A DNA stretch of 63,899 nt, filler included, from Folioceros fuciformis (Eukaryota), in assembly GCA_049999805.1 (NCBI GenBank). It is 8 parts of 8 records of this genome, joined end to end, with 100 filler letters (N's around TTAATTAATTAA, not from the genome) between each part and the next. Parts side by side here need not be neighbours in the genome. Positions count along the whole stretch, not along the records: positions 50,258 to 59,409 come from JBNGIO010003188.1; 7 more parts are not named here. One strand, 5' to 3'. The translations under genes were made by a program, and so were the position numbers. The notes beneath the pieces were generated by a model that searched no databases, was not told the DNA's origin, and was given only the letters and a program-made list of their open reading frames with translations. Shown piece by piece: positions 1 through 63,899 of the stretch. How positions within the stretch are numbered: the stretch's first letter is position 1; the number at the start of each line of letters is the position of its first letter.

Positions 1-93
1 ATACAATGTAATACAATGATTAATATTGCTATTAATCTTCATTTTCTTATTAATTTAGAAATGTAATCTAAATTTTTCTTATTAATTCAAAAA

Positions 94-105
94 TGATATC
101 AGAGC
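94..105 (+). promoter_or_regulatory. Primer-binding site (initiator tRNA-Met type, one mismatch)
   Basis: TGATATCAGAGC versus canonical TGGTATCAGAGC, 4 nt after the LTR end ...ATTCA. Confidence 0.8.
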
Positions 106-381
106 AATAGATATGCAGGTTGCATTTGATTAATGCACATTGTAAAATGCATTTGAAAAACTTTTGATTTAGAAAAATGCTTTGTCGATAAGAAACTAAA
201 AACATAAAGAATATATTTGTGTCGTTTATTTATATAGAAATTGACGCAATTCCTGGCAAATTAAGGAAGTGATCCTGACGCATCTTTCCTGAATTACTAT
301 ATGAGCAATTTCAGAAGAAATGCGCTAGGACACAACCTAATCTACAGGTAGATTGTCAGAAAACATTTTAAATAAAATACA

Positions 382-1167
382 ATGTCAAAAGAAAACATTT
401 AACAACACAACATCTGGCCTAATGAAGGGCCAACCGTCTGGACAGGCACTAGTGGCAGCTTCGCCATACTGAGCGAATTCCACAAAATCAGAATCGCCGC
501 AGGGCGCAAGGAGCACAAGCTGTAAGAAATATGGTTGCTAAGCAACTTCATCAACACACAACTGAATGGCTCGCCAGGACTAAAAAATCAGCCTGTCCTT
601 GCTCTTGAAGTAAGAGAATCCTTTAATACCTTGATTGAAGCACTCTACCCGGATCAGCGCTACTTGGTAATTGCCCTTCCACCTCAAAACCCTAATAATC
701 CCCCAGAGGTGCGTGTTCAGAGGGCCTTTGATGGAAATGGTCATCACATAGGTTTCCTGACAACACATGTATCACCACCCACCAGTGTTGCACAATTAGT
801 GAACAGAATTGAATGAGATCAGCAACATGTGGATACACATAGTAGCAGCATTATACAAAAAGTGTCTGCTACAAGTGTAGACTTAAGAGACTTACAAGAG
901 CAGATAGGTCGTTTGGATTTCAAACTTCTTATGTTGTTGAAACCAGCCTTGCTTGCTGACCTTGCCCTTAGAGGTGTAGCGTGTAAGAACGCCAAGAAAA
1001 CAAATAAGAAACATATGTTTGGAAGTCCAAATTCATGTCCTTCTTGCTCTATATATGCTTTCAATAAGTGGGAGATTAGAAATCAGAGAATAATCAGTAG
1101 AATACAACAAGAATCAATAGCTATACCTGCAATTGACAGATTGCCAGAAGCTGTCAATATTCTTTGA
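382..1167 (+). pseudogene. Accessory ORF upstream of Copia gag (~261 aa, unknown function)
   Basis: ATG at 382. ORFs 535-816 and 829-1167 lie in the same frame; only three internal stops (TAA 400, TAA 523, TGA 814), each one C>T away from a sense codon. Confidence 0.6.
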
Positions 1168-1282
1168 TTGTGCTGCGTGAGCATCATTCATCTGAAGTCT
1201 TGAGTCCTTCTAACCTCTGCAACAGCCATCATAGAATCTTAGTATCTTGGGAGTAGCTAACCCAAGATACAAAAGAGGAAAA

Positions 1283-4200
1283 ATGTCAGCAGCAGATACC
1301 TCATCCAGTCTAGGTGGGGAAGGGTGTAAAGAAAAGGACAAATTTGGTGGGCAAGATTACGACATATGGGTAATCAGAAGGAGGGGAGCCTTGCAGAATA
1401 AGAAACTCTGGAAGGTCGTCATTGGGGATGATAAGCCCCCAATTGTCTCCACTCCATCCACAACTGCTGAAATAAGGTTACAGGATGCATGGGATGCAAA
1501 AGATGAAGCAGCCATGTTCCTTATCCGAAGTGGTCTTACCTTAGAGATGTTATGACAGACTTCAGGATGTACAAGTTCAGCAGAAATCTGGTCCAGGCTT
1601 CAAGACCTGTATGTAGGCAGCAATCAAACAAGTCAGATGACAACTTTGCGCAATTTACAGCTTTGCAGAATGAAAGATGGGGAATCAATTGAAAAGCACC
1701 TTGGACATTTCAGAACACTTGTGTCTATGCTTGAAAGTGCTTCAAACGAGGTTATAAAGGATGATACAATTACACTTTATTTCCTCATATCCTTACCAGA
1801 ATCTTGGTCACATTTTGTGACCTTTAACGCTTCCAGACTCCAAACTGAGAAACTTGCAAAGGCTTCAAATGTTTCCCTTCCAGAAACTACCTTTGCAGAG
1901 TTAGTGGGAGCTTTACTACAAGAGGAAGCAACAAAGTATCATAATAAACGTTCAAGGAAACAGCAAGCCCTCTATACATCCAACAGAGGACGTGGAGGAG
2001 GAATACCCTATAACAGGGGTGGGGGTAGTACCTCAAGAGGTGGTGGCTCACAAGGACGAGGAGCCAACCTTAGAAAACCAAAAAGGACAGGAAACTGCAA
2101 CTGGTGCAAGCTACCTGGTCACTGGGAGCGTGAGTGCCTGAAAAAGCAAGTTGGTGTTCCTCGCAAGGAAGGTTCAACCAGTGCTAAGACTCACGTGGTT
2201 ATGAAGAAGCAACCAACCCCTTCTGCCTTCACAGTCGGTACAATAGTGTTGACAATAAGTTCATTCTTGTCTCCTGCTTGCCTGTCAGCAAATACAAATG
2301 TTAAGTATACCATTGATTGGTACTTAGACACAGGGGCGTCTGCCCACATTTGCTTAGACAATGGGGCGTTTCAAACGTACAAATCAGTTAAGGATTAGTA
2401 CGTATACCTAGGTGATGACAAATCCCTAGTCTCTCCTAGTCTTGGCACAATAAACCTGCTAGTTCCATCAAGAAATGTGTTAGTACTGCCTGACGTCTAC
2501 TACGTACCAGATATAACACGAAATCTCATCTCAGTCAGAAAGCTAAATATTGACAATTACTGTCACATCTTATTCACTCAAACAAAATGTCAAGTACTAG
2601 ATGCTTTTAATCATAATAAAGTACTTGCCTATGGGTCATCAAATAGAGACTTGTTTTGTCTCCATACAGATAGTAGTGTACCACTCTCAAACTTGACAAA
2701 GAGTGCAACCACTGTGTCTGCACAACAGATAGAAAAGTCAAAGTTGTGGCACTCACGACTAGGCCACCCACATTTAGCAAAGTTACAAAAACTAGCTGTA
2801 AGCGATCTTTACTAGCATGGGCATATTGGTCCTCTAGTACCACTTCCTTCGTGTGAATCCTGTGTTTTTTCCAAGAGACATCAAGCAGCCTTTAAAAACA
2901 AGGCACCACACAAGGCTTCGGATGTCTTGGAACTTGTCCATACAGATTTGTGTGGACCCCTCTCACAGGAGTCTATTGGTGGTGGTAAATACTTCTTGAC
3001 ATTTACAAATGACAAAACAAGGTTTGTCACTACTTACATTTTGAAGTAGAGGAGTGAATGTTTCACTCAGTTTAAGGATTACCTTAAATATGTAGAAAGA
3101 CGGACTGGTAAGCAACTTAAAACTTTAAGATCAAACAATGGGGGAGAGTTTACCTCAAAAGAGTTTCAAGATTACTGTTTGGCTGAGGAAATTGGTCGCC
3201 AGCTCACAGTAGTCTACACTCCACAGCAAAATGGAGTTGCTTAGCATCTTGATCTAACGTTGCAGGAGATAACATCTTCTCTTCTACATCATGCTCAGCT
3301 CCCCCTGCCATATTGGGCAGAAGCCATTATGACATCTACTTATCTTAAAAACAGATTGCCCTCAACTTCAGTTGCAGGACTTACCCCGTATGAAGCCTTC
3401 ATGGGGCGCAAGCCATCCATTCTTCACCTGCGCACCTTTGGCTGTGTAGCATACGCTTTTGTCCCTAAAGAAAAGAGGAAAAAGCTATCAAACAAGGCAT
3501 GTAAGCTTCTGATGTTAGGCTACACAGAGGGTATTAAGGCATATAAACTTTATGATGTCCCTAAAAATAAAGTAATATATGCCAGAAGTGTCACCTTTGA
3601 TGGAGGTAGCACTTGGGCATCAGTGGGAGTTTCTCAAGATCCCCCTCTTGATGATGATGACATAATTGTGCTTCACGATTCACATTTTGATCAAACTGAT
3701 CATGGGACTCAAGTTGTTCCTGCTAAGGATGTTGCCCCTGTGGGTGGGGATGATCCGACTGATGATCTTGTTGATGATTTAGTAGGTTTTGAACTTGTTG
3801 GTCTTGAAGACGCAGCTGCACAACCTGCACATCCAGATGCACCTGACAATCATCAGGATCAACAGGATCACCATCCTCCAAACAAGATATTGAGAATGAA
3901 CCTACCTTAGATATTGAGATTGACCGTACCTTAGATGCTGAAGAACCATCTCCAGTTGTTGAAGAACCAGCTAGAAGGTATCCGTCTTGTCATAGACAAC
4001 CTCCTGATTATTACCGTGCTCTAGACTTTCGTGTTTCTTCTTCCTATGTGACAATCAATGCTACAACCTCTCTGGACCCCATTGAACCTCACTCCTATGA
4101 AGAGGCATTGAGTAGACCTGATCATAGAGAATGGGAAAAAGCAATTCAATCTGAGTATGACTCCTTGATGGAGAATGGAACATGGGAGCTTGTGGAATTA

Positions 4201-5657
4201 CCTCCAGATAGAAAACTGGTTTCATGCAAATGGGTGTTTAAACTAAAAGTTAAGGCAGATGGTACCTTCAACAGGTATAAAGCTCGTTTGGTGGCGAGGG
4301 GTTTCTCCCAAGTCCCTGGCTTGGACTACCTTGAAACCTTTTCTCCAATTGTAAAGCTATCCACACTACGAATTATCCTTGCCATATCCACACGTTACGA
4401 TTATGAGTTACAAATGTATGATGTCAAAACAGCCTTCTTGTATAGCAAATTAGACATTGAAATATACATGCAGTAGCCACCAGGATACGAAGTGAAGGGA
4501 AAGGAAAACCATGCTTGCAGACTGATCAAGTACATATATGGTTCGAAGCAATCAACTATGAAGTGGAATGCTGCCTTAGACACAGAACTACTAAAACTTG
4601 GATTTACTAAGAGACAGGCTAGGCTAACAGTGGTTTATACATACACCTAAAAGGAGAAGTTATATGCTATATGGTAGTGTACATGGACGATGTAATCCTA
4701 TCCAGTAACAGCCAGGCTTTCATTACAAGCATTACATATGTGTTAGCTACAAAGTTCAAGATGTCCTGCTTTAGAACCCTTACAAATCTGTCTTGGCATA
4801 CACATTAAAAAAAACAGGAAAACACGTGTTATGACTTTGACTCAACTACGTTACCTTCTTGATTGTGCTGAGTAATTTGGTCTTAAGGACGCAAATCCTG
4901 CATCAATACCCATGTCAGCTGGTCAGAAGCTAAGTAAAATGATGTCACCTTCTACTCGTAATGAGAAAGAGTAGATGAAAGGCATACCTTACAGATAGGG
5001 CATTGGCAAGCTAATATATGCAAGCAGCAAAACAAGGCTTGAAATAACATATACTACAAGTGTACTTTCACAATTCCTGGAAAACCCAGGACTGGAACAC
5101 TGGACAAGCCTTAAACGTGTCTTTAGATACCTGAAAGGCATAGCCAACATGGGAATTACATATAAATATCAGACTGGAAAAGTATTGGACCTTGAAGTCT
5201 TCACAAACTCTTACTATGCTGGTGATATTGATAGTAGAAAATCAGTGTCAGGCTATGTGATCTCAATCGCTGCAGGACCAGTATGCTGGTCAAGCAAAAA
5301 GCAACCAAATGTGGCTTTATCTTCAATAGAAGCGGAGTATCACGTTCTGATTGCAGCAGCCAAGAAAATAGTGTGGTGTAAGTTACTTTCAAAGAGCTGG
5401 GAATATCAATTCCAACTTGCACGTCTATCCACACAGACAATCAAGGTTCGATGGCTTTAGCTAAGAATCCAGTATTCCACGCACGCACGAAACACATTGA
5501 AGTTGAATATCACTATATAAGAGGACTTGTAGCAGATTGCAAACTTGAGCTTCAATATGTCCCAACACAAGAGAACCCGGCTGACATACTCACTAAAGCA
5601 CTGAGCATAGATGCTCACTACAAGCACATCCATCATCTTGGCATGGGAGAGGAATAA
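1283..5657 (+). pseudogene. Copia gag-pol pseudogene
   Basis: Gag N-terminus KFGGQDYDIW; zinc knuckle CNWCKLPGHWEREC; protease WYLDTGASAH; LWHSRLGHP; integrase HTDLCGP and YWAEA; RT CKWVFKLK/YKARLVARG; RNase H HARTKHIEVEYHYIR, ADILTKAL. Many stops and frameshifts. Confidence 0.95.
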
Positions 5658-5849
5658 GCTCTCTCATCCAGCTCAGTTTAAACTAGAACCTAGTTCTTAA
5701 ACTCCGGTCTGCCACAACCATAAAAAAACAGTAGTGTATCCAAAGTCTATTTTGTCTCCAGACTGCAAGGATTTGGAAGTAGACTCATCTTGGATGCAGT
5801 ATGGGTTGTGACGGCTACCGAGTGACAGTCCTCTAGAGGGACCTGATTA

Positions 5850-6531
5850 GTTTCTTTTCTTGGATGGTGCTTCCTCAACTTTCTGCTTAGCCTCTTCTTT
5901 GATCCTCTCAGTGGACTCTACACACACATCAAGAAACAAAACCATAGGTCAGCAATCCCTCTTCTGGAAGTTATGAGCAATAGAACCTAGTATGGTGAAA
6001 AGATGCAAGAACCAGCAACTTACTATAGGTGCTGACAACATGAGCAGAGATGAAGCTGCACTCTCTAACTTTCACGCACTTCATCGTCAGTTCCGTGAGC
6101 CCAACCCAAACTTTGTACCAGATTGGCGAGCATGGACGCCTCAGGGAGTCATAGCTCACAATATGAGTTTTCGCATTGCTGTGCAAAGGCTTGGGAAACT
6201 TCACAGGTGCAAGGCGGGTGGAGTCGTTATCAAAGTAGGCAAAATCCAGGTTTATGACCATGACCTTAAAGGTATACTCAGCTTTGGGTGATGGAGGAGG
6301 GGACGAAGCGCCCATATTTTGGCAAGCTTTGAAGCCTTCGATCTTACGCCGCTCCAGAACTTCTTTCGTTGTTCCTTTCGGCCTTCCAACACCTTGCTTG
6401 CTGCTGGAAGCCTTGTCCTTCACACCTGCCTCAATCTTGGTAGTTGTCCTAGGCGCAAATATGCCTAGAGCATCGTGCTGGTAGCAGCGGTCTTTGGGAG
6501 CAGCATCAGAATCAAAACTAGAAGATGCCAT
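5850..6531 (-). pseudogene. Antisense accessory ORF between RNase H and the 3' LTR
   Basis: Open from ATG 6531 to 5971 with an AT-hook-like KQGVGRPKGTTK and SSPPPSPK; a shifted frame continues with a charged segment (ERIKEEAKQKVEEAPSKKRN) to ~5850. Confidence 0.45.
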
Positions 6532-7053
6532 GATCAACAGGAGGTGCGTGATTCTATGCCTTAACAACTCAGAGAATACTTGGGAAATGAACAGACTGAA
6601 CGTTATGTAGGCGGTGGACTTCATTATTGCTGTCTGTACACTGGAGCTGGTACTCTGAGATACCATCTTGATTCACCGTGACTTGAAAGGTGGAGCGTAA
6701 CTAAGTACCGAAAGTTGTTGCCTATGTATCCTGAAGATTAAAGACAACCCAATTGAATTCACAGTTCACGAGCAGCACATAGCCGACCCTGAAGACTGAA
6801 CATGCAAATGAATCATGACCAACAAGTGGGAGTAAAGGAGTAGATGTGTTGGAATCATGATTAGGGTCAATATATTAAGTTATTTTAAAGGGTCATAGCT
6901 TTTCGCTAGGGTTACACCTTTTCATAAAGACATGACTTTTGGTTTATACAAAAACCCAATATGAACTTAATATATGTATTCTTTACATATATAGAGATAC
7001 AATGTAATACAATGATTAATATTGCTATTAATTTGCATTTTCTTATTAATTCA

Positions 7054-8151
7054 GAAAAGGAGCAGGAGACAACCGCAGTGGAGAAGGTCCAGAAGTTCGC
7101 GAATCGTTACAAACGGGAACGAGATGGGGCCCGGAGCCGAGTCAAGGGGAAAGGGAAAGTCAAATGGAGCAGCAAGTCTACGACCGAGGTAGCGGAAGCC
7201 GCTACCGGTCGGAGAGAACCCACGCGAGTAGAAGAAAGCCCTACTAAGGTTGGGGAAGCAGCAACAGTCGTGGAACCAGCAACTGGGGTGGTTAGAATGC
7301 CCACCCGTGCCAAGAGGACCGGACTGGAGATGACGACAGCTAGAGGGACAAAGGGCTCTCTAGCACCCTTAGAAAGCAGAAGACAAATAGTCAGGGGTAG
7401 CCCACTGGAGGAGGGGGTCAACACCTCATCTGTAGCAGGAGGCTAGATTGTATCAAAGCACATGGATGAGGAGTCTTATATTCCTGGCCTCTATGTGAAT
7501 GGGGATATTCACATAAGGACCATGAAGTCTTATGGAGATATTCACATGAAGACCGGACTGGAGACGGCGGACATGGTCTTATATCCCTAGCCTCTATGTG
7601 AATAGGGACTTTGTACTCAACCTTACTGTCCATATGCATATGGGAATAGTAGGGATGAGGGCCTACCGTTTGCAATTGAGGACCCGTAGGGAATGCTTCT
7701 CCTATTGCTTCTGAGTATGGGGGTTGACCCCTTGTTATTCGGAGGCAATTTTGGAGGAGCTCACCGAAGAAGAGGCATAGGCCTGGGTGGAGCAGGAGCC
7801 CGTAATGGTCCTTAGCAACAGGTGACCGGGAGGAGGAGAGGGGACTCCTCTGCAGACCCCACCCATGCTTAAGTAGGAGAAGTCAGGTAGTAATGAAAGC
7901 GAGGCAAAGGTTTTATGGGAGGACTTGCCTGACCAATAGAGGGGGAGGAGAGCCCGAGGATTTGGCGGCTGAGGAAGAAGGATGCGAAGGCCGGATAGGA
8001 GGCGAGTGTGGCGTTGAGATAGGCCAAAATTTATTGCATCTTAAAATAGAGCTTAGTTAAGATTTGATGAAGATGTTGTCTTGGACCTGATGCCGCTCGC
8101 AATTAAGAGCACTCTACAACTTGACTGTTTAGACTAGACTTTATGGTGGGC
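7054..8151 (+). mobile_element. Probable internal region of an older (Gypsy-like) element interrupted by the Copia
   Basis: Low-complexity charged ORF tail at 7054-7446 begins at the Copia LTR end and the region abuts the LTR-like repeat at 8152. No diagnostic domain. Confidence 0.3.
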
Positions 8152-9481
8152 TGTAACCCCATCTTTGAACTCGTTGTACAAAGAGGCCTATTGGGGCCTC
8201 ACTAATCAGCCAATGTTGGACACACTCCTTGGTTGCGATCCCGAGCTGCCAAGGAGGGTAGCGTGCGCGAGAAGCTCCTAGGGAGAGTCGCGATGCATTG
8301 CTCCGCGACCGGTGGTGAGGGGGACGAATCCACGAGAACCGCGGCACGGGAGGTTTCTCCTCCCCTATTCCCAGAGTCACTTTTCGTGATCGTAATTGGG
8401 GTGTGTGTGCAGAACTGTCTTCTAGTTCAGATCCCCACACTGCCAAGGAGGGTAGCGTGCACGAGAAGCTCCTAGAAGGAGTCAGGGACAGCTCTGTGAC
8501 GGGGGTGTGAGGGGGATGAATCCACGAGAACCATGGTACGAGAGGATTTCTCCTTCCTTATTCCCCAAGCTAACTGCTACGATCTGAAATCCAAATCGGG
8601 TGGCGTGTGAGTGAGACGAGTGAGTTGAGTGAGTCGAGAAGGGTTGAGAAGAGAAGCAGCGAAGGAGAGAAGTGTGTCCAAGCACTGAATGCGATGCAAG
8701 GTGTGCGGCAAGAGATTGAGATAGAGATGAAGAACTAATTGAACTAATTGGAAAACTGTACAAGATTGTTGAGAGACTAAGAAAGGTTGTGGAAGATCGT
8801 TGGCTATTGGGAAAGATTTCTGGGAGGTTTTTGAGAGCTCTCTGGTCGTTTGCGGGAGATTGCCGAAGATTGTTGAAGAGTGAGAGAGATTGCTAAGGAT
8901 TTGAGGCTATTGCTTAGGGAAATTGAAAGTATTCAAAACCCGATATGGAAGAAACGATTGCGCATCGGGACTATGTGTGTGTGTGTGTGTGGTTAATACT
9001 CGCGGCTGTGAGAACGTGTGTGGTTGACCCACGGCAACCAGTCCCCCAGAGGTTGGCCACCGCATGTGTGGTTAGCATTCAGTAAGACCAAATTTGTGAG
9101 TCTAGGAGCTTGGGGGCGAGCTTCCAGGGTGGAAACCCGCGGCGGCGCAGACGACAAAGCATATTAGGGTTTTGGGTGGGACTCACCACGGTTGTGGAGG
9201 TTACTACCGGTTGTGGAGTCGAAGGCTACAATCGTGGACAAGGAACCAGGGTCGTCGGATAGGGTCCGTGATAGCTGGATCACCTGAGGGTAGTAGTAGT
9301 GGAGCTAGTAGGTAGTAGAGACGGTAGTGGATGAGACCCGACCTAGGTAAGAGTCGGTAGTAGTAGAAGCCAATGTTACTTGGCACAAATCATTCCCTTG
9401 GGAGCGAATCCCACGACTACAACGACATACAAGGTAAGTGTGGACCTCACGGTATCCCTAGATACAACATTTAACTCCACA
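8152..9481. repeat. LTR-like repeat, family W (~1.3 kb)
   Basis: TGTAACCCC...CTCCACA termini; internal ~195-bp duplication (~8246-8400 vs ~8440-8590); right end homologous to 48516-48609. Confidence 0.55.
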
Positions 9482-9499
9482 TATCACATCTAGGATAAC

Positions 9500-9646
9500 C
9501 CGCTCCTTAAACTCTAGTGGTAGGTAAGCCCTTTCACACCTAGAAGAAGCAGCTCCTTCGACTCTAGTGGTAGGTATGCCCTTTCACACCCAAGAGAGGC
9601 AACTTCTTCCAGTCTAGTGGTAAGCAGGCCCTTTCAACCCTAAGAC
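9500..9646. repeat. ~50-bp tandem repeat, about 3 copies
   Basis: TCTAGTGGTAGGTAAGCCCTTTCACACC-like core repeated three times. Confidence 0.8.
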
Positions 9647-10307
9647 TATAGGGTTATTAAAGCCCAATGTGCTTAGACTAATGTGTTTAGTCTAAGATTA
9701 GTATTTAGTTAAGTATCATTAGTTTAGATTAGCTTAAGCTAATGTGTAGGAAGCTTCTTGCGCAACTTCCTATGCGCTTCTTGTGAAGCTTCCTAGGGAG
9801 CTCTTCTAAAGGGTATAAATACCCCCTTGAGCTCCCTTGCATATTGAGACTCTATTGAGAGAGTGTGACCTCTCTTTCTCCTCTCCTCCTTGCCTCCTCC
9901 TCTCCTCTCCTTCACCATGCTCCTCTAGCTATCCTTCAAGTGGTATCAAAGCTCAGGTTGTGGAATTTGGATTGTGGAGCAAGAATGATGGCTCGGGTTG
10001 CTGCGGACAAGATGCACAAGGTCGAAGTGAGCACGCTGCTGTGTACAAGGGTCTCCAATCTACCTGCAGTGTGGAGCAGGAGCCGGAACCGGAGACCCGA
10101 CCGCGGACACATTGGAGAGACATCGTAGGGCGTAGAGGGCACCTCGGGCGAAAGAAGCACAAGGCCAGCCAGGCCGGGGCGCCAGGCAGCACGGGCGCGG
10201 AGTGCCCCATGCGCCTAGCCCGCGGGGAGGGCAAGCAGACCCGGCATAGCGGGGCGCCGGGTTGCCAGGCCCCGAGGCTCCTGGGGCACGGGCGGGCAGT
10301 TCAAATC
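9647..10307 (+). mobile_element. Copia 5' LTR (9647-9938), PBS (9941-9952) and start of internal region
   Basis: LTR matches the reverse complement of 31281-31558; TGGTATCAAAGC follows ...TTCA. Confidence 0.85.
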
Positions 10308-10407
10308 NNNNNNNNNNNNNNNNNNNNNNNNNNNNNNNNNNNNNNNNNNNNTTAATTAATTAANNNNNNNNNNNNNNNNNNNNNNNNNNNNNNNNNNNNN
10401 NNNNNNN
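10308..10407. other. Artificial contig-joining spacer (also 20415-20514, 31949-32048, 40334-40433, 50158-50257, 59410-59509, 62097-62196)
   Basis: Identical 44N-TTAATTAATTAA-44N blocks; the 12-mer places stop codons in all six frames. Confidence 0.97.
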
Positions 10408-11641
10408 TTACCTTTGTACTTGGTGTTCAACTAATCAGAGACCGCGGCAATAAGACTCTTATTCTGCATCAATCTAAATATATCAATGAGACCTTGAAGC
10501 GTTTCAATCTGGACAAAGCAAAACCTGTTAGCACACCAGGGGTTGTAGTTTTCAAGCTGACCTCACAGCAGTCACCACAAAGTGAAGAAGAGCAACAGGC
10601 CATGATGGATGTTCCATACAGGCATGCTGTAGGATGCCTTAATTACATTGCTTGCTGGACATGGCCTAACATTCAACATGCCGTTAGTTCAGTGTCCCAA
10701 TTTTTGGAAAAACCTGGTAAAGATCATTGGAGTGCAGTCAAGCGTGTAATGCGATATCTTAGAGGAACTTCAACTTGTGGTCTCTGCTATCGGCTTGGCT
10801 CACCTGATTCAGATTTCACACTCGTTGGGTATGCCGACGCCGATTGGGCCACAGACCCTGAAACCCGTCGGAGTTTGTCAGCCTACTGCTTCTTCTTATC
10901 TGGAGCTGTTGTAAATTGGAGCTCAAAGAAACAAGTATCCGTGGCCTTGTCCTCCACGGAAGCCGAGTATAAGGCTCTTACAGACTCTGCTAAGGAGGCA
11001 GAGTGGGAGCGTAGTTTCTTGGCTGGCCTCTTGTTTCCACAAGCACAACCCACAACGGTGTTTTGTGATAATCAGTCTACCATTGCTTTGGTTGGAAACC
11101 CGCGTTTCCATGCCCGCACAAAACACATTGAAATTCAGCATCATTTTGTGCGACACTCCGTTGAAAGGCAAATTGTCAAGATTTCTTATGTATCAACAGA
11201 TTTCAATGTTGCTGACCTACTTACCAAGGCCTTGCCGACATCCAAGCATTCTTTCTTTCGTGATTAGATGGGGCTTGTGGATTATGTTGGCTTTGCCTCT
11301 CAACAGGTTTTGGACTCTTGACTTGCTTCATGTCCGGCGCATCAGGCTCTCGCGGATGAAGCTCCTTTGTTGTATTTAATCGCGATTTCCTGCTGCTTGT
11401 TTGACCGTGGCTGTGTGACGTGTCCTCCGAACTGCGTTAGTCTGTCGTGGTTAAGGGGGTGTGTTAAGAGACCTACCAGGTCTTGGTAACCACGTCATTA
11501 GATTAGGGTTGATAATATATTTACCATAATTAGCCTTGATTAATTAGCCCTAATATGAAGAGACACTTCACTTACGTATTTAAACATTTTTGTTAATTGT
11601 AATGTATTATTCTTTTGCCTACCATTGTTCTGATTTTCTCA
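10408..11641 (+). mobile_element. Copia 3' part: RT-RNase H, PPT, 3' LTR
   Basis: GYADADWA, WSSKKQ, ALSSTEAEY, CDNQS, ADLLTKAL to 11267; PPT AAGGGGGTG; LTR 11462-11641 (TG...CA). Confidence 0.9.
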
Positions 11642-14278
11642 AGCTCTCCGCTCTAGAAAACTCTAACAGTAGTTCACGAAAGTGTAAGAACTTATCTCTA
11701 CCTAGAGACTTAGTAAAGATATCTACTACCTGGTCTTCGGTCTTCACGTGCCGAAGATCTATCTTCTCAGATAATACCGCTTCCCTGATGAAGTGATAAT
11801 GTACTTCTATTTTCTTCGAACAAGCATGAAACACAGGATTAGTAGCCAACCTCATGCTACTCATGTTGTCACAGTAGATTGTAACCTTGCTGTTCACTAT
11901 ATTTCCAAGATCATGTAGCAACTTCTGCAACCAAGCTGCTTCACAGGCTGCCATTGCAGCTCCTCGATACTCTGCTTCTGTGCTTGACAAAGCAACTGTC
12001 GGTTGTTTCTTGCTTTGCCAGTTGATCATACTTTTTTCCAGACTGAATGCATATCCACTGGTTGATCTTCTGTCATACGTACAACCAGCCCAATCAAGCA
12101 TCTGTATATCCTGTCAGTTCAAGATGCTTTCTATGCTCATAGAGCAATCCAAACTCCGTAGTTCCTTTCACATATCTCATGATTCTTCTAACTGCATCCA
12201 AGTGCGGTTTCCTTGGGTTCTGCATGAATTGACTAATCAGTCCCACTACATAACTTAAGTCAGGACGTGTGATAGTCAAGTAGATCAAACTTCCGACCAT
12301 CTGTCAATACATAGTCACATTTTACAGCTCAGCTCCTACATCCATTTGCAGCTTGACGTTCTGCTCCAATGGTGTATCCATCGCTTTGCAATCTGCCATG
12401 CCATACTTCTGCAATATATCCTTAGCATATTGTTTTTGGAATAGCCAGATTCCTTGAGGTGTAGACACAACCTCAATTCCTAAGAAGTATCTGAGTTCAC
12501 CAAGATCCTTCACCTTGAACTCTTTTTGCAGATTTGCCTTGACATCTGCAATACCATCTACATCATCTCCTGTGATGATCAGGTCGTCAACATAAACGAC
12601 AAGACACACTTGTCCTACCTTGGTCTTCCTACAATTCCTTTGTGCTTTATGTCATGTTGTGTGTCATCTCCTGTACACACATGACCATGGGGACCTGCAT
12701 CCATCTTGTTAAACCACTCGTCATGTGGAGTCATGTGGTTTGATGCTCATGAATCAATGTACCATCTCTCATCATTCTGCCCATCCTGTTCAAAGAGATG
12801 TTGCATGGCAAACAACCTATCCTGGTCATTTCCAGCATTACTAGAGGAGGCATAGTTCCCATGCTGCCTTCCTTTTCCTTTCATGTCTGCTTGCTGCTTA
12901 TAGTAGTCCTTAGCAATATGACCAACCTTACCACAGTAGTAACACTCCTTGTCTCTATTGGAATGGTCATAAGATTGAAAAGAACCATCTCTTCCTCTTG
13001 TGGCTCTACCTGCGCCTCTAAAACTTCCAGATTCTCTCTGGCCTTGAGCATTTCCTCCACGCCAATTGTCTTGCTGATTCTGCATGTTCCAAGCATCACC
13101 CCGTCCTCGGAATGAACCACGATCTCTGTGGCCTCTCCCACGCTGGTTAGAAAACAAAACAGTGTCTCTACCTTGAGGTATACCTGAACCTGTGTTCAGA
13201 CCAAGCTTAACTTCCTCATGCAGCAACAAAGCAACCAATTCATCCCAACTTGGGAACTCAACTCTCATAGAGATTGATGTGTCAAAGGACTTGTACTCCT
13301 TGCCAAGTCCGTTCAGAGTAACTGCAACCATGTCAACTTCCGTCACACTTGCACCGATTGTAGCAAGCTGATCAACTATGGTCTTCACCTCTGTTGTATA
13401 CACGAGTATGGATCTGCTACCTTGTGACAAGTTGTTGAACTGCTGCTTCAACTGGATTTTCCTAGCATGTGTGACATTTCCATAGTTCCTCATGAGTATG
13501 TCCCATGCATCCTTCGGAGACTCACATCCCGTGATCTGTATGACCATAGCATCTGGAATGCTTAAGGAGAGCCAGTGTAACACTTTACATGCTCTCTCAG
13601 TCCAATGCTTGTGAGCAGTCTTTTGCTCCTGTGATGGAGTACGATCCATCTCTGGTTCACTCTCATCACTTGTGTAGAGGTCCTAATAGCCTCTACCTAC
13701 CAAGAAGTTCTTCATCCTGAACTTCCACAAAGCAAAATTCTTGTTATCCAACTTCTCTCCCACGACCTGAGAGATATTGTCTGATCCCTGCATATTAGCC
13801 ATGATTCAGACTCCTTTACGCACCAACACTCTCGCGCCTCTTGCGCACTCTTGCGCCTGTAGCGCTTGTTGCGGCTTCCTACGCCGCCTACGCCGCTGCG
13901 CCTCCTGTGCCTCTCAATGGCTTGCGTTGCCAGCCACCTTCACGCTCACGGCCATAGCCTCAAACCCCCGCCATAGCCACCGGTGGCACCGGCACTCTCT
14001 CTCTGGCTCTGATACCATGTTGAAATAGCACCACAGGCCTAGAAGGACTCCACAGTTCCTTACTTATGGTGCACATGATGCTACATATATAGCCTTCAGG
14101 CAGGGCAACCCTCGATAAGGTAAGCCTTAGTCTTAAGGGTGCAATATCCTAGTATATCCTGATATATCCTGATAACACTTAGGTGATAGATAACTACGAG
14201 TTCAATATGGGATAATCTACACTATCCTAAGTGTTGTATGCTCTTAATAACAAGTCAGTTAGAGCTTGATTTCTAACA
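11642..14278 (-). mobile_element. Internally deleted Copia element (5' LTR, PBS, gag-protease joined to RT C-terminus and RNase H)
   Basis: LTR 14018-14278; PBS at 14006-14017; gag from ATG 13802; CYYCGKVGH knuckle; WYIDS; joins at ~12631 to VVYVDD; RNase H to ~11650. Confidence 0.9.
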
Positions 14279-15288
14279 GACATCACTAGGACAGTTTACA
14301 TAGTGGTGACGAATGCAAGCCATAGAGGTCTTCTTGAACAAGGGCAAGCACGTAGCATAGCACAGAATCCCTTCCTACAGAAAGGCCATCCTCTCTAAGC
14401 ACTTCGTGCAATTAATAGTGGTGACATGACGTTGTGTTTCGACAACCCGGATGTGGAGAACCTACCCTACAAGCCCTATAATCAGTCCATTTCAAGACCA
14501 TCGTGGCCGTTGAAGAAATCCCAGGTGTGTGCTGGGTTGTGGACCCGATCTTCTGCACGATGCTGATCGGATCATGATGCAGGGTGTCCTCCACTCCCGA
14601 CATGATCCGATGCCATCCAAATCTTATGCATCCCCAATGAGTAACATCTTCGTGCTCGTGCCCTTTCCACGCGCAGCAAGTATTTCGCTGTAGAGTCAAA
14701 CAAAGGGGACTGTGCAATGGCGACCACCAGTCAGGCGCTGAAATGTGCGCCAGCTGTGACCTCTGTGCCTTGCCAGAGGGAACCACCAACAGCGGCTCGC
14801 CGGCGTTGCCTATTGTGGAGTCGCCTGCATGTAAGATGCCGGATTCCGTAGGGTGGATGAGGGGAGGGTCAAATAGACTTTGAAGAGGACAGGGGGGTGA
14901 CAAGCCAGCAATACGTGGTGGGAAGATGGGGCCACCAGCTGTGGCATGTGGCAGGGCGACCTCGAAAAGGGGACTAGCATTGATTAAATACGGCATTCAC
15001 AAAAATGTGACAAGTGCACATGCCTGGGGAAGTGGTCATAGTATGGTAGGCACACATTGTGGTTGACAACTGCCATGAGAGAAAAAACAAGAGGACTGTG
15101 AATTTGGTGTGCTTTTCAAAGGAATCTGGGTGCCGTACTTACCAACTGGACATGTATGGCCTCAGGGTTGGGGAAAAAGGAGTGCAATGGATCTCTAAGG
15201 GTGGATGACCGTGGAGTCGCAAAAGCGTTCCTGCACCACCATGGTCATCACAGCCCGTGCTTCAACAGAGAGTGTGTAAAGCCATGCT

Positions 15289-15624
15289 TCACCCTCTGCA
15301 TAGGGGAGCCATCTCAAATTTGCATGCTTGAACAAGCTCTGTGAGCAAGATGCACTCATCTAGATGAAGGGGCAAACTATACCCAAGGCCTGCCTCATCT
15401 TCTTGCACCTGGTAGTAGTGACTGACAACCACCTCCTCCCCTAATTGGTAGGTGGTACGACTCCACAGGCAATGGCAAGCCACTCGAATCTTGTGCTTTG
15501 CTTCGGTGCAGTGTATGAGGTAAAAGTCATGACCCTCGTCTTCCGGGTCCGCTAAAACAAGGAAGTTGTCGCCAACTTCCAAGGCATCTGCCAACTGTGA
15601 GACATCCACATCAGTGTCATCCAC
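15289..15624 (-). pseudogene. Fragment of an unidentified, probably TE-associated protein
   Basis: Protein-like segment LEVGDNFLVLAD...DFYLIHC...VVVSHYY with no start context; flanking frames are broken. Confidence 0.3.
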
Positions 15625-16174
15625 ACAAGCAATAGAATGAGTCCCAGCACTGGGGAGCCTTGTTGATGACTCTGCGGCACCTTGCCTAGTAATCCCATAT
15701 AGTCAAAGTTGAAATCTATATGCATCACACCTATGTGATTTCTGACACCCTAAGACATAAATAGTTTTCGGAACACAAGACAAAGGAGTGTCCTTGCTAG
15801 AAGCTGATGAAGGGGAACCCATGCTGAAAGAGAGGATTATCAATCTGTCACTAGAAAGAACATCTCGTGGCTCGCTCCAAAATCTGCATCCTCCAGCTTT
15901 CATAATTGTAGCATCACGATAGGCAGCAGCAAAAGCATTTCTGGATGCCCCAACGCTAGGCCCAGCATCCAGCTTTGAAGGTGCCTTGCGCTCATCAGTA
16001 AGTGTTGTTTGCACACGCTTCTATACAAATGGAGAAGCGGGAGTCTCATAACATTGTTTCTTCCTGATATAGAAAGCCTCCCCACCATGAACGACTTCAC
16101 TTGGCAGGGCATTGTCCTCATTTAAGTTCATCTCATGCCTAATATGGAAAGTCTCCCCACCATCAAGGACTTCA

Positions 16175-19100
16175 TGTGGAATGCGGGTTTTTGGCAAGTA
16201 CCCGTAGTAGGTAGGGAGCGGCTGATAACATTTTCAGTTTTGTTTGGTCTTGGTATGGTAGGTTAGATGAATGGCGATAATAAGGGGTAGTATTATAAAG
16301 AAGTTACCTTCTTTGGGATGGCTACCTATAGGGAGGTATGCCCACGTAGGGAGGATATCTATGTGGGAGGTAGTACTTAAATAAGAAATATAGTTGTGAA
16401 GGGCAAGCTACCTGTAGAAAAGGGGACACCTCTGTAGGGTGTCTATTAAGAGCAATTACTACATATAGAAGTATACTTACGACAAGAGGGTATTTAAAGG
16501 GGTCCCTACCTAAGGTGTCCCATCAATGAAGGGTGCTCACCTCCACGTAGGGAACTACATCTACCTACATAGCGGGGAACAAGGAAGTAGTTGTGCGACA
16601 AGACACCTACACCGGGGACCTACTTGTTGTGACCAAGTGGACTCAAAGCGAGAGAAAGGGCTTTGCTGTGGTGAGAGCCATAGGGAGGAATGGTGCAGGG
16701 GACGTGAAATCAGCTGGATAGAAGCTGGGAGCAATTGCCTACGGAGGTAGGGGTATAAACTTGCGTAAAGGAGGGCAATCGACATTCTTGGGGTTTTGTT
16801 CCATCAACTATGGCGCGGACCTCCAACAATACTCAGGTGGGTTCTGGCAGGAGGGGGCGACCCACGAGAGCAACCAGCTCTCCCCGAACCAATGTTCCGT
16901 CCTTTTCTTGTTTTGGGGGCCAACTGAACTCAAGGGTTTTGATATACCTACGGACTCCGGCATGTGACGCAAACATCCAACTTGACTGGATATATGGTAG
17001 ACACTGGTCGTATGTTCATGAAGGCTTGGTGAAGGAGTGCTATACCAACCTACAGCAAACGAAGGAGGAGTTGGAAGCCCTACCCGAACGAAACGCGAGG
17101 ACTGACCCTCGGTGTTGGACTGTCCGGAGCATCCGACAGGTGTACGGTAGGTCGGAAGAGGAGAGCGATGGTATTGGGATCTTGGATAAAACCATAGATG
17201 GGCGGAGGTCACCCAGCACCACCCTACCATTTGGGGCACTAGAATTGCTGTTGGGAGGGGAGCTAGCAAGAACCAAGAACGGGTGGAGGACTAAGAGGAT
17301 CAAGGAGCTCAAATGGCGGTTGTTCACTAAGGTGGTTCTTGGATTGGTGAACTATCAATGCACCTCATATTTCAGCAATGCTTTCCTCTACTTCCTTTGG
17401 AGAGTGACTCAAGGAGCAAAGCCAGACTAGGGGTTAATTATGTATGAGGCATATACCTACCACAGGGAGAAGTTGCTCAAGCTGAACGGTAGGGAGGGGG
17501 GGAGTGCATGCTCTACTACCTCGCGACTTACTTGGTGCACTTATGGAAGACAGAAGGGTTGTTAACACAAGAGGAGTTGGAGGAGGCGGAACAACCTTTT
17601 GTAGTTGTCCCGTTGTAGGGGGAGGCTTTTATTTCCGGTGGAGTGCTGACCCCTCTTATGGATGAGGAGTCCCCACTTGATTCCGAATTAGCAATGGCAG
17701 CTTATGATGAGTCTGATGAAGATGACACCCCGTTGATACGGAGACCCAGGGATCAGCAAAGGGACCGAAGGCTACCATTAGTCACCACCGCCGCAACCGA
17801 AGATTCCACACCAACTGAGATGGAGACAGTGAGGGATCCTGGACCAAGTCAGCCAATAGTTGAAGTAGGGTACCAGGTAGAGGATTTGGCGATGACACCA
17901 GTAGTGCAAGCACAGAGTGGAGCACCAGATTTGGGGAGAAGGAGCCCAATGAATTGGGAGGCAACCCGGGGAGCACGCACCACAAGCCAAGGTAACGATA
18001 CTGTTGGGAGTGTGGAGCGACATCATTCGCTGTGGCCAACAGCTACAAAACATCAATAGGGGAGAGGCCCGTGCAATGATTGCAGCCCTATTGCAGGAGG
18101 ACATAAGTCGGGATGCAAACCACGCACGACTAGAATCCAAAGTGCAGGAATTGGAAAAGGAGCGAGAATAGTACCTCCTCAAGGATGGTGAGCAAAGGCA
18201 AGGACTAGAGAAGTTGACCCAGCAGGTGACCACGTTGCAGACTTCCCAACAAGGTTTATCGCATGAGATGATTGCATGTCGAAGGGACCTCACCCAGTCT
18301 GAGGAAACTAGGAAGGTGGTGGAGGAATAGCTACGGGAACAAGTCTAGCTTGCAAAGGATTTACAAGGCAAGCTAGATGAGTTGGAGGCACAGAATGCTA
18401 AAGCGAACCAAGAACTCCAGCAACGCCTTGAAGCAGGGCAATGAGAGGAGGGGTAGGGAACCTACCTACGAGCGGAGGGGAAGGAATGGTAGGGACCCTA
18501 CCTACGGAGGGAGCAACAGGTACCCTACCTACGGAGGGAACATTCCCACCCTACATAGGGAAGGAGCCTCAAGTTGAGGAACAAGGGGAACCCTCCTTTA
18601 CTAAACTTGTAGGTGGTGGTGAAGGGATAGCCCAAGAGATCCACACAAAGGAAGGTACGGTGGAGGCTCGTGGATTCAAAAGAAGACGAATCCCAATAAT
18701 GGAGGGAGGCCCAGTGGCTCAGCCTTCAGACTTTGCCTCCCTTTAGGAGCCATCCTAGCCATACCTTTTGAAAAAGGGGGTCAATGAATGTTCTATGGCG
18801 GCACCTACAATCCTAATCTTCATCGGTGCACACTGCCTTAGCAACTATTGGTAGGTTTTAGCCTCTTGGTAAGTGTGCGTAGTTAAAGCTGGTCGTGGCT
18901 AGTGGTAGGTGGGAAGCCGTCTGCCATCCTATATATGTAGAACAAAGAACTTGAGCCAGAGTCCCCCCATTCTTTGATTGTAAGTGTTTCGTGACGAATA
19001 GAGAACCAATTTTTGTAATCCTGCGTGGACATTTTGGCGGAAGGGGGAGCTGCAAGTGCCCTTTCTGTTGCCAATCGCAAAGCTTCTTGTGATGTCTGGT

Positions 19101-19530
19101 TGGGAGTCTTGAACGTAGGGAAACGCGGAGTTGGATCGTGTAGAAGGTGTTGTGAGGAGACTTGTGGGGAAAGGTGTTGGGTGTAGGTAGTTGGAAGTTG
19201 GTAGGGGGAGGTACTGGGGCCCTTTCAAGTGAAGGAATGGTGTCTTCCTACTGACTGGACGTGTTGAAGGTACGCGGGAAAGGTTGAAGGTCGTAGGCGA
19301 ACAATAAACAAAGTTGGAGGGAGCAGGGTAGGCTTGGAGGAAAACTTGTTGATCGCCGGGCGTAGGGAGATGAGCAGCTAGATTGTGGGTAGAGGAAGGT
19401 GTTGTAGGGAGCCTTGTGAGGAAAAGGTATTGAGTGTAGGGAGGTAGAAATCGGTAGGGGAGGTACCACTCTTCATTCTTCACATATGCTAAGCCTAACG
19501 CTTGGATGTCAATTTGTGCGCATTGTACCA
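16175..19530 (+). mobile_element. LTR-retroelement segment (family Y terminus) with degenerate accessory ORF ~16810-18746
   Basis: The terminus TGTGGAATGCGG... at 16175-16440 recurs inverted at 54402-54667. ORF has KNGWR, YLVHLW..LLTQEE motifs and a coiled-coil tail, like Gypsy extra ORFs. Confidence 0.55.
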
Positions 19531-19546
19531 CTTTTGTTTCGCAACA

Positions 19547-19897
19547 TGTAACATCCGATTATAGGAAGAGTAGATTCTCTTACATTTTGTATGACTAGTG
19601 GTTACTAATAGTCCGAGACTTATTTAAAGTCCAAGGGTTTGGAGTCTAGAGTAGATACTATAATAGTATAGTGGTCCCCTAAGGGTATGTAAAGGGCCTC
19701 CACTCATGCTCTTGTATAGTCTTGTTGCTGAGCCTTGTGATTCTCTAATGGCTATTGTATAGTTGTATAGTCTTGTTAATGAGCCTTGTGATTCTCTATT
19801 GTTATTGTCTTTGTGCTCTTGCTCTTCTGTTATAAAGCCTTTCTTATCTTAATGTGATCCTCATATAATCCTATCATCCGAGATGCCAAAGTTCACA
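19547..19897. repeat. Possible LTR
   Basis: Starts TGTAACATCC, ends GTTCACA, has a short internal duplication. No second copy in the window. Confidence 0.3.
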
Positions 19898-20514
19898 ATC
19901 TAGTTATCCATAGCTAAGTGAAAGTGAAAGGCTGGATGCTCATCGAACCCAAGCTATTGTCACCCTGTTTGGCTGATTCTCTGCAAACTAGTGTGAAATA
20001 AAACTTGTCTCAATTCAAGATACCCAGCTCAACATCCATCGCTAGCTTGTAGCCCTACTACCTATATGTCTTTCCACGTCATGAAAGGCAAATCATACTC
20101 TCCATCATCATGCATATCCCAAGCTAGCTGTGGTCGAACCAAGCAAGTACAACCAGGTGTCACAAGCCAATGTGATTTGAGCATGTCAATTGTTACGGAA
20201 TGGATAATCTGCCCGTAACCCTGCTGACCAGCAAATTACCATAGATCGTAATTAATAGTATTTAATAATTACGAACAAGTGTGCCTCTTTAGAAGAGACA
20301 CCCAGTGACGCTATTTAAGACACACTTTGTATACACCTTTTAGAGACTAACACGAAAGATCTCTCTAAGCATTGCATCTTGATCATGCTAGACTAGATGC
20401 AATCCTAATCATGCNNNNNNNNNNNNNNNNNNNNNNNNNNNNNNNNNNNNNNNNNNNNTTAATTAATTAANNNNNNNNNNNNNNNNNNNNNNNNNNNNNN
20501 NNNNNNNNNNNNNN

Positions 20515-23500
20515 GGCAAGGAGGGGCGGGGCAAGGGCAAGGAGGGTGGCAGGGATGACGAGGGCAGCAGTCTCAGGTTAGGGGCTGACGAGGCGCATTC
20601 CGTCTCCTGGGGGCATTCGTCCAGCTATCGGGATTCGTCCAGGGAGTTCAACAGGGCTGTAGACAGCAAAGTGCGGGCGGGCGAGCTGAAAGGGAAGGGT
20701 GTGCTGGGCTCCAGAACAGGTGCTGCCGCTGGTGCTTCTCGAGATGGGGTTAGGCCGCATGCAGCGAGTGCAAGGCATGTACCATCTGCAGAGAAGCCTC
20801 CTTCGAAAGGGAAGGTGCAGCGAGAGAGGCCACAAATTCCCACCGCCCCGGGCCAGGCAGAGCCAGAATCGAGTTCTGAGGCTCGGCTGTATTCCCCCCA
20901 CTTCTCCAGGCTCAACCGGATTCACACGCGGTCGGGGCCGCTGATTCTCTTTGCGGGAACGAATGCGGATGCCAAAGTGGATCGGCGGGCCAAGGCCGAG
21001 GAGGCGACGCGTCTCAAGCCTGGGCGGACTGTGGAAGGGCATAGGAGGTTTTCGGATGGGGGCTTTAGGATAGGACGCGATACAGCTGTCTTTGAATCTT
21101 CATCTTGCCTGGATGCAGCCAAGGTTGGTGCTTGCCCTTTGAAGATTTGTTTGTAGGCAGCACGTGGTTGTTGGCTTCGAACTGACGCACCTCCTCTTTT
21201 TGCAGCCTGATGAGAAGCTTGGCCGTGACAATATGAGGAACGTGTCAGCGCCAAAAGCAGGAGTTATGGAGTCTGCGTGTACGCAGATGGCTTCTGATGT
21301 TGAAACTCTGTCTATTAAGGCTGTGAAGGTCGGACACAGTAATCGAACTGGTGATTTGGATTCATCTGATAATGAGGTAGCTCGATTCAGCTCCCTTTCT
21401 CTGCTGTTCCGCCTACGTCGTTTTGCAATAGATTCGGCTGAGCTCGAACGAGCGGGTCTTATTTGTCTCGTTTTCTCTCTCTTTGCGCAGAGTCCAATGA
21501 GCCAGTCGGATGCTCCCAAAGAGACAGAGTCACCACGCTTCCAAGCATTGTTAAGGATGACCGGAGGAAAGTCGAAGCCACTGAAGGATATCAAAAGCTT
21601 TTCGCATGAGCTTGATCCAAAGGGTATTCGGCTTGGCGATTTCTGGAGGCCTCACAGCTCGAACGTAAAGGTTAGATTAGGAAAACATCTCCTGTGTGTT
21701 TGGTGGATCTGGAAACATTTGTCGTAGATCAGGATAATGAAAGTCTTTGTCAGAACGTTTGACGTTGAATCAGGACGTGACTTTCGCAGGAGATTTTGGA
21801 TGCTCTACAATCTCGATTTATTTCGTTGAAAGAGGAAGTTGACTCGGAACTAGAAGTTTTTGCTGGAAATCTTGTGGAAATGCTTGAATCAAGTGAGCAT
21901 TCCCAGCCACAGTTGCAGGAGGGCATTGAGGACTTATTGGTCTTGGCACGGAGGTGTGCTGTGATGTCACATACGGATTTTAGGGAGGAATGTGAGGCCA
22001 TCGTTCAGGATTTAGATGACAGGCGGCAAGAGCTGCCAATGGGTATCTTGAAACAGCTTCATACGCGGATGCTCTTTATTTTGACACGGTGTACAAGGCT
22101 GCTGCAGTTACAAAAGGAGAATGCGTTAAATGAAAGTGGTGCTGTGCGCAGATTCCATAAGAACTTCAGGGAAGTTCCGTCACTTGATAGAGCATGGACT
22201 CTCCAGGAGAATGGGAAAGGTGAAGCTCCAACATTTGATAGAACTTGGACTATCCATGAAAATGTAAAGTCGTCCTTCTCAGACCTCAGGAGGGGTGTTG
22301 CACCAGGAGGAAGTTCTGATGCGAGCATCATCACAGATTGGCCTGGTCAAGCAATTAGCGAAACTAGCGTCTCTAAACCTGTGCAACATGTCAGAAGCGA
22401 GTCTGTAGCAGTGAGGGGCAAGCGAGTGGATAGCACTGTATCTGACAAGGTTTTAACTTGGCAGAAGTCGGCTGGGTCAAGTGTGTCAAGTGCTGCTTCG
22501 TCAAGTTCTGCACATCAGACGTCCTCTGAAAAAGTGCAAACGTTCTCAGGCGAATCCCATGCAGAAAGAAAAGGAAAGACATCTAGCGCAAAACCCTTTT
22601 CCAAGGATGTGGAGATGCATGCTTCTAGGACTTCTCAGCACCATAGAGTCGCATGGGGTTATTGGGGTGACCAACCAAACATCTTAGATGACAACTGTCC
22701 AGTCATTTGTAGAATTTGTGAAGACGAAGTTCCTAGCTTGTGTTTGGAGGAACACTCTCGCATATGTGCTTGTGCGGACAGGTGTGACCACAAATCTTTG
22801 AGCGTAGATGATAGGTTACTGAGACTCGCCTTGATTCTGGAAAAGTCGACCGATTTCCACAACACGAATAGCGTACAGAGTGGGTCAAATGGCTTCAATG
22901 AAAACATGAAGCTTTCCCACTCTGAATGTGCGGATTGGTTTCATGATCCAACGGGAGCACTTCATGAAAGGGGCAAGCACATGATGGAGGATATCCAGGA
23001 TAATGGAGGGGCTGAGGAATTTGAGCATCCTTTTAATGGGCAAGCTCGTCCAAGGTCTGAGCAAAGTTCGACTTCTTCCACAGCATCTCCTCTTGTCACA
23101 CCGACAAGTGTGATGGATCTGTCGATGTGTGATCGGATCCATCTCGCTGATGCTGAAGATGTTATGCAGGTCGAACATTGCCTTCTTGGGTCCCTGCACA
23201 TCTTAGGGTGCAATCATTTTTCTGAGTACTGTAATGTTGGGAACCAGCCTCAGGTCTGACCTGCTAGTTGCTTGTCTTTTGCAGATCAACGAGCTAGCTG
23301 ACATTGCCAGATGTGCTGCAAATGCTAACACATCGGATGGTGGGGTGCTGGAGTACCTAGACTCGTGCATACAAGACCTGGAAGACGTCCTTCAGCAGAG
23401 CAAGGCGGCAGCCCTTACAGTGGACACTTTTGGAAGGCGGATTCGAAGACTCTTGAGGTAGGGTGTAATGGAGGTGTCCAAATATATCACGTCTGTGTCA

Positions 23501-26379
23501 GTGATCAAGTGTGCTAAATTCTTGATGGCTCACAAGCTCGCAATAAACAACACATAGTAGCTTTGTCGGATTTGTTAATTTGGCAGGGACAAATACTGTA
23601 TGGTCTGCGATGCTTTAGAAGGGAGTATCTCCGATGCAGCAAGTTGTGAACACGACCCAGAGGGTCAATTCGAAGATGATGCTTTTAGGTCCACCCCTGT
23701 TCATCCTGCTTACAAAGATCGGACCACCAAAGATGACTTCGAAATCATCAAGCCAATTAGTCGAGGTGCTTTTGGTAGGGTGTTTCTAGCAAGAAAGAGG
23801 ACAACGGGTGATCTTTTTGCTATCAAGGTGAGGGTTCGTCTGAATGGACTTTACAGATGTTCAATCAGTTCTTCTTTTTATGCCTTTTTCTTCAACATTG
23901 TCAATGTGTTTACTGGATGCTCCAATGTCTGTAGGTGGCATGTTGGTGTATCATAGTAGCACTGCAAAACCAATCTTTACCTGTCCTTGTTATTCTTTTC
24001 TGTAGGTGCTAAGGAAATTACATATGATCAGAAAAAACGCTGTGGAAAGTGTTCAAGCTGAGCGTAACATTTTGATCAGTGCTCGCAACCCTTTCATGGT
24101 GCACATCCTTGGCTCTTGTGTTACATCTGTAGTAAGGCTGAAGTGAGAAGCCCCTCAACGTGTCTAGCTGTTCATTCTTGTCCTCAGTTAGTCATGTTTC
24201 CATCTGCAGGTACGATTTTTCTATTCATTCACATGCAAGGACAATCTTTACCTTGTCATGGAGTACTTGAATGGAGGTGACCTGTACTCCATGTTAAGGA
24301 ACTTGGGATGTCTGGAGGAGGACATGGCCCGCATCTACATTGCAGAGCTGGTTAGACATTGCCTTCCTCCACCAAACTTGTGGATGCAATCCTTGTTTTC
24401 GATGGTGGTCACAGCTGTGGTGAACTTGCCTGGTGGTGCTCTTAGGCTTCCCTCTCAGTTCAGAGGGAGCTCTGAAAAGCATAGGTTGTGTAGGCTGTCT
24501 TCAAAATGCTCTGTTTCATGAGCTCTCAAGGTAAGAAGTTCTCTTTCTGTGCAGGTGCTGGCTCTTGAATATCTGCATTCACTTGGAGTGGTGCATCGTG
24601 ATCTGAAGCCAGACAATCTTCTAATAGCTCATGATGGACACATCAAGGTGACACATGTCCGCCCCTTCTTGGTGCTTACAAAAGCTGTCAAATGTGACAC
24701 GGTGAACGGGGCTGACACGGTGTGTGTGATGCAGCTAACAGATTTCGGCCTCTCAAAGGTTGGTCTTATCAACAGCACTGAAGATCTATCAGGGCCAGCT
24801 GCAAGCAAGCCGAAGCGTGCTGAGGATATTAGCGGTACCTCATCAGGAAATTCTCAGCAAAAAGCACAGAGGAGGGAGCGATCAGCTGTTGGCACTCCTG
24901 ACTATCTCGCACCAGAAATACTTCTGGGGACGGGGCATGGTGAGTTGAATCCTGTCAGGGCTGATCGAGTCTGAAGCGTAATTAGCAGAAAGATCGATGC
25001 AATCGAGACTGCCTTGGGAACATACGATTGGAGTAATTTGCTACTGTCAGAAAATGAGGGCCACGGATGTGCTGATCCTATTTGCAGGCTACACGGTGGA
25101 CTGGTGGTCAACTGGTGTTATCCTCTTTGAATGTCTTGTAGGCATTCCACCTTTCAATGCAGAACACCCTCAGGTGATGAACTTATCTATAGTTGTTGAA
25201 TATAGTGGATGATCTTGAATAACCCTTGTCTCCTGCTGCCGTTGGGTGTGATATTATCAGCCTTAGAACTGGAATTCTTAATTTAAAGAACTAAGTCTGA
25301 ACTCGTGATCGTGGTGCAGATCATTTTTGACAATATTCTCAATAGGAATATACCCTGGCCTCTCGTACCCGATCACATGTCCTATGAGGCGCAAGACTTG
25401 ATCGACAGGTACAGAGGTCTTCAAAGTTGTCCAGCAATGTGATGGAGACGAGAGAGGTGGCCCTGTTTTGATTTCAGGAGCTGGGAAGCACTCTTGAAGC
25501 AACCTCCCTTTTTTTAATGTCCGACTTTCTCATATTTTGCATGCTCTTTGCTCCACCATGACTCAGGCTTCTCGCGTGGGATCCCAATCAGCGACTTGGT
25601 GCAAAGGGAGCTGCAGAGGTGAAAGAGATCTGCCTTTAGCTTTGTATTTTGTGTGCGCTCTGTGTATACAGACGTGCATTATCATTTGTCTAAAACAATT
25701 GTCACAGAAACGGACGTTTTGTCGCTGTTAACAGGTCAAAGCTCATCCGTTCTTCAAGCACGTCAATTGGGATACACTTGCAAGACAAAAGGTACAGAGA
25801 TCATCAAGGACTTGTTGTAATTGAGGTTCTGTTGAAGTATTCCACATCTCATGCGCATTGTGATATACAGGCAGCATTCATCCCGAGTCCTGACACAGCA
25901 CACGACACCAGCTACTTCACATCACGTCACGTATGGAGTGCTTCAGATACACATCCGTTTTCAGAGCAGGATATAGGTGACTCAAGTGAATACGGAAGCA
26001 GTAGTGGTGACAGCAGTACCACGGTCGGCAGCGGCCAAGAGGAAGTAAGCTTGTGCTTAAGTAATAACAATTCGAGGTTCTGCTTGAAGGATTAGGTGTG
26101 GTGACGCAGAGCAAGGCATCTGACATATACTCGCCCGCAGGGTGATGAATGCCGGGATCTTGCCGAGTTCGAGATTACGCCTTCTGTAAAATATTCGTTC
26201 AGCAATTTTTCTTTCAAAGTAAGTACCTTGACTCCTGGCTCATCTGTGTCATGTGAGGGATGCGCTGATGGCTCACAGATGTCCTCTGCTCAATGTTGCA
26301 GAACCTGTCGCAGTTAGCATCCATCAATTACGACCTGCTCTTACAAACTGGAAGGGATTCGACGATGAAAGAGCAGTGA
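20515..26379 (+). CDS. IRE: IRE/IREH1-family AGC Ser/Thr kinase (MAST/Rim15-like), 17 exons, 5' truncated by gap
   Basis: GT-AG exons: <20515-21123, 21206-21376, 21491-21670, 21790-23169, 23285-23457, 23587-23827, 24006-24098, 24210-24350, 24555-24647, 24735-24939, 25088-25173, 25320-25408, 25567-25618, 25735-25791, 25871-26044, 26141-26218, 26302-26379. Motifs [27 protein letters not shown]...[54 protein letters not shown]. Confidence 0.95.
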
Positions 26380-28261
26380 CATTTTTCAAGAGTAAATTCT
26401 GTAACGGCTTCAGTTCACGCGTCAGGGAGGAACGGCGTCATTCTGCCGTGAAGTACAGCTCAGGCACTGCGTTGCGTTCTGCGATTCGCTGACGGTTTTG
26501 TCGCTAGATCTATCTTGAGGAGCCGGGCCTTCCTTCCACTTTTGGCCTACCTCTCGTAGTGTACGTAGTTACTGGCAGGCGTGTTTGCAGGAATGACCGT
26601 GAGAGATCGGGGACACTTCCCTGTTCTTGGCCTCTGTTCAGAAGGGTGGTCGCTGCTCTTGTATTTTATGATGTAACATATGTCCTCTGAGGAGATTTTG
26701 TCGTCGAGTAGCTCCAAGCGTGCTATCCTTCCCGGACGCGGTTACGTACGAGATGCAGAAGCCGTGGAGTCGCGTGAGCGGTTTGAAAATTTTGGAGCCG
26801 CGTACTCATACTCTGTGATGTCTGTATTGGCAGCTGTGAATGGGGTCGTGGGATGACCTAGTTCTTTTATGGTAAGTTCTACGCTGAACCCCCCTGCTAC
26901 ACTAGATTATGCATGTGCACAGCTTAGTTTCTGCCGAGGGAAGGATGTCCTCGGAGGAAGCCTGTCTTGACTACCGAATCCTGCGCAACTTGGATGGCTC
27001 GCTGCACGTCTTGCACAGCGTTTACAGATGTCGAACACATGTTGGGAAAGTCTCTCGTGTTTACATATACTGTTTTTTCACGATCATGTTCTTTTACCCG
27101 AACATTGGATCCGTTCGGCACGAGGTGCCATTAGGGTGTCCGCGGAGTGGCTACTGGAGCATGGCATCTTTCCTGTTCAACAACGATGGTCAAATTGCCT
27201 TCTCGCGTGCCGTAATCTAGTGGTACTGGCCAGCAAGAGAGTTCTCCAGCTATCGGTCACGGAAGAAGCGCACTTGGCATACCGGGATTATCTTGTGGTA
27301 GGGTGGTTCCCCTCGCACTGCGCCTTCGGCGAAGAGCTACGGCTAATCACTATGGCTGAAATGCGAGGGACGTTCTTGCGAGGCAGAGCAGGCTTCAGAC
27401 GATCCTGAACGTAGTCAAGATATGTCGTTGGCGTGTGGAGCAACAATACGATGCTGCCGTGAGAGCATCAACGCCCGTGGGCACCGAGACGCTGCAGCGC
27501 TCCCACACCAGCTCGATCTGGTCCCTTGTTGAAGAGGTGTTGACAACAGAGCCGTTTCATGTTTCCCTTTCCCTGTTCCGCATGCTGCGATCGCCGGCTT
27601 AGGTTATCAGAGGCGATGGATGCGTAGCACCAGGCCAAGCTCCTGTAGTTGGCCTGGTGAACACAGCCATCGCCTTTGCGAGCCTGCCTGGCTTCCCTGG
27701 TGGACGATTTTTCAGATCGAGATGCCCGGGAACAGGTTATCTCTCAGCTGCACAGGATCCAGGGTCCTAAGGTGTGAGGTCGATAACCACATCTTGTCTG
27801 AAGACGAACATGCACTCGGAAATCTCTTTGTAGTTGTGGAATGCAATTTTCGCTTGGCTGGCTGACATCATGTTGCAAGTTTGAGGCGTGGACTTAAACC
27901 CTAATCGTGTCCGACTTCCCGATGTGATAGTGAGAGTATTCTAACGGCTGCAGTATGAACACGTCCTGTGAAATCTGGTAAAAGCAGGCTAGTTGGGAAA
28001 TACCTGGTTCACAAGGTTTGACGAAGGGATTGAGGTATCCAAGCTCGAGCGCAGCACGCCTGCGGCATAACAGCGTTTCTTGAATCCCGACAATTTGAAC
28101 TTGACGTCAGAGGAGTCCTACCCTGCAGCGGCAACAGCAGCAATTCACTTGTCCCTAGTTGAAATTGCACTGGTCCAATTTTTCCTGTGCGGTTTGTGAC
28201 AGGGTCCCGCGTTAAGTCGCCCTGCAGTTAAGATGAGACGTCTCCGTGGCTTACCGTTGAG

Positions 28262-28561
28262 TGTGTGCATGGGCTGCGGCGAGGAGAATGCGTGGGCCAT
28301 ACTGAGGAGAGTCTGTGGACAATGGTGAGTAGAATGCGTGGGCCACAGCGAGGAGAGTCTGTGAGCTTCGTTGAGCAGTCAGCGCGGGGCTGCCGGTGAG
28401 GAGTCCGGGTGGGCTGCGGTGAGGAGTCCGGGTGGGCTGCGGTGAGGAGAATGCGTGGGCCACAGTGAGGAGAGTCTGTGGGCTTCGTTAGGAGTCAGCG
28501 CGGGACTGCCGGTGAGGAGTTTGGGTGGGCTGCGGTGAGGAGAATGCGGGGGCCACAGTGA
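28262..28561. repeat. GC-rich compound minisatellite
   Basis: ~22-23-bp units (GGGCTGCGGTGAGGAGTCCGGGT / ...GAGAATGCGT) with a higher-order repeat. Confidence 0.8.
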
Positions 28562-28869
28562 AGCTACTCACATTGCGTGAGGCCTCCGTCCGTCCGCAGC
28601 CCGCGTATAGCGGGCACCGGACGGAGCTATACGCGGGCTGCGACGGAGCTGTAGCGCACCGTGCGCGGGCTCGCTAAAAATGGGAGATTCGGTATATGTA
28701 AGAATGGTATTTAGGGTTTCAGTTAGGAAGGACCCGGTTATTCCATCCCGGGCAAGCTCGAGGTAGCCCGGGTTTGCTCTTCTTTTCCTTCACTCTTGAA
28801 CCCCGTCTGGCTTTTTATTCCTAGTGCCAGAGTTGGGACTTTCAACTTTCCTTTTCTAGCGCTGTGACT

Positions 28870-29255
28870 TCCTTCTTCTTGTCTGTACTTGAGAGTCCTT
28901 CTTCTTGTTTGTACTTGAGAGTCTTGAGTCTGAGTTCTTCTTTTTTATATATATATGATTAGTCCTTCTTCTTGTCCGTACTTGAGAATCTTGAGTCTGA
29001 GTTCTTCTTTTATATATATATATGATTTTATTGATTATTATTGATTATTGATTATATATTATATGATTATATTGTATTATCTTATTTTCAGTTATCGATC
29101 TTGTGTTCTAATTTTTAGTCATGGATCCTATGTTGTATTTCATGTTTCAAGTTATGTTCCAAAAGGTTATATTTACATTCTTTATTTTTAGTCATGGATC
29201 CCATGTTATATTTCATGCTTCAAGTTATGTTCCAAAAGGTTATATTCACATTCTT
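28870..29255. repeat. Short tandem duplications upstream of the Harbinger transposase
   Basis: TCCTTCTTCTTGTYYGTACTTGAGA x3, and a ~73-bp unit ATTTTTAGTCATGGATCC...ACATTCTTT x2. Confidence 0.8.
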
Positions 29256-29267
29256 TATACCTAGAGG

Positions 29268-30480
29268 ATGTACACTGTGGGAACCGATGACAGTGTGATG
29301 TATGTATTGTTCATATTGCTTTTGGCAGCTTCAGGTGGTGCTCTTGCGGACATGCAAAAAAGTAGTATTTGGTGGAAAGATCCATTTTCTACAAGGTTAT
29401 GGGAAGAGCTACACATGCAAGCTTGGCACTTGGAAGGTCATGAGAGACGAGATGAGCATTGGCGTAGAGAATACCGAATGTCATATCCAACTTTCATAGT
29501 TCTCGTTCAACAATTGCATCCCTTCTTGGTACGAACCTCACCAAGAACGTCTTTACCATGTGATAAAGCTATTACTCTAATGTTGCATAGGCTTGGCAAG
29601 AGTCTACCTTCCTTCACCGTTGCTTCGAAATATGGTGTTGGTGATGCCACATTTGTTGAGTATACTAAGCTCATTGTTTCCATCTTAAGTGACCCTGCCA
29701 AGCTATATTCTTCATTTATCACCATTCCATCAGTTCTCGCCAGGGTGACAAATCAACAGCATTTGAGCAACGTACCCTATTGCCTAGTATTGTTGGTGCT
29801 ATAGATGGATCCCTTATCAAGTTTGCCACCAAACCAGCTGAGCAGTATACTCTAGCAGCTTATCATTGCAAACAAAACAATATGAATTGCATGGTTGTGC
29901 AAGCCGTATGTGACAATTAGAAGATGTTCATTGATATATGTGCTAAAAGTCTAGGAGGTTCAAATGACGCTAGTATTTTCCAGAATAGTAGCTTATGGCA
30001 GCGCCGTATCACTAGAAGGATATTTGCAAGGCCAATCATTGAAGTGGAGAGAGTTCTAGTACCTCCTTATATCATTGGTGACTCCGCATATCCTATAAGA
30101 CCTTTTCTTATGAAAGGCTTCAAAATGCCTATGAATGCAGAGCAAAGAGCATTCAACTCTTCCTTTTCTTCTAGACGAGTTGTCATTGAGAATGCTTTCT
30201 CCTTATTAAAGAACAGGTGGAGAATATTGACAAACCTTAACGTCCACGTGAAATATGCTGCGAAGATAGTGGCTGCTTGTTGTGTTTTGCACAACTTTTG
30301 CATTGTAGCTGGTGAGTTAGAACCTTCGGAACCAGGGTGGACGAGTATCCTCTACCTCATGATGTTCCTGTTATCTTGACAAGTGCAGAGGAAGAGGCTA
30401 TGAAGAGTATTGCACAGGTTCAATACAATGCCTTGGTCAAGCATTGGCATAGACAAAGACAAGAACAATAGTATTGCATT
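29268..30480 (+). pseudogene. PIF/Harbinger DDE transposase (HARBI1/ALP1-like) pseudogene
   Basis: YRMSYPTF, GAIDGSLI, VVQAVCD, GGSNDASIF, IIGDSAYP, RRVVIENAFSLLKNRWRIL, CCVLHNFC; frameshift near 29750 and a stop at ~29918. Confidence 0.9.
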
Positions 30481-30564
30481 TATGTGCTTGAGTGATGTAC
30501 TTTGTTGCACAAATAAGTGAATAAGGCAGCAAGTACGTTTGTTGTTTTTGAAAAAAGTCTCTTA

Positions 30565-30870
30565 TTAAAATCCAAAAGTGAGAATACAAGCTTGTAGAGG
30601 TAAACAAGCTCATTCTAATGGTATACATCTCGTATCAAGATTAACCATATACTAGGACTGAATAGCACTTGAAGGTTTGCTCAAAACTTTAAAAATTATC
30701 TGGAAGTTTGCAATTTCGGAGCTGTTTTAGACGTCATCAATGATCCGAATCAAAAAATGACACCACAAGCTTGTAGAGCTTAACGGGAGAATTCTAATGG
30801 TATATAGCTGGTTTCAAGATTAACTGTATACTGCGACTAAATAGCACTTGAAGTTTTGCTCAAAATATGA
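30565..30870. repeat. Diverged ~180-bp tandem duplication
   Basis: CAAGCTTGTAGAG...TTCTAATGGTATA...CAAGATTAAC...AATAGCACTTGAAG...TTGCTCAAAA occurs twice. Confidence 0.7.
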
Positions 30871-31280
30871 CAAGTGCTGGACAGACACGTGAGTTTCTGC
30901 ACCAACTTCCCCTTCTTCTTCCACTCGCTTAGTGTGTCTTTGGTGGTCACAGTGTTGCTACAACTCCTTCTACCTCTCCTATTTGATCGCTCCCATGTGC
31001 AAATGGCTCTTAAACAATTTTTGGAGGGTAGAAACCCATGGAGGATCAATGAAGACCACATTGAGACGCGCGCCTATCCCAATTTTGTGTCATGGATGAA
31101 GGTTGCCAAAGTCCTGGTTGAGGAGTGGGAGTTGGGTCTGTTCTAGATCTCCTGGAACACTCAACCAAGTAAAGCAACCCATCCAGCTGCCCACTCAGCC
31201 CATCGCCCTACAGGTGACGAAGACCACCATGGTTGAGGCCATTAGTCAGGCTAAGATGGAGCTAACTCCACCGACGGAAC

Positions 31281-31722
31281 TAAAGGAATGTCTAGAAGCT
31301 ACATGGTGTAAGAGAGGAGAAGAGGAGGCAAGGAGGAGAGGAGAAGGAGAGGTCACACTCTCACAATAGAGTCACACATACAAGGGAGCTCAAGGGGGTA
31401 TTTATACCCTCTAGAGCTCCCTAGGAAGCTTCACAAGAAGCCCACAAGAAGCTTCCTAGAGATTAGCTTAAGATAATCTAAACTAATGATACTTAACTAG
31501 ACACTAATCTTAGACTAAACACATTAGTCTAGGCACATTGGGCTTTAATAACCCTACAACCACCCCCTTAAAGGCCAATTACCTTGATAGGAGAGTGATC
31601 TACCTCATGCCCATGAGTGTCTGAGCTTGTGCAAATTGCTCCGAAGAGAGCCCTTGGTGAGAACATCTGTAGGGTTCTGACTGGTGTGAACTTTGACAAG
31701 TTGTACCCTCTTGTCTTCCAAC
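31281..31722 (-). mobile_element. Copia 3' end: RNase H tail, PPT, 3' LTR (same family as 9647-9938)
   Basis: VKVHTSQNPTDVLTK; PPT AAGGGGGTGGT; LTR 31281-31558. Confidence 0.85.
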
Positions 31723-32630
31723 ACCTCTCTAGGACGACGGGGACAGCCCTGGAGTAGACAGGCCAGCAGGAGGGAGAACAAGAACCAGCTGTCCAGGGAA
31801 TCGAGGACCGAAGGTTGAAGGAACAAGGTCAGGGTGAGACAAGACCTGAGGAGCCACGGGATCAGGTGATGGCAGCCGACACAGTTTCCTCCAGACAGGA
31901 AGATAAGTTAGGGCGCGTTACAGCACAGGAGGGTTTTTCAGGGTGGGANNNNNNNNNNNNNNNNNNNNNNNNNNNNNNNNNNNNNNNNNNNNTTAATTAA
32001 TTAANNNNNNNNNNNNNNNNNNNNNNNNNNNNNNNNNNNNNNNNNNNNGTCCTCCACCACTTGGAAGAGATCATTGAGAATGGGTAGACGGCCAACGGCA
32101 CCAAGAGATGTCATAAAGGTATCAATTGATCGTCACTGACGGCACCGATGCATCCTTCTACAGCACCTCGCACCAAATGGAGAGCCCAGACAATAAGTCA
32201 GTATGGGCAAGAAACAATGGCATGCGATGCGCTCATCCTTGCTCGTTTCTAGTAATGTTTCTGACCTCGAGGAGAAGCGCATCCTTTCTTGTGTTGTCGG
32301 ATTAGCAACAGATATATGTGATCATTGATTCGACCCATGACGGCCTCGTGGTCCATTGTCTCGTAGGGCTGTCCTCGCAGGGGGGACCGTAAATCCTTGC
32401 GCCACTACCGTGACCACACAACAAGGAGGACACAAATCGGAGAGAGTTGGGAAAGGGCAACATGTACTTATATAGTCTGTTCTGAGGACACTGGTGGGAT
32501 GAACGAGTAGGGGAGAAAACTTCACTAGATTTAGAATTGTAGGGAGAGCTGTAACTGCTCGGCAGGTGAACTTACTGCAAGATATGTGAGGGCGGAGCGA
32601 AATCCTTTTCACTTTCATTCACTTCACCAG

Positions 32631-35304
32631 TTATCTTGCGACATGCCCCTCAACCATGTGCCCAGCAGAAGACGCAGAAGACGTTACAGGTGCATCCACA
32701 AATTTATGGTACGTGCTCTCCAATTTTGAGTTCAATTCTTGCAGCGTTGCATACACCTGCTCACTTTGCTTGTGCCTCCGGTCTCCCACCACGAAAGTAT
32801 GCATCTCATTCTCATGTTCAATCCAACTTTGGCCAGGATGCTTAGAAGCACCCGCTCTTTGTCGCAACTGTTCCATTTCTCCTGCAAGTTCCCACATATC
32901 CTCCTGAGCATAGATGCTTGCCATCAGTACGTACGGTGCAGCCTCCTTTGGCTGCAGGCGCACTGCACGGTCGAAAGCACGCTGTCCAACGCCAACATTG
33001 CCATACTTCCGACAGGCTCCAAGCAAGGACATCCACATTGAGTAGTCGGGCTGCAGTGGCATCCTAAGAAGCAAAGCCTCTGCCTTGCTCAGGAGCCCGG
33101 CACGCCCAACCAGGTCGACAACACTTGAATAGTGATCAGTTCCGGCGGGGATGCCATAATCTTCGGTCATGGATTCAAAATACTGCAGACCACTGTGAAC
33201 CATGCCGGCATGATTGCAGACGGAGAGCAGTAGAAGAAACGCAACTCCGTCTGGCTGCATGCCTGCTTTGCAAAATTCGTCAAAGCAGCGCACACTTTCT
33301 TCGTATTCCCCCTGCTGTGCGTAGCCAGCAAGCAGCGCATTCCACGCCACCATGTCCGGCTGGACGACTGTGTGGAACACCTTCCGGGCATTCAACATGC
33401 TGCCACACTTGCTGTAGGCATGGATAAGACTCGTTGCCACTGGAAGACTCTGCTCGTATCCGGAGTCCATGATACTCCTGTGGATTTGAGAGCACATGTT
33501 CAGGGCACCGGTGAAGCTGCACGCTTTCAGAACGGACAAGTACGTAGTCTTGTTAGGCCTCACCCCTTCCGCCTGCATCTGGGCATAAAGCTGTAGAGCA
33601 GTCTCTCCCCGTTCGTCAGCAGCATAAGCTGTTAGCATGGAGTTCCATACGACCACATCATGCCTGGACGCTTTGCAAAACGCAAGCTCCGAGTCCAAAA
33701 TGCTCCCACACTTAGCATACATACCCACCAGAGTGCTGGCCACAAATGGGTTGGACTCGTAACCCATTCGAGCTGCATCAGCATGTATCGCTTGCCCCAT
33801 CTTCAAAGACTTTGCTTTCAAGACTTGTCCATCGACAAGAACACTGTCCTCCTTGTCTGCAAGGCTGCCACAGCCCTGAAGTACGCTGACGAATGTCCGA
33901 TCGTTTGGGCAGACACCCAGGGCCTGCATCTGGGTATAGAGTTGCACCGCCTTGTCTCCTTGCTCCTGCTGAGCATATCCTGCAAGCATTGAATTCCACA
34001 AAACTACATCTCTTGTCGACAGCCTGTCAAAAATGGCTTGCGCAGTCTGAATGCCCCCACACTTGGCGTACATGGTCACAAGTCCGCTGCCCACAAACAG
34101 GTCAGTTTCATAGCCTCCACTGACCACCGCCGCATGCACTGCCTTTCCCCTTCCCAGGGACTCTAGTTTGACGGCTTGGCCATCTACCAGGACACTCACT
34201 TCCTTGTCTGCGAGGCTGGAACAGGCTTGCAGCAGGCTGGAATAGGTGTGCGCATTAGGACAGACACACTGCTGCTGCATCTGGGCATAGACCCGCAGAG
34301 CCTCCTCTCCTTTATCCTGCTGGGCATATCCGCCAATCATGGCGGTCCATGACACCACGTCGTGCTCGGGCAGACAGTCAAACACCCGCTGTGCGTCGAC
34401 CATGCTCCCACATCTGGCATACATGTCCACCAGTGCAGTGCCCACAAAAAGCTCAGAATCACATCCCTGAAGCACAACTCGTGCATGAATCCGCCTGCCC
34501 TTCTCCAGGTCTCCTACGCTGGCACAAGCTTTCAGTAAAGTGACAAAGGTGTATCGGTCCGGCTGCACACCTCCCTCCTGCATCTGTTCGTACAGCTGCA
34601 GTGCTTGCTTCCCTCTTCCAGCCTTGCAGTACCCCGACATCAGAGCAGTCCAAGAGAATGCAGTCCGTTGGGGAAGTCTCTGAAACACCTGCACGGCATC
34701 CGCAAGCCCCCCACACTTGATCAGCGTACTGACAAGCGTCTCTCCGAGGAACGGATCGGAATCCATGCCATTTCTGACCATATGAGCATGAACTTTAGTG
34801 GCCTCGGCCAAGGCCCGCTGGCGGACACAAGCCTGCAGAATGTGCCAGTATATGCGCTTAGAAGGCACACTGCCCTCTAGATCAATGCTTTGCAAAACTT
34901 CCATAGCCTTATCCAGACGACCCTCATCGCACACGATTTTTAATTCACACGCCCCTCCAGAGATGCCGGGCACCCTGCCAGACGATTCCTCAACAACCCC
35001 AAAGCTGTAGCTGATCCAACAACATGGCTGTGCGCAAGCAAATACACATTTCAAACGAAGAAATCAAACCAGACCGAAACGGAGTTCGTCAGTCAGACCT
35101 GATACTGCCACTGCTGCTCTTCGACCCAACCGGTCTGGTTAGCTGCTTCTGCAACTGCAAAGGGGAGGGAGAAGCCGAATCCTTGGAATCCAATTCCTTG
35201 CTGTGATGACCCTGCTTAAGGGACTGGAGGCGCCCGGAAGAGAAGGACACAGGATGGAGAGGGATGTTTTGTGCATGGACAGCACATGTGTTAGGTGAAG
35301 GCAT
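32631..35304 (-). CDS. PLS-class PPR protein, E1-E2-E+ type without DYW (organellar RNA-editing specificity factor)
   Basis: Open frame 35054-32631 with P-L-S triplets, P2-L2-S2, E1/E2 and PG box KHPGQSWIE...HTFVVGD. Tentative Ser-rich first exon 35304-35099 spliced to 35010 or 35004. Confidence 0.93.
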
Positions 35305-37424
35305 CGATGTGCAGTGACAATGACCAGCCTCCTTTCGTTACATGGCCGATCAACAAGCGTTTTATGCAGTTTTGCCGCACAAGCTTTGTCTGGAGTACTT
35401 CACTTCAAGCCCTCAAGAAGCTTCGTGCAGAGGTTTAGGGGAAACAGAGAAAACGAGGCGATAGACTGCTGAGTGGCGTTCAGCCCTCTGCAAGCAAACC
35501 TCTCAGATTCTTTACAAAGGTAGCACACACATACAGCTAAAACGTAGGATCAACAGCGGAGGGAAGACCAGGGCCTAGTGCGGCAGCAACAGCAGCCTGT
35601 GTGGGTTGGTGTCTGCGGTGCTTCTGCTACGCCGTGGGCTGGTTCCAACCTGCCAGGCTCAGCTCCTGCCCAAATGTCAACTAACACTCTCAGTTGTCCT
35701 CCACCGTCGGGGGTAGGGGGGGAGTTGGATCTGTGACCTTGAGGCCAAGTAGTCCCCTCTGCCGTCGGGGTATGTCATCGTTCTCTCGTTTTAATCCTGG
35801 ATCGACGTAAACCAGCTCTCTCCAGTTTTGTTGATCATTGAGATGTCCATGGAAGTTAGCCGTGACCTTCGGGCGAGGGAGTATGCCATGGCCAAGGGAC
35901 TCTCTCTCACTCTCCACTGGGGTGTCTCCGCGATGCCTACTGATTTTTTATTTTATTTTCCCTTTTGTAAGCCTACTACATGGACTCTTGCACCAAAGGG
36001 CACAACAAAAACACCACATGCACATATTCACGAACAAGCAAATAGCCTCTTGGTTTGCGTGTTCCGTGTTGGGCACTTCTTCGCAAGTACATGCAATCAC
36101 TTTTATATATATTTCGTTTTTTCTAGGATTAGATCTTTACAATATACTCTTTTCTAGGAATTGCAGGCCACCCGGCTGCTGAGTGCATACGGTTTTAGGG
36201 TTTTCCTTCAACCCGTAGCCCCCAACCCGTAGCCCCCAATCCAATACCCTCCCTTGGTTGATCCTTCAGCCTTCACCATACTCAAAAGTCTATGGTTCCC
36301 AAGTCACACAATCGCCTCCTCCTTCAAGGTATTGGGTCCAAGAATTGCAAGATTTGCTACGCCCTTCCTTTATGCTCCCTCCTTCCAACCGTGCACGTGC
36401 GGTGTTTTCATTGCAAACCATCGAAATGTTGGTTATCCCTCTTCCAAGGGAGAACATAAGCTATACATGGGAACATCAACAACACTATCATGTGTAGAAT
36501 GTTCAAAAAAATGTGACAACCTACCTATTCCTAAGTCACTGTTTACAAACCCTGCAATAAAAAATGGGTTTGCTTCATGGGGGTGTTTGCCTACCACTCA
36601 GTCCATGTCTAACCTGAGCCATCAATATACCTACATCCCCTATAGCCACTAGCTGCCTATCTTGTTTGTTCATCCTTGACCTCTACGCATGTTCTAGTTC
36701 CACAGCCGCGTCGTCCATACCTACTGCTAGTGGATCCATGCTTGCCTTGAGGGTATCGATACTTGCCTTCAAGTTTTCCACCCCTACAACCAAGGCCTGA
36801 GTAGCTTTTTGCACCACAACCGCCATGGGCCTCAAGTTGTAGAACCCATTCCTCACTCTTTTTATGTTGTCGCTCCCACCTCCTATTCCTCACTATGTGC
36901 CATCGTTGTTGCTCCTACCTCTTGTTTCGATTAGCCTCCTTGGGTCCCCTATCGCAACTCATCTTATAGGCAGGTGGAGTCGAGATCACCTCCTCTCGTC
37001 CTCTTCTAAGCTGGATTGAGGACCCATGTACATGATGTCCTTCCTTTGCCTTTGTAGCCTCGGATTCATTGGAGTGCTAGTCTCACTGGTGCACCCCGCT
37101 TCCTTGTAGGACTGTGCTCCCTACTAATTCTATATAATTTACAATGTTTTTTTAAATAAATAAATAGTAAAACTTCTTTGGATATGAAGAAAAGTTGTCA
37201 CCTCATATTCCAAATCGACGCAGCCCAAAAGAGAACTTAGAGCCCTCAAATGCATACAAGAACAAGGACCAATCTGTGTGTAAGCCTCCGCTTCAATTGG
37301 AACAATCTTAAACAGTGCTAATAGACTCCGCTCTTCAAGCTTGAAAAATCTCAAGCTCCGGTACTCGAATACTTCTTCAGGAAAGCAAAGAAAGTTTCTC
37401 ATTGTTTTCCACTGGATGGTCTCA

Positions 37425-38535
37425 GCATCCCCAATGTAGGAGTCACTATTTCAATGACATTGGAGGTGCTATTGCCAATGTACAAGTCATTGTTTCGACG
37501 ACATTGGAGGCACTATCACCAACGTAGAAGTCACTATTTGGACGACATTGGACATGCTATCCCAATGTGGCCCTATCCTCGCAACGACAACATTGGAGGC
37601 ACTATCACCAATGTTGGAGTCACTGTTTGGACAACATTGGACGTGCTATCCTAATGTGGCCCTATCCTCGCAACGACGACATTAGACGTGGTATCCTAAT
37701 GCAGCCCTATCTTGGCTGCAACGACATTGGACGTGGTATCCTAATGGGGCCCTTTCCTCATAGCGATGATATTGAAGGCGGTATCCTAATGGGTCCCATC
37801 CTCGCAGCGACAACATTGGACGAGGTATCCTAATGCGGCCCTATTCTCGCAGCGACGACATTGGACGCAATATTCTAAGGGGGCCATATCCTCGCAGCGA
37901 TGACATTAGACGAGCTATCCTAATGGGGCCCTATCCTCGAGGCCACAACATTGGACGCGTTATCCTAATGCGGCCCTATCCTCACAACGACGACATTGGA
38001 CACGGTATCCTAATGCGGCCTAATCCTCGCAATGACGACATTGGACGCAGTATCCTAATGGGGCCCTATTCTCGCAGCGATGACATGAGACACGTTATCT
38101 TAATGGGGCCCTATCCTCACAGCAACGACATTAGACGTAGTATCCTAATGGGACCCTATCCTCGCAGCGACGACATTGGACGCAGTATCCTAATGGGGCC
38201 CTATCCTCGCAGCGACGACATGGGACGCAGTATCCTAAGAGGGCCCTATCCTCGCAGCGACGACATGGGACGCGGTATCCTAATGGGGCCCTATCCTTGC
38301 AAGGACGACATTGGACATGCTATCTTAATGGAGCCCTATCCTTGAAAAGGTGACATTGGACGTAGCATCCTTATGGGACCCTATCTTCGTAGTGACAACA
38401 TTGGAGGCGCTACCTAATGCGGTTCTATCCTCACAGTGACGACTTTGGAGGCACTACCTAATGCAGCTCTATCCTCGCAGCCACGACATTAGAGGTGCTA
38501 TCCTAATGGGGCCTCATTCTCGCAGCGACAACATT
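37425..38535. repeat. 45-bp minisatellite (~25 units, with a 44-bp variant at the left end)
   Basis: Consensus GACGACATTGGACGCAGTATCCTAATGGGGCCCTATCCTCGCAGC in tandem. Confidence 0.95.
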
Positions 38536-38541
38536 TTCGCG

Positions 38542-40333
38542 TGATGGATTAGTGTGAAAGTTAGAGCACGGGCATGAGAGCGTGAGAACGCAAGGGGCAA
38601 GTGAGCAAAGACAAAAGCAGTTATAATTCATTTCACAAGAAAGTGTATATATATAATTAGGTATTTAATAAAGTATATTTCTGATTATAAAACTAACCTA
38701 AACTAACATAATTTCCTTTACTCCCTCTTAGTTGAAATAATCAGGATAAGGAAAATATGAAAAATAGGCTAATGTAAACCATAACACTAAAACCAAAACA
38801 AACAACTAGCTCCCTCTTAAGCTCCAAAAGAGGGTAAGGCCTTAGTGTTGTTGTTGAGCAACACACGACTAGCACAAAACGTTGTGGCTTCATCCACTGC
38901 GCTGATCAACATACCACATTAATGTGCAGTGCCAATCTTGGCCATTGCCACAATGAGCTTAAGACCTCCTGCTGATGAATGCTTGGCATGCAAATTTCGA
39001 GGTAGAGCCTTGGTAAGCAAATCTGCAATGTTGTCACTTGTTGGAATATAATGAACTTCCAACTCGCCTGTCTCAGCAGCTTGTCTTATAAAATGATGAG
39101 TAATTTCTATATGCTTCGACCTCGCATGGAAAACTGGGTTCTTCGAGAGTGCAATAGCAGACTGGTTATCACACCATAATACTATAGCACCTGATGGTAG
39201 TTGCTGTATGCCTCTCAAGAAAGAACGTATCCAAATTACTTCTCTTGCTGCTTGTGATAAAGCTCCATATTCGGCCTCTATAGATGATAAGCAAATAGTA
39301 GCCAACTTCTTGCTTGACCAGGAAACCACAGATCCACCAAGTAAATTGCAATATGCTACAACACTCTTCCTACTATCCGGGTCTCCGGCCCAATCAAAAA
39401 ATCATCACAAAATGATGTGAGCATTAAACCAGCAGGCTGCTTCGTGTAAGTAAGTCCAAATCTAGGATAGCCCTTAAGATACCTGAAGATCCTCTTCACG
39501 GCTGTCCAATGAGCTTCCCCCGGATTTTCTAAAAATTAAGACACACTACTAACAGCTCTAGCTATATCTAAACGAGTCCATGCTGTAAGATAAATGAGGC
39601 TACCTACTGCTTGCCTATAAGGGCGAGTTGACATAACATCCTTCTCAGCTTGCGTTGAGGGGCACTGCTCCTTGGATAATTTGTCCCCTGTTGACATAGA
39701 AGTAGCAACAGGACGTGCATCTGTCATATTGAAACGCTGCAAAAGTTAATTCACAAAATGTTCCTGATGTATCTTGACAGTATGCCTATCCTCAGAGAAG
39801 TGAAACTGAACGCCAAGTGAAAAGCTGAGCTGGCCCAAGTCGAACATGTCACAGCGAGAAAGCAAAACACTCTTGATTCGGGCCATCACTGCAATAGAGG
39901 TACAAAACAAAAAGTTGTCATCAACATAAACTGTTAAAATAAGAAAATCTGCGCCGTCCCATAAGATATAAACACTGCTGTCAGCATCAAGGCATGTAAA
40001 TCCAAGCTCAATGAGTAAGGCATGGAAAGTTTCATTCCAAGCCCTACTTGATTGCTTCAAGCCATATAAAGTCTTTAGCAGCTGACAAACTTTGTTAGCA
40101 TCTTCTACAAAACCTTCCGGCTGAGACATATATATTTCTTCCTCTAAGGACCCATTTAAAAAGGCAGTCTTCACATCAAGCTGATGTACATAAAGACCAT
40201 AATGGGCAGCCAAGGAAAACAATATTCTAATTGACGTAGATTTAACAACTGGGGAAAAAGTTTCATTATAATCTAGCCCTGCAACTTGACTATAGCCTTT
40301 AGCAACTAACCTGGCCTTATAACGTCCAACACT
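38542..40333 (-). mobile_element. Copia 3' part: RT-RNase H pseudogene, PPT, short 3' LTR
   Basis: HQLDVKTAFLNG, LYGLKQS, VYVDD, HARSKHIE, ADLLTKAL; PPT AAGAGGGAGTAAAGGAAA; LTR right edge at 38708, left edge uncertain. Confidence 0.9.
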
Positions 40334-40433
40334 NNNNNNNNNNNNNNNNNNNNNNNNNNNNNNNNNNNNNNNNNNNNTTAATTAATTAANNNNNNNNNNN
40401 NNNNNNNNNNNNNNNNNNNNNNNNNNNNNNNNN

Positions 40434-40590
40434 CCTATCGACTCACCATCAATCTAGCTACTATTCTAACCTAACCTTCCAACCTCTCCTCTACAACACT
40501 CACTCACAAATCCAAAAAAAAAGGAAAATAATCCAAAAAAAAGGAAAACCTATCATTTCCCAGGGGTCTGTTCAGCATGTGGAGTCCACA
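40434..40590 (+). repeat. End of a family Z LTR-like repeat inserted in a family X repeat
   Basis: CTCACCATCAATCTAGCTACTA...TTCAGCATGTGGAGTCCACA matches the reverse complement of 47322-47455. Confidence 0.75.
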
Positions 40591-40912
40591 GTGAGTGAGT
40601 GAGTGAGTGAGTGAGGGAAGTCGCAGATCTAATAGGTCAGGGTCGTTGTAGTGACTAGAGTGAGTTTGTGGGCACCAAGAGAGGTGCAGCTGACCGCTGG
40701 AAAGTGAGGCCTGTCCTACGCCTGATCGGAGCTGGAAGGGAGCCCTCGAATCCATCATCGAGTCGATTGAGTCTGACCCTCCATCTACAGCAGCAAGGAA
40801 CTCCATCGCTCCTTCGTGGGAACGGAACCCAATGTCTCAACGACAGTGGGATAAGTGTGGCCACTAAAGGTGGAACCCGTCGGCAATCAGTGCCCGGGGT
40901 TTCGCCTCCACA
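40591..40912 (-). repeat. Family X LTR-like repeat (partial) inserted into Copia RT
   Basis: Reverse complement of the starts at 42140 and 60807; interrupts the host at GYSQNPGLHY. Confidence 0.85.
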
Positions 40913-42139
40913 GTAATGAAGTCCAGGATTCTGGCTATAGCCCTTGGCAACCGGACGTGCTTTGTACCTTCCTACTGTACCATCAATATTGAGTTTTTTC
41001 TTAAAGACCCATTTGCATTCTATAAGCTTTCTACCTTTAGGGAGATCCACTAACTTCCAAGTGTTATTTTTAAGTAGTGACTGATATTCAGATTCTATAG
41101 TAGTTTTCCAAAAAACAAACTCTGAACCTTCAATGGCTTATGTATATGTGGCTGGCTCACCTAAGGAAGATGAAACACTTAATACTGAAGTTGGCCTTGC
41201 ATCTGAAACAACAAGACCAGCTTGAAAGGGAGGTTCTATCCACTCATGCATTGGTCTTCTAAGACGAGTAGAGTGTCTAAGAGGGAATTCTTCTTCAGGA
41301 TTAGTAACATAATCTAAAACATCATTCTGTTCAGGGTCAGCAACCGGTGCCTCAAGCGTCTCAGCAACTTGTGAAGGTTCATCAACCTCATTCTGGGTAC
41401 CTGACCTATGAGCTAGGTCATCAGTGTTGCTGGGAGGAGCAGAAGTTGCCTGTACATTGGTGTTGTCCCGCTCGTAATCCAAACAAGAAGTTCCTTCAAT
41501 ATCATAAAAATTGACTTCATCTGGAAAGACTGAATCAGTATCAGAATCACCGACTCCTTGAATGGTAGCTGGTTGTGGATCAGTGTGAGACTGGAGTGTT
41601 TCCACATGAAGGCGGAGAAGAGCCTCGTTGAAAACAACACTTCGAGAAAGAGTGAGTTGACGAGTGACAGGATCAAACAGCTTGTAACCCTTCACCTCAT
41701 CATAATGGCCAACGAAAATATATTGGGTTGCTCTTGGGTCCAACTTTGTACCCTGAGATGGAGGTACAAAGGCATAAGCTGGAGCTCCAAAAATTCAAAG
41801 ATGTTGTACTCAAGGTTTCTTGCCAGTCCAACGTTCAAAAGGGGTGATCTTGCCAAGCTCCTTGGTGGGAAGATGATTCTGTACATAGTAAGCTGCCGTC
41901 AAGGCCTCAGCCCAATAACCATGTGTAAGTCCAGCAAAGGTAAGTGATGCTAAAGTAGCTTCTTGCAACGTTCTGTTTTTCCTCTCAGAAAGTGCATTTT
42001 GCTGAGGTGTGTATGGAACAATAAGCTAATGCAAATCCCTTCTTGTTTACAGAAGGAGTTGAAAGCATTGCTTGTATACTCACCACCATTATCCTTCCTC
42101 AGGATCTAAACCTTACAAGTGGTCTGGCGCTGAGCAAAT
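40913..42139 (-). mobile_element. Copia fragment: integrase C-terminus to RT N-terminus
   Basis: DNGGEY, YTPQQN, WAEA, KGYKLFDP, CKWVFKKK, YKAR. Confidence 0.9.
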
Positions 42140-43280
42140 TGTGGAAGCAAAATCCCGAGCACTGATTGCCGACTAGTTCCACCTTTAGTGCCCACACTTA
42201 TCCCACTGTCGTTGAGACATTGGGTTCCGTTCCCATAAAGGAGCGATGGGGTTCCTTGCTGCTGTGGATGGAGGGTCGGACTCAATCGATTCGATGATGG
42301 ATTCGAGGGCTCCCTTCTAGCTCCGATCACGTGTAGGACAGGCCTCGCTGTACAGCGGTCAGCTGCACCTCTCTTGATGCCCACAAACTCACTCCAGTCA
42401 CTACAACGACCCTGACCTCTTAGATCTGTGACTTCCCTCACTCACTCTCTCGCTCAAACACCAACACCAGCAACCAACAATGACACCACTGCCTTCTACA
42501 CTTCCCTACTAACTCCTCCTACCCGGCAAGAGTCACTGGACTAACCCCAAAGAAAAGAAAGAAGGGAACACACTCCCCTCTCGGATATCTCTTCCGCACA
42601 ACCTTACCAAACACCATGAAACATGGCCGGCCTACAGCACTTGTCCAAACAAGGAACAAGAGTGGATAGGTCGAGAGAAGCACACATCCTTTACAATCAA
42701 GAGCTAGGGGCAAGACCCTTCACCCTGGTCATTACACCTTGTGATCCTACCAGACACTGTACAACCGGCAACACACGGCTTGCGATCCTACCAGACGTTG
42801 CATAGCCGGCAACACACTGCAGGTCCTAATCCAAGTAAGGACAGACGACAAGACCTCATGTAGAGAGTACCTCCAAGAGCTCATGAAGTGATAGATTGAC
42901 TCCCAAAGTGAATGACTACCTCCTCCTATAGGCTCACCTGATCTTATAGGAGCCACTCTCTTATTATTTTATTATTTGATATTATATATATTTAATTAAT
43001 ATTAAACTAATCACCAGACCTAGACTCAAACTTTCCCAACCCTATGGCCCGATATCGGACCTAAACTTTCCCAGGTCTGGAACCAGACCTATACCCACTC
43101 TAATAACAAACCAACTATTTCCTAGTCAATTAACCTAATTAGTACAAAGAAAAATAGAAAAAATGACCAGAAAATAAAGAAAAATTAGGGAAAAGAAGTA
43201 GAAAAAGAAAACCAAACCATACCACTATTAACCCTTTTCCAACTTAAACAAACCACTACCCCAAAGTTTGGAGGTTCACA
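42140..43280 (+). repeat. Family X solo-LTR-like repeat, complete (1141 bp)
   Basis: TGTGGA...TTCACA termini; high identity to 60807-61379 and 40591-40912. Confidence 0.75.
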
Positions 43281-43368
43281 CTTGGGAAACGGTGCTTTGA
43301 ATCTACGCCTAGGCATCTTGAAGCTTAGATGTCAGAATGCTCCACATCCAACGCACTTGATGAAGCAA

Positions 43369-43380
43369 GCTCTGATACCA
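43369..43380 (-). promoter_or_regulatory. Primer-binding site TGGTATCAGAGC
   Basis: Exact match on the minus strand. Confidence 0.85.
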
Positions 43381-43414
43381 TAATGGGTACCCTAAACCCT
43401 AGACCCTAAACCCT

Positions 43415-44292
43415 GGTTCACCTAGGTCTTGGGCTGCTATGAGTATTTGAGCCAACATGGCATTCATATTTGCATTCGGCCGTATGTGCCCTTCCATGGC
43501 AAACAGCACTTGACTCCATTTCAAGGGAGAGCTTGTATGGTGTCTCGCTGACCTCCTAGGCATAGCAGGCTGACCAGGTTCAAGCTGTGTTGGCACATTG
43601 GTTTCAGCTTCACCCTCACTTGCATTGGCCTCAAATGTATCACCAGGATGAATGTCAACTTGTGGTGGTGGGTTGAGGCCTGGAGCTGAGGTATGGCTTG
43701 AGGCTTGTGGTGGAGTTACTTGTGGCTGACTTGCACGTGGGATGATTTGCTCAAGTTCAGAGTCACTATCGCTTTGGAGTTCAGTAACTTGAGGGTCAGA
43801 CATTACATCCTGTGGGCCCCCCTCTCTAGCACAAGCCGCAACCAACAAACTATTCTCATCAAAAATGACAACACGGGTATGAGTGACATGGCCGGACCTA
43901 GGGTCATAAACCTTATACCCTTTGATACCCTCAGTGTATCCAATAAAGGTCATAGCACGGGCTTGATAATCTAGCTTCCTCCGTTGGGTCTTTGGGATGT
44001 GCATGTACACACGGCTGCCAAAATTTTTTAGATGTGAGATGGATGGTTTACGACCAGTCCACCGCTCATATGGGGTAGCACCTATGAAGGAGGAAGTGGG
44101 AAAACGGTTTTGCAGATATGTGGCAGTTTAAACTGCATCAGCCCAAAATGGCTTGGATAAACCGGATTGATAAAGCATGGCCTTGGTTGCTTCTTGGAAG
44201 TATCTGTTCTGCACCTCTGCCAATGGATTTTGGCTGGATGTGTGTGGGGAGGTCAGCTAGCGGGCAATACCATTGCTCATACGTAGCGGAAT
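43415..44292 (-). mobile_element. Copia integrase C-terminal fragment
   Basis: SQNPLAEVQNR, FWADAV, TPYERWTGRKP, FIGYTEGIKGYKVYDP. Confidence 0.88.
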
Positions 44293-47200
44293 TGAATTAT
44301 GCGTGTAAATTACATTGAGCAATGTGCTTTTTGTTCACGGACTTGTGTACCGGCATGAACGTCGGTGTTCACGAGACTCAGAAGGACTAAAGCAGTTATG
44401 ACTGTTTATATCTTAATATCTAATATATCTAAATATGCTAATTACCCAAACGTGCCCTAAATGCCAGGGCTGCTAATAGCTGGCACTTTCATTCTCCCAC
44501 TCAGCCCTGAGCATAACCTTAACTTAGACTTGTTTGTGTCGGCGCGTTTGGCGGCATGACGGTCTCCCTTGAAATCTTTGACACTGTGACTACGCTTACT
44601 CTGGTGATTGCGTTCTTCATCATCAGGGTAACATTCCACCACGATAAATTGCTGCGTCGCCTTCGGCATCTCCGTAAGCTAGTGAGCGAGGAGGAGATCA
44701 TTCTCAAAATTGAGAGAGCTCCACTGTGAGTTGTGCCGTGTTTGGGGACTGCCAGTAAACCCAAATATCACAAGCATTCCAGGTTGTCCAGAGTTCTCTA
44801 TGCTGCTTGACAAAAGCTACCATCGACCAGCATGGCAATCTCATATTGACGTATGAGCCTTGGGAGAATCGGCTTCAAACATAGCTGGAGATAGCTCGTT
44901 CTTCATTCCAACTTGGCTACTTTGGGTTCTTGCACCCTTCCTCCACAGTAAGATCTCGTAACCCTAGCTTAGCCAAGAGCATGAAATGTCTATCCTTTGG
45001 TAGCGCTTTGGTCAGGAGATCAGCAATGTTATCTCCAGTGCTGACAAATTTCAGCTTCACTTGGTTTGTCTGTATGAGATGTCTAACGAAATGTTGTGCC
45101 ACCTCTATATGCCGCGTACGGGAGTGGAAGCGAGTGTTGCTTGCCATGGCGATTGTGGACTGGCTATCCGAGCACAACATTGTCGCTTTTGTCTGCGCCT
45201 GCCCTATGTCGGCCAGAGTAGTGCAGAAATGACCTCTTTTCCAGCATGAGAAAGGGCCCCGTATTCTGTCTCAGCTGATGATAAACATATCGTTGGAAGC
45301 AACGTGCAGCTCCAGGTAATCGTTGTCCCATTTATCGTAAACACATGCAGCGATGCTTCTTCTTTGATCTAGGTCGGCCACCAAATCAGCATCAGACCAG
45401 CCAACAAGGTCCAACTTGCCCGTTCCATTTCCCTTGTACGTCTGGCCAAGACTTCTGGTATGTAGCAAGTATCGAAAAATTCGCTTAACAGCATTCCAGT
45501 GATTTCTACCTGGATTTTGTGAATACTTAGCCACCTCTTGCGTGGCCTTGGATATGTCAGGGCGAGTCCATATATTTAAATATATCAAACACCCCATTGC
45601 CTGCTTATACGGGACATTTTGCATTTCAGATTACTCTGATTCACTTTCTGGTTCATCCTGCTTTGACAGCTTTATGCTGATGTTGAGAGGAGTGCTCAAG
45701 GGTTTAGCATCGGATAGATTGAACCTTTGAATAATCTCACTAACATACTTTGTTTGGTGCAGGGTGATGGTGCTAGACTGCCGATTTCTGTCCACCTGAA
45801 CACCCAAGCAGAATGTTAACTCACCCAGAAGGTTCATCTTAAACCTCTCAATCAAGGATGTTTTAACCATATCCATAAGGGATTTTGTTGTAGCTGCGAT
45901 AACCAAATCGTCCACGTATAAGGCAAGTAGCACCAGACCTTTACTGTTTTGCAAGACATACAAGTTTGGGTCATTGTGGCTGTGCTTGAAACCAATAGAT
46001 AATAGAAACTCATCTATGTTTTCAAACCAGGCCTTTGGGGATTGCTTCAGACCATAAAGTGTCTTCAACAGCCGACAAACCTTCTCCGGAAAATCTGGGT
46101 CCTCGAACCCTTCAGGCTAACAAATATACATTGTTTCCTTCAGGTCGCCATTCAAGAAGGCTGTGCACACATCAAGATGTTCTAAAAACATATCGAGCTC
46201 AGCCGTAAGTGCAATCATGAATCTTATAGACTGGTTTCGGACAACAGGTGCGAATAACTCTGACTCAATATAGTCAACCCCCGCAATCTGCTTGAATCCA
46301 TGCACCACAAATCTTGCCTTGTATCTAGCGATACTGCCATCTGGGCCAAGTTTTCTCTTGAATACCCACTTACCCTCTATGGGTTTTCTCCCTGGAGGAA
46401 GATCTTCAAGTGACCATGTTTTGTTTTCAATTAGGGAGTCATATTCGTCCTGAACTGCTTTACACCACTTGGTTGATTCAGGTCCCTTCATGGCTTCGGC
46501 ATATGTGTGAGGTTCAGGTAGCATATGAGGCGGGATGTCAGCCTGTGCAACCATAGCCTCATGAGAATCGTCACTTGAGTTATTTAACTCTATCAGTATT
46601 TGGCTACTGGTTCTGTTAGTTCTTAAGTCAGGTGGAGAATATGGCGGCACAAGCCAATCTTCTCGAGCAGGCCCTGCTCTTTGACTTCTTCTTAAAGGGG
46701 GTGGCGACGAAGGAGGTGACAGTATTTCCTCCTCATCAACCTCATTATTTATCGTTTGTTGAGTTTGAGCTCCCACTGTCTCTGGCATGCTTGCATCAGT
46801 TTCCGTTGAAGTTTCTGCTTGCACAGGTGTCCCTGACTGAGGTACTGACTGATGAGGTTGTATAGAACAAGTTGAGACCGGAATGTCCCACAAGTCAGTG
46901 GTTTCGGTGGTTTTTGTGGCATCAACCTGATTAGATACATCATAAGGAACATCTCCCCCTGGCTCAGCAGGGTCACCTGTGCCGTGACGAGGAATCAGGG
47001 ACAGTGCGGCTTCATGTATAATGACGCTGCGGGCATAAGAAGCCCTTCATGTTGTGGGGTTGAACAGCTTATAAGCTCGAAGGTCGTCAGCATAACCGAC
47101 CAGGAGCAATTTTTCTGAACGGGGATCCATTTTTCTGCGCTTGGCGTCTGAAATGTAAGAATGGGCAGGTGATCCAAAGATGCGCAGATGTGAAATGGAA

Positions 47201-47321
47201 GGTTTATACCCAGTCCAGACCTCGTATGGCGTCTTTCCACCAAGTTTGTTGAAGGCAACCGATTCAGAATATATGTTGCAGTATCCACAGCTTCAGCCCA
47301 GTAATCAATGGATAAACCTGC
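44293..47321 (-). mobile_element. Copia 3' two-thirds nested in the previous element
   Basis: YWAEAV, KWVFKRK, HLDVCTAFLNG, LYVDD, GWSDAD, HSRTRHIE; PPT GAGTGGGAGAA; 3' LTR 44293-44491. Confidence 0.9.
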
Positions 47322-48609
47322 TATGGACTCCACATGCTGAATAGGTGCTTGGAAAATGGTAGGATTTCTCTTTTTGGGAATCTCTAAGTGATCCTTGTGG
47401 TGAAATGGTTAAAAGATTAGGTTAGATTAGTAGCTAGATTAATGGTGAGGCGAGACGCGTCTTTGAAGGGTTGCTGGAATGATCTGAGAGAAGGGATGGA
47501 ATGATTTGAGAGAGGAGGGAGAGTGTTGAGAGGCACTGACCCTTTTGGTAGTCTTGAGAGGTTGGTCAATTTTGGTAAGGGCACCCAGTGGTGTCCATGG
47601 GACACAACCCCTATTAGGTCAGAACTAGGTTTGGGTCAAAGTTAGGGTTAGGTCAGAATTAGGGGCGGCTTAGGTCAGAAAGAGATTGCTGGGTGGTTGA
47701 CTGAGGCTAACCCTATTACATAGAGATGGAGGTTTGGGCCAAGGTAGTATAAGAGGCTAGACCTGCCATTGAGGAGGGGGCTGTCTACGGTGCGATTTCC
47801 CTGGACCTTGGGTGCAGAACTCCTGGCTTAGGGCGCTGAGCTAGTTGAGACTAAACCAAGGTCCTGATTTCCCTTGCCACTAGGGAAACGTGGAGGATCC
47901 CAAGACTGCCAAGATTCGTGTGGCCGGATCCGCAATGGCTGACCACCTTGCATGCTGGCTGAGGTGAGGTTGCACGGCCGTGAGCCAAGGAGGCTACCCA
48001 GCCCTAGGCCTCGCCTTTGCCTTGAAGGCTGCAAGAGAGAAGGCTGTTGTGTTCCAAATTGCAGGAGAGAAGGGTTGAGTTGCAGATTTTGGAAGTGGAA
48101 GTGTAGTGAGAAGTTGAGCTGAAGTAAGGGCTGGAGGGTGAAGTGAAGTGCTGAAGTGAAGGACTGAAATGCTGGGGTGAAGTGCTAAAGTGGTGGAATG
48201 AAGTGTTGAAGCTGGAGTGAGGAGCTAGCTGAAGTTGAGGTTCTCGTTCAACTGCGGAGGTAGCTAGCACTAGGTGCTAAGAGTTGGAGGCCAGACTTGG
48301 GGCTGGAGCCTCCTCTCAGCACTGAAGTGATTGGTACTTGGAGCTGGAAGCGAGGGCTGAAGACAATGCTGGAGTTCTCATTTTGTTGAGGCTGGGATTG
48401 GTGTTGCGGTAGGAGTCGAAGACAGGACCAAGAATTCTGACCTATTGCTGTAGCACTTGGTATATGCTAATAGATAGGGTGAGATTAGGGAGATGTAGGT
48501 AACCTTGACATTAGTTCACTCCCTTGGGAGCGAATCATAAGACTGCAACGATAATAAGGGGAAGTGTGGCCCCTTGATGGTTCTTGGGTGTGCAAGAAAT
48601 CACTCCACA
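47322..48609 (-). repeat. Family Z solo-LTR-like repeat (1288 bp)
   Basis: Minus strand reads TGTGGAG...GAGTCCATA; one end matches 40434-40590 and the other matches the end of family W. Confidence 0.7.
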
Positions 48610-50157
48610 TGTTCCTTTACCTTCATGGAGTATTTTGGATTCAGCTTGTACTGTGGAATGCAGACGGGAACAGCGCCTGGCTCCAAGTCAATCTTGTGCT
48701 CCCCCATTCCTCAGCCTTCTCCAGTCCTGGCACACTCGGATCTTCCCTTGCTGTTTCTTGGGCACCACCACGATTGGGGCCACCCAATCTGAGTTCACAA
48801 TTGGAAAAATCACATCTGCCTTCAAGTATTGCTCCAGCTGTTCCTTTACCTTCATGGAGTATTTTGGATTCAGCTTGTATTGTGGAATTCGAACGGGAAC
48901 AGCGCCTGGCTCCAAGTCAATCTTGTGCTCCCCCCACTCTTTGGGAATTCCCTTCATGTCTGTCACCTCAAAGGCAAACACATCGATAAACTCAGCCAGG
49001 AGTTGCTTCATTCCCCCTTCCAATTTGGCATCCAGCTGTTTGGAAAACTTCAGCACCTTGCCCGGCAACACCTCTACATCCTTAATTTCATCAGCCTGCA
49101 CCCAATCACGCTGCACGGGTGCAAAGCTGACTCCAAACCCTTCTTCCGGCTCTCGGGGATCTTCCTCCCTCATTCCCCATTCCCTGAATAGGTCTTCGGA
49201 GGTGAATCTAGTGACCTCTGTATCCTCACCAGCAAGCCCTTTAGACCTTGGGTCACAGCCCCCTTCCCTCATCTCATCTTCCTTCACACCCCTCTTGGCA
49301 TGGGAGGCTTTTTCCTGGCCCTTCCCTTCAGCAACTCCAGCAGCCTGTCCTTCCACATTTGCTGCTTCAGCCCCTACCATGTTGCAGTCCAAGGTGATCC
49401 CAAAACACTCGACCCGGTTCAGGGTATAAGGAATATCCCTTCGGTAGTCCTCCTCTTCATCTGTCCATGATATGTGGGAAAAAGGGAATTTATCTTCCCC
49501 TTCCCCCTCCTCCAAATCAGTTGTGTCCCCCACGGACGTGTACCCCTCCGTGTCCGTTGGGGTCTGACCGAGGTAGACATCCCGGCTCCAGCTCAAACAA
49601 ATCCTACCCTCCTTTGTCTTGGGGTTCCATTCAGGTGGTTTGAAAGCCACCTCCTTCCTTCCCCATGACAGCCTGCACCTCGATCCATACAACCAAGTCC
49701 TGCCCAGCAAGATGTCGTAGCCTGGTGCCTTGTGTTGAATGACCACAAAATCGAGAAGGTAGGGAATGGTCCCTATGGTTGTGGCTACCCCTCTCAGCTC
49801 TCCCACTGGCTGCATTCTAGACATATCGGCCAACCTCAAGACCTTGGTTGTGTGCTCGATCTCCAATCCAAGTTTCTTGGCGGTATCCTCCGTCATAATA
49901 TTTACCCCTGAACCTGTATCCAGTGGCACCCTCTTAATCACAGCTTGCAATTTCCACCTGCAGTTCAGCCGGTCCTTGGTCCACCATGGACACCATGTTG
50001 ACCATGGGAGCTGACAACCTTGTCCCTGATTTAGGTAGCCTCTTCCTTCTCTTGGGTTGGGCCTCCTGCAATGCCTTCCGGACCTGCTGTCGATATTCAG
50101 GGTTATCCTTCAGGAGCTGACCAAAGGTAACAGCAAATTGCTGGTCCATGATGGCTC
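48610..50157 (-). mobile_element. Ty3/Gypsy pol fragment (aspartic protease and RT N-terminus)
   Basis: LDTGSGVNIM, ILLGRTWL, HKIDLEPGAVPV, SDWVAPIVVVPKK...IRVCQDWR; protease directly followed by RT. Confidence 0.92.
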
Positions 50158-50257
50158 NNNNNNNNNNNNNNNNNNNNNNNNNNNNNNNNNNNNNNNNNNN
50201 NTTAATTAATTAANNNNNNNNNNNNNNNNNNNNNNNNNNNNNNNNNNNNNNNNNNNN

Positions 50258-53200
50258 TGCATCATCCCACATCTGCCATACACAGTCTGCTTTTTCTGAG
50301 TACAGAAAGGTTCCAAAAGGTCAAGTCGTTCTTCTTGGTGACGATCGTGGCCTACCAATTGTTGGAATAGGCAAGGTCCCTGTCCTTGCGGTAAGTCGAA
50401 GGGTTGAAACCCTACTAGAAGTTCTGCACGTACCAGCTTTGGTCAAAAATCTGGTGTCAGTCTACTTGCTAGATACTCAGCACAAGCTTAGCACCATGTT
50501 CACTAATGGCCAGTGCCATGTAGTTGACCAGAAAAACAAAGCTGAGATAGTCACAATAGGAACTCCAGTGCATAACCTGTACAAGCTAGACATCAAGTAT
50601 GAACGTTGCAGACCAATGGCAAACCTGACACAATCACAGCAGGATGAGCGTGACGCCAAGCTCTGGCATGCCCGGCTGGGTCACACAAACTTTGACAAGC
50701 TGAATATGATAGTAAAAAATAGCTCACTTTACTGTGAAATTTTTTTAATGAAGCATGCTGAGAAGACCTTCTGTGAGGCGTGTGTGTTTGGTAAACACCA
50801 CCGAGCTCCCTATAAAGACAGTAACCCTACTCGTGCTACCAAGCTTTTGGAGCTTGTACACTCAGACCTTTGTGGACCCATGTCCACAACTTCACTTGGT
50901 GGAGCAATGTACTTTCTATCTTTCATAGATGACTGGAGCTGATACACTGTTGTGTATCTTATCAAGCAGAAGAGCCAAACCCTGGAATGCTTCATGGAGT
51001 TTGTGACTTTTGCACAAAGGCAAACAGGAGAATTGCTGAGAACCTTGAAGAGTGATAACGGAGGCGAGTACATCTCGGATGCCTTTGTTAGCTTTTGCAA
51101 GGGACAGGGCATAGCCAGACAGCTGACTACCCCATATACATCTGCACAGAATCCAATAGCAGAAATCTCTAATCGGCACACACAAGAATCTGCAAAAGCA
51201 ATGCTCCAGCAAGCACGTCTTCCACGTGGGTACTGGGCTGAAGCAGTCAGTACAGCAGTGTACATCAGAAACAGACTTCCTACCATTGTGTTCACAGGAG
51301 CAACTCCGTATGAGCGCTGGACAACCCACAAGCCACGAATAAATCACCTCAGGATTTTCGGTGCGCCAGCATACGCACACTTGGCTGAGGACCAAAGAGT
51401 CAAGCTTGACTATGAGGCGCGCAAGTACATTTTTGTGGGTTATACGGAAGGAATTAAGGGGTACAAATTGTTGGATCCAAACACCAGAAACATTACCCAT
51501 TGCCGAAGTGTGGTATTTGATGAGCTTTCACTTCTCACACCGCCACTTGAGTCCTCGAACCTGCAACCTGAACAGGAAGCATCCACAAGTGAGATCTCTG
51601 AAGGGGAAACGAGTGAGGTATCCTATCAGCATACAAGCACCACAACCCACACTGCTCATGTGCCAGCAGTCCCTGTCGACCAGACAGCAAGTGTTTTTCC
51701 GGATGACGAGGATGGGGAAACCTTGAATGACACTCAAGCTGCAGCAGCTGATATTGATACAAATGAAGGGGAGACAGAAGACAGCCACACTTGCAATCAG
51801 GATGATGCTACCATCACAGAACCTGAACAAGGTCAAACCTCAGAGATTGAGGTGGAATCAACTCCAGAAGCTGAACTGCCAAGACAGAGCAGTAGGAGGC
51901 ACACATCTTCGCCAGCCGAGTGGGTAACTCCACCACTCACCTACAGCTCGTTCCTTGTCCAGGATGATAGCACACCTGATAGCTTGGGCGAGCCCCTGTC
52001 ATACAAGGAGGCTATCAGTGGACCAGAAGCAGCAATATGGTCAGTGGCAATTAATTCAGAGTATCAGTCGCTGGTGGACAATGGCACATGGGAACTGGTG
52101 GACCTACCTCCTGGCAGAAAACCAGTAACCTGCAAGTGGGTTTTTAAGAAAAAGCTTGCAGCTGACGGAAGCATAGCACGCTTCAAGGCACATCTTGTGG
52201 CAAGAGGGTATAGTCAGGTTGAAGGCCTGGACTATAAAGAAACCTTCTCTCCCGTAGTTAGGGCCACCTCAGTCTGCACACTTTTTGCTATAGCAGCACA
52301 GAGGGACTACGCCATGGAGCACATGGATGTGAAAACTGCTTTCTTGAATGGAACTCTGGAAGAAACAATTTTCATGAGTCAGCCAGAAGGTTTCGTGGAC
52401 CCTAAGCAACCAGGAAAAGTGTGTAGACTAATCAAGACCATCTATGGACTAAAACAGTCCCCACGAGCTTGGTACAAATGCATTGATACATACCTCAAGC
52501 ATTCAGGATTTTTGCAGTCAGAATCTGATTCAAATGTGTACAAGCTGGAGGAGAAAAATGGAGAGGTCTTCCTGGCTCTCTATGTGGACGACGCAGTCCT
52601 TATTGCCAGCAACCCATCAATAATGGCTAAGGTCAAAACCATACTTACCTCTGAGTTCTCTATGACTGACTTGGGTAAACTCACATGGTTCCTTGGTATA
52701 GAGATCCACCAAAATATGGCAACGCACACTGTGTTCATTCACCAGGCTCAATACATCAGCCAAGTTTTAGCAAGGTATAGAATGGTGGATAGCAAACCTG
52801 CTGCAACACCCATGGCTGTTGGGGAAAAACTGAGTACTGAACAGTCACCTAAAACAGAAGCAGAGAGACAGCAGATGGAAAAGGTTCCATATCGGTCAGC
52901 AGTATGCTCACTGATTTACTGCAGGAACTGGACACGACCTGATTTGTCGTATGCAGTGGGAGTGACCTCTCAATTTTTAACCTGCTATGGAACAGCACAT
53001 TGGACTGTTGTACAGAGGGTAATGAGGTATCTGAAAGGCACTCTAAGACTTGGCCTGCTGTATAAGCAGAGGCCCAAGAATCTCCTGCTGACATGTTTCT
53101 GTGACGCGGGCTGGGCAGCTGATGCCGACACTCGCAGGTCAATATCTGCCAATTGCCTGCTGCTGGGAGCACATGAGTATGATGCTACAGTCATTTCTTG

Positions 53201-54397
53201 GTATTCCAAGAAACAGCAGGTTGTGGCCCTATCATCTACTGAAGCAGAGTACGCTGCTACAGCTACTGCTGCTCAAGACATAGTTTATGCAAGGGAGCTG
53301 CTCTCATCACTAGGTGAAACTCAGAGTGCACCTACCCTGCTCTTGTGTGACAATCAGTCAGCAATAGCATTAGCGCAAAACCATGTTATGCATGCAAGAA
53401 CTAAGCATATCGAGGTGAAACACCATTTTATTAGACAAGTGATTAGTAACGGGCAGGCAACCTTGCAATATGTACCAACCAGTGACAATGTATCAGACCT
53501 GCTCACCAAAGCCCTAGCAAAGGACAAGCATGACAAGTTTTGCAGGGCTTTGGGTCTGGTAGAAGGAAAATAGTGTCAAAAAGTCACTCCCACAAGGTCA
53601 GCACATGCACAATCTTCATGCAGATCTTCAGACCTCTAGGACTAGCAGCCCTTGAAGCGGAGAGTTGGCAACACAGTGGAGCACCTGCACCAGGGTTCTG
53701 CGCAAGGCTGAAGTGGGTCACCACAGAGAATGGATCAAAAACACAGTAGTGAGATCGAATCTCACAGAGCCTGTGGGTCTCACCATAGCAAATGATGAGC
53801 TGCCCTTCTTCTGTGAAATCAGACCTAGCGCACAAGAATCTGTCCATGCAATTTGGAAGCATTGTGAATGGCGCATCTGGTGCTAGGCGAAGAAAAACCC
53901 TGCAGCCGCCTTCCAACGAGCATGCGCTGTCTCCAGCTCAGCTTCAGTGCTGTGCTTAGCTTCATGAGCTGTCTCCAGCTCAGCTTCAGTGCTGTGCTCA
54001 GCTTCATGTGCTGTCTCCAGATCAGCACGCCAGCCAGCAACAACACGCACGTGATCAAAACCTGGTCCTTGGCGAAAGAGGAAGCAAACCCTAGCAGGTA
54101 GTCGGAGCAATGAAATTAAATGAAGATCTGGCTAAGTGGGAGTAGTGAAAAAGCATATATAGTTAGCATTTAAGTAGCCAGCCTTATTTAATTATTTATT
54201 TATTCATTTAGGGCAACACACCTAGATACCAAATGCTTCGGCGTTTCATAGGGGTCGTGACCTAACTAACCGTCACCGTCGTTCACACGCCGTGAACCGA
54301 CGCACATGTCTTGGCTTAAGGCCGTTTATGGCCACACAATAATTTAATTTTATCTCTTTATGCAATCTTGCAACCGATCCTAGTCTGTAATTTTCCA
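50258..54397 (+). mobile_element. Young Copia element, 5' truncated by gap; pol nearly intact
   Basis: Frame open from ~50260 to 53573 except TGA at 50940; LWHARLGH, HSDLCGP, SDNGGEY, LYVDD, RNase H; PPT AAGTGGGAGTAG; 3' LTR 54146-54397. Confidence 0.95.
53927..54026. repeat. 42-bp tandem repeat in Copia 3' region
   Basis: CTGTCTCCAGCTCAGCTTCAGTGCTGTGCTYAGCTTCATGWG, ~2.4 copies. Confidence 0.85.
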
Positions 54398-54667
54398 TGA
54401 TACCCTATACAGGTGTCCCCTTTTCTGTAGGTAGCTTGCCCTTCACAACTATATTTCTTATTTAGGTACTACCTCTCACATAGATATCCACCCTACATGG
54501 GTATACTTCCCTATAGGTAGCCATCCCAAAGAAGGTAACTTCTTTACAATACTACCCCTTATTATTGCTACTCATCTAACCTACCAAACCAAGACCAAAC
54601 AAAATTGAAAATGTTATTAGCCGCTCCCTACCTACTGCAGGTACTTGCCAAAAACCCGCATTCCACA
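54398..54667 (-). repeat. Family Y terminus (target of the Copia insertion)
   Basis: Reverse complement of 16175-16440. Confidence 0.85.
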
Positions 54668-54696
54668 GGGGCCTCACCTGCGAATCATTTCATGGA

Positions 54697-55350
54697 ATGG
54701 TAGAGGCTTTGGGGGGTTGGTCAAAGACGGCCTCGAAGTGTAGGAGACTGAAGCACTTGTTAGAAGAGGAGGTCACTTGGGGTATTGTTTGCCTCCAGGA
54801 GCATGAACTTTCTACAGAGCATATCCAGAACGTGAAGAAGCTATTCCTTCCAGGTAGAACAGAATGGGTGGCAGCCAAAGCAGAAGATGAAAGCAATGGG
54901 GAGCATTCGACTCAACGAGTATCAACAACCCGGGGAGGCGTGTCCATAACTATTCACCTAGAACACACTCACAATATCTTGGAGACGGGTGAAGATGAAG
55001 GTGGAAGGTTTGTGTGGCTGGTGTTGCAAACACCTCAAGGCCCACTCGGCATATGTAATATCTATGCCCCCAATGCTGCCACTGACAGGAGTAATCTCTG
55101 GTGCAGACGGGGGGAACAACTGGATGAGCAGATCCTGTGGATGTTGGCTGGGGTTTTCAACTTTGTTGAAAGACGGGAAGATATCCGAGGGGAGAGGTAT
55201 GATCCTGTCTGACCATCACGCAATTAGCTTGCACTTGAGGCTTGCGCCGGACTCGGGGCGGCAAAGGAGGCATATGCAAAACTTTTGGATGAACACGTCC
55301 TTGCTCAAGGAAAAGGGGGTGTTCGAGGAGGTCAAAAACATATGGTAGGG
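54697..55350 (+). pseudogene. LINE (L1-type) APE endonuclease fragment
   Basis: IVCLQEH, GRFVWL, CNIYAPN, LAGVFN (GDFN-like), then shifted SDHHAI and FWMNTSLL. Confidence 0.85.
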
Positions 55351-55385
55351 AATAGAGCAGGGGGCAGAACCTGCTGTTTCATTGA

Positions 55386-55444
55386 GACTATAAAAATGCA
55401 GACTATAAAAATGCAGACTATAAAAATGCAGACTATAAAAATGC
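55386..55444. repeat. 15-bp tandem repeat x4
   Basis: GACTATAAAAATGCA repeated. Confidence 0.9.
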
Positions 55445-55746
55445 CTGCGACGTAGGCTAATCAGGAGCAGGTCAGAATCAAAACGCCACCGCAAAACGGC
55501 ATAAAGCTACAAAACAGTAAGTAGGTCAGCCCTAGAAAAACCAAACGTGCCCTAACTTCATTTTTTTGGATATGCCATGTTGCGTGCACCTGACAGGTGT
55601 ATACAATCAAAAGCAATGTGCCTGCGTGTACATGACCACCAACCGTCAAGTGTGCACAAAGCGCCTGTTGGTGGTTGACTGCAAACAATGCCTAGAGTAG
55701 TGAGCTTTGTCCACCTCCGGCTGTAGCACACCACACACCAATCTGA

Positions 55747-56337
55747 TCAAGCTGCCTCAAAAGCATTGCGCTCACGAGTTGGAGGCAACAACGCTGGTAA
55801 GTATAGGGCAACTTGTAGATCCATCGCCGAGTGTCCTTGTTCTGGAACTCTGAAAAAATGGGCAATTCTTTGAATAGTTACAATTTGCACTCTAGTAGCC
55901 TCAGATTGCAAATGCAGGTCCTCCGTGAGAGCAGCAATCATTTGAATTGCTGAGTCGATCTGAAGAGTGAGGTTTGATCTTGTTCTGAATAGCAGAACCT
56001 AAGTGTCTCGAAGGCAATCATCAATTGCTGAAAAAGAATCTTCCAAGATCAAATCCTCATCTTCATCAGATGGGAAAACTCTTGGTGGTCGTCTTGCTAA
56101 CCCTCGTCTTGAGCTTGGACGTTGATTTGTGTGATAGGTGTAGAGATGCGGATCCTGTTGTTCACCACGGGATGTCTCCAATTTTTGAGACACAATGGAG
56201 AAGAAAACCGTGCGAGGATTTCGTCTAGAGATTCTCCTTGAAGGATCCTCAAGGCATCTGTTCGTAGAAGAGGGCAGTTCTGATCTTAGTTCCCCTACGC
56301 ACGAAACATGATACCTATTTCTAGACCTACGTGTCAT
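55747..56337 (-). pseudogene. Unknown ~196-codon ORF with one internal stop
   Basis: ORFs 55999-56337 and 55747-55941 are in the same frame, separated by a single TAG. Confidence 0.35.
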
Positions 56338-56564
56338 CCCTGCTGCTCAAGTGAGACCGACATAGATTTTTCCTAATGCGATTCCACCATAGCTAGGCTC
56401 ACATAGTGCTATTCAGTGAGAGTTTCAACATAGCTCAGCGTGTATGAGCAAATGCACACTAAACTACGTTGAAAGACACCTTATCTCATCTAGAATACAG
56501 CATCTATTCTCGTAGATAGAGTAGCCTAATTCTATATGAAGATGAGCATCATGTATCAAAGGGC

Positions 56565-58962
56565 CTAGACAAAACCTAGCCATGTCCACATAATACACTC
56601 CTCTACAGACCACACCCACAGTTGGTCCTCCAACCTCTCGCCTCTCCGTCTACAATACAGACACACGGCAATCAAAGCACGATGTAGCCTGTACATATCA
56701 TGAAGGTAATTTGTGCCCTGCATCCCAACCTTGAATGCCTTGTGCCTTGCTTCCTTCAACTCCTACACACATGCACATCCACGGAAACTCATTATCAGCA
56801 CCTCCCGCATAGGATCCTATGACCCTATCTCCTTCAACATTAGTTTTACCTTGGTGAGTAGTTCCACCCTTGACAACGAAGGCGCCTCTGGTGCATTGTT
56901 CCAGGAAAATTGCGTTCCTCGGATGCTGTACTCCCCATCCTCGTCGGCATCCACACCATACACCTCTTGAGGCCCCACCAACCCTGCCAATCTCTCGTCT
57001 TCTTGGAACACCTCTATAGGAACATGGCCTGGTATGTGGTCATTTGCAGAGCTCTTTCTTCGCACCCTATGAAGATTATGAAGATTCCACACTTGCACGA
57101 CAGTCGCAAGCTCTTGCCTCATTATGGGCATGAATGCCGCCTATAGCAAGTGGATATGCCAGTGGTTTGTTATGTCTAGCTCCAAACTTTGTTGTAGGTC
57201 TTGCATATACCCTTTGTACAAAAAAGCCCATTTTTCCTTCAAAAACCTCCAAAAGTGTTCTATTCTCTACACATCAAGCACCCACACACTTGCAATCAGC
57301 TTTACTATTGTCCCCAATCCATTTGCTCCCCACTCTACTTTCTACCTCCTCCATAACCACATCCAATCCCTTTACATTCATCCTCACCTGGCTGTGCACC
57401 GAAGGCCCTCTTATAAAGTTGCTCCCATTCTCTCGTGGCCTTGCCCGCATGAAATCAGCCTCCACCAAATTGTGCTCTGCAGCATAGTCTGCCCTTATTC
57501 GTTGTGGGTGGCTGAACCTTTGTACAGCCCCAATGTACACATTGTAGATTGTTTATCCCAACACATTGATTGGCGACTGGCCAATTTGGTGACTTAGTGC
57601 ATTAACCAACCGAGAAGCAGTAGCCCCTTTGTGATTGACCTGCCATGTCTCTAGGTCACTGCACCCCTCGTCCCCGGCAAACTGTGTGCCTCCAAGGTCT
57701 GGCGACGACCCCCCGGATGCATCATGGTGAAGAACTCGCCCCGATGGCATTTCTCCCACTAATCGCATGCTCTGGCCATTTGTTTCGGTGCAGTCAACCC
57801 TAGCCTTGTTTGCATTTAGTTCGTTTATAATGGTGTCATCCTCTAGCACACCGGCCTTCACCCGATACATATGAATCATGTGCTCAATCATCTATGATTG
57901 CGGGTCCCAGATGTATAGCAGCACGTTTTGTAATTGGTGTGCGCTTTCAAACGTAGTGCTGCCGAGTGGGAACATGAGTGGGTTGTCCGATAGCATGTCT
58001 GTCAGAGAGTTACAAGCCAAGAGTCGCTGATGCCGCTCAATGAAGCACCCCGGTGCCAAGTTGCTCCATGGTAAACTATATGAATGAGCTACAACCTCCA
58101 TTATCTCCGCTGCTATGGTTCCTTGCACGAACCCAAATCCATCATACTTCGCACCCACCGACATGGAGAAGGGCATGCGCAACTCAACTGCAGTGCCATC
58201 TGTAGATGTGATCCATGTGACAAGCATACGGCCCCTTCCATCGGGACTTTCCACATGTATTACATTGTATAGTCTACCAAGGGGGACTATGATCTTAAGC
58301 TTCTTTAGATGCACATGATCATGGGAGCCAGCGTTGCCTAGTCTCTTCCCATTCCCTAGCATCTTGTGACGTCTGCCTAAACTTGCGCCAACAACCATGT
58401 GATTGCGTTGTAGAGTGATGGGAATGTTCCCAACGGCTGCCCGCACCCAGTCGGGCGCGGGCGGCACTTGCCACATTGGGGTCTCCACTGCACTTCATTG
58501 AGGGAGAGGCAAGACGGGGCCTCTAGGGGTGAAAGCCGTGTTGGGGACCCAAGGGCTGACCTCAGACCATGCTTGGAAGCCTGCACACGCGGCCGGGGCC
58601 TCGCAAGCCACCGACTCGTCGCTCGTGCTACAAACCATGATAGGCATAGAGGAACTTGGAGTTGAAGGGACGAGAGAACTTGTTGACAATCCGGGGGCAT
58701 CGCCATCGTCCATCCTGTCACCTATCTGCCAATCCTGGAGGATTGCATCATCGTTGTCTCGCACGAGAGTCGATCTCCTCTGGTGCTCCAATCTCTGTTC
58801 AGCATTCATATTGTTGCATTGCGTTGAAGTAGGGCCCCAGGAAGCAGGCCGTCGTTGAGAACGTTTGTGGACGCAGGGTTGTGACAATGGATGCGAAGTG
58901 CTGGTATCTAGGCTTGGTGTTGCGGAAAACCAGCCTATCTGCGCGAGCTTGGTACACATCAT
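56565..58962 (-). pseudogene. Intron-containing integrase-core (DDE) transposase pseudogene with a long unknown N-terminal region
   Basis: One frame 58962-57388 (3 stops); GT-AG intron 57387-57267 joins GPSVHSQ|RIEHFW; intron 56849-56763 joins LLTK|ELKE; motifs HPQRIRADYAAEH and VWNLH. Confidence 0.75.
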
Positions 58963-59974
58963 GGCCGATGAACGGTGTCGAGTGATACATAGTTTAGGTA
59001 CATTATTGTTGATTACCGAAATGGTGAATTGTGGCCAAATGAAGTGTGGTCATAAACAAAGGGTAAACATAAATAATTTCGATCCCTGGAATTTACAAGA
59101 AAACAAACCTTAAGGAGGTGTCTACTTGGTTGCTTAAAAGTGAGCACTTTTTAAGTAGCTGTAAAAAATATTTTCTTCTAATAAATATATATCTTATTTA
59201 AGAGTGACTCTTAAATATGTATAGGTATGGAGTAAAAGACTATCTTCAACCCATACCTATACATACATCTATAGTGATCGGAAATAATCATAAGTCTGGT
59301 TTTCAGGTGTTGTTCCTTTTGTGATGATGCCTCATCAAAGGAAAAACAGTTGGAAAAGTTTTTTTATATTTCATTTATTATTAAATTATTTTTATATTTT
59401 ACTTAATATNNNNNNNNNNNNNNNNNNNNNNNNNNNNNNNNNNNNNNNNNNNNTTAATTAATTAANNNNNNNNNNNNNNNNNNNNNNNNNNNNNNNNNNN
59501 NNNNNNNNNATGCTTTATATCTCTTTTCTATGAATTAAGACACTTAGATCCTCTTTTTTCTTCTAATATGCATTAAGTTTACATTGCTTTTTTTTTTACT
59601 ACCTTAAAAAGTCTAAGTTAAGGTGTACAAGAATCTAAGTATATCAAGTAAATATCATTTAAATTAGACTCATGTCATTTGTCTCCTTCTTAGCTTCAAG
59701 ACAATAGTATAGTGAACTCACTTCAAAGAAAATGAGCATTGAGCAATTGTATTGTATGTAAATGCAAGAAGGATAACATCTTAATTGGAGTATGGTGGCA
59801 AAGCTAGAAACAAGGATAAGAATAATGTTGCGCGAGTTCAACATTCTTTGATCTTACATTTTGATATTAGAGTAGGGCTCAACATGGCTAGTTCACCAGT
59901 GCTTGTTATTTGGAAAATGATGGAGGGTGCTCAGTGAAAATTGGATATAAGGATGTAGCATGTTTTCAAAACCA

Positions 59975-60475
59975 CTTGCTTGCAGTTTAGGAAACTTTGT
60001 GCGATTTAGCTTTCCCATTTGACATCCTGGACACAAATGTGTTGCAGTAATCTCCTTTAAATCTAATCCTGTCACCATGTCATGAGTCATCATCTGCTTG
60101 AGTTTGTCCACTCCGATGTGGCCTGAACGCCTATGCCATAAATCGTCAGACTCTATGTGGTTGTGTGAACTAGCCAGGGTTTGTACAAGCTTGCTTTCTC
60201 ATTGAAGCACAAAGTTTGTACAGATTTCCCACACGAACACCACGAGCAACCACGTGTGACGGCTCAGGCTGTACAGGTTGAATGCGATAGCCTGTGGAGT
60301 TGAAGACTATTTCATGACCGCATCTGCAATCTGCGTAACAAAAAGAAGATTCCTCGCGAGATTAGGTACATGATGCACATTCTCAATACATGCGAGGTTA
60401 CCGCCCTGCAACTGAATGTGTAAGACTCCTTTTCCCCTCGATGTCATGTGACGTATTGTCACCGAGAAGAAGTGG
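59975..60475 (-). mobile_element. Copia fragment (protease to integrase zinc finger)
   Basis: DLWHRRSGHIGVDKL...CPGCQMGK. Confidence 0.8.
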
Positions 60476-60494
60476 ATGCTATAGCTAGAATATA

Positions 60495-60632
60495 GGGTGG
60501 AACAGTGGAGCGGTGTGGCCTAGGGCGGAGTGGTGGGGCAGTATGGTGTGGTGCACTACGGTGGAGCGGTGTGGCCTAGGGCGGAACGGTGGATCAGTAT
60601 GGTGCGGTGCACTACGGTGGAAGGGTGTGGCC
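60495..60632. repeat. ~56-bp tandem repeat
   Basis: GGTGGAGCGGTGTGGCCTAGGGCGGA...CAGTATGGTGYGGTGCACTAC, ~2.4 copies. Confidence 0.8.
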
Positions 60633-60806
60633 GTATACGCAGGAGTGTTGTAGAGCATGGCCCAAGATAGCCAGAGGGGAATGAGCGATGTGATGGTATA
60701 TTAGAGGAGAAATATAAAAATAGTATGAGTGGTGTACGAGTGGTGTAGAATTGCTTGTAGGAATGGCATTCTAGATGAAAATGGTATACCGATATGGTGG
60801 AGCAAG

Positions 60807-61379
60807 TGTGGAGGCAAAATCCCGGGCACTAATTGCCGACGGGTTCCACCTTTAGTGGCCACACTTATCCCACTGTCGTTGAGACATTGGGTTTCGTTCC
60901 CACGAAGGAGCGATGGGGTTCCTTGCTGCTGTGGATGGAGGGTCGGACTCAATTGACTCGATGATGGATTCGAGGGCTCCCCTCCAGCTCCGATCAGGCA
61001 TAGGACAAGCCTCGTTGTCCAGCAGTCAGCTGCACCTCTCTTGGTGCCCACAAACTCACTCCAGTCACTACAACGACCCTAACCTCTCAGATCTGTGACT
61101 TCCCTCACTCACTTCACTCGCTCTCTCACTCCAGCACCAACACCAGCAACTAACCATGACACCACTACCTTCTACACTTCCCTATTGACTCCTCCTACCC
61201 GGCAAGAGTCACTAGACTAACCTCAAAGAAGAGAAAGAAGGGAACACACTCTCCCCCCACACCCCCTCGGATATCTCCTCCCCACGACCTTACCAGACGC
61301 AATGAAACATGGCCGGCCTACAACACTTGTCCAAACAGGGAACAAGAGTGGACAGGTCGAGAGAAAGACACATCCTTTA
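60807..61379 (+). repeat. Family X LTR-like repeat (partial), interrupted by the next element
   Basis: Colinear with 42140-42691. Confidence 0.85.
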
Positions 61380-62096
61380 TGTTAGGGTTTTGTTACCTTA
61401 ATTAGTTATAGCCCCTTTCACTCGTTATTTATCCCGTGGACTGTTTTATCAGCCATAGATGCCTTTTCATTTTTAGGGTTTCTAGGGATATATAAATAGG
61501 CTCTTAATGGAGAGATAATATATAACAAAACATCTTTTGGAGAATATACTTTGTTTTTTATGCTTGAATAATGTACATACATTACACATATTAATTAAAC
61601 TGCATTATTATTTTTGATATGGTATCAGAGCACGTCAAAATTAGATAATGCAAAATCAGGGCAGTCATGTAAACTTCTATTATGATAATTATAGGAAGAT
61701 CAATAATGATCTTCATCAAGGTCGAAAGATGGCCACAAAATTACATGGTCAAAAGCAGATACATGACTGCCCTATACGAAGACAACACTTATCTTCTGAT
61801 TTTAATCTAGATTTCTATGAATATCTAGAGAAAGAAAAATGTCTTGGTAAGAAGACACAAAATCATCTTAGAAGACAAAAGACTAAAGTGTTCACAGAAC
61901 ATGTTCAGCCTGATGTATTCGTATCGAGGTTGAATCGGCGAGACAGTTCCTGTGAATCTGCAAGTTTACATAAGGCAATTCATTATCAACAGAGAGATTT
62001 TAAATCTGCCCTTCAGAATTTAACAAACAAAATTTCGCAGATAAAACAGTCGCAATCTCAAATTATTTCCCAACAGTCAACCACACAAGATCAATT
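61380..62096 (+). mobile_element. 5' end of an LTR retrotransposon: LTR 61380-61619, PBS 61620-61631, non-gag ORF from 61648
   Basis: TGTTAG start, TATAAATA inside the LTR, exact TGGTATCAGAGC, ORF open to the gap. Confidence 0.8.
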
Positions 62097-62196
62097 NNNN
62101 NNNNNNNNNNNNNNNNNNNNNNNNNNNNNNNNNNNNNNNNTTAATTAATTAANNNNNNNNNNNNNNNNNNNNNNNNNNNNNNNNNNNNNNNNNNNN

Positions 62197-63899
62197 CCCT
62201 CCTGGACCAGACCCCCATGACTGCATGCTACTAGAAGGCAAGTGAAAGTAGCATCGTCAGGCTGAACACCGGCAGCTAACATCTCCTCAAAACAAGCTAG
62301 CGCCTTGCAACCTTCATCACAAGCACCATATCCAGCGATCATGGCATTCCATGTCACCACATCTTTAGTGACCATCCTGTCAAAAACCTGGCGTGCATCT
62401 TCCACCTCACCACATTTTGCATACATGTCCACCAGGCAGTTTCCCACCAGTATATTATCCAGCACACCTCTGTTGACAATCTGTGAGTGCAGCTCCCTGC
62501 CCTTCTGCAAGGCACCAGTGCTTCCACACGCCTTCAGAATGCACGCAAAAGTAACATCATCGGCCAAAACGAGGCCTGCCTCCTCCATTTGTCCATACAC
62601 AACAAGTGCCTGTTGGCCGAGTCCTTGCTGTGCATACCCAGCGATCATGGCATTCCAAGTCACCACATCCTTCGAGGCCATGCCGTCGAAAACCTGGCGG
62701 GCACCTTCCAGCTCACCACATTTTGCATACATGTCCACCAGGCAGTTTCCCACCACTATATTACCCAGCAGTTTTCTCTTGACAATCTGTGAGTGAAGCT
62801 CCCTGCCCTTCTGCAATGAACCAGTGCTTCCACACGCCTTCAGAATGCAAGCAAAAGTAACATCATCAGCCAAAACGAGGCCTGCCTCATCCATCTGTCC
62901 ATACACAACAAGCGCCTCTTGCCCGAGCCCTTGCTGAGCATACCCAGCGATCAGGGCCGTCCATGTCACCACATCCTTCGTGCCCATGCTGTCAAAAACC
63001 TGGCGTGCATCTTCCACCTCACCGCATTTTGCATACATGTCCACCAGGCAGTTTCCCACCACTATATCATCCAGCAGTTCTCTCTTGACAATCTGTGAGT
63101 GGAGCTCCCTGCCCTTCTGCAAGGCACCAGTGCTTGCACACGCCTTCAGAAGGCACGCAAAAGTAACACCGTCAGCAAAAACGAGGCCCGCCTCCTCCAT
63201 TTGTGCATATACAACAAGGGCCTCTTGGCCGAGTCCTTGCTGGGCATACCCAGCGATCAGGGCCGTCCATGTCACCACATCCTTCGTGTCCATGCTGTCA
63301 AAAACCTGTCGTGCATATTCCAGCTCACCACATTTTGCATACATGTCCACCAGGCAGTTTCCCACCAGTACATCATCCAGCACACCTCTGTGGACAATCT
63401 GTGAGTGAAGCTCCCTGCCCTTCTGCAAGGCACCAGTGCTTGCACACGCCTTCAAAAGGCACGCAAAAGTAACACGGTTAGCCACCACGAGGCCCGCCTC
63501 CTCCATTTGCCCATACACAACAAGTGCCTCTTGGCCGAGTCCTTGCTGTGCATACCCAGCGATCAGGGAATTCCATGTCACCACATCCTTCGTGTTCATG
63601 CTATCAAAAACCTGGCGTGCATCTTTCATTCGCCCACATTTTGCATACATGTCCACCAAGGAGTTGTTAACAAACAAGTCAGTACGGAAGCCACTGCGCA
63701 ACACGTCGCGGTGCACTGTTCTGCCAGATTCTAAGTCGGCAGCAAATGCACAAGCTTGAACGGCGGCTACAAAAACATAACCATCCGCCTTCACTTCTGA
63801 CCTACGCATTTCATGGTACAGTTGTATGGCCTCCTTCGGCTTCCCGTGCTTGGCATGTGCAGAGATTATGGAAAACCACATGAAGACATCCGGTTTCCC
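62197..63899 (-). CDS. PLS-class PPR protein, partial at both ends
   Basis: Uninterrupted frame of P-L-S triplets (VVTW..., VTFAC..., LVDMYAKCG) ending in P2-L2 (LVACSHGGLVQE) at the gap. Confidence 0.93.

Follow-up and report, generated by a model that had tools for sequence, protein, structure and literature searches.

Does the minus strand between 57606 and 56565 carry a spliced transposase gene of a kind foreign to plants, or the remains of an element that is already known from them? A sequence-only reading of the window, by which we mean the whole stretch of 63,899 nucleotides that was analysed, had described the locus as a gene with two introns for an integrase-core DDE transposase of fungal or animal type, and as a member of an overlooked lineage in seed-free plants that was either ancient or horizontally acquired. 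The peptides quoted in support are indeed encoded at this place on the minus strand. The locus lies on a contig that is bounded by N44-TTAATTAATTAA-N44 linkers, so that sequence beyond them, for example a copia-like ORF past 59510, is not a known neighbour. The contig and its parts are the following:

50258..59409, no strand: contig carrying the feature, bounded by the linkers.
50259-53570, plus strand: Ty1/copia pol, with RVT_2 (253 bits), rve, gag_pre-integrase and SH3_retrovirus.
57607..59049, minus strand: upstream near-open frame of 481 codons, in frame with the Asp exon.
57388..57606, minus strand: exon with the second catalytic Asp (rva_4 50-103; tblastn P0194 182-255, P0033 14-67).
57267..57387, minus strand: intron 1, 121 bp, phase 0, between Q and RIE, with homologue residues contiguous across it.
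56850..57266, minus strand: exon with the catalytic Glu and the WN.H motif (rva_4 104-176; phmmer; our own HMM 86-125 and 130-185).
56763..56849, minus strand: putative intron 2, 87 bp, the spliced form scoring above the unspliced one with 8 of 8 homologues.
56565..56762, minus strand: C-terminal exon with the closing TAG at 56567-56565, collinear with the C-terminal block of P0194 and P0058.

The transposase-core homology at 57606-56565 is far beyond chance. Read on the minus strand, this part gives the C-terminal 60% of a DDE transposase with an integrase core (Pfam rva_4, PF24764). The 55 amino acids of 57552-57388 correspond to positions 50-103 of PF24764, the rva_4 'Integrase core domain' (25.3 bits, E 1.4e-5), and 57266-56850, with the TAG read as X, corresponds to positions 104-176 (28.4 bits, E 1.6e-6), although with a Pfam gathering cut-off of 26 for rva_4 the single pieces sit at the threshold. 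Both exon pieces match rva_4 alone and not rve, and the assignment that had been made from motifs thus holds against the Pfam profile. A phmmer search with the 139-residue piece against 1.84 billion representative proteins resulted in 23 matches with E<1e-3, the best of which has 46 bits and 36% identity, while none of the 23 reached 1e-10. A word-index protein search with exon 1 gave two candidates, neither of which obtained a score. The relatives named by cluster look-up are Ceratodon purpureus (moss), whose protein is annotated as 'Integrase core domain-containing protein', Calypogeia fissa (liverwort), and Arthromyces matolae (basidiomycete). A search with P0051 found 17 proteins, each of them with PF24764, and these include five Calypogeia paralogues, teleost fishes, and Daphnia. 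In tblastn, rva_4 proteins match the fragment with E values of 1e-11 to 2.5e-14, and its nearest relatives share just 36-55% identity with it. The matched parts are:

57552-57388, minus strand: P0033 residues 14-67 (tblastn, 55% identity, E 2.5e-14).
57266-56982, minus strand: P0033 residues 68-159 (tblastn).
57570-57388, minus strand: P0051 (Calypogeia) residues 37-95 (tblastn).
57266-56895, minus strand: P0051 (Calypogeia) residues 96-221 (tblastn).
57606-57388, minus strand: P0194 residues 182-255 (tblastn, 44% identity, E 9e-11).
57266-56634, minus strand: P0194 residues 256-445 (tblastn, E 1e-11).

The homology therefore starts at about 57606, which is about 54 bp upstream of the start at 57552 that had been read by eye, and passes through an in-frame TAA. 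HMMs were built from plant-type relatives and from broader relatives, and the plant HMM matches three ORF pieces in order (positions 32-85, 86-125, and 130-185). The closest full-length relative is P0194 with 476 amino acids. A metagenome scan with P0194 turned up only distant relatives (30-36% identity), and the close family had no genomic copy there. Concerning the catalytic residues, the codon of the second Asp (GAC, 57489-57487) is part of RIRADYAAEHN and that of the Glu (GAA, 57260-57258) is part of QRIEHFW, and the two are separated by 36 residues after removal of intron 1.

Intron 1 (57387-57267) is well supported as a real spliceosomal-type intron by the way in which the coding parts join. 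Its ends are of the GT-AG type (CAG/GTGAGG ... TGTGTAG/AG), the rva_4 profile positions 103 and 104 abut exactly across it, and homologue residues are contiguous over it in P0033 (67/68), P0051 (95/96), and P0194 (255/256). It is because of the collinearity of the homologues across this intron that both the observation itself can be regarded as real and the intron as well supported. The central claim of the sequence-only reading, namely a eukaryotic gene for an integrase-core DDE transposase of the IS3EU kind, is confirmed in that the product belongs to Pfam rva_4 and the gene contains at least one real spliceosomal-type intron. The proposed intron of 87 bp at 56849-56763 is plausible only. 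It also has GT-AG ends (AAG/GTAAAA ... GTGTAG/G) and contains two stops, and with each of the 8 homologues tried the local alignment scores higher once it is taken out; these 8 represent just two sequence families. The C-terminal exon that it would join reached a score of 51 against P0058, matched by 1 of 500 shuffles, and the other four of the five targets tested in this way were not significant. Intron 2 is without profile support in Pfam. The P0194 alignment in the C-terminal exon extends to residue 445.

To judge from its sequence, this transposase copy is dead, with internal stops, no recognisable first Asp or N-terminal domain, and no terminal inverted repeats on the 9.2-kb contig. One in-frame TAA is found in the Asp exon (57555-57553) and one in-frame TAG in the Glu exon (57143-57141), and if the upstream frame is counted the copy has four in-frame stops. 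The complete DDE triad is absent in that the second Asp and the Glu are present and the first Asp is without a match, as expected of a truncated or decayed copy. An HMM search of the whole window in six frames gave no match to the first-Asp block (WH.D..DKL) or the N-terminal domain. Against the N-terminal HMM the upstream frame obtained -2.3 bits, which 800 of 888 scored shuffles equalled or exceeded. The first catalytic Asp region, which had been reported as not visible, is thus not seen by HMM and shuffle searches either. As candidates for WH.D, 'LHHD' and 'FAGD' in the upstream part were considered and rejected, given the empty six-frame HMM search and pairwise shuffles that were not significant. 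Terminal inverted repeats, which had been suggested as a check, are not seen on the contig: within 44000-63899 no flanking inverted repeats of at least 25 nt were found, leaving aside artefacts of the linkers and a single 25-nt pair elsewhere, and since the contig stops 1.86 kb upstream of the core the outer end of the element could be off the contig.

To which family does such a copy belong? A tree of 35 rows and 241 columns (IQ-TREE, LG+C20) was computed with rows chosen from the search matches, leaving out near-identical cluster members and short fragments. In this tree the sister group of the fragment (89/89) is a clade (96/87) of Calypogeia and Ceratodon proteins together with unnamed sequences, and the fragment and this bryophyte clade are placed within a 14-row clade (97/94) apart from a clade of fish, Daphnia, and fungus (98/96). 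The exact place of the fragment is unsure because its branch is long (1.06). The label of a fungal or animal type therefore has to be given up, because the nearest named relatives are Calypogeia fissa and Ceratodon purpureus and the fragment stands beside them. The lineage is also not an overlooked one. GingerRoot was described in 2019 from Selaginella lepidophylla (Cerbin et al., PMC6839031) with matches in 18 species of Bryopsida and three of Lycopodiopsida, and is given there as limited within plants to bryophytes and lycophytes, occurring in addition in fish, cnidarians including corals, and other animals. IS3EU has been in Repbase since 2013, and according to Kojima and Bao 2023 (PMC10045372) GingerRoot and the Repbase IS3EU form one lineage with 99% bootstrap and are merged as IS3EU/GingerRoot. 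GingerRoot has a 6-bp target site duplication (TSD), terminal inverted repeats (TIRs) of 100-150 bp, and TA..TA termini (PMC6839031), the termini of IS3EU/GingerRoot are TA..TA and rarely TG..CA, and those of fungal IS3EU are given as TAYGG..CCRTA (PMC12730594). One distant metagenome element that encodes rva_4 (L001) has inverted repeats of 39 nt that start with TACGG and end with CCGTA, and these TACGG..CCGTA termini link rva_4 to IS3EU; the flanks of L001 did not show the 6-bp duplication that would be expected. From the taxon overlap and the L001 termini we infer that rva_4 corresponds to IS3EU/GingerRoot.

Judged by these features, the stretch 57606-56565 is very probably a transposase gene copy, now dead, of a GingerRoot/IS3EU DNA transposon that belongs to the bryophyte-type plant clade. 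Following the published descriptions, intact members encode a DDE transposase (D, D, 35-36 residues, E) of the RNase-H fold that is related to IS3/IS481 transposases, and this enzyme binds the terminal inverted repeats (TA..TA), excises the element, and reinserts it with a 6-bp target duplication. The present copy has kept the second Asp, the Glu, the C-terminal WN.H region, and the phase-0 intron immediately ahead of the Glu codon. It cannot yield an active enzyme, and on present evidence its mobilisation would not be possible. It belongs to a low-copy diverged family that includes the roughly 480 upstream codons in frame with the core.

The position of intron 1 can be followed into the gene models of the relatives. 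Six groups of models, including P0002 (the Ceratodon cluster), P0009/P0059/P0060, the P0006/P0193/P0195 family, and P0004, begin with a short hydrophobic run that ends with Q immediately before RIE, and P0009, P0059, and P0060 are three related Calypogeia models that do not count as independent. Such a run with a Q before RIE is what would be expected if the start was called inside an intron ending with ...CAG. In addition, one 217-kb contig carries both P0196, which ends just past WHMD, and P0195, which starts with MSLQ-RIEHFW. Eleven distant relatives were fetched from metagenomes, and in all ten of the loci that span the intron-1 site this site is uninterrupted. Thus, a phase-0 intron before the Glu codon seems to be common to the moss and liverwort relatives and absent in the distant metagenomic ones. 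If the intron is indeed common to moss, liverwort, and this copy and missing from distant relatives, this argues that the lineage has been inherited vertically in land plants for a long time and was not transferred recently. For the horizontal acquisition that had been offered as one of two possible origins no evidence was found.

The upstream frame is more difficult to understand. Over 59049-57607 it has only two stops in 481 codons (TAG 57894-57892 and TGA 58497-58495), whereas the other minus frames have 23-24 stops over the same distance, and none of 2000 shuffles had two or fewer. At the junction of this frame and the homologous part there are 95 stop-free codons. The upstream frame did not match a Pfam family at E values up to 10, it had no Atlas match and only PDB matches with E values >1, and the AlphaFold single-sequence model is unusable with a pLDDT of 31.9. 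By its codon pattern, the upstream frame is decayed coding sequence that runs on into the transposase core. Simple truncation cannot account for 481 nearly open codons that continue into the core, and a chimeric or exapted gene would be possible.

How old this unit is can be judged from the reads. In two DNA runs that probably come from the source sample, a contig of 1578 nt matches 56867-58444 with 0 differences. Each source run contains 34 contigs that are at least 80% alike to the stretch, 15-18 of which are below 90%; in run X1 they comprise nine contigs at >=99%, two at 95-99%, eight at 90-95%, and 15 at <90%. One paralogue has a deletion of 878 bp, its 58405-58197 part being followed by 57318-56867 after 20 letters of other sequence. 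For most of the gene, the depths of the contigs add up to 2-6 times the depth of the exact contig, and 57548-57963 is covered by the exact contig alone. The DNA matches come from the runs of the probable source sample only (X1 and X2), and the assembly is thus without independent confirmation. In the RNA runs no match to the stretch was found, the presumed RNA run X4 matching just 18-19 letters. A second copy of the transposase is not present in the window by self-blastn, and Rfam has 0 matches there. Given the diverged paralogues and the deletion derivative, the unit is a low-copy, old, and diverged repeat family that takes in the upstream frame.

It is unlikely, although it is the alternative with most in its favour, that the family is a chimeric or exapted one in which an N-terminal region of about 480 residues has been fused in frame to a transposase core lacking the first Asp, and likewise improbable that such a fusion was for a time kept open by selection for DNA binding or another host function, with this copy being a pseudogene now. 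The scarcity of stops in the upstream frame compared to the other minus frames and the shuffles would fit such a history, and so would the uninterrupted junction, the presence of both parts on a paralogous contig as well, and the first-Asp region that cannot be detected. However, this copy has accumulated its four in-frame stops, the diverged paralogues, one of them with the 878-bp deletion, look like the decay of a repeat and not like a conserved gene, no RNA run was found to contain the stretch, and the N-terminal region is without a homologue or predicted fold that would mark a functional domain. A related proposal, that of a plant-specific GingerRoot sub-lineage not yet described, with a conserved phase-0 intron and with an in-frame N-terminal fusion of about 480 residues that replaces the DNA-binding and first-Asp part in a chimeric or exapted gene, is doubtful. 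If it were true and if the host were a fern, a hornwort, or a seed plant, the range of GingerRoot would extend past the bryophytes and lycophytes to which the text of PMC6839031 limits it within plants.

Contaminant DNA of a fungus, an animal, or an epiphyte, or alternatively a recent horizontal arrival, is very improbable as the source of the locus. One might think of it since the contigs, at about 9 kb, are short and connected through linkers, the DNA was found in source-sample runs only, and the named matches of the copia pol come from very mixed eukaryotes: a protein search with this pol gave a best match of 64%, followed by matches of about 40% identity from mixed eukaryotes, which say nothing useful on the lineage of the host. 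The fragment itself, however, groups with bryophyte sequences and not with the fungal or animal clade, and these runs also contain the diverged paralogues and the deletion derivative, with depths much like its own, a sign of long residence. Another contig of the window also contains a land-plant marker, a PLS-class PPR gene with an E motif at 32634-35063.

That the core could be the integrase of an LTR retrotransposon, or of the Ginger1, Ginger2, or Polinton type, in place of IS3EU/GingerRoot is barely conceivable, since for all the common fold class, the copia element on the same contig, and the rve clusters that Atlas reports at lower scores (0.82-0.84), Pfam assigns both pieces to rva_4 only and not to rve, PF24764 is found on all close relatives, a spliceosomal-type intron lies inside the core, a regular expression for HHCC (H-x3-7-H-x20-40-C-x2-C) finds nothing in the upstream translation, a result that is weak since the N-terminus is unrecognisable, and the copia pol, which holds the sole RT and rve of the contig, is separate from the transposase and has its own rve on the opposite strand, so that the locus was rightly said not to be a retroelement.

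Taken together, the dead GingerRoot/IS3EU copy is a real but ordinary relic of a known superfamily that stands in its plant clade and shows no sign of recent transfer. For annotation this means that such stretches should be called DNA/IS3EU-GingerRoot relics and not novel genes or retroelement integrases. Only two points go past the literature, the apparently conserved intron and the upstream coding region, and they leave the understanding of these elements unchanged. The main text of PMC6839031 uses the word 'intron' once, for captured gene fragments, and describes no intron of the transposase. The long upstream coding region, for which there is no explanation, next to a core without the first Asp is the other point beyond the literature consulted. 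Judged by titles and abstracts, publications on IS3EU together with fern or moss do not include one on a seed-free plant genome, publications on GingerRoot transposons do not include one about a fern by their titles, and a search for PF24764 returned nothing related.

Compared to the prokaryotic IS3/IS481 transposases and the integrases of retroviruses and LTR elements (rve, PF00665), the copy has the same DDE core of the RNase-H fold, in which the second Asp and the Glu are spaced by about 35 residues. It is unlike them in belonging to rva_4 and not to rve, in having spliceosomal-type introns, and in having neither a frameshifted two-ORF layout nor a zinc-binding HHCC domain. With the IS3EU elements of Repbase it shares the rva_4 core and the pattern P.R.R.D..EN ... 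SVHNQRIE..W ... WN.H, but the plant clade of the fragment has D.AAEH where IS3EU has D.G.EN, and in the tree the fungal sequence (Arthromyces) and the animal ones are in a clade to which the fragment does not belong. In contrast to GingerRoot as published, this copy does not show 100-150-bp TIRs, TA..TA termini, a 6-bp TSD, or the first Asp, and it has about 480 in-frame upstream codons. Like GingerRoot, it is a DNA-transposon gene of the seed-free-plant type with a DDE core related to integrases, is without HHCC or GPY motifs, whose absence next to the core sets the superfamily apart from Ginger1 and LTR integrases, and is present in multiple copies including truncated and diverged ones, and the moss, liverwort, teleost, and Daphnia relatives found here fit the hosts that the text of PMC6839031 lists for GingerRoot.

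The seven linkers in the window are all identical, each consisting of 44 N, TTAATTAATTAA, and another 44 N, so that the window consists of eight separate contigs, roughly 2 to 11 kb long, strung end to end. For features on opposite sides of a linker, neighbourhood in the genome is thus not established.

Features of the window and of the metagenome contig L001
10308-10407, 20415-20514, 31949-32048, 40334-40433, 50158-50257, 59410-59509 and 62097-62196: linkers
59049-57607, minus strand: near-open frame of 481 codons with two stops only, running on into the transposase core (the decayed GingerRoot/IS3EU relic)
50259-53570, plus strand: long, open Ty1/copia pol, 876 + 227 residues (RVT_2, 253 bits)
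32634-35063, minus strand: intronless gene for a PLS-class pentatricopeptide-repeat (PPR) protein with E motif, 810 residues (PPR_2, 269.7 bits; E_motif, 37.7 bits)
L001, 2296-4814: 2.5-kb element with 39-nt inverted repeats and a distant transposase of the rva_4 type (integrase core domain)

For the frame upstream of the transposase core no homologue was found in Pfam, Atlas or PDB. Portions of it recur in the source runs (the DNA runs of the probable source sample), on paralogous contigs that have diverged. Just downstream of the gene, a 60-bp piece (56305-56365) is the sole match of several diverged source-run contigs, which continue on both sides, from loose ends at 56305 and 56365, into other sequence that they have in common. 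Because the matches are restricted to these 60 bp, the differing flanks are shared, and the depth is about six times the single-copy level, this piece is suggested to be a fragment of a different, more abundant repeat. X3, the third run of the probable source sample, differs from 56300-59409 by G>A at 222 places and C>T at 49, with almost no other differences. It looks like a bisulfite-converted library, and its reads could serve to determine the methylation state of the transposase-gene repeat.

In the L001 element, the inverted repeats open with TACGG and close with CCGTA, and matching 6-bp flanks were looked for but not seen. A 460-bp miniature pair (2294-2755), internal or adjacent to the element, has the same ends.

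The Ty1/copia pol on the contig of the transposase core is truncated by the contig start, and its closest database relative is only 64% identical. The PPR gene is located on a different contig, and no DYW domain was reported in its product. PLS-class PPR proteins with an E motif are of the RNA-editing-factor type, which is typical of land plants.
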